Origin: a virus | Taxonomy: Duplodnaviria > Heunggongvirae > Uroviricota > Caudoviricetes | Reading direction: 5' to 3' (one strand) | Virus record (IMG/VR): IMGVR_UViG_640753024_000005 | DNA: 12,112 nt | In this document: positions 1 through 12,112 of the stretch, piece by piece | Layout: every line of letters starts with the position of its first letter | Numbering within the stretch: the first letter of the stretch is position 1 | Program-made: the position numbers and the translations under genes | Notes under the pieces: model-generated | Seen by the model: only the letters and a program-made list of their open reading frames with translations | Database searches by the model: none | What the model was told of the DNA's origin: nothing

Positions 1-696
1 TCACTTAGGGTATGGCTGAACCCTGAATAGTTTGGTATTTAGCCGCTTCCTTGCTCGCTTGTTCAGGAATCTGATGTAGCGATACTGATTAAATTTGTGC
101 GCCACGGCACGCTCTTTATTAGCCCGTAAATACACGCCTCGTTGTCCACCCCGCTTAATCGCGTTCATCGTTATCTCGTGATACCACTCACCATCCAGCT
201 CGTAGAACGTGCTTTCATGGCTGCCAATAAAATCAAAATTCGACGCCTGATACACAACGCCTGCGCGTCCGCAGCGTTCGTCAGCAAATGACTGAACCCA
301 CTCCACTGACGGATACAGTAATCTGATAACTTTCAGCGCGTAGCTGATGGCCCGTGATTCAGAGTTGCGGGGCATGTCGTCGTGTAGCCACATGCGATTC
401 AACTCCATATAGCCCCGGTTATCCGTTTCAAGCACGACACGACGACCTGAGTTGGGGTTAAGGGCATATCCCCACTGGAGAACGCCAACCAGATCGCGTC
501 CGCTGAATACTCCCAGGTGGAGGTAAGAGTTATTCACAAAACGGCGGGAATAGTGCTTTGTCTGAATAATTGTGCGGGCCAGCCAGCAGGATATGGTTTC
601 AACGCGCAGTTCCTTTGAACCATAGCCAACAATCTGGCCTTCATACTCAATAACGCACGGTTTCGTCAGAATGCGTGATTTTTTCTCTTTTCCCAC
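1..696 (-). CDS. mom: Mom DNA-modification protein; proposed GTG start at 696-694 giving 231 aa (alternative upstream ATG at 726-724 gives the 241-aa ORF in the track)
   Basis: ORF-track protein recognised as Mu Mom from memory. It sits at the extreme right end next to com and gin, as in Mu. A GGAG (707-704) lies 7 nt upstream of the GTG. The 231-aa length matches my recollection of Mu Mom; start choice is uncertain. Confidence 0.85.
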
Positions 697-835
697 AATG
701 TTTCTCCGTGGGATGCTCGCAGGCATTCAGCATTATGATGTGACGTTTGCAACGCGGACACCTGATTTCAATGTGATCAAAGGAATCCGCCTTAAATAAC
801 AGTTTGTTGCAGTTTTTACAGCGAATTGATTTCAT
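647..835 (-). CDS. com: Com, zinc-finger translational activator of mom (62 aa)
   Basis: 62-aa ORF with a CxxC...CxxC arrangement (CKNC ... CPRC). Strong AGGAGG 4 nt upstream of the ATG. Its 3' end overlaps the mom 5' end by about 50-80 nt. Size and position match Mu com. Confidence 0.9.
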
Positions 836-946
836 CTCACCTCCTTTGCATCAATTCGCCACTATCTTAAAAAACATCGTGGGTTGAGTGTGGTTATTGG
901 GGCATAATCGATCTGTATTACCGATCGATTCAATTGATTCGATCGT
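836..946 (-). promoter_or_regulatory. mom operon promoter/regulatory region: three GATC (Dam) sites, T6 tract adjoining a TAAGAT -10-like hexamer
   Basis: GATC at 910-913, 923-926 and 941-944, spaced 13 and 18 bp, two within CGATCG palindromes. A6 run at 869-874 (T6 on the mom sense strand) abuts a TAAGAT hexamer (864-869 reverse complement). In Mu, Pmom is repressed by OxyR at unmethylated GATCs and activated by C protein. Exact -35 and C-site not resolvable by eye. Confidence 0.6.
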
Positions 947-1511
947 CGTTTTCTATATGCGTTCGTTTGGCGGGGTGTTTTTTATACAGCGTTGACAGGG
1001 CCACATCGTAGATCAATGCGACCTGCTTGCGGGGGATTCCTTGTGCTAATAAACGCCCGGCCTGCTCCCATTCCGCTTTGGTTAGTTTAGGTGGTCGCCC
1101 ACCGATACGGCCTTTATTTCTGGCAGCAGCAAGTCCAGCCATCGTTCTCTCGATGATTAGTTCTCGTTCCATCTCAGCCAGGGCACCCATAACGTGGAAG
1201 AAAAAACGCCCCATTGGAGATGACGTATCAATACTGTCAGTAAGACTGCGAAAATTAATCCCTCGCTCTCGTAATTCCCCTACGAGAGAAATCAAATGTT
1301 TCATGCTTCGCCCGAGGCGATCCAGTTTCCAGACAACCAGTGTGTCACCTTTTTGAAGACGCTTTAAAGCGCGTTTTAATCCAGGTCTGTCTGTCCTTGT
1401 TCCGCTTAATTTATCTTCAAATATTTGTTCACATCCTGCACAAACAAGAGCGTTTCGTTGCAGGTCTGTATTCTGGTCATTTGTTGATACCCTTACATAG
1501 CCAATCAGCAC
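930..1511 (-). CDS. gin: Gin serine DNA invertase (193 aa), GTG start with GGGAG Shine-Dalgarno
   Basis: Protein begins MLIGYVRVSTNDQ with the catalytic Ser of the resolvase/invertase family and has a C-terminal HTH region. It lies directly next to an invertible segment flanked by gix-like repeats. Start codon is GTG (1511-1509). Confidence 0.95.
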   Translation of the reverse strand: MLIGYVRVSTNDQNTDLQRNALVCAGCEQIFEDKLSGTRTDRPGLKRALKRLQKGDTLVVWKLDRLGRSMKHLISLVGELRERGINFRSLTDSIDTSSPMGRFFFHVMGALAEMERELIIERTMAGLAAARNKGRIGGRPPKLTKAEWEQAGRLLAQGIPRKQVALIYDVALSTLYKKHPAKRTHIENDDRIN

Positions 1512-1565
1512 TCTGGATCTCCCGTTTAAAAGCGCAAATCATGCCATGCAGGCCGGAAACAGCCA

Positions 1566-1599
1566 TTATCTAAAACCTCGGTTTACAGGAAACGGTAAA
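1566..1599. repeat. gix recombination site, right copy (34-bp inverted repeat; 26-bp core 1566-1591)
   Basis: ttatctaaaacctcggtttacaggaaacggtaaa equals the reverse complement of 4504-4537 at 33/34 positions. The core has the 12-2-12 architecture of Gin/Hin sites, with central dinucleotide at 1578-1579. Confidence 0.9.
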
Positions 1600-2530
1600 T
1601 CAGGCTTCTGGTGCGTTGCAGAAAAACCAGAATGGCGCAGATATTCCAAACAAAGATAAATTTACGCAAACAATAGGTGCTTGCCGCTCTTTTCATGGTG
1701 CTATTAGCACAGGTGCAGGAAACTGGACGACGGCACAATTGATTGAATGGCTGGATTCTCAAGGGGCATTCAATCACCCATACTGGATGTGCAAATGTTC
1801 ATGGTCATACGGCAATAATAAAATTATTACCGATACTGGCTGTGGAACTATTCATCTTGCAGGTTGCGTTATTGAGGTTATGGGTAATAAAGGAGCCATG
1901 ACCATCCGTGTAACCACCCCGAGCACTTCCAGCGGTGGCGGAATTACTAACGCTCAATTCACCTATATTAATCATGGTGATGCTTATGCTCCTGGCTGGC
2001 GACGAGACTACAACACGAAAAACCAGCAGTCTGCATTTGCTTTAGGGAAAACAGGAGGCACTGTCGGAAATGATAAAGCTGTTGGCTGGAACTGGAATAG
2101 CGGGGTCTATAACGCAAATATTGGTGGCGCAACGACATTAATCCTCCATTTCAATATGAGCGAGGGGAGTTGCCCTGCCGTACAGTTCCGTGTGAATTAT
2201 AAGAACGGCGGTATTTTTTATCGTTCAGCACGTGATGGTTATGGCTTTGAAGCTAACTGGTCAGAGTTTTACACCACAACACGCAAACCCTCTGCGGGAG
2301 ATGTTGGTGCATATACGCAGGCAGAATGTAACTCAAGGTTTATTACAGGTATTCGCCTTGGCGGTCTGTCATCTGTTCAGACATGGAATGGTCCTGGCTG
2401 GTCTGACAGGTCAGGTTATGTCGTTACAGGTTCAGTTAACGGAAACCGTGATGAATTAATTGATACAACTCAGGCAAGGCCAATTCAGTATTGCATTAAT
2501 GGAACGTGGTATAACGCGGGGAGTATTTAA
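1574..2530 (+). CDS. Sv', silent alternative variable part of tail fibre S (no start codon of its own in this orientation)
   Basis: Open frame begins right after the TAA at 1571-1573 inside gixR and runs to TAA at 2528-2530. C-terminus (NGNRDELIDTTQARPIQYCINGTWYNAGSI) is paralogous to the S C-terminus. The TTG start in the ORF track (1616) is not a real initiator. Confidence 0.7.
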   Translation, partial: NLGLQETVNQASGALQKNQNGADIPNKDKFTQTIGACRSFHGAISTGAGNWTTAQLIEWLDSQGAFNHPYWMCKCSWSYGNNKIITDTGCGTIHLAGCVIEVMGNKGAMTIRVTTPSTSSGGGITNAQFTYINHGDAYAPGWRRDYNTKNQQSAFALGKTGGTVGNDKAVGWNWNSGVYNANIGGATTLILHFNMSEGSCPAVQFRVNYKNGGIFYRSARDGYGFEANWSEFYTTTRKPSAGDVGAYTQAECNSRFITGIRLGGLSSVQTWNGPGWSDRSGYVVTGSVNGNRDELIDTTQARPIQYCINGTWYNAGSI

Positions 2531-2532
2531 TT

Positions 2533-2598
2533 ATGATGCACTTAAAAAATATTACTGCTGGCAACCCTAAAACAAAAGAGCAATACCAGCTAACGGAA
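2533..2598. repeat. Internal inverted repeat inside the G segment (U' 5' end), partner at 3557-3622
   Basis: First 66 nt of U' and U are 64/66 identical in inverted orientation. A further 23/24-nt identical block follows (about 2638-2661 versus about 3500-3522). Confidence 0.85.
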
Positions 2599-3066
2599 CG
2601 ATTTAACATCAAATGGCTTTATACAGAGGATGGGAAGAACTGGTATGAGGAACAAAAGAACTTTCAGCCTGATACGTTGAAAATGGTCTATGACCACAAC
2701 GACGTTATTATTTGTATTGAAAAGGATGTTTCAGCAATTAATCCAGAAGGCGCAAGCGTCGTTGAATTACCTGATATTACAGCAAATCGCCGGGCTGATA
2801 TTTCGGGTAAATGGATGTTCAAGGATGGCGTAGTGATAAAGCGAACTTACACCGAGGAAGAACAGAGGCAGCAGGCAGAGAATGAAAAGCAAAGCCTGTT
2901 GCAACTTGTCAGGGATAAAACCCAGTTATGGGACTCACAGCTACGGCTGGGCATCATTTCCGACGAGAATAAACAAAAATTAACAGAGTGGATGCTCTAT
3001 GCGCAGAAAGTCGAATCTACAGACACCTCCAGCCTGCCAGTAACGTTTCCAGAACAACCAGAATGA
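2533..3066 (+). CDS. U', silent alternative tail-fibre assembly protein (177 aa)
   Basis: Starts [22 protein letters not shown], identical to the N-terminus of U on the other strand. Conserved ANRRAD motif. GGGAG upstream of the ATG. Confidence 0.8.
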   Translation: MMHLKNITAGNPKTKEQYQLTERFNIKWLYTEDGKNWYEEQKNFQPDTLKMVYDHNDVIICIEKDVSAINPEGASVVELPDITANRRADISGKWMFKDGVVIKRTYTEEEQRQQAENEKQSLLQLVRDKTQLWDSQLRLGIISDENKQKLTEWMLYAQKVESTDTSSLPVTFPEQPE

Positions 3067-3094
3067 GACAAGGCCCGCTATCGGGCCTTAATTT

Positions 3095-3622
3095 TTATTC
3101 AGGCTTTTGTGGCCATTCAGGATTTGCCGTATCCACACGGCTGACCAGAACACTGTAGCGCTCCCATGCTTCCAGTCGGCTACGCTCCTCATCTGTTGCC
3201 ATGTTCAGCCTGACAGCGCGTTCCAGTGGCTGAATAACGCTTTCTGCTTCAGAAAGCAACGCGGCCTTTTGTGATTCGGCCTGTTGTTGCAGTTCCTGTT
3301 CTGTATATTCCCTCTTTACTACTTTACCATACAGAAACATCCATTTTCCGTTATTGTCTGCGCGACGATTTGCCGTAATATCAGGAACTTCAACTATGCT
3401 TAGCCCTTCAGGATTAATAGTTGAAACGTCTTTACTGACAGCAACGATGATGTTGTTCTCATCGTAAGCAATTTTTATGGTGTCTGGCTGAAAATTCTTT
3501 TGTTCCTCATACCAGTTTTTGCCATCTTCGCAAAAGAGCCATACCACGCCCGCTTTTTCAGTTAGCTGGTATTGTTCTTTTGTTTTAGGGTTGCCAGCAG
3601 TAATATTTTTTAAGTGCATCAT
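3095..3622 (-). CDS. U: U tail-fibre assembly protein (175 aa from the MMHLK start)
   Basis: Paralogue of U'. The ATG at 3622 lies 1 nt after the S stop (3624-3626). The 12 extra N-terminal residues in the track's 187-aa ORF overlap S and are not credited. Confidence 0.85.
3557..3622. repeat. Internal inverted repeat inside the G segment (U 5' end), partner at 2533-2598
   Basis: See partner entry. Confidence 0.85.
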
Positions 3623-3623
3623 C

Positions 3624-5033
3624 TTAAACACTCCCCACGTTGTACCATATTCCCCCAATCAATTTCTGAATTGGCCTTCTGGCAACAGTGTCGACAAGAT
3701 CATCCGCATTGCCGTTAATTGCGGCTGTTAAAACATAACCTGACGCATCGCCAAAGCCGTAGTCGCGCCATACGTTTTTATATTCAATGCTGCCAAGACG
3801 AATATCCCGAACGACATGATTATGCAGCCATGTGCTTAACCAGTTGTTTCCCCACACTGAACCATAAATATCGCCACTAGACGCAACTTGCGCACCACTT
3901 CCCAGCGCAAATCCCCCATCTGTTTTAAAAATGAAATCACCACCACCATCTGAACCGTTATTAATATGAACACCATCACCACCGTTATCTTTCCACAAAA
4001 ACATACGAATACTTCCGTCTTCGTTGGTGAATGTAATGTGGTGGCGGTAATTACTTTTTAATCTAAAAGCGCTGCAATTAGATTCAATATCTTTATAAAG
4101 ATGTAATCCTAACCCATCAATATGTCCGATGCGCGAACCATTTGAATAGAAGCTAATAATACCATCTCCATCTTGCCTAAATCCGGTGTCGTTATCTCCC
4201 AGAACAATGGAGTTTTCACCCAGTGCGTTATCAGTAGCACCAATAGCTAGACCTCCTTCAATTTTGGCCCCGTGGCTGACATATATAGCACCTGTTCTTA
4301 GATTTATAGCGAATGGCCTTAATGGGCCGATATCACCGTTTTCGCCTTGTCCTTCAGCCGTAGGGATGAAATGAAGGGACTCTTCTGAACGGCGGAAAAT
4401 AAGACCGAAGGCATCATTAAAAATTCGCAGCGCATTCATCGTTCCAATTTTCAGTTCTCCGGTCATTTTATCGCCGGAACGCTGAACGGCGTTACCAGCC
4501 TTGTTTACCGTTTCCTGTAAACCGAGGTTTTGGATAAACAGCGGCTTATTGGGAATATCTGCTCCGTTCCGGTCTTTTGCCAGACGGGCATTGGCATTAT
4601 CCATCGCAATTTTCACCGCTTTTGCGGTGGCTGCCAGCGTTTCACTGGGGCTGTCAGTGGCACTGGTTAGCTGAACGAGTCCTTTTTTGTTCAGGCTGGC
4701 ATCATAGATATCCAGATTTTCACGTGCTGTACGCTGTGCTGATGCCCCGGCAGTTTTAATTTCGCTGAGGTTATTTTTTATCAGCAGCGCGTTATTGCTC
4801 ATAATGGCTTTAATGGACAGTGCAAGCTGGTTTAATTTTGTTTTATCCGGTTGAATACCGGCTTCTTCCAGCGTGTTTAATAACTCCGCCTGCACAATAT
4901 TAAACCAGTCCATGCCGGGCCATGTGATAACATTATTCCCGTCACCTTCTGAAAACCAGCGAACGATAGCACTACGCTGGGCGGATACGGGCGGCATGAT
5001 GGTTACGCCGCTGTCGTTATCAATATAAAACAT
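3624..5033 (-). CDS. S: Tail fibre protein S (469 aa): constant part Sc (5033-4538), gix-encoded linker, variable part Sv (4503-3624)
   Basis: Long ORF crossing gixL in frame, with gly-rich fibre-like repeats in the variable part and a conserved C-terminal motif shared with Sv'. Its ATG overlaps the stop of the upstream gene (TAATG at 5035-5031). Confidence 0.9.
4504..4537. repeat. gix recombination site, left copy (34-bp inverted repeat; 26-bp core 4512-4537), embedded in the S reading frame
   Basis: Core ttcctgtaaaccgaggttttggataa with central GA at 4524-4525. In the S frame it encodes [12 protein letters not shown]. Confidence 0.9.
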
Positions 5034-5575
5034 TAGTTATCTCCGTCATGGTAAACAAATTTATAAATCTGATGCGCGGGTTTATATTTCTCCAGTAAAC
5101 ATTCCAGCGCACCCGATTCATAAACACGTAACGGCGTCAGAACATTATCCAGCACCGTTGCGTTGCGATAATTTTTAATACCGTAAATATTGACCTGCGT
5201 AACCCACTGGCCTTCTGTGGAATCCGTCAGCCTGACGGTAAAACCGTACTGCGCAGCCAGCCATTCATAAAAGCGCCGACTCAGATTGCCGGTCATACGC
5301 ATTTTATTCGCGGCAGCCCGCTGGCGTTCGGACAGGGTGCCGTTTTCGCTGGTACAGTCAGGCAACCCCAGAAATGATTCCCACTCCCCCAGATACCAGC
5401 GGGATGTGGACGGGAAACGCTCCCGCAGCATTTGCCGCGCATCATCCGCCGCAGCGGCAATCACGTCGCTGATGGCCTGCGCCAGCGCAGATAATTTGCT
5501 GTCGGGGCTTTTATTCCAGGCAAGCCCTGACGGCAGTAATTGCAGAAAGGCCGTCTGATAGGGTGTTACAGCCAT
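5033..5575 (-). CDS. R: Baseplate wedge protein, Mu gp48 equivalent (180 aa)
   Basis: Position immediately upstream of S and exact length match to Mu gp48. Overlaps the W stop by 10 nt. Assigned by synteny and size, not by a recognised motif. Confidence 0.75.
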   Translation of the reverse strand: MAVTPYQTAFLQLLPSGLAWNKSPDSKLSALAQAISDVIAAAADDARQMLRERFPSTSRWYLGEWESFLGLPDCTSENGTLSERQRAAANKMRMTGNLSRRFYEWLAAQYGFTVRLTDSTEGQWVTQVNIYGIKNYRNATVLDNVLTPLRVYESGALECLLEKYKPAHQIYKFVYHDGDN

Positions 5576-6648
5576 TCAATTGTCCCCGGTGTTAACAGTT
5601 CCGTATTCTCCGAACGCTGGATCTCTGTCGGGAAACGCACTTCAAAATCATCCAGACCGGTAACACCTGCCACCGCACGGATAATACGGGAGGGGGCAAG
5701 TGCGCCGCCCGGCGTCACCTCATTAAAAAACATGGTATTAATGGCGTGAGTAATAGCCTGTTTCAGTTCGGCTGTCTTCGGTGATATATAAATCCGTGGA
5801 TTTACCGGCTTTGCCTTTGCCGCAAATACCGTGACATTTACACCATCAGGCTGTCCGACAATCAGACCAGTGATCGGGTCAGTATGACCGGCGATATAAT
5901 CCGCCACGCGTTCCACGTCTGCCGGTTGTGGAAAAATATTGCTCCGGTTATCCATAACAAACGTCACCCCGACTGTGCCACCGCCTTTCCATGTCGGAAA
6001 ACACCAGGCACGGGTAACGCCGCTGACTTCACGCGCCCAGCGAACATAATCAAACTGATTACCGCCGAACGGAGGATACTGGACACGATATTCCAGCCGT
6101 GACAGCAGCTCCGCTGCACTCTCAATATCAGCCCCACCGGAAAACCCTTTTACAGTGATGGCATCGGAAACAACACAGGCAACCGGGGTGATCAACGTTA
6201 AAAGGGTATTCTCACCGGTATTTCCTGCCTCACCGGCAGCCAGTGCGGTAACGGTAATTTCCGTCGTTCCTGCACGGTCAATCACAATGGCATCAGCCAG
6301 GCTGTAAACCACACCATCAGCACGCTGCCAGCGTGTACCGGCAGGAATGGTGGTCGCTGCCGATGTGGTGACAGTCAGCGGGCCGCTGGCGGCTGTCGCC
6401 TGTTTGCGGCGCACGCCCCAGAACCGGCAGTGCTCCAGCAACTCATCTTCATCTGCTGTCGACGGGATAATCTGCCGTCCAACCCATGAAATATGCTCGT
6501 GACAACCGGCAGCAAGGCCCGCCTGAGCATAAGCAATGGCACTCAGCGTTTTTTCACGGGCCTGAGGCCAGCTACCCGGCAGGCGCTGTTCAATATTCTG
6601 TTCTGTACGGGCAATCAGCGATGATAATGTCGGTGGTGAATAAGCCAT
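5566..6648 (-). CDS. W: Baseplate protein, Mu gp47 equivalent (360 aa)
   Basis: Synteny and exact length match to Mu gp47. Directly abuts the preceding gene (6649/6648). Confidence 0.75.
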   Translation of the reverse strand: MAYSPPTLSSLIARTEQNIEQRLPGSWPQAREKTLSAIAYAQAGLAAGCHEHISWVGRQIIPSTADEDELLEHCRFWGVRRKQATAASGPLTVTTSAATTIPAGTRWQRADGVVYSLADAIVIDRAGTTEITVTALAAGEAGNTGENTLLTLITPVACVVSDAITVKGFSGGADIESAAELLSRLEYRVQYPPFGGNQFDYVRWAREVSGVTRAWCFPTWKGGGTVGVTFVMDNRSNIFPQPADVERVADYIAGHTDPITGLIVGQPDGVNVTVFAAKAKPVNPRIYISPKTAELKQAITHAINTMFFNEVTPGGALAPSRIIRAVAGVTGLDDFEVRFPTEIQRSENTELLTPGTIEWL

Positions 6649-7086
6649 TTAAACCCCGTTAAATGCTGCTTTAAACTCATAAGGAATAACGGAACCATCC
6701 GGTAATGTCAGTGCAATGTAGAGGTATAACCAGCCCTGATGTAACTGTTCCGCTCTGACGTTAATCGCACTTACCCGGCCCGCTGTTTTCAGCCATTCCA
6801 GCGCCTCTTCGGCATACCCTCTGGCGCGTTCCAGCGTATCCGGTGTGGCTTTTTCACGTGATAACAGCCACAACCGCGAACCGATGGGGCGGTCGCGGTA
6901 ACTGTCACCCCACCATCCACGGCGATCATCTGAACCATCCGGCAGCGTGTCAGAATCCAGCGCGCGCCGGTCTGTAAACAGGGAGATTGTCACATCGGTT
7001 GTCAGGCTGTCGTCGGTCAGCATGTCAATGCCATCCTGTGCAATATCGCCGCGTCCGTTCGTCCAGATAATGGCTAAATCGGTCAT
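6649..7086 (-). CDS. V: Baseplate protein, Mu gp46 equivalent (145 aa)
   Basis: Synteny and length. ATGA start/stop overlap with the upstream gene at 7086-7083. Confidence 0.75.
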   Translation of the reverse strand: MTDLAIIWTNGRGDIAQDGIDMLTDDSLTTDVTISLFTDRRALDSDTLPDGSDDRRGWWGDSYRDRPIGSRLWLLSREKATPDTLERARGYAEEALEWLKTAGRVSAINVRAEQLHQGWLYLYIALTLPDGSVIPYEFKAAFNGV

Positions 7087-7676
7087 TGCATTGGCCCCGT
7101 GGTTCCGCCGCTGTCGCCACGGTGGATATGCTTATCCGTCGATTTGCCATTGATGATGGCATCCGGGGCAGTAATATTGCTGTCGAACTGGCTTTTACCT
7201 TTAACGCCCAGACCTTTCTGGATCTCAACGTCGCCGGTAAACGTGGTTCTGGGTGTGTCAACGGTCATACTTTCATCAGCGTAAACCTCAACCGTTTTAC
7301 AGGTAATGATGCAGCGTCCGTCCTTTGTCAGCCGGATACGATGCCCCTCATGGTGGTAAATGCCTGCATCACCCGGTTCAAGATTTGTCGGGCGGTAGCG
7401 GCGGTCTTCCACCACAACGGCGATCCCCTGATCACGTTGTGCACCCACACAGGCAATCAGCGCCTCTGCGCCCGGCAGGGGAACGCTGAAATGTCCGTAA
7501 TTTTGCAGGCGCTCCACTTCATCGGATTCCTCATCATCCAGCAGACCGACCTGCAGGTTCTGAACCTTTCGCCCGTCGTTAATCACGTTAACAACAGCGC
7601 GCGCAAGCATCAGGCGCACACGACGCATCAGCGGCGTCAGCAGGCGGTTCAGGGCGGAATCATTTACTCTTTCCAC
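7083..7676 (-). CDS. Q: Baseplate central spike, Mu gp45 equivalent (197 aa)
   Basis: Synteny and length. His-rich C-terminal tip (KHIHRGDSGGTTGPMQ) fits a metal-binding spike apex. Overlaps the P stop by 13 nt. Confidence 0.75.
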   Translation of the reverse strand: MERVNDSALNRLLTPLMRRVRLMLARAVVNVINDGRKVQNLQVGLLDDEESDEVERLQNYGHFSVPLPGAEALIACVGAQRDQGIAVVVEDRRYRPTNLEPGDAGIYHHEGHRIRLTKDGRCIITCKTVEVYADESMTVDTPRTTFTGDVEIQKGLGVKGKSQFDSNITAPDAIINGKSTDKHIHRGDSGGTTGPMQ

Positions 7677-8803
7677 GGCGGCGTTTTCTCCGGGTGTCTG
7701 CGATAATAATCTTCAACCAGCGCATCAATACCGCCGTTACTGTCGCCGCCTTTCCTGTTTTTACGGTCGCTTTCAACCGGCACCAGAAAGCCTTCGCGTG
7801 GTGCAAGGCTGACGCGGGTTTTCAGCCCGTCCTGGTCATTCAGTATCAGGGTGACTTTGCTGGCCAGTAATTCCGTGGTTTTGATGGCATATTTCGAGGC
7901 ATCAATAGTGACCAGCAGGTTCGGCATCCAGAGTTGCCCGTCCTTGCGAGTCCATCCGTCAATTTCAGCCTCAAAGGTGATGGATTTTGCCAGTCTGCGG
8001 CGTTGCTCACGCAGGGCGCGGGCCTGTGCATCCTTCGCCGTAATTTTGCTGTCGGCAATGATGATCATCGGTCTGTAACGGGTCACATCACTGTCAGTGG
8101 CGGTCCCTTTCCGGGAGACGATACTTTTCGCATCAATATCATCACCCTCAGCACCGTTTGCGCGGGCATACCCCTTGACGGTGTATTCGCTGAACCGGTC
8201 GCGGAAGTCTTCCTCAAAATCCAGTGTCAGCAGATTTTCTCCGAGAACCAGCTCATCAGTGGCTGTGCTGGCAGCCCGGCTGAATACCAGCTCTCCGGCG
8301 GCATTGCTGGTCATCAGTACACCGCGTGCGCGGGAGGCACGCACCAGCGCCTCATAAACGGTTTCTGAATGGTCCAGCGTGAAGCCGGGAAAAGCTGCCG
8401 AACTTTCCTTATCGGAAAGCTCCCAGCGAACGGTAACGCCATAAGGGGTGCACAGGTCACGCGCAATCTGCTCCAGTGTGCGGTTTTTCCACTGTCCGCC
8501 ACTGTAAACGGCAGCACAGTCAATCAGGTCAGCCGTTTTGTCACGTCCGGCGACAGTGATTTTCATACTGTCAGCGGTCATCTGGCGTCGCCGTGAATCG
8601 ATATAACCGGTGCAGACAATCTGCCCCCCGATTTCGAGCGTGAACGCCTTCCCCGGTGCCAGCCCGGATAAATCCGTGCCCGGTGGCACGTTCACCCCCA
8701 GCTCAAAATATCCGGCTACGGATTCAATGGAGCGGGTGACAGAGACTGACGTCCAGCCGGTAAAAAGCCTGCCATCCGTTCGCAGCGTGACGGTATTACT
8801 CAT
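7664..8803 (-). CDS. P: Baseplate hub protein, Mu gp44 equivalent (379 aa)
   Basis: Synteny and exact length match to Mu gp44. ATG at 8803-8801 preceded by GAGGTG and overlapping the stop of the B'-remnant fusion ORF. Confidence 0.75.
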   Translation of the reverse strand: MSNTVTLRTDGRLFTGWTSVSVTRSIESVAGYFELGVNVPPGTDLSGLAPGKAFTLEIGGQIVCTGYIDSRRRQMTADSMKITVAGRDKTADLIDCAAVYSGGQWKNRTLEQIARDLCTPYGVTVRWELSDKESSAAFPGFTLDHSETVYEALVRASRARGVLMTSNAAGELVFSRAASTATDELVLGENLLTLDFEEDFRDRFSEYTVKGYARANGAEGDDIDAKSIVSRKGTATDSDVTRYRPMIIIADSKITAKDAQARALREQRRRLAKSITFEAEIDGWTRKDGQLWMPNLLVTIDASKYAIKTTELLASKVTLILNDQDGLKTRVSLAPREGFLVPVESDRKNRKGGDSNGGIDALVEDYYRRHPEKTPPWKE

Positions 8804-9146
8804 TAATCACCTCAATACTGACACCACCGGGAACAAACAACGGGTTGCCACATACAACAGCAATACTTTCAGTCAGGCTGGCAAAACGCATACTTGTCCA
8901 GATTTGTTTTACCGTCTGCGTTTCCACAAAGCGGGGCGGTTCAGGTAGTTCTGCAACTGCATGATATTTTTCCAGCCAGCGTTGCAGCATTTGTGAAACA
9001 CGCTCGTTATCCCCGTTGTACTTATCATTGATAAAACTACTGATAGTTCCGGTAGAAAGTCCGCTCTCAAGAGCAATTTGTTTAAAGGTGGTTTCTTCAT
9101 TTTCTACAAGCGTGCGCAGTCCTGCGCGAATATCGGAAATATTCAT
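8796..9146 (-). pseudogene. B: Truncated B (target-DNA activator, AAA+ ATPase): residues 1-102 retained, fused in frame to a 14-codon remnant (LFVPGGVSIEVINE) that I infer to be the 3' end of gene N
   Basis: ORF starts MNISDIRAGLRTLVENEETTFKQIALESGL, recognised as the Mu B N-terminal domain from memory. Homology stops at ...VVCGNP (8849-8841), exactly where Walker A (GNPGVGKT) should continue. The ORF ends 14 codons later, overlapping the P start. Confidence 0.85.
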
Positions 9147-9184
9147 CTGAATAACCTCGTAATTAAATTTTGTTTAAACGTTAA

Positions 9185-11173
9185 TTAAATGGCTTTTTTA
9201 CGTCTGTTCTGTTCCAGAATATCCAGCGAATGATTCAGATATTCATCACGCTCAGTTTCGTATTCATCATCACGCTCCTGATTCTTCACCCGTTCCGTAT
9301 TACCGGAAGGCCGGAAAATGCCGACAATTCGTGATTCTGGTGCTTCAGGTTCGGCTATCTGCGGCAGCAGCTCTGCCACTTCCAGTGCATCCATTTGTTT
9401 TTGTGCCTTAATCGCTGCTTTCGTCGCAGATTTCAGTTGTTTCTGGCGGCGGCGATATTCACGGCCTGCCGCAGCATCATTAAACGCAACAGGTGCCAGA
9501 CATTCCGCTTCACAGATAAACCGACCGTCCAGGGTGTAGCAATAAACCGTGCTGTGTAACTGCTGTGGATCAAATCTGACCACAACTTTTTTCACTCCGG
9601 CATTCATTAACGCCATGTTGTAATAAACGTTTTTCGCACCTTTAAGGGAGCCGCCAACTTTAAGCGCGAACTCGCCTTTACGTGAAACGTTCACCGCCTC
9701 GGCAGGCAGTAACAGCATCCGTTTTTGCTCTTCGGTAGGCTTACGCACAATCGTTCTGGCGTATTCACGCTCAAAAACGTCATCAAACGAAAGTTTGCCT
9801 CCGCACATTTCTGTTTCACGGCCTGTTCTGGCATTGAACATCGCCACACCTTCGGCAAGGGTTTTCAGAAACAGCTCTGCATCAACAGCGCGGTCGCCAT
9901 AGTTATCAGGTTTTGCCTGCGGATTTGGCCCCGTATATGCGCCAGCCAGTGCCGGATGCTTATCAACGTATTCCTCAAGCCCACCAACACCGAAAGCACG
10001 TTCAACAGGTTTTGCCTGGCCCCAGCCTTTACCGGCAACAACGCTTGTCCAGTGCATTTTCGCGCCCATCAGTAAAAACAGTCCCTTTGGATCGTCCTCT
10101 TTTACCTTAAAGCGGTAACGATTGGGCGCGCCCCCCGTCAGCCATTTATTCGCTGCACCACGGGTGTTATCAATGGTGATGTGAAAATCCTCCGGGATGC
10201 CGTAGCGTGTCACCACATCCATAAACGAGAGGCGAATTGAGTCGATGTTCTCGCTTACATCGCAGCGCCAGCCCAGAATTTTTCGGGTTTTCACATCCTG
10301 CCAGAACCATGTTTTCGGGCGGATCACATCACCGTTAAACCAGCGTACAAAGACGTTATGCAGATAACCGTCGCCGTTGATCCACTGCATGGCGTCCAGG
10401 TGTTCCACAGTTCGCTGCTGTGCCGGTATCAGATGCATCAGTGCATGTTCACCTTCACGACAGGCAACAACCATTGCCTCGTCCAGTTGCTGAATCCGGC
10501 GAAAGGCCGTGGCACGGGAGGGAATACTCCAGCCATGCTCGCGGGCTGCCAGTTCCAGACGCTCATAACATTTGCGGAAGGCGGGCTTTTCCGGTCGCAG
10601 ATAATCTGCAATCAGAAACTGCCAGGCATCCTCGTCAAATTCACTTTTGTGAACGTTGCGACGGGATGCACCACGTCCATCAACAAGCGCAGCCGCCCAG
10701 TCAGGCTTCGCAAACTTCTGTACCTGGTAATACTTGTCCCGCAAAGTGGATGCGCTGACCTGGTAATGCCCAGCAACGGTCGCAAAAGCCGTTTTTGTTG
10801 AAATCCCCTGGTTCAGCATTTCGTCTGCAGCCTGAACCGCAGGCAACCATTTTTCAGCAAGTCTGCGCTGGGAATCGCTGGCGTTATCCCATTTGCTCCA
10901 CAGTGCCTCACGATCATAATCATGGGCTTCCAGCGTGGGGCGGGCGATTTCAAAATACCCCTGACTTGTTTCAATTCTCCCTTGTTGCAACAGAATTTCA
11001 GCACGTAATGCGACAGGGAATGATTTGATATTGAATTCAAATGATACACCTTTAGTCCCTGCAACCTGCCTGAACTCCCAGCCTTCTCTTTGTGCCTTAC
11101 GTGTAATGTTAGTGGCTTGCTTTGGTAAACCTGCCAAACCGAGCAACTCTTTTGCTGTATACCATTCTTTCAT
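9185..11173 (-). CDS. A: DDE transposase A (662 aa), apparently intact
   Basis: Recognised from memory as near-identical to MuA from about residue 65 onward. Catalytic DDE contexts present ([40 protein letters not shown]). N-terminal 60-65 residues differ from MuA as recalled and resemble the c repressor N-terminus. Confidence 0.95.
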
Positions 11174-11180
11174 AGCGCAC

Positions 11181-11402
11181 CTAGTATCGAGACGGCCAAA
11201 TATCTTGCGGTGTCATTCCCAGTGCATCTGCAATGATTTTCTCCGCTTTCGGATATCTCTTATCCAAAGCATTTTTCAATGTTGAAGACGAAAGATGATT
11301 AGATCTTCCCAATTCAGCTAGTGACATATTGCGTTTTCGTAGCTCTGCAACGATGTCAGCTCTGTGCCAATCTTGGCGGTTAGTTCTTTTATTCATATGC
11401 AT
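11181..11402 (-). CDS. ner: Ner-family early regulator (73 aa; possible start at the third Met, 11396)
   Basis: Small basic HTH protein with the DWHRADI...LSSSTL...IWPSRY signature shared by phage Ner and E. coli Nlp. Sits between the operator region and A. Looks D108-type rather than Mu-type from memory. Confidence 0.85.
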
Positions 11403-11587
11403 TTCATGTAATCCTTTCAGATTCCCCCGTGAGCTACGCTATAAAGTAGCTCACGGCATATCGTGCAATGTAGTGTGGAATCACTCTCAAATCAATAGGG
11501 ATTTGAAAGGATTTGCCATGATTTCATATAACGGCATGATTTTTATATGAATTTATTTTGTCTCTATTGAAATCACTAGGATTTTAA
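11403..11587. promoter_or_regulatory. Divergent early (Pe, leftward) and repressor (Pc, rightward) promoter/operator region
   Basis: 185-bp AT-rich intergenic region between divergent ner and c. Candidate leftward elements: TTGCAC (11463-11468 rc), 17 bp, TTTATA (11440-11445 rc), or TTGATT/TACATT further upstream. Candidate rightward elements: TTGAAA (11503-11508), 18 bp, TATAAC (11527-11532). All weak matches, unverified. Confidence 0.5.
11427..11456. promoter_or_regulatory. Perfect inverted repeat, likely Ner operator: ccgtgagctac - 8 bp (gctataaa) - gtagctcacgg
   Basis: 11-bp arms at 11427-11437 and 11446-11456 are exact reverse complements with an AT-rich 8-bp spacer, 25 bp upstream of the ner start. 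Matches my recollection that D108 Ner binds 11-bp inverted repeats. Confidence 0.6.
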
Positions 11588-12112
11588 ATGATGTCTTTTG
11601 AAATCAAAGAATGGTTTAATGCGAAAGAGCTGGAAGGGATGCCTGGTGTACCAAAGTTGGCGACTAACATTACCAGGAAAGCTGTGGCGGAAGATTGGGT
11701 AAAACGTCAGCGTCACGGTGGGAAAGGTGTCGCTTATGAGTATCACATCAACAGTCTGCCAGAAGAAACACGCAGGGCCATTAAAGGTGCCTCACTTTCT
11801 GATAAACCAGTGCATACATCAATCGCCCATACAGTTGATGAGAGGCTAATTTATGCAATGAGCTTTTTAACACCAGATGAGCAGGCCGCAGCTGTGGAGA
11901 TCATTCGTGTAGCAGGGATTAAAGGACTTATGCCTACAATTGTCAGTAAAGATAAGGCATTAGAGGCATTAGGGATTACTGTGGAGCAACAGAAAACCCT
12001 GCAAACTCTTCAAGCATTACCACCGGAAAAAGTAAGAGAGATTTTGTCTCAGTATGAAGGCAAAGAACATAATTTCCCTGTAAGAGAAAACGATGTAAAG
12101 AAAGCTGTATAA
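11588..12112 (+). CDS. c: c repressor (174 aa), immunity repressor of the transposable phage
   Basis: Divergent from ner-A across the operator region. Its N-terminal region is about 50% identical to the A N-terminal domain (shared [16 protein letters not shown]), the known repressor/transposase paralogy in Mu-like phages. Confidence 0.8.
   Translation: MMSFEIKEWFNAKELEGMPGVPKLATNITRKAVAEDWVKRQRHGGKGVAYEYHINSLPEETRRAIKGASLSDKPVHTSIAHTVDERLIYAMSFLTPDEQAAAVEIIRVAGIKGLMPTIVSKDKALEALGITVEQQKTLQTLQALPPEKVREILSQYEGKEHNFPVRENDVKKAV

Follow-up and report, generated by a model that had tools for sequence, protein, structure and literature searches.

Laboratory mini-Mu elements are internally deleted forms of Mu in which both ends are kept and A, with or without B, is provided in cis or in trans (see also PMC3145075 and PMC5847225). 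A natural Mu-like remnant has its place at torZ in E. coli E94 and E92. In E94 this remnant shows several separate deletions and an IS5 element lying between A and B; gpT, P, gp48 and mom survive as gene fragments, and B is full-length. Mu 'X' mutants, attributed to Bukhari in 1975, are reportedly survivors of the induction of thermoinducible lysogens with lesions in or near B, and are said to be able to excise. Here we analysed a stretch of 12,112 nucleotides (the window; positions below refer to it unless stated otherwise), which very probably represents the inner part of an internally deleted Muvirus mu prophage of 12,566 bp in ssuA, a recent, strain-specific product of decay. The ends and the enhancer/operator region were kept and internal lytic and morphogenetic genes were deleted, which is what defines a mini-Mu.

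Like laboratory mini-Mu, the element has both ends with their MuA-binding sites, the enhancer/operator, the repressor and A in cis, and it has lost lytic and morphogenetic functions, with a helper expected to be needed for packaging. Unlike laboratory mini-Mu, it is of natural origin, formed in a wild strain through a single microhomology deletion, has D108-type immunity and no selectable marker, contains a B that is truncated rather than cleanly absent, and carries 9 kb of baseplate and fibre genes together with gin, com and mom. Its gene order, ends and 5-bp target duplication are those of Mu, D108 and the full-length prophages of FDAARGOS_1058, W and SE11. The torZ remnant, likewise a natural Mu-like prophage, is reduced to about 10 kb and keeps some of the baseplate block besides c, ner and A, but in comparison to the several lesions of E94 the element has one clean deletion and no other lesion.

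The window was identical to the reverse complement of a segment of the chromosome of enterotoxigenic E. coli (ETEC) E24377A (CP000800.1) that extends from the stop codon of mom to the stop codon of c. The host gene hit was ssuA. The element continues beyond the window for 339 bp at its left end (past position 12112) and for 115 bp at its right end (before position 1). Thus, the preliminary description of positions 1-12112 as a mini-Mu-like element was correct in gene content, but the window does not include the two ends. In the CP000800.1 flanks the termini were of Mu type (TG…CA), reading TGTATTGATTCAC… and …GCGCCGCTTCA, and GCCGA abutted each of them as a 5-bp target duplication just outside the window. 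Six matches to the MuA-binding consensus had the canonical L1-L3/R1-R3 layout, all outside the window, at positions 6706, 6811 and 6851 (left end) and 19190, 19213 and 19235 (right end) of the locus L001; over the whole locus nine consensus matches were observed where 3.5 were expected. Sites L1-L3 were identical to D108, as were left-end nucleotides 1-54 (the region of the pac site), and the last 79 nt were identical to Mu. When the element and one GCCGA copy were removed in silico, the ssuA ORF became intact again. Next to the element came ssuE-ssuA at one end and ssuD at the opposite end, with no head or tail genes just outside the window. The Mu-type ends and target duplication for which an inspection of the flanks had been proposed are therefore present. 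A 12,620-bp "Mu" at ssuA in E24377A was already tabulated in 2011, with no other Mu (PMC3032704, Additional file 4). The deletion may have taken place in ssuA, or it may have preceded the transposition of the element to this site.

By sequence comparison the immunity region, ner and the N-terminal region of A are of D108 type and not of Mu type, and the element combines this D108-type immunity with a Mu-type right end. The repressor c (11588-12112, + strand, 174 aa; PF02316, E 3e-51) was identical to D108 c in 172 of 174 residues and only 33% identical to Mu c. It is divergent from the ner-A-B early operon, which is the layout of Muvirus mu. The c-ner intergenic region (11403-11587) contains, by homology to D108, the operators/enhancer together with the early promoter and the repressor promoter, which diverge from each other; it was colinear with D108 865-1049 with seven mismatches, and differed by two from the full-length FDAARGOS_1058 prophage. 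The protein Ner (11181-11402, − strand, 73 aa; PF13693) was 100% identical to that of D108. The A transposase (9185-11173, − strand, 662 aa) also showed 100% amino acid identity to D108 A, the genes differing by 28 synonymous and no non-synonymous changes. Its DDE triad (D268/D335/E391) corresponds to D269/D336/E392 of MuA, and the Pfam domains HTH_Tnp_Mu_1, HTH_Tnp_Mu_2, DDE_2 and Mu-transpos_C cover the Iα/Iβ/Iγ DNA-binding region, the catalytic core and the C-terminal domain. Based on comparison with D108 and Mu, every protein kept in the element was full-length, in agreement with the preliminary description of c, ner and A with its DDE triad as intact.

The left block was colinear with D108 1-3610 (98.67%, no gaps) and the right block with D108 27692-32057 (98.7%), and D108 sequence between the two blocks had no match. 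One deletion is thus seen, by which 24,088 bp are absent relative to D108 (D108 3611-27698); the element also differs from D108 in lacking the right-end gene 56. The crossover (8845-8848) falls in a 4-nt microhomology, GCAA, with GCAAyCC present at both parental sites. Codon 102 of B was joined to the final 14 codons of N with the frame preserved, giving a 116-aa B'::'N fusion ORF (8796-9146, − strand) whose stop codon overlaps the start of P like the native N/P junction. The B' part, residues 1-102, was 100% identical to MuB (PDB 8xvb) and consists of the N-terminal domain (PDB 2mqk) and linker. The cut is exactly upstream of the Walker A motif, and the AAA+ target-capture ATPase of MuB is gone. 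A Pfam 'Death' domain was reported on B' at 21.9 bits, below the cut-off of 22.6, and was taken as spurious. The genes kil, gam, mor, C and lys were all missing from the window, as were the head genes, L, the tube gene and the tape-measure gene. The whole semi-essential early region, the sheath genes and N except for its last 14 codons were deleted as well, and the missing span takes in the early terminator as annotated, both mor and C, the site cut by gyrase (Mu 17879) and Pp, the late promoter (Mu 27287-27353). The losses previously reported, namely the ATPase domain of B and all activator, lysis, head, sheath/tube and tape-measure genes, are therefore explained by the D108 3611-27698 equivalent that the window lacks.

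The deletion would have been formed in one illegitimate recombination event, for example by slippage during replication or by microhomology-mediated end joining. Deletions promoted by MuA are known to have one of their endpoints at a Mu end. In this element both endpoints are internal and have only GCAA in common, and a transposase-mediated deletion was therefore rejected. Homologous recombination between two prophages was also rejected, as the overlap is just 4 nt.

Close full-length relatives are frequent in E. coli. One of them, the FDAARGOS_1058 prophage, had four mismatches to the left 3,610 nt of the element (99.9% identity over the left 3.6 kb), in comparison to 98.7% nucleotide identity to D108, both over this left part and over P-Sc. 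The full-length FDAARGOS_1058 prophage likewise combines a left end like that of D108 with a right end like that of Mu, a further point against recombination between two prophages as the origin of the deleted form. A protein identical to the element's A was found in 1,408 collection blocks; among the matches listed, ten in number, all ten loci had a full-length B, at ten different host sites. The deleted form was rare. In a collection of 5,426 complete E. coli genomes, without E24377A, no genome had one locus covering at least 80% of the window, and the exact junction sequence had no match in three public contig collections (genome, viral and metagenome). By exact protein look-up the B'::'N fusion was present on two contigs only, that of E24377A and one SRA contig, which was assembled independently and was 100% identical over 10,893 nt with the same junction and host flank. 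Our literature search returned no paper combining E24377A with D108, and a Pseudomonas helper-satellite paper and a review of 'grounded prophages' gave nothing specific.

As the architecture is like that of an engineered mini-Mu, we considered a laboratory construct, or an assembly artefact in which a full-length prophage had been collapsed. However, this is extremely unlikely. The second, independent assembly has the same junction and flank, and the element, with its target duplication, is chromosomal in a wild isolate of ETEC. It diverged from laboratory Mu and D108 by about 1.3% in the left block and in P-Sc and by about 9% in U-mom, the variable region of S differs from both, and the window contains no marker or vector sequence. 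With this divergence and no marker the laboratory construct was rejected, and since the element differs by 1-9% from laboratory Mu and D108 depending on the region, it is natural, as had been proposed.

To the right of the junction the baseplate genes follow on the − strand. These are P (gp44, baseplate hub, 7664-8803, 379 aa; 375 of 379 residues identical to Mu and to D108), gp45 (Q, spike, 7083-7676, 197 aa; 100% identical to Mu), gp46 (V, wedge, 6649-7086, 145 aa; 100%), gp47 (W, baseplate J-like, 5566-6648, 360 aa; 359 of 360 identical to D108) and gp48 (R, wedge, 5033-5575, 180 aa), the five (5033-8803) being 98.9-100% identical to Mu/D108. The tail fibre S (3624-5033, − strand, 469 aa; Phage_fiber_2, gp37_trimer) was only 59% identical to D108 overall. 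The G segment contains the variable part of S but not the constant part, and this variable part was unlike that of Mu or D108. The fibre assembly protein U (3095-3622, − strand, 175 aa) was 82% identical to Mu/D108 U. A GC-rich hairpin between U and U' (3070-3089) matches the bidirectional terminator annotated in D108. On the + strand U', the alternative fibre assembly protein (2533-3066, 177 aa; 97%), and S', the alternative variable part of the fibre (1616-2530; 87%), were detected; S' lacks a start codon, and inversion would join it to the constant part of S. The serine invertase Gin (930-1511, − strand, 193 aa; Resolvase, HTH_7) was identical to Mu Gin in 192 of 193 residues. The two gix sites, one inside S (4497-4537, left boundary) and one adjoining gin (1566-1606, right boundary), form a 41-nt inverted repeat with 93% complementarity and 2,890 nt between the arms. 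A serine invertase, inverted gix bounds and two sets of fibre tip and chaperone (Sv-U and S'-U') together make this a G segment.

Between gin and com, the region of the mom promoter, in which GATC sites are clustered (836-929, − strand), had one mismatch to Mu. The genes com (647-835, − strand, 62 aa; 100%, Zn_ribbon_Com) and mom (1-726, − strand, 241 aa; 239 of 241 identical to Mu Mom, PF25680, E 2e-75) overlap, com being upstream, and the window begins at the mom stop codon. The activator C of the mom promoter (D108 10012-10434) falls in the deleted span, and because C is absent mom is presumably silent. Both com/mom and gin with its two gix sites were thus correctly named as intact at the outset. 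The same description listed a complete P-Q-V-W-R-S-U block; this is valid for the coding sequences, but with Pp and C lost the P-U block is no longer an independently regulated module.

In E24377A the repressor would keep the element silent. On derepression, transcription from the early promoter would give Ner, A and the B'::'N stub and then continue into P-U, which would now sit downstream of A in the early operon. This read-through is proposed solely because no recognisable intrinsic terminator lies between; promoter and terminator scans of the element gave hits no more numerous than in shuffled sequence, and a single strong hairpin was seen, that between U and U'. With kil, B and the lysis genes absent, the host would survive derepression. 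Gin could still invert the G segment, without phenotypic effect, and the element would be unable to make particles. A Mu or D108 helper that superinfects could in principle package the element, starting from its left end, together with adjacent host DNA. It had been suggested earlier that an intact Mu-like prophage might complement the element in trans, but the published E24377A prophage table (PMC3032704) shows no second Mu-like prophage, so that complementation in trans would need superinfection.

As read from the retained genes and sites, the element is a natural A+ B− mini-Mu whose mobility is plausible. Without MuB, A could by itself bring about transposition, and rarely excision, at approximately 1% of the wild-type efficiency, and the missing gyrase site might lower this further; with both the strong gyrase site and MuB gone, such transposition as occurs would be inefficient. 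Short mini-Mu substrates are not known to depend on the gyrase site. The element resembles the Mu X mutants in being A+ B−, in having both ends, in the loss of host-killing functions and in the rare A-dependent excision that is expected; X mutants, however, are mostly insertions in B with the rest of the genome kept, whereas this element has a 24-kb deletion. A B−/kil− lesion would be of the kind expected among survivors of prophage induction, and we offer as a conjecture that the element was selected by induction in the past.

It is also possible, although we find it doubtful, that the locus is an inert fossil that looks intact, is functionally dead, for example because A is silent or the ends are unable to synapse, and will erode. 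MuB and the gyrase site are both deleted, and a single copy is recorded in the E24377A genome (PMC3032704). The central gyrase site helps synapsis of the Mu ends, and its loss reduced end pairing approximately 30-fold even in a 17-kb Mu (PMC3820752). In contrast, c, ner, A, the operator region and the six end sites are without inactivating change, ΔMuB prophages still transpose at approximately 1% of wild type according to the literature, and in vitro the gyrase site is dispensable for ends separated by about 2 kb (PMC3820752).

At the other extreme, the deletion could by accident have made a self-sufficient, non-lethal, repressor-controlled transposon that needs only A, with the early promoter also driving the baseplate and fibre operon. 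We regard this as very unlikely. If true, low-frequency movement and persistence in natural E. coli would be possible, a superinfecting Mu- or D108-type phage could co-package the element and adjacent host DNA (a natural 'mini-muduction'), and the divergent tail-fibre tips could enter the particles of the helper. It would also be a natural route from a transposable phage to a plain transposon or a satellite.

That the element is instead being maintained, as a helper-dependent satellite or as a domesticated module, with the ends, transposase, immunity, baseplate/fibre genes, gin and mom retained by selection, is very unlikely. Helper Mu packages mini-Mu elements, and packaging in Mu-like helpers, the donation of alternative tail fibres and superinfection immunity for the host are possible benefits. 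All retained genes are intact, B'::'N keeps both frame and native N/P overlap, and the repressor would give D108-type immunity. However, the intactness of the genes is accounted for by recent origin, with four mismatches in 3.6 kb to a full-length relative, and an in-frame fusion arises by accident in one of three cases. The baseplate and fibre genes are without Pp and C, and no helper is found in the same genome according to the published table. Phage satellites, such as those of the P4 and PICI types, are recognised by a conserved reduced architecture recurring in many genomes and by dedicated helper-exploiting functions. This combination was not seen here: the junction is limited to one strain and one identical contig, and no genes beyond those inherited from Mu/D108 were present in the window. 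The E94 remnant, messier and with several deletions, is typical of decay.

The element has consequences for the strain. The insertion interrupts ssuA and cuts off ssuDCB from the operon promoter, and E24377A is therefore likely to be defective in using aliphatic sulfonates as sulfur source. It should also be immune to D108-type phages. The current understanding of Mu is unchanged: the element is a tidy natural counterpart of laboratory mini-Mu, yet an ordinary product of prophage decay. It provides a clean record of how a transposable phage decays, in which one microhomology deletion took all host-killing and particle-forming functions and spared the transposition machinery.

Blastn comparison showed the window to be the exact reverse complement of positions 7035-19146 of L001, the locus of the E. 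coli E24377A chromosome (CP000800.1) that holds the element with its host flanks. The window spans from the stop codon of mom (w1, where w denotes window position) to the stop codon of c (w12112), and the element ends just outside both. The coincidence of the window edges with these codons is a product of window cutting and not biology, and because of this cut the diagnostic ends were hidden from the preliminary description. The element starts on the left with TGTATTGATTCACTTGAAGTACG at L001 6696 and terminates on the right with …GTGCGCCGCTTCA at L001 19261, which gives a length of 12,566 bp, and GCCGA directly abuts it at both ends. Nine matches to the MuA-site consensus were found in the 20-kb locus, compared to about 3.5 expected by chance, and no shuffle got to nine. 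Six of the nine were located within the two element ends in the canonical L1/L2/L3 and R3/R2/R1 layout. The L1-L3 sites have the D108 sequence and the last 79 nt the Mu sequence, both with no differences. The Mu-type ends expected of a mini-Mu-like element, namely TG…CA-type termini, MuA-binding sites and a 5-bp target duplication, are thus present. The element is flanked by the host genes ssuE and ssuA on its one side and by ssuD on its other, a fimbrial operon lying further out; no phage genes were found among the annotated neighbours, and hence no head or tail genes just outside the window.

In-silico removal of the element together with one GCCGA copy made the ssuA reading frame whole again. 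The insertion point lies after codon 293 of ssuA (the two parts being at L001 5815-6765 and 19262-19386), and the resulting chimeric ORF extends 23 codons into the Mu left end. With 12.6 kb now separating ssuDCB from the ssu promoter, aliphatic sulfonates may no longer serve E24377A as a sulfur source. The element was already catalogued in 2011 but unanalysed: in the E. coli W genome paper, Additional file 4 assigns E24377A a "Mu" mark at ssuA and has an entry ssuD-ssuA (1062064-1074683, 12,620 bp) whose coordinates match the element, and it gives no other Mu-type prophage for this strain (PMC3032704). In the sheet 'IE Sizes' the ssuA entry stands in the strain W row, while its coordinates and 'Mu' mark belong to E24377A, so the row was probably displaced. 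In the literature no paper was found describing the element as a mini-Mu.

Blastn further showed that the element is colinear with D108 1-3610 (98.67% identity, gapless) and then with D108 27692-32057 (98.7%), with 24,088 bp missing in comparison to D108. A three-way alignment placed the crossover within GCAA (w8845-8848), the parental sites being GGCAATCCT in B and AGCAACCCG in N. The reading frame is kept across the crossover: in the resulting B'::'N ORF (w8796-9146, 116 aa), residues 1-102 of B run into the 14 C-terminal residues of N (LFVPGGVSIEVINE). The stop codon of this ORF overlaps the start codon of P, an arrangement also seen at the native N/P junction. The B sequence ends immediately ahead of the Walker A motif (GNP|GVGKT), confirming the earlier suggestion that the ATPase domain is lost. 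The remaining 102 residues show no difference from MuB in PDB 8xvb and cover the N-terminal domain whose structure is 2mqk. Transposase-mediated deletion and homologous recombination between two prophages were both rejected, as the two endpoints are internal and have only 4 nt in common.

The contents of the deleted span were read from the D108 and Mu annotations. Its early part comprises the B ATPase, kil, gam, the rest of the early region, the early terminator, mor and C, and its late part the lysis genes, all head genes, the sheath, tube and tape-measure genes and most of N, in agreement with the preliminary description, which listed activator, lysis, head, sheath/tube and tape-measure genes as lost. 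The gyrase cut site (Mu 17879-17880) and the late promoter Pp (Mu 27287-27353) were also deleted, the right edge being at about Mu 27643. With Pp and C in the deleted span, the P-U genes are therefore intact yet without their promoter and its activator.

Based on the ORF list, pairwise comparison with D108 and Mu and Pfam scans, all the genes previously named as retained (c, ner, A, the P-U block, gin and com/mom) were present and full-length. On the plus strand, c (w11588-12112, 174 aa) matches D108 at 172/174 residues and is only 33% identical to Mu. On the minus strand, ner (w11181-11402, 73 aa) and A (w9185-11173, 662 aa) are 100% identical to D108, and P, gp45, gp46, gp47 and gp48 (w5033-8803) are 98.9-100% identical to Mu/D108. 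The DDE triad of A was located at D268/D335/E391, together with four Mu-transposase domains. Of the 28 nucleotide differences from D108 A, all are synonymous, which reflects divergence among working phages. Further minus-strand genes are gin (w930-1511, 193 aa, 192/193 to Mu), com (w647-835, 62 aa, 100%) and mom (w1-726, 241 aa, 239/241 to Mu), the promoter region of mom differing from Mu by a single base. Both gix sites were also verified, as a 41-nt inverted repeat (93% complementary, w1566-1606 and w4497-4537) bounding the G segment. That the element is an inert fossil is less likely, though plausible; no lesion was found in favour of it.

Within the fibre region, S (w3624-5033, minus strand, 469 aa, 59% identical to D108 overall) has a conserved constant part and a variable part (w3624-4497) unlike that of Mu or D108. 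U (w3095-3622, minus strand, 175 aa) is 82% identical to Mu/D108, and on the plus strand U' (w2533-3066, 177 aa) shows 97% and S' (w1616-2530, 304 aa) 87% identity. The expressed fibre tip and chaperone match those of other E. coli Mu-like prophages, e.g. in strain MIN10, and their DNA is about 88% identical to that of the invertible fibre segments found in phages P1, P7 and P88; this divergence is the usual host-range mosaicism. Of the 48 positions in the left 3.6 kb that differ from D108, seven are grouped in the c-ner intergenic region (w11445-11533), in a stretch of about 50 nt belonging to the operator region (3.8% divergence vs 1.3% on average). Because five of the seven are common to the Mu-like prophage of FDAARGOS_1058, they are a natural operator variant and not decay.

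Divergence of the element from D108/Mu is about 1.3% in conserved blocks and rises to about 9% in the U-mom block; its S variable region is a different one, and D108 gene 56 is lacking. Judged by its sequence, it is distinct from laboratory Mu and D108. The FDAARGOS_1058 prophage, inserted at yidA (NZ_CP065970.1, locus positions 2272-38018), was the closest full-length relative found, with four mismatches over the left 3,610 positions, one of which is the junction base. Its lysozyme gene is annotated as frameshifted. In the assembly collection, 1,408 blocks contained the identical A protein, and among the matches listed all ten A loci carried a 312-aa B with kil, gam and mor after it, each locus at a host site of its own. 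Among 5,426 complete E. coli genomes (a collection without E24377A itself) 88 had an A of this type, and none held 80% or more of the window at a single location. All 60 A-type loci among the matches listed adjoin a gene annotated as AAA ATPase, and in 14 of 14 pairable records the left-part and right-part hits were about 24 kb apart, as in full-length phage. An exact search did not find the junction string in three public contig collections. Exact matches to the B'::'N protein came from CP000800.1 (GCA_000017745.1) and one 10.9-kb contig from SRA run SRR9425412. This contig shows no difference over its full 10,893 nt, of which 2.9 kb is host flank, and therefore derives from this strain or one very closely related to it. 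Sequence divergence, target duplication and independent assembly exclude a laboratory construct or assembly artefact. A selected satellite or domesticated module, for which the intact genes and the in-frame fusion might be taken, is unlikely: the architecture occurs once, the published prophage table lists no helper in the genome, recent origin accounts for the intact genes, and chance alone would give a fusion in frame one time in three.

By sequence, the element still has intact cis sites, an intact c/operator/ner switch and an intact A, and it lacks MuB, kil, the lysis and morphogenesis functions, the gyrase site, Pp, mor and C. The D108-type repressor would hold the element silent and make the host immune to D108-type phages. 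Upon derepression, transcription from the early promoter would yield Ner, A and the B'::'N stub. It would probably run on through P-U, since the early terminator is gone and the one between U and U' (w3070-3089) is the sole convincing hairpin. In Mu, synapsis of the ends is aided by the central gyrase site; even when Mu is only 17 kb long, pairing drops about 30-fold once this site is deleted (PMC3820752). Transposition or excision of the element at low frequency is possible. The host would survive derepression and particles could not form. Gin could still flip the G segment, to no consequence, and mom would stay silent because C is absent, despite its nearly Mu-identical promoter region.

The mini-Mu-like interpretation was thus supported, and is refined by the D108-type repressor and the loss of Pp, C and the gyrase site. 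The element is a functional natural counterpart of laboratory mini-Mu elements and resembles Bukhari's X mutants, which are reportedly B-defective. It is a deletion derivative of Muvirus mu, lacking an intact MuB and morphogenesis. A second natural, strongly reduced Mu-like prophage of about 10.4 kb was observed in torZ of E. coli E94 (NZ_CP119740.1, locus positions 1400-11800) and E92 (NZ_CP119734.1). This remnant has c, ner, A, a full-length B, kil and gp45-47, with IS5 between A and B, and fragments of gpT, P, gp48 and mom, with several deletions. The element is alike in kind to this remnant and so not unique; Mu-like prophage decay by internal deletion also occurs in other E. coli strains. 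The joint loss of B, kil and lysis is what would be expected for induction survivors, and we conjecture that the element is a survivor of prophage induction. It represents clean but ordinary prophage decay.

Follow-up and report, generated by a model that had tools for sequence, protein, structure and literature searches.

An intact mom promoter without its activator gene in a Mu/D108-like prophage remnant of Escherichia coli E24377A

The element at ssuA and its gene content

The stretch of DNA analysed here, called the window throughout, comprises the 12,112 nucleotides of IMG/VR record IMGVR_UViG_640753024_000005 and is oriented opposite to the standard Mu map. Its source is CP000800.1, the chromosome of enterotoxigenic E. 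coli E24377A. The full element extends beyond the window by about 340 bp on the left and 115 bp on the right; it measures 12,566 bp (positions 6696-19261 of genomic locus L004) and lies in ssuA, near the 3' end of that gene. Both Mu ends are intact, with the Mu-type terminal sequences TGTATTGATTCAC... and ...GCCGCTTCA. As read in the genomic locus, the element begins TGTATTGATTCACTTGAAG and finishes ...CGTGCGCCGCTTCA, and a 5-bp target duplication, GCCGA, is present on both sides of it. As a result of the insertion ssuA is truncated and no longer adjoins ssuD.

A "Mu" element at ssuA of E24377A already appears in the catalogue of Archer et al. 2011 (PMC3032704, Additional file 4). It is the only Mu entry for the strain in that catalogue, the other elements being lambda-like, P2-like or integrative. 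In the size table of the same file a 12,620-bp ssuD-ssuA entry is printed on the row of strain W, apparently as a result of a column shift.

The genes and regulatory features are collected in Table 1. What remains of the Mu gene complement is c, ner, A, a truncated B (B'), the baseplate and tail-fibre genes P to U, gin, the mom promoter (Pmom), com and mom. The Mom protein shares 229 of its 231 residues with Mu Mom. The element has a mosaic composition: the leftmost 1.1 kb in Mu orientation, containing ner, the operators and c, is 98.6% identical to D108 rather than to Mu, and the D108-type immunity region (N-terminus of A, ner and c; 10985-12112) matches D108 at 98.6% and the prophage in strain FDAARGOS_1058 at 99.9%. 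The right arm (1-8848) is closest to SfMu and Yersinia Mu-like phages, at about 98%. Judged by its sequence, the window is part of a defective Mu/D108-like transposable prophage remnant.

Table 1. Features of the window, with one related remnant from another genome. Positions are those of the window unless an accession is given; promoter positions in parentheses or remarks are relative to the mom start site.
Feature	Position	Strand	Remarks
mom	1-726	-	Intact ORF; Mu-annotated start at 696; Pfam Mom match
com (62 aa, translational activator of mom)	647-835	-	100% identical to Mu Com; Pfam Zn_ribbon_Com
Pmom regulatory region	836-946	-	Runs from the base preceding the com start codon to the third GATC
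-10 hexamer TAAGAT (-12 to -7)	864-869	-	Read from the sequence
T6 run (-17 to -12)	869-874	-	AAAAAA on the plus strand; intact; T at -14 (window 871)
Polymorphism at -22	879	-	C here, T in Mu
-35-like hexamer ACCACA (-37 to -32)	889-894	-	19-bp spacer to the -10
C-binding palindrome TTATgccccaATAA	894-907		TTATN6ATAA; centre -43.5; overlaps the -35 region; same as in Mu
Three Dam GATC sites	910-913, 923-926, 941-944		-56/-53, -69/-66, -87/-84; Dam/OxyR control region
gin (G-segment invertase, 193 aa)	930-1511	-	Pfam Resolvase; stop TGA (TAA in Mu)
GC-rich hairpin, centre of the G segment, between convergent U and U'	3070-3089		-21.9 kcal/mol, z = -3.4
P (the tail-fibre and baseplate genes extend from the G segment to P)	7664-8803	-	
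Deletion junction	8842-8848		Mu 3662 joined to 27643 (direct BLAST against Mu); about 24 kb lost (Mu 3663-27642)
B'-N' fusion ORF (116 aa)	8796-9146	-	MuB 1-101 plus the last 14 residues of N
Transposase A (662 aa)	9185-11173	-	Intact
ner	11181-11402	-	Operator/Pe region adjoins
D108-type repressor c	11588-12112	+	
Remnant in strain N61	NZ_AP028880.1 4065341-4069826 (locus L023 10978-15463)		c-ner-(deletion)-U'/S'-gin-Pmom-com-mom plus one unknown ORF

The mom promoter and its natural variants

Pmom lies between gin and the overlapping com-mom pair, at the right end of the Mu-like element. Promoter numbering was anchored on the tin7 mutation at -14 (PMC3378877), whose oligonucleotide, ...gatgtttgttaagat..., is given in PMC4461284; this places +1 at window 857. 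As in wild-type Mu, gin ends 73 bp ahead of the mom start site and no terminator separates it from com.

The first-pass annotation, made from the letters of the window, had recognised the promoter by three GATC sites within 35 bp (910-944) and by a T6 run abutting a TAAGAT hexamer. The three sites are present, as are the run and the hexamer. The latter two do not abut, since they overlap by one base, the last T of the run being the first base of the hexamer. The minus strand reads GATGTTTTTTAAGATAGTGG across the T6 run and the -10, and ...GATCGAATCAATTGAATCGATCGGTAATACAGATCGATTATGCCCCAATAACCACACTCAACCCACGATGTTTTTTAAGATAGTGGCGAATTGATGCAAAGGAGGTGAGATG over a longer part of the region.

Taken alone, these motifs are weakly significant. 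With the 24 GATC sites of the window placed uniformly, three sites in 35 bp have a probability of about 0.036, which is mildly unusual. The palindrome TTATN6ATAA occurs once in the whole window, at 894-907; it is expected 0.18 times and appeared at least once in 34 of 200 shuffles, which is not significant. GATC is rare across the window as a whole, with 24 sites where 39 are expected (a count of 24 or more was reached in 199 of 200 shuffles), and because of this scarcity the three-site cluster at Pmom stands out more. The decisive evidence for the identity of the promoter comes instead from its homology to the experimentally characterised promoter of Mu.

That comparison used AF083977, both its promoter feature 35693-35759, annotated as a late promoter, and the GATC region upstream. 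Across window 836-946, 109 of 111 bases match Mu, which identifies the region as the Mu mom promoter, and the only two differences fall at window 879 and 931. The T tract and the C-binding site are unchanged. A 501-bp stretch around Pmom shows 98.6% identity to Mu and 99.0% to SfMu. The two promoters share their position between gin and com, the -10, the T6 run, the -35, the 19-bp spacer, the C palindrome, all three GATC sites and the com ribosome-binding site, and com itself is identical. They differ in having C for T at -22 and G for A at -74 in E24377A, and in the context of the promoter, because the cognate activator C, and mor, which turns C on, are missing from the E24377A element.

The base at -22 is within the spacer, outside both the C site and the T6 run. 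Position -74 (window 931) is the second nucleotide of the gin stop codon (930-932), which sits between the second and third GATC sites and is changed from TAA to TGA. Both differences are natural standing variants of working phages and intact prophages. C at -22 is shared with SfMu, vB_YpM_3 and Mu_3F6, all isolated as phages, which vary at -74/-75. Among the IMG/VR contigs matching the core promoter, six of nine have C at -22 and two of nine have the TGA allele. Seven complete E. coli genomes contain window 640-960, 321 bp with com and the promoter, at 100% identity, and in each of them a Mu-type C gene lies 25.1-25.5 kb from the identical com-Pmom stretch. These intact prophages (e.g. those of Z0117EC0036, E148 and 21KM1392) and the phages with C at -22 are full length, with C located some 25.4 kb leftward of mom, whereas the E24377A element is 12.6 kb long and lacks C. 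The possibility that C at -22 is itself a tin-like change was rejected, as the allele is common in working phages. Compared with Mu and with the tin7 sequence, the window promoter shows no tin7-type T to G change at -14, no extended -10 and no break in the T6 run. It has its backbone in common with Ptin7, which has G at -14 (PMC3378877, PMC4461284) where the window keeps T.

The internal deletion and the occurrence of orphaned promoters

Megablast against phages aligned window 1-8848 with Mu 36602-27643, and window 8845-10985 with the A/B region of Mu. At the junction between these two blocks the end-points share 4-7 bp of microhomology, GG[G/A]TTGC, which is typical of illegitimate recombination. 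B is cut at codon 101, inside its Walker A motif GNPGVGKT, and continues in frame into the last 14 codons of N; the resulting ORF stops at N's own stop codon, overlapping the start of P. The structure results from a single illegitimate-recombination event that removed about 24 kb, from codon 101 of B to 14 codons before the end of N.

The lost interval includes mor (Mu 8781-9170), C (9963-10385), the late promoters Plys (10403-10469) and PP (27287-27353), and PI in the head-gene region, together with the lysis, head and tail genes through N. The location of C in the deleted segment, proposed from the letters of the window, is thus confirmed by alignment. Also lost are the early-region terminators that the Mu annotation places at 7839-7873 and 9179-9200. 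The baseplate and tail-fibre genes from P to U have lost PP and now stand downstream of Pe, with no annotated terminator between.

Searches by tblastn with Mu C and Mor as queries found no homologue of either in the window or in the surrounding 20-kb locus, the best match having a chance-level E value of 0.84. The statement that the window holds no C gene agrees with this result, and the C homologue elsewhere in the element that would have argued against an orphaned promoter was not detected in the same searches. Both halves of the orphan interpretation, a promoter with its architecture retained and an activator that is missing, are supported by these comparisons.

An assembly artefact was considered as the source of the junction and rejected. 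The same junction occurs in an independent Logan assembly, SRR9425412, and the B'-N' fusion protein has an exact match in both CP000800.1 and SRR9425412, the latter on a 10.9-kb contig with 0 mismatches. The in-frame fusion at a microhomology and the independently reported size of the element also oppose an artefact. The junction is absent from 5,426 complete E. coli genomes (a set that does not include E24377A) and from species-representative genomes.

A Pmom-com region is found in 45 complete E. coli genomes, of which 41 have a Mu-type C gene. Among the four without a megablast match to Mu C, strains SE11, TUM9757 and PEC422 were candidates for further orphans and were rejected, as each carries a diverged C, 75% identical to Mu C, at the expected place. 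This brings the number with a Mor/C-family gene at the expected place to 44 of 45. The elements of these three strains (loci L019, L021 and L022) are full-length Mu-like prophages in which mor and C are separated by an additional GH108 lysozyme-like gene, and their Pmom-com regions are about 98% identical to the window, C-binding palindrome included.

The one genome of the 45 without a Mor/C-family gene is that of strain N61. Its remnant (Table 1) lacks A, B, mor and C and lies beside the hsdS/symE/mcrBC restriction cluster and yjiT. Like the E24377A element, it is internally deleted, keeps c-ner and gin-Pmom-com-mom, and has no C. Unlike it, the N61 remnant has an independent and much larger deletion, joining ner to U'/S' of the G segment with loss of A, a different insertion site, and an unchanged Mu-type Pmom allele with T at -22 and A at -74. 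Orphaning of Pmom is, on this survey, rare and recurrent, and due to independent internal deletions.

Expression of com-mom in the absence of C

On the Mu promoter, binding of RNA polymerase depends on C, which untwists the DNA, recruits the polymerase and afterwards promotes promoter clearance (PMC4461284); the -35 is poor and the spacing suboptimal (PMC3378877). The tin7 mutation, T to G at -14, creates an extended -10 and leads to C-independence (PMC3378877, PMC4461284). Methylation of the upstream GATC sites by Dam keeps OxyR from repressing the promoter, Fis is a further repressor of Pmom, Com is required for mom translation, and untimely Mom is toxic (PMC3378877, PMC2909390). Mom is a Gly-tRNA(Gly)-dependent adenine-modifying enzyme (PMC13219725).

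Because the sequence is the same as that of the Mu promoter, we infer that the requirement for C carries over to the window promoter, and likewise the binding of OxyR to unmethylated or hemimethylated Pmom only. The 19-bp spacer and the T6 run would put the -35 and -10 out of phase, so that polymerase could not occupy this poor pair of hexamers. A C dimer would bind TTATN6ATAA at -43.5, untwist the DNA and recruit polymerase. OxyR would repress when the three upstream GATC sites are unmethylated, with Fis adding to the repression, and Com made from the common transcript would be needed for translation of mom.

The reading we favour, with a probability of about 0.8, is that 836-946 is a canonical C-dependent Pmom which lost its activator through the internal deletion and was itself left unchanged, so that mom is silent without C. 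The orphan state is a direct outcome of the deletion, and the promoter shows no adaptation to it; its sequence is untouched and carries no compensating change. As the element encodes neither mor nor C, Pmom is expected to remain off even once the prophage is derepressed, and to fire only when C is provided in trans by a superinfecting or resident Mu-like phage. The expectation of the first-pass annotation, that the potentially toxic mom function should be silent unless C comes from elsewhere, is therefore retained as a prediction, and com-mom of E24377A is very probably unexpressed.

No repressed Mu lysogen makes C either, and a contrast between the orphan and a normal prophage would therefore show only upon derepression or superinfection.

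A different route to Mom expression would bypass Pmom. Transcription from a derepressed Pe might read through ner, A, B'-N' and the P to S-U genes and, in part, onwards through the G segment and gin into com-mom, which would make Mom C-independent and place it under control of the repressor. The deletion took both early-region terminators and PP, and B' runs in frame to the N stop overlapping the P start, which would give continuous translation and make Rho polarity unlikely. A terminator scan from 11,400 to 836 found only weak candidates on the minus strand, and the strong, perfect hairpin in the middle of the G segment has its T-run on the window plus strand only. With the early terminators gone and no convincing rightward intrinsic terminator between Pe and com, C-independent read-through is possible; with B' fused to the P operon as well, derepressed Pe should transcribe the baseplate and tail-fibre genes, and possibly further. 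Against this, the read-through required is about 10 kb long. A moderately U-rich stretch comes after the hairpin, which may still act as a terminator and is the sole strong candidate for a block to rightward transcription towards gin-com-mom. Inverted U'/S' would be transcribed antisense, untranslated and open to Rho, and at Pmom itself bound OxyR or Fis may block the polymerase. From PP onwards the arrangement is that of wild-type Mu, in which mom nevertheless has its own C-dependent transcript (PMC4461284). We consider this route improbable, and read-through into com-mom at a substantial level unlikely. With a T-run on one side only, the hairpin should terminate rightward transcription more or less strongly according to how the G segment is oriented.

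Alternatively, C, or a cross-reacting activator of the Mor/C family, might be supplied by another element resident in E24377A. Some E. coli plasmids and other Mu-like prophages carry Mor/C-family genes, and the coexistence of the diverged C of SE11, TUM9757 and PEC422 with a Pmom so close to that of the window suggests some tolerance in activator sequence. The search for C elsewhere in E24377A drew on the published catalogue (PMC3032704), which lists no second Mu element for the strain, and on tblastn against plasmids, where none from E24377A was among the matches listed (30 of 32). Such a gene, if present, would be expressed only in the lytic cycle of its own element, and we regard a resident source of activator as very unlikely.

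The last alternative, that after loss of its activator the promoter decayed or gained a tin-like C-independence, could appeal to the two bases that differ from Mu but is almost certainly wrong and is refuted at the sequence level, since those bases are standing polymorphisms (the one at -74 being the gin stop codon change), the allele is kept over the whole 321 bp in seven C-carrying prophages, and -14, the T6 run, both hexamers, the spacer and the C site are unchanged.

On the preferred reading, a canonical Pmom stranded by deletion, the promoter is a textbook one, the element is catalogued, and the process is ordinary prophage decay. The case is an example of one internal deletion cutting off a potentially toxic gene under tight control from the activator that it needs. 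In annotation terms, com-mom of E24377A would be assigned to a defective 12.6-kb Mu/D108-like remnant and not to an active phage. The remnant might serve as a natural test bed, both for Pmom without C in a wild (non-K-12) host and for Mom produced by read-through.

A more speculative idea, and a distinctly long shot, is that Mu remnants keeping c-ner and gin-Pmom-com-mom are retained or rewired modules and not neutral debris, serving either as a Pe-driven com-mom unit or as a cassette that can be activated in trans. Two independent remnants bear on it, that of E24377A and that of N61 beside the hsd/mcr restriction locus. If it were true in the first form, Pe-driven com-mom would provide C-independent, stress-inducible hypermodification of host DNA with N6-carbamoylmethyl-adenine; in the second, a silent Pmom-com-mom cassette would fire on superinfection by a Mu-like phage.

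As the E24377A element keeps c, ner, A and both ends, it is effectively a natural A+ B- mini-Mu and might still transpose at low frequency. Laboratory mini-Mu and deletion derivatives resemble it in the retention of both ends, c, ner and A, in the loss of internal late genes, and in the 5-bp duplication. The E24377A element differs from them in being natural, 95-99% and not 100% identical to Mu, of D108-type immunity and without a marker gene, with its deletion end-points at a short microhomology.

Follow-up and report, generated by a model that had tools for sequence, protein, structure and literature searches.

The region analysed here is very probably a G-segment inversion system of the Mu/D108 family, one that is still likely to flip and that lies within a remnant prophage unable to switch host range itself. 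The system as such is already known, i.e., as the textbook Gin/gix tail-fibre switch of Mu and D108. The stretch of DNA under study, hereafter the window (12,112 nt), is a 100% match to CP000800.1 (Escherichia coli E24377A). A preliminary description made from the sequence alone had proposed a complete Mu-type Gin/gix invertible segment, and all of its parts were found.

Components of the invertible segment

The features of the inversion system and the deletion junction of the surrounding prophage are listed in Table 1. The 34-bp repeat TTATC[T/C]AAAACCTCGGTTTACAGGAAACGGTAAA occurs exactly twice in the window, on opposite strands, with one mismatch in the gin-proximal copy and none in the Sc-proximal copy. 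No match to the repeat occurred in dinucleotide shuffles (n = 200), and the repeat search indicated that the arms could be extended to 41 nt at a complementarity of 93%. The search and the shuffles together confirm the inverted repeats as originally described, with 33 of the 34 positions identical. The 26-bp cores within the repeats (1566–1591 and 4512–4537) match the gix site of Mu, where both sites read TTATCCAAAACCTCGGTTTACAGGAA; the core on the Sc side is identical to Mu gix and the core at 1566–1591 differs from it at one base. Read on the + strand, the central dinucleotide is TC at 1578–1579 and GA at 4524–4525, so the two gix sites are inverted relative to each other, in agreement with the Hin/Gin-type core and inverted dinucleotides claimed earlier. 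The window therefore holds two inverted 26-bp sites with imperfect 12-bp half-sites around an asymmetric 2-bp core, the form expected of sites for a DNA invertase. The sole mismatch is a T at 1571, in the gin-adjacent outer half-site (T for C at position 6). This T variant is the common D108-type allele, shared by D108, MIN10, RM8082, three full-length relatives, and one P2-like prophage. It falls at a position that also differs between the gix half-sites and is distant from the crossover.

Table 1. Features of the inversion system and of the deletion junction, in window coordinates.
Feature	Position	Strand	Basis
gin, serine DNA invertase, 193 aa, GTG start	930..1511	-	Identity to Mu and D108 Gin; Pfam; PDB
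5' 200 nt of gin, where the Fis-dependent recombinational enhancer (sis) presumably lies	1312..1511	.	Comparison with Mu; PMC3378877
gin-proximal 34-bp inverted repeat	1566..1599	+	gix core 1566–1591, central TC 1578–1579
Sv', silent C-terminal tail-fibre cassette, without its own start	1600..2530	+	87% protein identity to Mu Sv'; gp37_C domain
U' of the silent cassette, a tail-fibre assembly chaperone, ATG 2533	2533..3066	+	97% identity to Mu U'; Caudo_TAP
GC-rich terminator-like hairpin between the convergent cassettes	3070..3089	.	8 pairs (6 GC), T-run on + strand
U of the in-frame cassette, a tail-fibre assembly chaperone, 175 aa, ATG 3622	3095..3622	-	82% identity to Mu U; Caudo_TAP
Sv, variable cassette now fused to Sc, non-Mu allele	3624..4503	-	Weak similarity to Mu Sv; gp37_trimer domain
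Sc-proximal 34-bp inverted repeat	4504..4537	-	gix core 4512–4537, GA 4524–4525; codes for part of S
Sc, constant N-terminal part of tail fibre S	4538..5033	-	Outside the invertible segment; identity to Mu S; PDB
B'-'N fusion ORF, 116 aa, spanning the ~24-kb deletion; junction 8841–8848 (GCAACCCG)	8796..9146	-	Switch in Mu homology

The invertase gene is likewise preserved, beginning at the same GTG start that is used in Mu. Its product shares 99.5% identity with Mu Gin, with a single substitution (T184 for A), and is identical to residues 1–193 of D108 Gin. The earlier statement that Gin is intact was borne out, given a full 193-aa ORF that departs from Mu Gin at one residue. Pfam returned Resolvase (E = 7e-50) and HTH_7 (E = 2e-17) domains, and the best PDB matches are structures of Gin itself (3uj3 and 4m6f, E = 3e-125). 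The catalytic N-terminal domain with Ser9 and the C-terminal HTH that define a small serine recombinase are both present, and Met114 is as in the wild type. The Gin enhancer is reported to have its Fis sites within the coding sequence of gin, some 550 bp upstream of where mom starts (PMC3378877). In the window, nucleotides 1–123 of gin are those of Mu and three synonymous differences are found within nucleotides 1–200 (nt 124, 129, and 153), with similar enhancer-region polymorphisms present in relatives. A scan of gin with a degenerate Fis consensus gave sites at nt 41, 78, and 101, none of them convincingly spaced. A sigma-70 consensus scan gave no gin promoter, and promoter-like sites were no commoner than in shuffles.

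In Mu, the constant part of the fibre is read into a variable cassette, and in the window S is an ORF of 469 aa (3624–5033) that reads through the Sc-proximal gix in frame and is followed by U. This ORF substantiates the earlier claim that Sc, outside G, is joined to Sv with U next. Residues 1–194 of S are 95% identical to Mu S, and residues 1–197 match PDB entries 5yvq and 8ju3 (Mu tail fibre S and S/S'). Past residue 194, similarity to Mu S is weak and patchy, at 31–41% identity over stretches of about 70 residues, and the best match of Sv among isolated phages is to Yersinia Mu-like phages (46% identity). The cassette recurs in the invertible segment of a P2-like prophage at 99.7% nucleotide identity and, at about 95–96%, in plasmid-sized records (32–134 kb) and other chromosomes. 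Judged by these matches, the in-frame Sv is not that of Mu; it is an allele common to P2-like and P1-like elements. The arrangement in the window, Sc-Sv-U, is positionally G(+) and collinear with Mu G(+), carrying this non-Mu Sv allele.

The silent cassette lies on the + strand, as first described. It had been placed head-to-head with the other cassette, but the two are convergent (tail-to-tail), with the U' stop at 3066, the U stop at 3095, and the hairpin between them; D108 is annotated with rho-independent terminators on both strands at the equivalent position. The silent cassette had also been said to have no start, which holds for Sv' but not for U', which has its own ATG. Similarly, the extent first given for the switch (1566–4537) covers the invertible part but leaves outside it gin and Sc, both of which are also required. 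A 304-aa ORF with a TTG start that has been called within Sv' (1616–2530, ‘phage tail protein’) is a mechanical call in a silent exon and is no gene. An Rfam search of the window gave no match.

When the segment was flipped in silico at the central dinucleotide, Sc was joined in frame to Sv', giving an S' protein of 486 aa. Flipping the whole of 1566–4537 instead was rejected as a model; this produced a premature TAA in S', since the outer half-site with the T variant gets moved, whereas with a flip at the central dinucleotide, the mode of the enzyme, the T variant never enters the S frame. As in the G segment of Mu, Sc is in frame via gix with either variable exon, and a chaperone gene follows each.

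Orientation in relatives and the case for continued inversion

Inversion would follow the mechanism established in the literature on Gin and Hin (PMC3575834; PMC3798978; PMC3378877). Gin dimers would bind the two inverted 26-bp gix sites, and Fis at the enhancer in the 5' part of gin would aid formation of the synaptic tetramer. Ser9 would then cut both gix sites at the central 2-bp stagger, one Gin dimer would rotate by 180 degrees, and religation would invert the interior of ~2.95 kb, so that the constant Sc exon is followed by Sv-U or by Sv'-U'.

Both orientations are represented among close relatives. The exact 486-aa S' exists as WP_072132849.1, encoded on JHTH01000034.1, from a full-length relative, which is 99.77% identical to the flipped window over 7,274 nt. 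Three full-length relatives, located at different chromosomal sites, are unflipped and 99.97% identical to the window over positions 1–8848. In RM8082, which is flipped, the T-variant half-site remains adjacent to gin, as exchange at the central dinucleotide predicts.

Evidence closer to the strain itself comes from a Logan assembly (SRR9425412). One of its contigs (L006) matches E24377A at 100% across 10,893 nt, a span that takes in the deletion junction, and stops at window position 4502. In a modelled k = 31 graph of a single isomer the unitig continues to 3593; when the gin-Sv junction of the flipped isomer is added, it ends exactly at 4502. With both flipped junctions the modelled end is at 4504, rather than the observed 4502, such that pruning of one graph branch must be assumed. 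The contig break is consistent with a minority flipped isomer. In addition, a stand-alone contig of 2,902 bp corresponds to window 1601–4502. The exact flipped S' in a 99.77% identical relative, together with an assembly break at the predicted position, makes a population of mixed orientation plausible.

A contrary reading is that the switch is a relic in which inversion no longer takes place in E24377A, with gin untranscribed or the system disabled by the gix T variant or by the enhancer polymorphisms, and with the deposited orientation fixed. The consensus scan that gave no gin promoter would fit such a state, as would the differences from Mu in one gix half-site and at three bases of the enhancer region; in SfMu, a 1-bp change in the inverted repeat was proposed by its authors as a possible block to inversion (PMC4406740). 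However, the D108-type alleles concerned, namely the T variant and the region upstream of gin, occur in relatives of both orientations, the variant position differs between half-sites in any case, far from the crossover, and the break in the Logan contig is best explained by a flipped minority. We therefore regard a fixed orientation as unlikely. All parts of the switch, in cis and in trans, are intact, so inversion of the segment, at low frequency, very probably continues in the population of E24377A. Gin is presumably active in this strain at present, and its putative enhancer functional.

A 24-kb deletion in the surrounding prophage

The element that carries the segment is 12,566 bp long. 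It is bounded by intact Mu-type ends, TGTATTGATTCAC... and ...GCGCCGCTTCA, with a 5-bp target duplication (GCCGA) on both sides, and has a c-ner-A-B early region, as expected of a Mu/D108-family prophage. Of these genes, c, ner, and A are complete, whereas B breaks off near codon 102. At window 8845–8848, homology jumps from Mu 27643 to Mu 3659, and the equivalent of Mu 3660–27642 (~24 kb) is missing. Mu B and the N gene of one full-length relative served as references for the junction sequence. An exact protein look-up found the B'-'N fusion protein only in E24377A and in one Logan assembly; this recurrence of the junction in an independent assembly indicates that it is not a misassembly. Searched as an exact 39-mer, the junction had no match in collections of genome contigs or viral contigs. 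In the E. coli genome set, E24377A was not among the matches covering >80% of the window, so the deletion would not show there. A Pfam ‘Death’ match of the fusion ORF was weak, fell below the gathering cut-off, and was ignored. On these sequence comparisons, the 12.6-kb element derives by deletion from a prophage of the D108/Mu family with D108-type immunity, and it is both recent and strain-specific.

In the annotated Mu genome, the missing interval contains Mor, the late activator C (Mu 9963–10385), the lysis genes, and PP (Mu 27287–27353), the C-dependent late promoter upstream of P-S-U. By the known order of genes in Mu, it also carries those for the head and tail shaft, in support of which the full-length relatives have sheath, tube, and tape-measure genes that are absent here. 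The gene list between the Mu ends also lacks head, lysis, Mor, and C genes. What is retained comprises c, ner, A, B', 'N, baseplate P/45/46/47/48, S, U, the G segment, gin, com, and mom. Given the loss of C, PP, and the virion genes, the element would form no virions and its S-U genes would not be driven from their normal promoter, whichever cassette is in frame. The deletion thus leaves flipping with no host-range consequence for the element alone. Two earlier claims fail on these grounds: the region was called a host-range switch, which a remnant that lacks virion genes, late activator, and late promoter does not support, and one cassette was said to be expressed, whereas PP and C lie in the missing interval. 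After derepression, however, P-S-U could still be expressed by transcription running on from the early promoter Pe.

The orphaned switch might on this basis be other than inert, though we hold this to be improbable. After the deletion, P-45-46-47-48-S-U stands directly behind Pe-ner-A-B', and derepression of Pe could yield free S or S', with Gin choosing between them. Such free S/S' might block surface receptors against other phages, as described for PinQ/StfE2, or serve a Mu- or P2-family phage that co-infects the cell. Alternatively, Gin might act in trans on other invertible segments of E24377A. Equally improbable is that a viable temperate phage switches its host range here, carrying the product of one expressed cassette on its virions while the other stays silent. 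Every part of the switch is intact and full-length relatives with the same G segment exist, for which this reading is correct; for the present element it is already refuted, unless a helper is present, by the jump in Mu homology, the lack of virion, lysis, Mor, and C genes between the Mu ends, the position of PP and C in the deleted interval, and the repetition of the junction in an independent assembly. Least probable of all is a module exapted by the host, in which Gin and/or the fibre cassettes serve it through an adsorption block, Gin acting in trans, or a Pe-driven baseplate-fibre block: the invertase and chimeric fibre gene PinQ/StfE2 of K-12 cryptic prophages inhibit T2 adsorption (PMC12529663) and the deletion sets P-S-U directly downstream of the early operon, but the deletion was found only in E24377A and one identical assembly, and the remnant is separated from its full-length relatives by 3 base differences in 8.8 kb, leaving no time for selection to show. 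With so few differences, intactness is explained by youth. We therefore favour a switch that probably still flips and that owes its intactness to the youth of the deletion rather than to any demonstrable selection.

Comparison with known systems and implications

The gene order is that of Mu (NC_000929 / AF083977), i.e., Sc, gix, Sv U / U' Sv', gix, gin com mom. The two elements also share the 34-bp inverted repeats and an identical Sc-side gix core, and their protein identities are 99.5% for Gin, 97% for U', 95% for Sc, 87% for Sv', and 82% for U. In contrast to Mu, the window has another Sv allele, T instead of C at position 6 of the gin-proximal gix, nine substitutions between gix and gin, and an immunity region that is not Mu-like; its element also lacks ~24 kb, C and PP included. 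Overall, no named phage is closer than D108 (GQ357916), which has 98.7% identity in the region from c through ner to the N-terminal part of A, shares both the sequence upstream of gin and the T-variant gix, and has the same Gin over residues 1–193. It differs in that its Gin is annotated as four residues longer, with the stop replaced by Gln, and in its Sv, with the G segment aligning at 72% query coverage and 88.8% identity. Moreover, D108 is a complete phage, whereas the element in the window is a remnant.

Parts of the segment extend to other phage groups. The Sv'-U'-U DNA is ~88% identical to the C segment of P1/P7, which is inverted by Cin, and Sv-U of the window is 99.7% identical to the silent cassette that adjoins a recombinase in a P2-like prophage (E. 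coli O111:H2 12A), with homology stopping at the outer end of gix. These P1/P7 and P2-like segments are attached to other constant fibre exons and sit in other phage backbones, and the inverted repeats of P1 are longer than those here. In the PinQ/e14 P-segment with StfE2 (Kirigo et al., 2025; PMC12529663), an invertase of the Gin/Pin/Hin group likewise flips fibre cassettes in a defective prophage. There, a phenotype of benefit to the host, i.e., a block of T2 adsorption, has been demonstrated, whereas conservation in the present case suggests none.

These findings show that an intact switch is not the same as a functional host-range switch, since the genomic context, here a 24-kb internal deletion, decides. 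The region itself is of little importance beyond annotation, where the called ‘phage tail protein’ should read silent exon. Nevertheless, having both ends, a duplicated target site, the transposase A, and an invertase that is probably live, the element is a clean natural mini-Mu that could conveniently report on Gin activity in vivo. More broadly, the relationships of its cassettes illustrate a trade in Sv-U among elements of the Mu, P1, and P2 types, in which gix marks the boundaries of exchange.

Identity and gene map of the element

Over its 12,112 bases the window is 100% identical to E. coli O139:H28 E24377A (CP000800.1), and its genes are those of a Mu-family prophage lying in reverse. 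With flanks, the element spans 12,566 bp (6696-19261 of L005, the E24377A locus comprising the window and its flanks). The Mu left end TGTATTGATTCAC opens the element and ...GCGCCGCTTCA closes it, both Mu ends being intact. A 5-bp target duplication (GCCGA) lies on both flanks, and the insertion is located where ssuA and ssuD meet in the sulfonate operon.

Genes and segments of the element in window positions
Feature	Position	Remark
mom	1-726	
com	647-835	
gin	930-1511	
G segment	1566-4537	
S	3624-5033	
Baseplate genes gp48, gp47, gp46, gp45, P	up to 8803	
Hybrid ORF (B'-'N)	8796-9146	116 aa
Transposase A	9185-11173	
ner	11181-11402	
Repressor c	11588-12112	strand opposite to other listed genes

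The immunity region (10986-12112; c, ner and the A N-terminus) is 98.7% identical to phage D108 and has no DNA-level match to Mu, which makes the element a family member that combines D108 immunity with Mu-like late genes. An 80-nt inverted repeat of 73% complementarity joins the 5' ends of A and c (11094-11173 versus 11603-11682); it was rejected as a structural element because both proteins carry an HTH_Tnp_Mu_1 domain, and the repeat reflects the known homology between the N-terminal DNA-binding domains of repressor and transposase.

Megablast against Mu aligned window 1-8848 with Mu 36602-27643 and then window 8845-10985 with Mu 3659-1519, so the equivalent of Mu 3660-27642, about 24 kb, is absent. 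In the hybrid ORF left between A and P, roughly the first 102 codons of B run into the final 14 of N, which truncates B directly ahead of its Walker A motif. The fusion junction (8841-8848) lies at GCAACCCG, possibly an 8-bp microhomology at the deletion join. The remnant is a natural "mini-Mu", with A intact and B truncated. According to the annotated Mu genome, the absent interval holds Mor, the late activator C (Mu 9963-10385), P_lys with the lysis genes, and the C-dependent late promoter P_P (Mu 27287-27353), which lies inside N and drives P through U. Genes for the sheath, tube and tape measure, present at that position in full-length relatives, are missing from the E24377A element; the known Mu gene order puts the head and tail-shaft genes in the interval as well.

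Misassembly was ruled out, since the identical junction recurs in an independent assembly (Logan, SRR9425412). The exact 116-aa fusion protein was found only in E24377A and this one identical Logan assembly, and the deletion is therefore strain-specific. It is recent as well, because the remnant differs from full-length relatives at only 3 positions in 8.8 kb.

Recombination sites and the Gin invertase

The preliminary description of a complete Gin/gix switch was upheld as regards its recombination machinery. The 34-bp repeat occurs in exactly two copies, at 1566-1599 (+ strand, one mismatch) and 4504-4537 (- strand, no mismatches), and no match was found in any of the shuffled sequences searched. 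Within the repeats, 26 bp correspond to the Mu gix site TTATCCAAAACCTCGGTTTACAGGAA, which Mu carries at both G ends. The asymmetric dinucleotide at the site centre is, on the + strand, TC at 1578-1579 but GA at 4524-4525; the two sites are therefore mutually inverted, as had been proposed. The sole mismatch, a T at 1571 in the gin-side outer half-site, does not indicate decay, since it is also carried by D108, MIN10, RM8082, three full-length relatives and a P2-like prophage. In RM8082, where G is flipped, the T variant still adjoins gin, as expected if exchange takes place at the central dinucleotide and the outer half-sites do not move. The 40-bp spacer that separates gin from gix (1523-1562) has a cluster of nine substitutions relative to Mu; since D108 and most relatives share all of them, it is Mu that deviates here. 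A sigma-70 consensus scan located no gin promoter.

Gin was likewise correctly described as intact: its 193-aa ORF starts with GTG as in Mu and contains Resolvase and HTH_7 domains, with Ser9 and the wild-type Met114 in place. T184 is the only residue that departs from Mu Gin, and residues 1-193 show no difference from D108 Gin. At the nucleotide level, gin matches Mu exactly up to nt 123 and has three differences, all synonymous, within nt 1-200; published work puts the enhancer's Fis sites inside gin (PMC3378877). Every sequence-testable defining feature of a Gin-type invertase switch is present; the enhancer in this copy of gin is putative, and inversion at the locus is probable.

Fibre cassettes and G orientation

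The deposited S protein (469 aa) is 95% identical to Mu S over residues 1-194, the rest being only patchily similar to Mu Sv, and U (175 aa from ATG 3622) shares 82% identity with Mu U. On the opposite strand, Sv' (1600-2530) and U' (2533-3066) are 87% and 97% identical to their Mu counterparts. The two cassettes are arranged tail-to-tail, not head-to-head as first described, and converge on a 28-bp spacer that contains a GC-rich hairpin at 3070-3089. At 1616-2530, gene callers predict a separate 304-aa "phage tail protein" with a TTG start; this ORF is the Sv' exon, which lacks a promoter.

No isolated phage carries a close counterpart of the in-frame Sv-U cassette; the nearest are Yersinia Mu-like phages, at 46% amino acid identity. 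At the nucleotide level, the cassette (3600-4537) is 99.7% identical to the silent one that adjoins a recombinase in a P2-like prophage of E. coli O111:H2 12A (L014 5001-5938), and it occurs at approximately 95-96% in other chromosomes and on records of plasmid size (32-134 kb). Homology with the 12A prophage stops at the outer edge of gix, which suggests that fibre cassettes are exchanged between unrelated phages at recombination sites. Horizontal trading of such cassettes among Mu, P1, P2 and e14 has long been known, and the Sv-U distribution fits it.

In-silico inversion between the central dinucleotides yields an open Sc-Sv' frame of 486 aa that ends at the Sv' stop. Flipping the whole repeat-to-repeat interval instead brings the T variant into the S frame and produces a TAA in S', an artefact of misplacing the crossover. 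Sequence records support inversion of this very segment in nature. A protein identical to the 486-aa S' is deposited as WP_072132849.1, encoded on JHTH01000034.1 by a full-length Mu-family prophage collinear with the flipped window (99.77% over 7,274 nt). Three further full-length prophages at different chromosomal sites match window 1-8848 at 99.97% (3 mismatches), unflipped. A stand-alone 2,902-bp contig corresponds to the G interior (window 1601-4502), and many draft assemblies carry the Sv' ORF on contigs of approximately 3.05 kb that match the G segment alone (L011). Two independent complete E. coli W assemblies (NC_017635.1, NC_017664.1) differ at the same coordinate in the cassette after Sc, indicating that its Mu-like prophage was captured in opposite G orientations.

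The Logan assembly of SRR9425412 contains a 10,893-nt contig, 100% identical to E24377A including the deletion junction, that ends at window 4502. In simulated k=31 de Bruijn walks from Sc, the unitig of the deposited isomer alone passed gix and continued to 3593; adding the gin-Sv junction of the flipped isomer halted it at 4502, and adding both flipped junctions at 4504. The contig end is thus where a minority flipped isomer would put it, given pruning of one low-coverage branch, which is suggestive but not proof. In Mu, Gin expression is independent of C and inversion takes place in lysogens; G flipping would for this reason still be expected at the E24377A locus.

Consequences of the deletion for the switch

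The switch belongs to a known system, and a 2007-era complete genome already includes the locus in its annotation. The sole feature of the Mu G segment that fails here is its link to a virion and to C-dependent late expression. With virion genes, P_P and C deleted, the element is incapable of building virions, and its fibre operon no longer has its promoter or its activator. The proposals that one cassette is expressed and that inversion switches host range fit the ancestor and the full-length relatives, but not the E24377A locus. Any S-U expression would need read-through from the early operon, now directly upstream. The DNA-modification genes com and mom (1-835) are intact, with 100% and 99.2% amino acid identity to Mu, respectively; their C-dependent promoter lost its activator with the deletion, so this module, too, is probably silent. 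Apart from these readings, the one non-trivial alternative is a possible host-level role of the remnant, which the youth and strain restriction of the deletion do not support and for which PinQ/StfE2 in K-12 cryptic prophages provide a precedent (PMC12529663).

Follow-up and report, generated by a model that had tools for sequence, protein, structure and literature searches.

A probable deletion-derived natural mini-Mu in Escherichia coli E24377A with phage baseplate and tail-fibre genes behind the early operon

Introduction

In phage Mu, the baseplate and tail-fibre genes P through U belong to a late operon that depends on the activator C. In the stretch of DNA analysed here (12,112 nt, hereafter the window), the same genes reside directly downstream of ner, transposase gene A and a truncated B gene (B′), which raises the question of how, if at all, they would be transcribed. 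A first-pass annotation had proposed that this operon was rewired onto the early transcript. The sequence premises of that proposal all hold, but the functional arrangement that it implies is improbable, given that the junction occurs in a single strain. The best overall explanation, to which we assign a probability of roughly 0.7, is that the locus is a deletion-derived natural mini-Mu in which P-U were left behind the early operon as a by-product of decay.

Identity and gene content of the element

The whole window matches E. coli E24377A (CP000800.1; BLAST) at 100% identity and is enclosed there by a D108/Mu-type prophage of 12,566 bp, which spans 1,062,187-1,074,752 with its left end at ~1,074,752. 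Both TG..CA ends of this prophage are intact and carry MuA-binding sites. The opening bases of the left end (TGTATTGATTCACTTGAAGTACGAAAAAAACCGGGAGG...) are the same as those of Mu and D108, and the terminal sequence of the right end (...CGTGCGCCGCTTCA) agrees with Mu across the last 60 nt. The immunity (left) end is of the D108 type, whereas the right end is of the Mu type. A 5-bp target duplication, GCCGA, is present on both flanks inside ssuA. These ends and this duplication, in addition to a DDE transposase A and divergent c and ner genes, are those of a transposable Mu-like prophage. One copy of the element was seen, at a single site, and its insertion has probably inactivated ssuA with polar effects on ssuDCB. 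The host, E24377A, is a clinical ETEC strain that has been used in human challenge.

The genes retained in the window (Table 1) are close relatives of those of known phages, with mostly 98-100% protein identity to D108/Mu among c/ner/A, P-48, gin, com and mom, and c, ner, A and P through U are all full length. The product of c, which is divergent from ner, matches Pfam HTH_Tnp_Mu_1 (E=3e-51). Relative to D108 there are 2 substitutions in the repressor and 7 in the c-ner spacer, and the 28 nucleotide differences in A are all synonymous. The P protein aligns with PDB 1wru over residues 1-379 (E=4e-250) and contains GpP-like and Gp44-like Pfam domains. The constant N-terminal part of S is D108-like, while its variable part is divergent, and the nucleotide match to D108 ends at window position 4483. 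The invertible G segment holds this variable part of S along with U, U′ (2533-3066, + strand) and S′ (1616-2530, + strand).

Table 1. Features of the window, with coordinates counted from its first nucleotide.
Feature	Position	Strand	Description
c repressor, D108 immunity type	11588..12112	+	174 aa, full length; 98.9% aa identity to D108 c (174/174 residues)
Early promoter Pe, predicted (TTGATT-17-TACATT)	11467..11495	-	65-70 nt upstream of ner
ner	11181..11402	-	100% aa identity to D108 Ner; Pfam HTH_35
Transposase A	9185..11173	-	662 aa, intact; 100% aa identity to D108 A; Pfam DDE_2, Mu-transpos_C
B′-N′ fusion ORF	8796..9146	-	116 aa; MuB 1-102 + N C-terminal 14 residues
P (gp44), baseplate hub	7664..8803	-	379 aa, intact; 98.9% identity to D108 P
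Gene 45, baseplate spike	7083..7676	-	Full length; 99% identity to D108 gp45; Pfam Phage_Mu_Gp45
Gene 46, baseplate wedge	6649..7086	-	100% identity to D108 gp46
Gene 47, baseplate wedge	5566..6648	-	99.7% identity; Pfam Baseplate_J
Gene 48, baseplate wedge	5033..5575	-	99.4% identity
S, tail fibre	3624..5033	-	469 aa; 49.7% overall identity to D108 S
U, tail-fibre assembly chaperone	3095..3622	-	175 aa; 82% identity to D108 U; Pfam Caudo_TAP
GC-rich hairpin between U and U′	3070..3089		Likely 3′ end of P-U transcript
Invertible G segment	1566..4537		41-nt inverted repeats 1566-1606 and 4497-4537
gin invertase	930..1511	-	193 aa as in Mu; 99.5% identity; Pfam Resolvase
C-binding box of Pmom (TTATGCCCCAATAA)	894..907	-	Same sequence as annotated Mu Pmom
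com	835-647	-	100% identity to D108 com
mom	726-1	-	98.3% identity to D108 mom

At 12.6 kb, as opposed to the ~37 kb of a viable phage, and with an incomplete morphogenetic and lysis set, the element is not a viable phage. Both ends and A are kept and the centre is lost as one block at a single junction, which is the structure of a mini-Mu.

A single deletion joins B to N

BLAST comparisons with D108 and Mu yield two collinear blocks that abut at window positions 8845-8848 (CP000800.1 1,071,146-1,071,149), equivalent to a junction of 3607 with 27692 in D108 and of 3659 with 27643 in Mu. The missing DNA thus corresponds to one deletion of ~24 kb (Mu 3660-27642), spanning B codon 103 to N codon ~481. 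Direct three-way alignment places GCAA, a 4-nt microhomology common to B and N, at the junction on the - strand. Here, B codon 102 is fused in frame to the final 14 codons of N. The MuB part of the resulting protein (residues 1-102) does not differ from PDB 8xvb or from D108 B, and the N part comprises the last 14-16 residues with 100% identity and in the native frame. The MuB AAA+ target activator is therefore incomplete, being cut between GNP and GVGKT of a motif (GNPGVGKT) that we take to be the Walker A motif. In GenBank, the fusion protein is entered as WP_024184896.1, a ‘hypothetical protein’.

The boundary between the fusion ORF and P preserves the native arrangement. The N remnant ahead of the P ATG (8803-8801) measures 41 nt, or 45 nt counting the microhomology, so the 42 nt reported in the first-pass annotation is right within the ambiguity of the junction. 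At ATGAGTAA, the TAA stop of the fusion (8798-8796) overlaps the P ATG just as N and P overlap natively, and together with the gene order this bears out the earlier description of P-U as lying directly behind ner-A-B′ on the same strand with a coupled stop and start. The Shine-Dalgarno sequence of P, GAGGTG (8813-8808, - strand), can be read directly in the sequence; the ribosome binding site of P is annotated at 27678-27682 in Mu. No new terminator or structure was found at the junction, where RNA structure has a z of +0.76.

These features suggest that illegitimate recombination at the 4-nt microhomology removed ~24 kb, from B codon 102 to 41-45 nt before the P start. Such an event would have taken kil, gam, mor, C, the lysis, head, sheath, tube and tape-measure genes and most of N, together with Pp, the promoter that depends on C, and all terminators annotated in the interval, and would have left c, ner, A, the B′-N′ stub, P-45-46-47-48-S-U, the invertible G segment, gin and com/mom. 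Consistent with this, searches of the window by tblastn with D108 C, mor, kil, gam, lys, sheath L, tube and tape-measure returned no match. Because ~24 kb including mor, C, the structural genes and Pp is gone, the element is without virion formation and without a middle or late transcription cascade. Baseplate and fibre products cannot form a particle in the absence of tube, sheath and head. A tailocin was also considered for this locus and rejected, as the element has no sheath, tube, tape-measure or lysis genes.

Loss of C-dependent late control

According to the annotation of AF083977, which cites a 1989 paper for its position (Margolin et al.), Mu Pp occupies 27287-27353 and the P ATG is at 27688, so that Pp extends from 401 to 335 nt upstream of this codon. 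The retained block begins at Mu 27643; therefore Pp has been deleted. The earlier reading, in which the P promoter had resided within the end of the upstream gene and was now lost, is thus correct as to the loss but not as to the location: within the DNA now deleted, the native Pp lay another ~290-360 nt upstream of window positions 8800-8900. In Mu, the C-binding site is centred at -43.5 with a footprint from -30 to -55, and without C, Pp yields no productive transcription (PMC2582627, PMC4461284).

Neither the activator nor its target at Pp remains in the window. Searches by tblastn with the D108 proteins detect no C gene, in agreement with the first-pass annotation, and no mor gene. The closest full-length relative carries a conserved C box (CCATAACCCC) ~390 nt upstream of P that is absent here, and a search of the - strand from 7700 to 12112 found no C-box match, with the Pmom site recovered as a positive control. 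Hence, P-U cannot be assigned to the C-dependent Mu late operon, since a dyad (TTAT-N5-6-ATAA, CCATAACCCC) paired with a -10 hexamer is lacking upstream of P. A looser pattern, TTAW-N5-6-ATAA, matches within B′ (9034-9022) but has a low information content, giving 4 matches per strand of which one alone is a known site.

A path from the early promoter to P-U

The top sigma-70 match of the entire - strand in a weight-matrix scan, at 11.55 bits, is the predicted early promoter Pe. Its placement parallels that of the annotated Mu Pe (991-1028), which ends 71 nt before the ner ATG at 1099. Downstream on the - strand, the genes follow one another in the order ner, A, the 116-aa ORF, P, 45, 46, 47, 48, S and U, down to position 3095. 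All 5 terminators annotated between B and P in Mu (starts 7839, 9179, 10383, 17908 and 20068) are within the deleted interval. A consensus scan of the - strand from 7600 to 12112 found no promoter-like or terminator-like sites, simple scans of this kind being blind to Rho-dependent terminators and to weak or atypical promoters. Near P (8750-9400), the weight-matrix scan revealed nothing above 7.3 bits as a substitute promoter; this score belongs to a weak promoter-like match in the AT-rich A-B spacer (9166-9138). No Rfam family scored above threshold anywhere in the window. The arrangement is accordingly that of an operon fusion, with a promoter upstream, all genes on the same strand, and no recognisable terminator before the distal genes.

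Since P-U lack both a promoter and an activator of their own, and no promoter-like or terminator-like site was recognised between Pe and P on the coding strand, read-through from Pe is the only expression route with sequence support. We infer that any P-U expression would proceed solely via an early-promoter transcript of ~8.4 kb. In a lysogen, the intact c repressor would hold Pe off, and P-U would for this reason normally be silent. Upon derepression of Pe, polymerase starting from ~11460 should continue via ner, A, B′-N′ and P...U to the hairpin at 3089-3070, producing a transcript about as long as the early RNA of Mu itself (from Pe near 1028 to the terminator at 9179-9200). Translation of P would then rely on the Shine-Dalgarno sequence that it has kept, and Ner feedback would presumably keep the transcript level low. 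The hairpin is a strong terminator for the + strand, and D108 carries annotated terminators on both strands at this position. However, the T-tract is weak in the - direction, and the 3′ end of the P-U transcript is consequently uncertain.

Alternative explanations

A second possible input, overlooked in the earlier description, is the promoter of the host ssuEADCB operon, which is induced by sulphate starvation. With the insertion located within ssuA, ssuE and ssuA directly precede the Mu left end and share the strand of ner-A-P...U, and a scan from ssuE to ner revealed no terminator-like site on the + strand except for a weak one where ssuE begins. Conceivably, ner-A-B′-P...U could be transcribed mainly from this outside promoter, in an RNA that would cross the truncated ssuA and the left end of Mu, run antisense to c, and reach the early genes and those of the baseplate. 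Such transcription would collide with converging transcription of c and with operator-bound repressor, and the ssu promoter is off under sulphate-replete growth. Furthermore, an ssu-driven RNA would still cross the early operon, and would therefore extend the read-through model rather than replace it. We consider it unlikely that this is the main source of P-U transcription.

Somewhat less probable still is that P-U, or at least S-U, are driven independently of Pe by cryptic constitutive promoters in the retained Mu sequence. There are moderate sigma-70-like matches on the - strand at 5049-5022 (ATGACG-16-TATATT), 5023-4996, 5960-5933 and 6953-6925. The first of these, at the 48/S boundary, scores 9.5 bits and could permit some S/U expression without Pe. 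Nevertheless, promoter-like sites do not exceed the shuffle expectation (2 vs 5.0 and 8 vs 10.1), and in the weight-matrix scan the 350 nt preceding P contain no good score. The candidate promoters are also present in wild-type Mu/D108, where the late genes require C (PMC2582627, PMC4461284). A match to the C-site consensus in B′ (TTAT-N5-ATAA, 9034-9022), the only one to the dyad pattern on the - strand between 7700 and 12112, might likewise suggest a C-type promoter, but it was rejected because it has no -10 at the proper distance, is native MuB coding sequence, and would need a C protein that is not encoded here.

It is improbable that the element is a still-mobile mini-D108 whose P-U genes, under the repressor and Pe (possibly also the ssu promoter), are expressed without cell killing and serve some useful purpose. 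Were this the case, the divergent S/S′ fibres might be supplied to related Mu-like phages by phenotypic mixing or, alternatively, packaging of the mini-Mu by a helper phage might mobilise adjacent chromosomal DNA.

The chances are slimmer yet for a selected, domesticated module in which the host or the element retains baseplate and invertible fibre genes under early (repressor) control, for example as a source of alternative fibres for related phages. It could be argued in favour of this idea that the seven P-U genes are all undamaged, as are the G segment, gin and mom, that the fusion is in frame, and that the variable part of S is unlike those of both D108 and Mu. Yet intact genes are expected soon after a deletion, and an in-frame junction has a 1-in-3 likelihood by chance. 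Without sheath, tube and tape-measure genes there would be no tail-like particle, and the C protein of a co-infecting phage would be unable to activate P-U because Pp is gone.

The distribution of the junction also argues against domestication. Neither the junction nor a Mu insertion at the ssuA site was found among 5,426 complete E. coli genomes (0/5,426 for each), and the junction has no match in PLSDB plasmids, GTDB species representatives, IMG/VR or JGI metagenomes. The fusion protein is known only from E24377A and from one identical SRA assembly (SRR9425412). Confinement of the junction to one strain, with no conservation of junction or insertion, gives no sign of selection, and a conserved architecture maintained by selection was given up as an explanation when no other carrier emerged from the collections searched. 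A single-strain junction is more in keeping with a recent, accidental deletion than with a circuit under selection. An assembly or cloning artefact is hardly credible, for the finished GenBank chromosome and the independent Logan assembly of SRR9425412 are 100% identical across the junction over 10,893 bp, and the junction combines a clean microhomology with an open reading frame.

Relationship to known elements

The closest full-length relative found is a D108-like prophage that occupies yidA, rather than ssuA, in E. coli FDAARGOS_1058 (NZ_CP065970.1). It is 99.88% identical to the element over the c-ner-A-B′ block (4 of 3,271 nt differ in this left block) and 98.95% identical over the N′-P-S block, but it is full length (~37 kb) and retains B, mor, C, N and the C box of Pp. 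Similarly, the late operon of Mu from P onward has the same structural genes, gene order, ribosome binding site and stop/start overlap as the element, but also possesses a promoter, a C-binding site, a ~345-nt leader and an activator gene, all four of which the element lacks.

Laboratory mini-Mus of the Faelen/Toussaint and Casadaban types keep both ends, c, ner and A while their centre is deleted, as is the case here; their packaging needs a helper phage, and their transposition is less efficient without B. Unlike these constructs, the present element is natural and keeps the full right arm of baseplate, fibre, G, gin and mom genes, fused in frame behind B′. It may thus be viewed as the natural counterpart, in an ETEC strain, of the laboratory mini-Mu. 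A literature search for a published description of this element or of natural mini-Mus found nothing relevant. Another point of reference is e14 of E. coli K-12, a defective prophage that, like the element, keeps a serine invertase (pin) and invertible fibre segments. In contrast to e14, the element also keeps a transposition module, five baseplate genes and both transposon ends.

On the reading that we favour, in which a natural mini-Mu arose by deletion, one microhomology-mediated event can shift late structural genes of a transposable phage to early transcription under the control of the repressor. The element is nonetheless an ordinary single-strain product of prophage decay and not a new kind of system. 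Its significance beyond annotation is small, and read-through, if confirmed, would provide a teaching example rather than a new mechanism. With respect to annotation, WP_024184896.1 should read as a MuB(1-102)-N(C-terminal) fusion remnant, and the element as a defective D108-like prophage.

Outside P-U, the C-binding box of Pmom persists although the element has no C gene.

Element and insertion site

An exact-sequence look-up of the 116-aa fusion ORF that directly precedes P returned E. coli E24377A (CP000800.1) and one Logan contig (SRR9425412). CP000800.1 contains the entire window at 100% identity (window position w is position 1,062,301 + w of the record), and the contig, an independent assembly, is 100% identical across 10,893 bp, junction included. 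When the surrounding 20-kb locus (L003) was compared with D108 and Mu by BLAST, a 12,566-bp element (L003 6696-19261) stood out, with a canonical Mu left end (TGTATTGATTCACTTGAAG...), a Mu-type right end (...CGTGCGCCGCTTCA) and a perfect 5-bp duplication, GCCGA, on both flanks. The element is a mosaic, in which a D108-type immunity region and A N-terminus contrast with a Mu-matching right end. That end (L003 19146-19261, beyond the window; compared with D108 36697-37143) lacks the D108-specific gene 56, and its last 60 nt match Mu; gin encodes 193 aa, as in Mu, versus 197 aa in the D108 annotation.

It is bordered at one end by ssuE and ssuA and at the other by a luciferase-family gene (ssuD). 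The insertion borders (L003 6691-6700 and 19257-19266; CP000800.1 about 1,074,752 and 1,062,187) lie just beyond the window, and the prophage interrupts ssuA in its 3′ end, at about codon 294, in the orientation of ssuEADCB. Because SsuA is truncated and 12.6 kb separate ssuDCB from its promoter, E24377A may be unable to use aliphatic sulphonates.

Deletion junction and gene content

The reverse-complemented window aligns with D108 340-3607 (window 12112-8845) and then with 27692-32057 (window 8848-4483); on the Mu genome the first block ends at 3659 and the second restarts at 27643. This alignment confirms the observation behind the first-pass annotation, that the baseplate and tail-fibre genes P to U have been placed behind ner-A-B′. 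Side by side, the changeover falls at a GCAA common to B (..TGTGGCAATCCTGG..) and N (..TATCAGCAACCCGTT..), which, as read from the alignment, is a signature of microhomology-mediated illegitimate recombination. The B′-N′ fusion is in frame, so the ORF terminates at the native N stop, which overlaps the P start codon (ATGAGTAA); same strand, gene order and stop/start overlap are as the annotation described, and its figure of 42 nt for the surviving upstream gene holds within the microhomology ambiguity (41 to 45 nt of N before the P ATG).

Genes were identified by tblastn with D108 proteins as queries, a search that gave no match for kil, gam, mor, C, lys, sheath L, tube or tape measure. Residues 1-102 of the fusion ORF agree with MuB (8xvb) at every position, and P aligns over 1-379 with the Mu gp44 baseplate hub of known structure (1wru; E = 4e-250). 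Relative to D108, A carries 28 nucleotide differences, all synonymous, and the 185-nt c-ner control region seven substitutions, among them three A-to-G changes (11488, 11486, 11484) in the spacer of the predicted early promoter, Pe. The FDAARGOS_1058 prophage, its nearest relative of full length, shares 99.88% identity with the first block and 98.95% with the second; since the former figure extends over the whole first block, most of these differences are probably lineage variation rather than post-deletion decay.

Features of the element in window coordinates, with amino acid identity to D108
Feature	Position	Identity	Extent or remark
c		98.9%	full length
c-ner control region	11403-11587
TTGATT-17-TACATT	11495-11467		putative Pe
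ner		100%	full length
A	9185-11173	100%	full length
Fusion ORF	8796-9146 (-)
B		100%	residues 1-102 only
N		100%	residues 480-495 only
P Shine-Dalgarno, GAGGTG	8813-8808		retained
P ATG	8803-8801
N stop, TAA	8798-8796
P	8803-7664	98.9%	full length
45		99.0%	full length
46		100%	full length
47		99.7%	full length
48		99.4%	full length
48/S boundary	4996-5086 (-)		putative sigma-70-like cluster
S		49.7%	full length; constant part conserved, variable part divergent
S variable C-terminal part	3624-4483
U		82%	full length
U/U′ hairpin	3089-3070
U′		97%	full length
S′	1616-2530	87%	full length
G inverted repeats	1566-1606, 4497-4537		41 nt
gin		99.5%	full length
com		100%	full length
Pmom C-binding box	894-907 (-)
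mom		98.3%	241/245 residues

Loss of late control

The first-pass annotation held that P in Mu has a C-dependent promoter within the upstream gene, and that this promoter, its C-binding site and the C gene are missing here; each point is borne out. The curated Mu record AF083977, which annotates four C-dependent late promoters (citing PMID 2522923), puts the P promoter, Pp, at 27287-27353 inside N; the P ATG, at 27688, lies 401 nt downstream of the start of Pp and 335 nt downstream of its end. The C protein recognises a 16-bp dyad whose centre is at -43.5, its footprint reaches from -30 to -55, and Mu late promoters lack -35 hexamers (PMC2582627); without C, Pp gives no productive transcript (PMC4461284). 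The retained N block begins 290 nt past the end of Pp, so the deletion has taken Pp together with its C site and the greater part of the leader.

All four Mu late promoter sequences share a CCATAACCCC-type box. A C-box search of the window recovered the Pmom site (899-890) as a positive control and none on the - strand across 7700-12112; the FDAARGOS_1058 prophage, in contrast, has a C box about 390 nt upstream of P. A palindromic TTATCAATGATAA in B′ (9022-9034) fits the loose C-site consensus TTAT-N5-ATAA but belongs to the native coding sequence of MuB, lacks a -10 element at a suitable distance, and is probably a chance match.

Proposed transcription of P to U

P to U lack both the cis and the trans parts of late control and are physically joined to the ner-A-B′ transcription unit. 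The deleted interval contains all five of the terminators that the Mu annotation places between B and P, and a consensus scan found no promoter-like or terminator-like sites on the - strand across 7600-12112. In a weight-matrix scan, the top - strand match of the entire window sits at the position expected from the annotated Mu Pe, and nothing in 8750-9400 exceeded 7.3 bits, the best matches there being AT-rich A-B spacer sequence shared with the wild-type phage. RNA around the new junction is no more stably folded than shuffled sequence (z = +0.76), and the first strong hairpin downstream is that between U and U′. The 48/S boundary holds a cluster of moderate sigma-70-like matches (up to 9.5 bits), AT-rich and native to Mu.

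Expression of P to U would then need Pe, which the intact repressor c would hold off in the lysogen. Derepression would yield an RNA of ~8.4 kb, similar in size to the early transcript of the native phage, at a level that Ner feedback would keep limited. The proposal that these genes ride on the early transcript is correct as to structure; its functional side is a prediction from sequence. With tube, sheath and tape measure missing, the products would be unable to assemble a tail, and no function is implied for them. Because the host ssuEADCB operon aims into the left end in the orientation of the early genes, and no convincing terminator was found between it and ner, the ssu promoter could read into the prophage under sulphate starvation.

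Distribution

The junction occurs in 0 of 5,426 complete E. coli genomes, although in 88 of them Mu-like B and P sequences are present, apart from each other, and was not found in plasmids, GTDB species representatives, IMG/VR or JGI metagenomes; none of the other complete genomes carries Mu at this ssuA site. The fusion protein (WP_024184896.1, "hypothetical protein") comes from the E24377A genome alone, and we found no published description of the element. Confinement of junction and insertion to one strain suggests that the deletion is strain-specific and probably recent, and these searches, all pointing to a single strain, gave no sign of an adaptive arrangement. The element is a defective, internally deleted Mu prophage, of a sort already known, to which laboratory mini-Mu derivatives also belong.

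G segment and mom

The G segment is intact. The variable part of S matches neither D108 nor Mu at the nucleotide level and, together with the divergence of S′ and U, gives a G-segment fibre pair unlike those of the reference phages. The Logan contig (L004) ends inside the left inverted repeat (L003 14645, window 4502), which could reflect mixed G orientations, and thus active Gin, in the sequenced culture, or equally a k-mer repeat break. The element keeps com/mom and the C-binding box of Pmom intact but has no C gene, so mom should be silent unless C is supplied in trans by another Mu-like phage.

Follow-up and report, generated by a model that had tools for sequence, protein, structure and literature searches.

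A 12,566-bp Mu/D108-like prophage in Escherichia coli E24377A whose B-N gene fusion is very probably the scar of one internal deletion

How did the start of the Mu transposition gene B come to lie directly upstream of the baseplate gene P in a prophage of Escherichia coli, and what kind of element does this leave? The stretch of DNA analysed here (the window; 12,112 nt) is, as its reverse complement, identical to positions 1062302-1074413 of E. coli O139:H28 strain E24377A (NC_009801.1). It spans the stop codon of c to the stop codon of mom of a Mu/D108-like prophage that measures 12,566 bp with its ends and is inserted in ssuA. On the minus strand of the window B passes into the gene N within one open reading frame, whose components are as follows.

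8796-9146, minus strand: B'-'N fusion ORF of 116 codons (MuB residues 1-102, the last 14 residues of N, and the stop codon of N)
8845-9146, minus strand: B-derived DNA (B nt 1-302), 100% identical to D108 B DNA
8845-8848, minus strand: GCAA microhomology and crossover point, occurring in both parental genes
8796-8848, minus strand: remnant derived from N, namely its final 53 nt with the TAA, carrying the P ribosome-binding site

The fusion ORF translation ends in ...VVCGNPLFVPGGVSIEVINE before the stop codon (longer tail form, ...IAVVCGNPLFVPGGVSIEVINE). By tblastn, D108 B residues 1-102 match the window at 100% identity, while residues 103-312 have no match there in any frame (best E=0.48, which is noise). 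Beyond the crossover the remnant reads in N's own frame, ...S-N-P-L-F-V-P-G-G-V-S-I-E-V-I-N-E-stop. The TAA of N (8798-8796) overlaps the P ATG (8803-8801) through the 8-nt ATGAGTAA, the same overlap as in D108 (N 26257-27744, P start 27737), and the P ribosome-binding site GAGGT lies inside the remnant at 8813-8809, the position of Mu 27678-27682. An earlier note on this DNA had read the locus as B fused in frame to a 14-codon remnant that overlaps the P start, and tblastn, the alignments and the ATGAGTAA overlap all agree with it. That note had allowed that B homology might continue past residue 102 in another frame, or that the remnant might not resemble the 3' end of the gene upstream of P; the former gave no match, and the remnant aligns to the end of N.

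At the DNA level B ends a little earlier than its protein suggests. B homology by megablast occupies window positions 9200-8845, and N/P homology runs from 8848 onward. The parental sequences at the GCAA, taken from D108 and the prophage of strain FDAARGOS_1058, are ..GGCAATCCT.. in B and ..CAGCAACCCG.. in N; in direct alignments with the same two prophages B reads ...TGT GGC AAT CCT GGT... and N reads ...TAT CAG CAA CCC GTT GTT.... Exactly GCAA is common to both parents, and the window holds a single copy of it with no filler bases. The DNA breakpoint is therefore in codons 100/101 (GGC AA|C) and not after codon 102. Protein identity to B seems to reach residue 102 because B and N coincidentally both encode Asn-Pro at the crossover (Asn101-Pro102, AAT CCT in B and AAC CCG in N). 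The placement of the end of B homology at 8841, codon 102, in the earlier note thus holds for the protein, but for DNA the identity to B ends at 8845, in codons 100-101. Its expected parents, B nt 1-306 on the left and the last ~45 nt of N on the right, were the right ones, with the lengths now corrected to 1-302 and 53, sharing 4 nt.

A short direct repeat at both breakpoints, of which one copy is left without filler, is the pattern of a microhomology-mediated deletion. The clean illegitimate or microhomology deletion proposed earlier is upheld by the join within GCAA and the lack of inserted bases. The junction holds nothing but B and N sequence, and is distant from the Mu ends and from gix sites. 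A microhomology of 4 nt is short, and roughly 2% of joins made at random would reach it: an exact overlap of at least 4 nt is expected by theory at 1.6% of random junctions and was obtained at 1.8% of 200,000 simulated ones, in which the D108 B gene was joined to a segment of the Mu late region (Mu 19500-28000). The B gene of some Mu-like prophages, for example that of E. coli W, reads GGCAACCC, with which the overlap would be 7 nt; the nearest relatives of the element's left arm carry the 4-nt GCAA version. A second patch of similarity was also observed, TCCTGGTG directly following GCAA in D108 B and a similar TCCCGGTG lying 12 nt downstream of GCAA in N; it may be due to chance, or may have aided misalignment.

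We considered the in-frame join as a sign of selection and rejected this, since all three frames end within 9 nt of the P ATG; either of the other two would stop at 8807 or 8812. Because those frames also terminate beside the P start, the reading frame of the join has no meaning for selection. The 116-aa product of the fusion is in all likelihood a by-product without activity. Full-length MuB comprises an N-terminal four-helix domain (residues 1-63, PDB 2mqk), an AAA+ module (Pfam AAA_22 begins at residue 92) and a C-terminal domain (residues 223-312, PDB 1f6v). Retained in the fusion are the whole N-terminal domain, the linker and the opening part of the AAA+ core with its first strand. Of the Walker A motif (P-loop) GNPGVGKT only GNP remains before other sequence takes over; the Walker A lysine and all residues beyond it are gone. 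With the P-loop so replaced, the fusion should be unable to bind or hydrolyse ATP or to form target-capture filaments, and an element whose B is cut at this loop would be without ATPase, target capture and efficient replicative transposition.

The deleted segment corresponds to Mu 3660-27646 (23,987 bp in Mu coordinates), and to 23,512 bp in the FDAARGOS_1058 prophage, the closest full-length relative. Adding the deleted length to 12,566 bp gives 36-36.6 kb, a normal Mu length. The early and regulatory genes lost are B codons 103-312, kil, gam, other semi-essential early genes, mor, and C, which encodes the activator of the late promoters. Lost late genes are those for lysis, head, connector, sheath, tube, chaperone and tape-measure, together with all of N but 53 nt. 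The late promoter PP, which belongs to the P operon and is annotated at Mu 27287-27353 inside N and at least 290 bp upstream of the right breakpoint, is also deleted. We searched the whole E24377A genome for the deleted N body, which is absent from it, so the deleted DNA was lost and not rearranged elsewhere. Two claims of the earlier note are thereby confirmed: that everything between B and P is missing from the window, which extends to the genome, and that the element is a reduced one (put there at about 13 kb; measured here with its ends, 12,566 bp) rather than a phage of ~37 kb. Loss of the killing, regulatory, lysis, head, sheath, tube and tape-measure genes would mean no particles, no lysis and no tailocin. 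A tailocin locus was considered separately and rejected, as the sheath, tube and tape-measure genes and the N body are gone and only baseplate and fibre genes remain.

Both ends of the element are intact. The left one matches D108 at 204/206 positions; the right one, with its repeated CGAAA-type sites, agrees with Mu at 129/131. The ends as they stand in the host record are of the form TG...CA, with TGTATTGATTCAC as first bases and CGCCGCTTCA as last bases, and GCCGA flanks the element on both sides, interrupting ssuA. A 5-bp target duplication is typical of Mu transposition. The element thus has the ends with MuA-binding repeats homologous to Mu/D108 and the 5-bp duplication at a non-specific host site that characterize Mu-type transposable prophages (Muvirus), and also their arrangement of c divergent from ner-A-B with a DDE transposase, with c, ner and A intact. 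It does not have the complete B AAA+ ATPase or the head, tail, lysis and regulatory set. Since B stops at residue 102 and no genes lie between B' and P, the element is a defective derivative and not a functional phage. The host flanks lie outside the window (L001 9656-10498 and 23058-23186). ssuA is the second gene of the aliphatic-sulfonate operon ssuEADCB; split by the prophage, it probably leaves E24377A unable to take up sulfonates for their sulfur, and a polar effect of the insertion on ssuDCB is possible.

Outside the junction, the window retains the following features.

11588-12112, plus strand: c repressor of D108 immunity type, 174 aa, 98.9% identical to D108 c
11181-11402, minus strand: ner, 73 aa, 100% identical to D108 Ner
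9185-11173, minus strand: A (MuA transposase), 662 aa, 100% identical to D108 A, with Pfam DDE_2 and Mu-transpos_C
7664-8803, minus strand: P (gp44, baseplate hub), intact, 379 aa, its ATG overlapping the fusion ORF stop
3095-7676, minus strand: remainder of the baseplate/tail-fibre operon, all reading frames open
7083-7676, minus strand: gp45
6649-7086, minus strand: gp46
5566-6648, minus strand: gp47
5033-5575, minus strand: gp48
3624-5033, minus strand: S
3095-3622, minus strand: U
3070-3089: strong hairpin terminator between U and U', where terminators are also annotated in D108
1-3066: right-arm remainder
2533-3066, plus strand: U'
1616-2530, plus strand: S'
930-1511, minus strand: gin
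647-835, minus strand: com
1-726, minus strand: mom
1566-1606 and 4497-4537: G-segment inverted repeats of 41 nt, the invertible G segment being retained

The protein accessions of c, ner and A are shared with the full-length FDAARGOS_1058 prophage, and immunity of the D108 type should still be conferred by the element. Over their N-terminal 60 residues the c repressor and the A transposase are 55% identical, and both score for Pfam HTH_Tnp_Mu_1; this is the operator/enhancer-binding domain that Mu-type repressors and transposases are known to share. The S product has 469 aa in the element and ~500 aa in the annotation of D108. The element is a mosaic, combining a D108-type immunity region and left end with a Mu-type right end that has no D108 gene 56, and the ten best phage records cover 49-66% of the whole window.

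The closest full-length elements are D108 (GQ357916) and the FDAARGOS_1058 prophage (NZ_CP065970). Their left arms are 99.9-100% identical to that of the element and the c, ner and A proteins are identical (apart from the 98.9% of D108 c); the P-gp48 arms are 98.9-99.5% identical, with the same gene order and the same N/P overlap. The element differs from both in lacking 23.5-24 kb from B nt 302 to the last 53 nt of N, and from D108 also in lacking gene 56 at the right end.

How the retained tail genes might be transcribed follows from what was lost. The coding strand has no convincing terminator from B' to the end of U, and the hairpin at 3070-3089 is the first convincing terminator downstream of the element's early promoter. 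With PP and C deleted and no terminator from B' to U, expression of P-U would be possible only by read-through from the early promoter. Their only transcript would then be that of an early operon lengthened at its 3' end and still under repressor control, in the order Pe, ner, A, B'-'N, P...U, terminator. The emphasis of the earlier note on an in-frame join with preserved coupling to P can accordingly be kept in part: the join and the overlap are there, but the join carries no signal of selection, and with PP and C deleted the coupling is translational only.

The junction was found in 1 of 5,426 complete E. coli genomes, and searches for it in IMG/VR and in JGI metagenome contigs gave 0 matches in each. 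Its presence in only one finished genome, sequenced by the Sanger method in 2007, could suggest an assembly artefact in which two parts of a full-length prophage were collapsed into one, a reading to which we give next to no credence. The fusion is also encoded, with an identical junction, in the independent Logan assembly of run SRR9425412, where a single contig of 10.9 kb carries ssuE/ssuA, c, ner, A, the junction, and P to gp48. The comparison covered 1,601 nt of this contig across the junction and gave 1601/1601 nt identical to E24377A, the sample being E24377A re-sequenced or a close relative. An identical junction in an independent assembly in practice excludes misassembly; furthermore, a 4-nt repeat cannot cause assembly collapse, and the N body that a collapse would have had to draw upon is nowhere in the E24377A genome. 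Among the same 5,426 genomes the P-gp48 arm is present in 45, and 44 of these 45 also have the N body, the exception being E24377A. Mu/D108-type prophages are rare in E. coli by this count, 44-45 genomes carrying N and the baseplate arm. The c-ner-A-B left arm has some match in 89 genomes, yet most of the arm is covered in only 44, so other partial or heteroimmune relatives exist. We also looked in the 5,426 genomes for a full-length prophage at the same ssuA site and found none, the ssuA::Mu junction being unique; E24377A itself has no second Mu-type element, the prophage occupying a single place in the record.

Taken with the breakpoints, the gene losses and the intact retained genes, this makes it very probable that the site is the scar of a single, presumably RecA-independent, microhomology-mediated (illegitimate) deletion of ~24 kb inside an integrated full-length Mu/D108-type prophage. 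Most likely such a prophage would have transposed into ssuA of the E24377A lineage first and suffered the deletion afterwards, when the GCAA in B codons 100-101 would have been fused to the GCAA that lies 53 nt before N ends, leaving a single copy. The product would be a natural A+ B- mini-Mu-like defective prophage of 12,566 bp, private to one lineage. The order of these events is a matter of parsimony and not of demonstration, because no full-length ancestor occupies ssuA in the 5,426 genomes, and that same lack would suit a deletion that arose in another cell or at another site, the shortened mini-Mu then transposing into ssuA, either by its own A at low B-independent efficiency or by helper-Mu packaging and infection. 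The intact ends, the intact A and the perfect 5-bp duplication fit this equally well as they fit deletion in situ, and laboratory mini-Mus do transpose and are packageable with a helper (established Mu genetics; PMC10052514). We nevertheless consider it unlikely: it needs more steps than deletion in situ, E24377A offers no second Mu-type element as helper or donor, and a travelling mini-Mu sits poorly with a junction seen in one complete genome and in neither IMG/VR nor the JGI metagenome contigs. Far less probable still is that the B(1-102)-N(14) protein was selected and is functional, for example in interfering with incoming Mu-type phages or in regulating the element. The MuB N-terminal domain that it keeps whole and in frame (residues 1-63) does have a helix-turn-helix fold, of which the role is described as unresolved (PMC11292022). 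Against function, however, one join in three would be in frame by chance and every frame ends beside the P start, the protein is private to one lineage and lacks everything from the Walker A lysine onward, and we found no family of such truncated proteins.

Deletion within the integrated prophage would place the element beside a well-known kind of construct. Laboratory mini-Mu prophages formed by internal deletion were reportedly described by Faelen, Toussaint, Waggoner and Pato from the late 1970s to 1981. Like these (PMC10052514), the element has lost most of its internal DNA but keeps both Mu ends, the repressor and A; part of B is missing from some laboratory isolates too, and their size is similar, of the order of 10 kb. 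The element differs in being natural, from a wild enterotoxigenic E. coli isolate, in having a long right arm (P through mom, 8.8 kb) and an in-frame B-N fusion, and in pairing D108-type immunity and left end with a Mu-type right end. As in a mini-Mu, both ends and an intact A are present in cis; the functional B required for efficient replicative transposition is not, residues 103-312 being absent. When part of B is missing, laboratory mini-Mus show poor replication even with B supplied in trans (PMC10052514). From established Mu genetics, transposition of the element should be inefficient and B-independent only. Grounded (cryptic) prophages, as reportedly reviewed in PMC6379469, likewise have their lethal and morphogenetic functions deleted and immunity and some structural genes kept; unlike the prophages of that account, the E24377A remnant keeps an apparently intact transposase and both ends, and would be mobile in principle.

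There is a slim chance that the remnant is a still-mobile natural A+ B- mini-Mu, which a superinfecting heteroimmune Mu-type helper could mobilise and package with ~26 kb of adjacent host DNA, and whose P-U genes would be expressed from the early promoter on derepression. Such a remnant would bring with it D108 immunity, the packaging site of the left end and both ends, and its transfer would be mini-Mu-mediated transduction.

In the literature on E24377A together with Mu-like prophages or ssuA we found no description of the element, Mu-like prophages being mentioned there for other strains or in references only. Its kind, a prophage disarmed by internal deletion and a natural counterpart of mini-Mu, is well known, and it is a case of ordinary prophage decay. 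It opens no long-standing question, and its value is mostly for annotation, while also giving a natural case, resolved to the base pair, of a transposable prophage disarmed in what was probably one step with transposase and ends kept. It accounts for the Mu transposase and the repressor that stand as orphans inside ssuA of E24377A, together with a baseplate/fibre block. It also identifies as MuB 1-102 the B part that PGAP calls a pseudogene 'missing C-terminus' and names 'death domain-containing protein'. This name is misleading for a truncated MuB; it traces to a sub-threshold Pfam Death match (21.9 bits, cut-off 22.6) on the MuB helix-turn-helix domain.

Follow-up and report, generated by a model that had tools for sequence, protein, structure and literature searches.

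The early region of a defective prophage in ssuA of Escherichia coli E24377A agrees with that of phage D108

Phages D108 and Mu are heteroimmune, and both the N-terminal domain shared by repressor and transposase and the modular exchange of the immunity and enhancer-recognition region between the two phages are classic results of 1985–1989. In the accepted model for Mu, repressor and transposase compete for operator/enhancer sites that they share. The N-terminal domain of the Mu A protein binds the transpositional enhancer, which overlaps the repressor operators; the repressor therefore both stops early transcription and obstructs the site that the transposase needs. The Mu enhancer has been described as overlapping operators O1–O3, and as made up of MuA-binding clusters around an IHF site (PMC3145075). 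For D108, Mizuuchi, Weisberg and Mizuuchi (1986; NAR 14:3813; PMC3820752, ref. 52) named the similarity of c and A and its regulatory meaning in the title of their paper, which is cited there alongside Harshey et al. (1985; PNAS 82:7676; PMC3820752, refs 51–52).

The window analysed here, the whole stretch of 12,112 nt, belongs to a 12.6-kb defective prophage with intact ends in ssuA of E. coli E24377A (CP000800.1). Positions 10960–12112 very probably form the control region at the left end of a D108-type phage in the Mu species (Muvirus mu), and none of the results speaks against this assignment. The c gene lies on one strand and the early operon opens on the other with ner and A, the two being separated by a 185-nt region that is the putative divergent operator/promoter region. 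The features of this part of the window are as follows.

11588–12112, plus strand: c repressor gene, D108 type, 174 aa, an open reading frame whose stop codon is at the window end
11603–11782, plus strand: N-terminal winged-helix DNA-binding domain of c, aa 6–65, paralogous to the A N-terminus
11403–11587, no strand: c-ner divergent control region, 185 nt, with putative operators, transposition enhancer, and early and repressor promoters
11181–11402, minus strand: ner gene of D108 type encoding 73 aa, all of which agree with D108 Ner (73/73); identity to Mu Ner is 49%
9185–11173, minus strand: A transposase gene, intact, 662 aa, 662/662 identical to D108 A
10961–11173, minus strand: D108-specific N-terminal domain of A, aa 1–71, predicted to be I-alpha-like and enhancer-binding; 100% identical to D108 and 40% to MuA(1–64)
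10961–10985, no strand: transition zone in which Mu homology resumes, A codons ~63–71, placed by the blastn end, sliding identity and the last divergent residue
8796–9146, minus strand: truncated B of 116 aa, in which B(1–102) continues in frame into the final 14 codons of N
8842–8848, no strand: deletion joint with ~7 nt of microhomology, GCAACCC, at which the D108 matches abut

The D108 genome (GQ357916, nt 3610–340) is collinear with window 8842–12112 at 98.62% identity over 3271 nt without gaps (blastn). With attL added the match is 98.67% over 3610 nt; the 48 base differences are densest in the c-ner spacer (7 in 185 nt), and D108 identity is 93–100% in every 100-nt window from 8852 to 12112. 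At the protein level A (662/662), Ner (73/73) and B(1–102) (102/102) are identical to those of D108, the 28 nucleotide differences in the A gene all being synonymous; c agrees at 172/174 residues, with Y50 and A80 in the window and N and V in the D108 record. The Pfam assignments are HTH_Tnp_Mu_1 (PF02316) for c at 173.6 bits (cut-off 23.3), HTH_35 (PF13693) for Ner at 99.3 bits (cut-off 25), and HTH_Tnp_Mu_1, HTH_Tnp_Mu_2, DDE_2 and Mu-transpos_C for A; a ‘Death’ match at the B N-terminus scored 21.9 bits, short of the cut-off of 22.6, and was dismissed as chance, and an Rfam scan of the whole window gave nothing at gathering thresholds. The region has the D108 set of a 174-aa c, a 73-aa Ner and a 662-aa A with the D108 N-terminus, and this organisation of c, ner and the A 5' end is D108's own, not specific to the E24377A locus.

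Against Mu, identity falls to 54/174 residues (31%) for c, 35/71 (49%) for Ner and 25/63 (40%) for A(1–63), whereas it is 595/599 (99.3%) for A(64–662) and 102/102 for B(1–102); the blastn match to Mu is limited to window 8842–10985. The c protein has 174 aa here and 196 aa in Mu, with a conserved C-terminal tail, VKKAV. The earlier note had described a D108-type immunity module on a Mu-type backbone, with c, ner and the A N-terminus differing from Mu and with A beyond about residue 65 and B(1–102) Mu-identical. The module and the differences from Mu are borne out by the alignments, and so is the identity of B; that of A is near but inexact, and the early-region backbone is D108 at 98.6%; ‘Mu-type’ applies only to the right end of the prophage, outside the window, which is Mu-like and lacks D108 gene 56. 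In A(64–end) and B(1–102) together, the D108 base is present at 35 of the 43 sites that distinguish D108 from Mu. D108 is the best description of the early region, in preference to Mu carrying a D108 insert.

The boundary of Mu homology inside A had been placed at about 10975–11000, and this estimate is right, since the blastn match to Mu ends at 10985 (A codon 63), the divergent block has its last amino-acid difference at residue 71 (about 10961; Q71 here, L in Mu), and the sliding profile agrees. In 100-nt windows Mu identity is 100% at 10951–10852, 85% at 11001–10902 and 65% at 11051–10952, and 35–55% further left. The transition zone 10961–10985 is the ancestral D108/Mu module boundary; the break is present in D108 itself, and 44 complete E. 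coli genomes have it too. It marks where the exchangeable immunity/enhancer-recognition module ends; Mu and D108 share the remainder of A, which serves att-end binding and catalysis. That Mu homology does stop at 10985, and that the right end of the prophage is of Mu rather than D108 type, could also suggest a new recombinant, in which a Mu prophage of this lineage gained a D108 immunity cassette by a recent, locus-specific crossover in A at about 10975–11000. This is highly improbable, as D108 has the same junction and is collinear with the window across it at 100% identity in the flanking 100-nt windows, the bases to the right of the junction are D108's at the 35 of 43 sites given above, and the D108-type module recurs in those 44 genomes; moreover, the full-length relative in E. 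coli FDAARGOS_1058 is 99.88% identical over 8842–12112 and its right end is also short and of Mu length. The mosaic is thus not a noteworthy property of this locus: the early region is uniformly identical to one phage, D108, which is the observation that the earlier note had itself named as speaking against its proposal, and the new-recombinant reading is refuted by it. The D108-type module is found in 44 of 5,426 complete E. coli genomes and the Mu-type module in 27; the former is at least as common as the latter in this set. Public assemblies contain the exact c protein in 4190 indexed blocks.

The N-termini of c and A, which the earlier note had put at about 50% identity, align by BLASTP at 33/60 identities (55%) without gaps (E 7e-18; c 6–65 against A 1–60). 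As in Mu, PF02316 is present in both repressor and transposase, with A scoring 142.5 bits against the cut-off of 23.3. Both N-termini match the solved domains 1TNS/1TNT (MuA I-alpha) and 1G4D/1QPM (Mu repressor domain): A(1–71) at E 4e-14 to PDB 1TNS and 1.1e-4 to 1G4D, and c at E 6.9e-8 and 6e-4 respectively. The two N-termini are paralogous winged-helix DNA-binding domains. The kinship of c and A is ordinary, since it had already been published in 1986, when Mizuuchi, Weisberg and Mizuuchi reportedly also proposed a functional interaction of the two proteins.

Core-domain identity is 54% and 40% within a phage and 26% and 39% between phages; in the window phage c and A share 54%, whereas their identity to the Mu orthologues is only 26% (c) and 39% (A). 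A stretch, ATNITRKA, is identical in c and A of the window, where the Mu pair has AGV.Y.A. This excess of identity within a phage over that between phages might be attributed to recent gene conversion between the inverted 5' ends of the two genes rather than to old paralogy maintained by selection for common DNA sites; the c and A 5' segments are indeed inverted repeats separated by about 430 nt, and blastn aligns 71 nt of them at 74.6% DNA identity (11103–11173 against 11603–11673). However, over the 180 aligned nucleotides DNA identity is only 58.9%, the same codon is used for only 18 of the 33 shared residues, and the longest exact run is 11 nt, so the similarity is kept at the protein level; the Mu c/A pair has a similar DNA identity of 56.7%. 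Gene conversion was rejected on codon usage and is considered improbable.

The control region carries eight KGATTT repeats at 11489–11606, reaching slightly into the c 5' end, which are 8 of the 31 copies in the window within 118 nt. None of 5000 shuffles of the repeat segment reached eight copies, a figure that is inflated because the motif was derived, after viewing, from the region in which it was counted. All eight repeats are present in D108. The Mu control region instead has a CTTTTY cluster: the same region of Mu contains 7 CTTTTY and no KGATTT, and no CTTTTY is found at prophage nt 840–1100. The region is accordingly not of the Mu immunity type in the strict sense, having c at 31% and Ner at 49% identity and lacking the CTTTTY cluster. 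The divergence of c, Ner and A(1–63) together with the different repeat cluster indicates a different DNA specificity, and heteroimmunity, the latter on the strength of what is established for Mu and D108. The reciprocal signature, KGATTT against CTTTTY, is testable as a basis of heteroimmunity.

The KGATTT repeats are putative binding sites of c and A, and by analogy with Mu both proteins would bind the same sites in the window element. Each begins with a domain of the same winged-helix family (MuA I-alpha and the Mu repressor DNA-binding domain), and the repressor/transposase logic of Mu would then hold here with D108-type specificity. A sigma-70 promoter scan of 11300–11750 returned one site, no more than expected by chance; the positions of the putative promoters come solely from analogy with Mu and D108. 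An IHF-like site at 11529–11541 within the repeat cluster (consensus WATCAANNNNTTR, one mismatch) is not claimed because such sites number 15 in the whole window, where chance gives 13.

The prophage as a whole has the marks of a Mu-like transposable prophage, namely 5'-TG...CA-3' ends, terminal A-binding repeats and a 5-bp duplication; its ends, TGTATTGATTCACTTGAAGTACGAAA... and ...TTTCGTGCGCCGCTTCA, lie outside the window (locus L005) and are flanked on both sides by GCCGA, the 5-bp target duplication. It is not a complete D108 genome, which has a gene set of about 37 kb with gene 56 between mom and the right end. At the deletion, D108 nt 3610, within B, is joined to nt 27692, in the 3' end of N, and D108 nt 3611–27691 are absent (about 24.1 kb missing). 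At the right end the alignment with Mu continues up to nt 36717, and the last 60 nt are identical to Mu; with the D108 right end only the last 86 nt align, at 81.6%, and the D108 insertion of about 485 nt is absent, along with gene 56. Of the sites that tell the two phages apart in late genes P to Sc, which both have, 31 are D108-like and 30 Mu-like, so neither phage can be called the backbone of the late genes. Agreement with D108 therefore does not extend to the whole prophage, which has a right end of Mu type and late genes that mix D108-like with Mu-like sites. The tail-fibre tip of the prophage is divergent.

B is truncated inside its nucleotide-binding loop, and through the in-frame B::N fusion, genes P to U, for baseplate and tail fibre, would come to lie immediately downstream of the putative early promoter. 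The fusion open reading frame is also present in CP000800.1 and in the independent read-based Logan assembly SRR9425412; the joint was absent from the complete E. coli genomes searched (a set without the RefSeq record of E24377A) and from the plasmid records searched. The layout of c, ner, A and truncated B followed by the right-hand part of the genome resembles an engineered mini-Mu, which, with the absence of the joint from every complete E. coli genome of the collection, would fit an assembly artefact, or a mini-Mu or mini-D108 made in the laboratory. Such an origin is scarcely credible for an element that sits in a finished chromosome, recurs with the same joint in an independent assembly, is inserted in ssuA with a target duplication, and has a joint of 7-nt microhomology with no marker gene and no foreign, vector or linker DNA; no plasmid record carries the joint, and this c allele is also found in natural decay forms of other kinds, at two further loci (L010 and L017). 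The element is thus taken to be a natural remnant. It is possible, if rather unlikely, that this remnant is a repressor-controlled mini-D108 (A+ B−), transposing at low frequency or mobilised by a helper, and not mere debris, because it retains both ends, the putative operator/enhancer, an intact c, Ner, and an A under purifying selection; its host might also gain immunity of the D108 type from it.

The relation between repressor and transposase seen here is already known, and the locus is another copy of the D108 version; it matters little beyond the correct annotation, which is that of a defective prophage with D108 immunity in ssuA of E. coli E24377A.

Among known systems, the D108 left-end control region (GQ357916 / NC_013594) agrees with the window in gene order, gene lengths and sequence, and shares the boundary of Mu divergence inside A as well as all of the KGATTT repeats. 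Mu (AF083977) shares its architecture, and presumably its regulatory logic, with the window. The FDAARGOS_1058 prophage (NZ_CP065970.1, in yidA) has a 5-bp target duplication like the E24377A element, and only 111 nt from the mom stop codon to the flanking gene, leaving no room for gene 56. Shigella phage SfMu is 93.6% identical over window 9000–12112, and it has a D108-type c and Ner (PMC4406740). The FDAARGOS_1058 prophage and SfMu are full length, about 37 kb, whereas the E24377A element is shorter by 24 kb and has a different tail-fibre tip. Laboratory mini-Mu and mini-D108 elements, which are A+ and either B+ or B−, have both ends, the operator/enhancer, c, ner and intact A with the middle removed, as does the prophage; unlike them, it is natural, arose by a microhomology deletion, has no marker, and keeps P through mom, including the invertible G segment.

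The stop codons of mom and c mark the exact ends of the window, whose reverse complement is positions 7035-19146 of L005, the locus holding the whole prophage and its flanks. The ORF map gives the following layout, with the repressor gene c opposite the early genes:

11588-12112, plus strand: c, repressor
11181-11402, minus strand: ner
9185-11173, minus strand: A, transposase
8796-9146, minus strand: 116-aa ORF with a B-like start
after the B-like ORF, minus strand, in this order: late genes P, 45, 46, 47, 48 and S-U
beyond S-U: an inverted S'-U' pair, then gin, com and mom
1566-1606 and 4497-4537: inverted repeats of the invertible G segment

The 116-aa ORF is matched exactly in the E. coli chromosome CP000800.1 by protein look-up, and is also present in an independent read-based assembly, SRR9425412; the chromosome is that of strain E24377A. 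The prophage spans 12,566 bp (L005 6696-19261); its Mu-type TG...CA termini are intact and are flanked by GCCGA, the duplicated 5-bp target (L005 6691-6700, 19257-19266). The insertion lies close to the 3' end of ssuA, with ssuE-ssuA on one side and ssuD on the other in CP000800.1 (ssu names are inferred from Pfam content and gene order), and probably disconnects the sulfonate-utilisation genes that lie downstream.

The early region is that of D108. An earlier note held c, Ner and the N-terminus of A to be unlike their Mu counterparts, and A beyond about residue 65 together with B(1-102) to be Mu-like; protein comparison bears out both statements.

Amino-acid identity of the early proteins to those of D108 (GQ357916 / NC_013594) and Mu (AF083977)
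c: D108 172/174; Mu 31%
Ner: D108 73/73; Mu 49%
A, whole: D108 662/662
A(1-63): D108 63/63; Mu 40%
A(64-662): D108 599/599; Mu 99.3%
B(1-102): D108 102/102; Mu 102/102

The blastn match to Mu is limited to 8842-10985 (97.4%), and in sliding 100-nt comparisons identity to Mu falls from 100% (10951-10852) through 85% and 65% to values of 35-55% left of about 11000. The factual statements of the note are thus all confirmed, including a boundary inside A at about 10975-11000. The idea that this mosaic is particular to the window did not survive, as the early region uniformly matches a single reference: the blastn alignment to D108 covers 8842-12112 without gaps at 98.62%, and sliding identity is 93-100% throughout. 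The window stays with D108 on the right-hand side of the boundary as well: of the 43 sites in A(64-end) and B(1-102) that differ between the two phages, 35 carry the D108 base and 7 the Mu base, and all 28 base differences from D108 in A are synonymous (28/28). By every feature tested, 10960-12112 belongs to the D108 early region as its control region, and is not of the Mu immunity type. Among 5,426 complete E. coli genomes, 44 contain the module (10990-12112) and 27, several of them laboratory strains, its Mu counterpart; public assemblies contain the exact c protein in 4190 indexed blocks, at many chromosomal positions, and a full-length relative inserted in yidA of FDAARGOS_1058 is 99.88% identical across 8842-12112. 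The break inside A is thus the old D108/Mu module boundary, not an event at this locus.

Several smaller departures from the references were seen. A patch at 10150-10300 (A codons about 290-340) is only 93-94% identical to both D108 and Mu, all changes being synonymous, which suggests a short import from a different phage of the same species. In c, codon 50 (11735) encodes Y where deposited D108 has N, and codon 80 (11826) A where it has V; since the window allele is the one found in the 4190 blocks, and A and both Mu proteins have an aromatic residue at the position of Y50, a laboratory variant may be present in the D108 record. The VKKAV ending c (12092-12109) is identical in the Mu repressor, despite the low overall identity; the C-terminal tail of the Mu repressor governs its ClpXP-dependent degradation.

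The N-termini of c and A were said to be about 50% identical, and BLASTP aligns c residues 6-65 with A residues 1-60 ungapped at 33/60 (55%, E 7e-18); the pair is also found by nucleotide comparison (74.6% over 71 nt). Both N-terminal domains match PF02316 (c 173.6 bits, A 142.5 bits; cut-off 23.3), and each protein also matches two domains of known structure, MuA I-alpha (1TNS/1TNT) and the DNA-binding domain of the Mu repressor (1G4D/1QPM), placing the region in the Mu-family winged-helix domain family. Over 61-62 aligned core columns, c and A are 54% identical here and 40% in Mu, whereas orthologues between the phages reach 26% (c-c) and 39% (A-A); here c and A have the stretch ATNITRKA in common, where the Mu pair shares AGV.Y.A. 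Recent gene conversion between the two genes would also make them alike, but is rejected because nucleotide identity is 58.9% over 180 aligned nt, 18 of 33 conserved residues use the same codon, and the longest exact run is 11 nt; the similarity is maintained at the protein level. That likeness is greater within than between phages fits a specificity co-varying between repressor, transposase and DNA.

Eight copies of KGATTT lie in 118 nt of the c-ner control region (11489-11606), where the window-wide density predicts 0.3, and 0 of 5000 shuffles reached eight; the motif was picked after the region was seen, which makes these statistics a lead, not proof. D108 retains all 8/8, and the same region of Mu has seven CTTTTY and no KGATTT, with no CTTTTY copies in the control region here. 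The KGATTT repeats are candidate binding sites, and the reciprocal pattern likewise fits co-varying specificity. Divergence from D108 in the early region peaks in the c-ner spacer (11403-11587): its 185 nt contain 7 mismatches, the remaining 3425 nt 41. One of the 7 turns the T that opens a KGATTT repeat into G. The Mu transpositional enhancer, MuA-binding clusters around an IHF site, overlaps operators O1-O3 (PMC3145075), so that in Mu the repressor blocks early transcription and also occupies DNA needed by the transposase; the element here most likely works likewise. For D108, the title of Mizuuchi, Weisberg and Mizuuchi 1986 already states the c/A similarity, and prior literature for Mu includes Harshey et al. 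1985, both as cited in PMC3820752. The shared domain, the heteroimmune module and the boundary in A have been in the literature since 1985-1989.

About 24.1 kb is missing from the prophage. The D108 matches meet at 8842-8848, where about 7 nt of microhomology joins D108 nt 3610 (B codon 102, in the nucleotide-binding loop GNPGVGKT) to nt 27692, which lies 53 nt short of the stop codon of N; the resulting B(1-102)::N(last 14 aa) fusion (8796-9146, minus strand) is in frame and preserves the N-stop/P-start overlap. The deletion therefore removed kil, gam, mor, C, the lysis and head genes, most tail genes and the central gyrase site. P to U now directly follow ner-A-B', behind the early promoter. 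A reading of low probability is that the remnant remains functional as a natural mini-D108 under repressor control, or that it gives its host immunity. Two other E. coli loci carry the same c allele: in one (L010), c and ner are joined directly to baseplate genes, and in the other (L017), c, ner and IS1 are followed by U, com and mom. Independent erosion sparing c and ner seems recurrent in other E. coli genomes.

As is usual in this phage species, recombination has made the late region a patchwork: from P to Sc, 31 of the sites that tell D108 from Mu carry the D108 base and 30 the Mu base. The variable, receptor-binding part of S (3678-4483, minus strand) matches neither Mu nor D108 at the nucleotide level; in a protein comparison with about 50,000 deposited phages it comes closest to Yersinia Mu-like phages, at 46% identity. 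The rest of the G segment is only about 88-91% identical to Mu and D108. The right end (window 1-1565 plus L005 19147-19261) is Mu-type: the gin-com-mom-attR stretch is 97.7% identical to Mu with no indel, the final 60 nt do not differ from Mu at all, and the D108 gene 56 insertion (about 485 nt) is absent. A left end of D108 type is therefore paired with a right end of Mu type in this element. The whole prophage is not a complete D108, and in the FDAARGOS_1058 relative, too, the right end is as short as that of Mu and leaves no space for gene 56.
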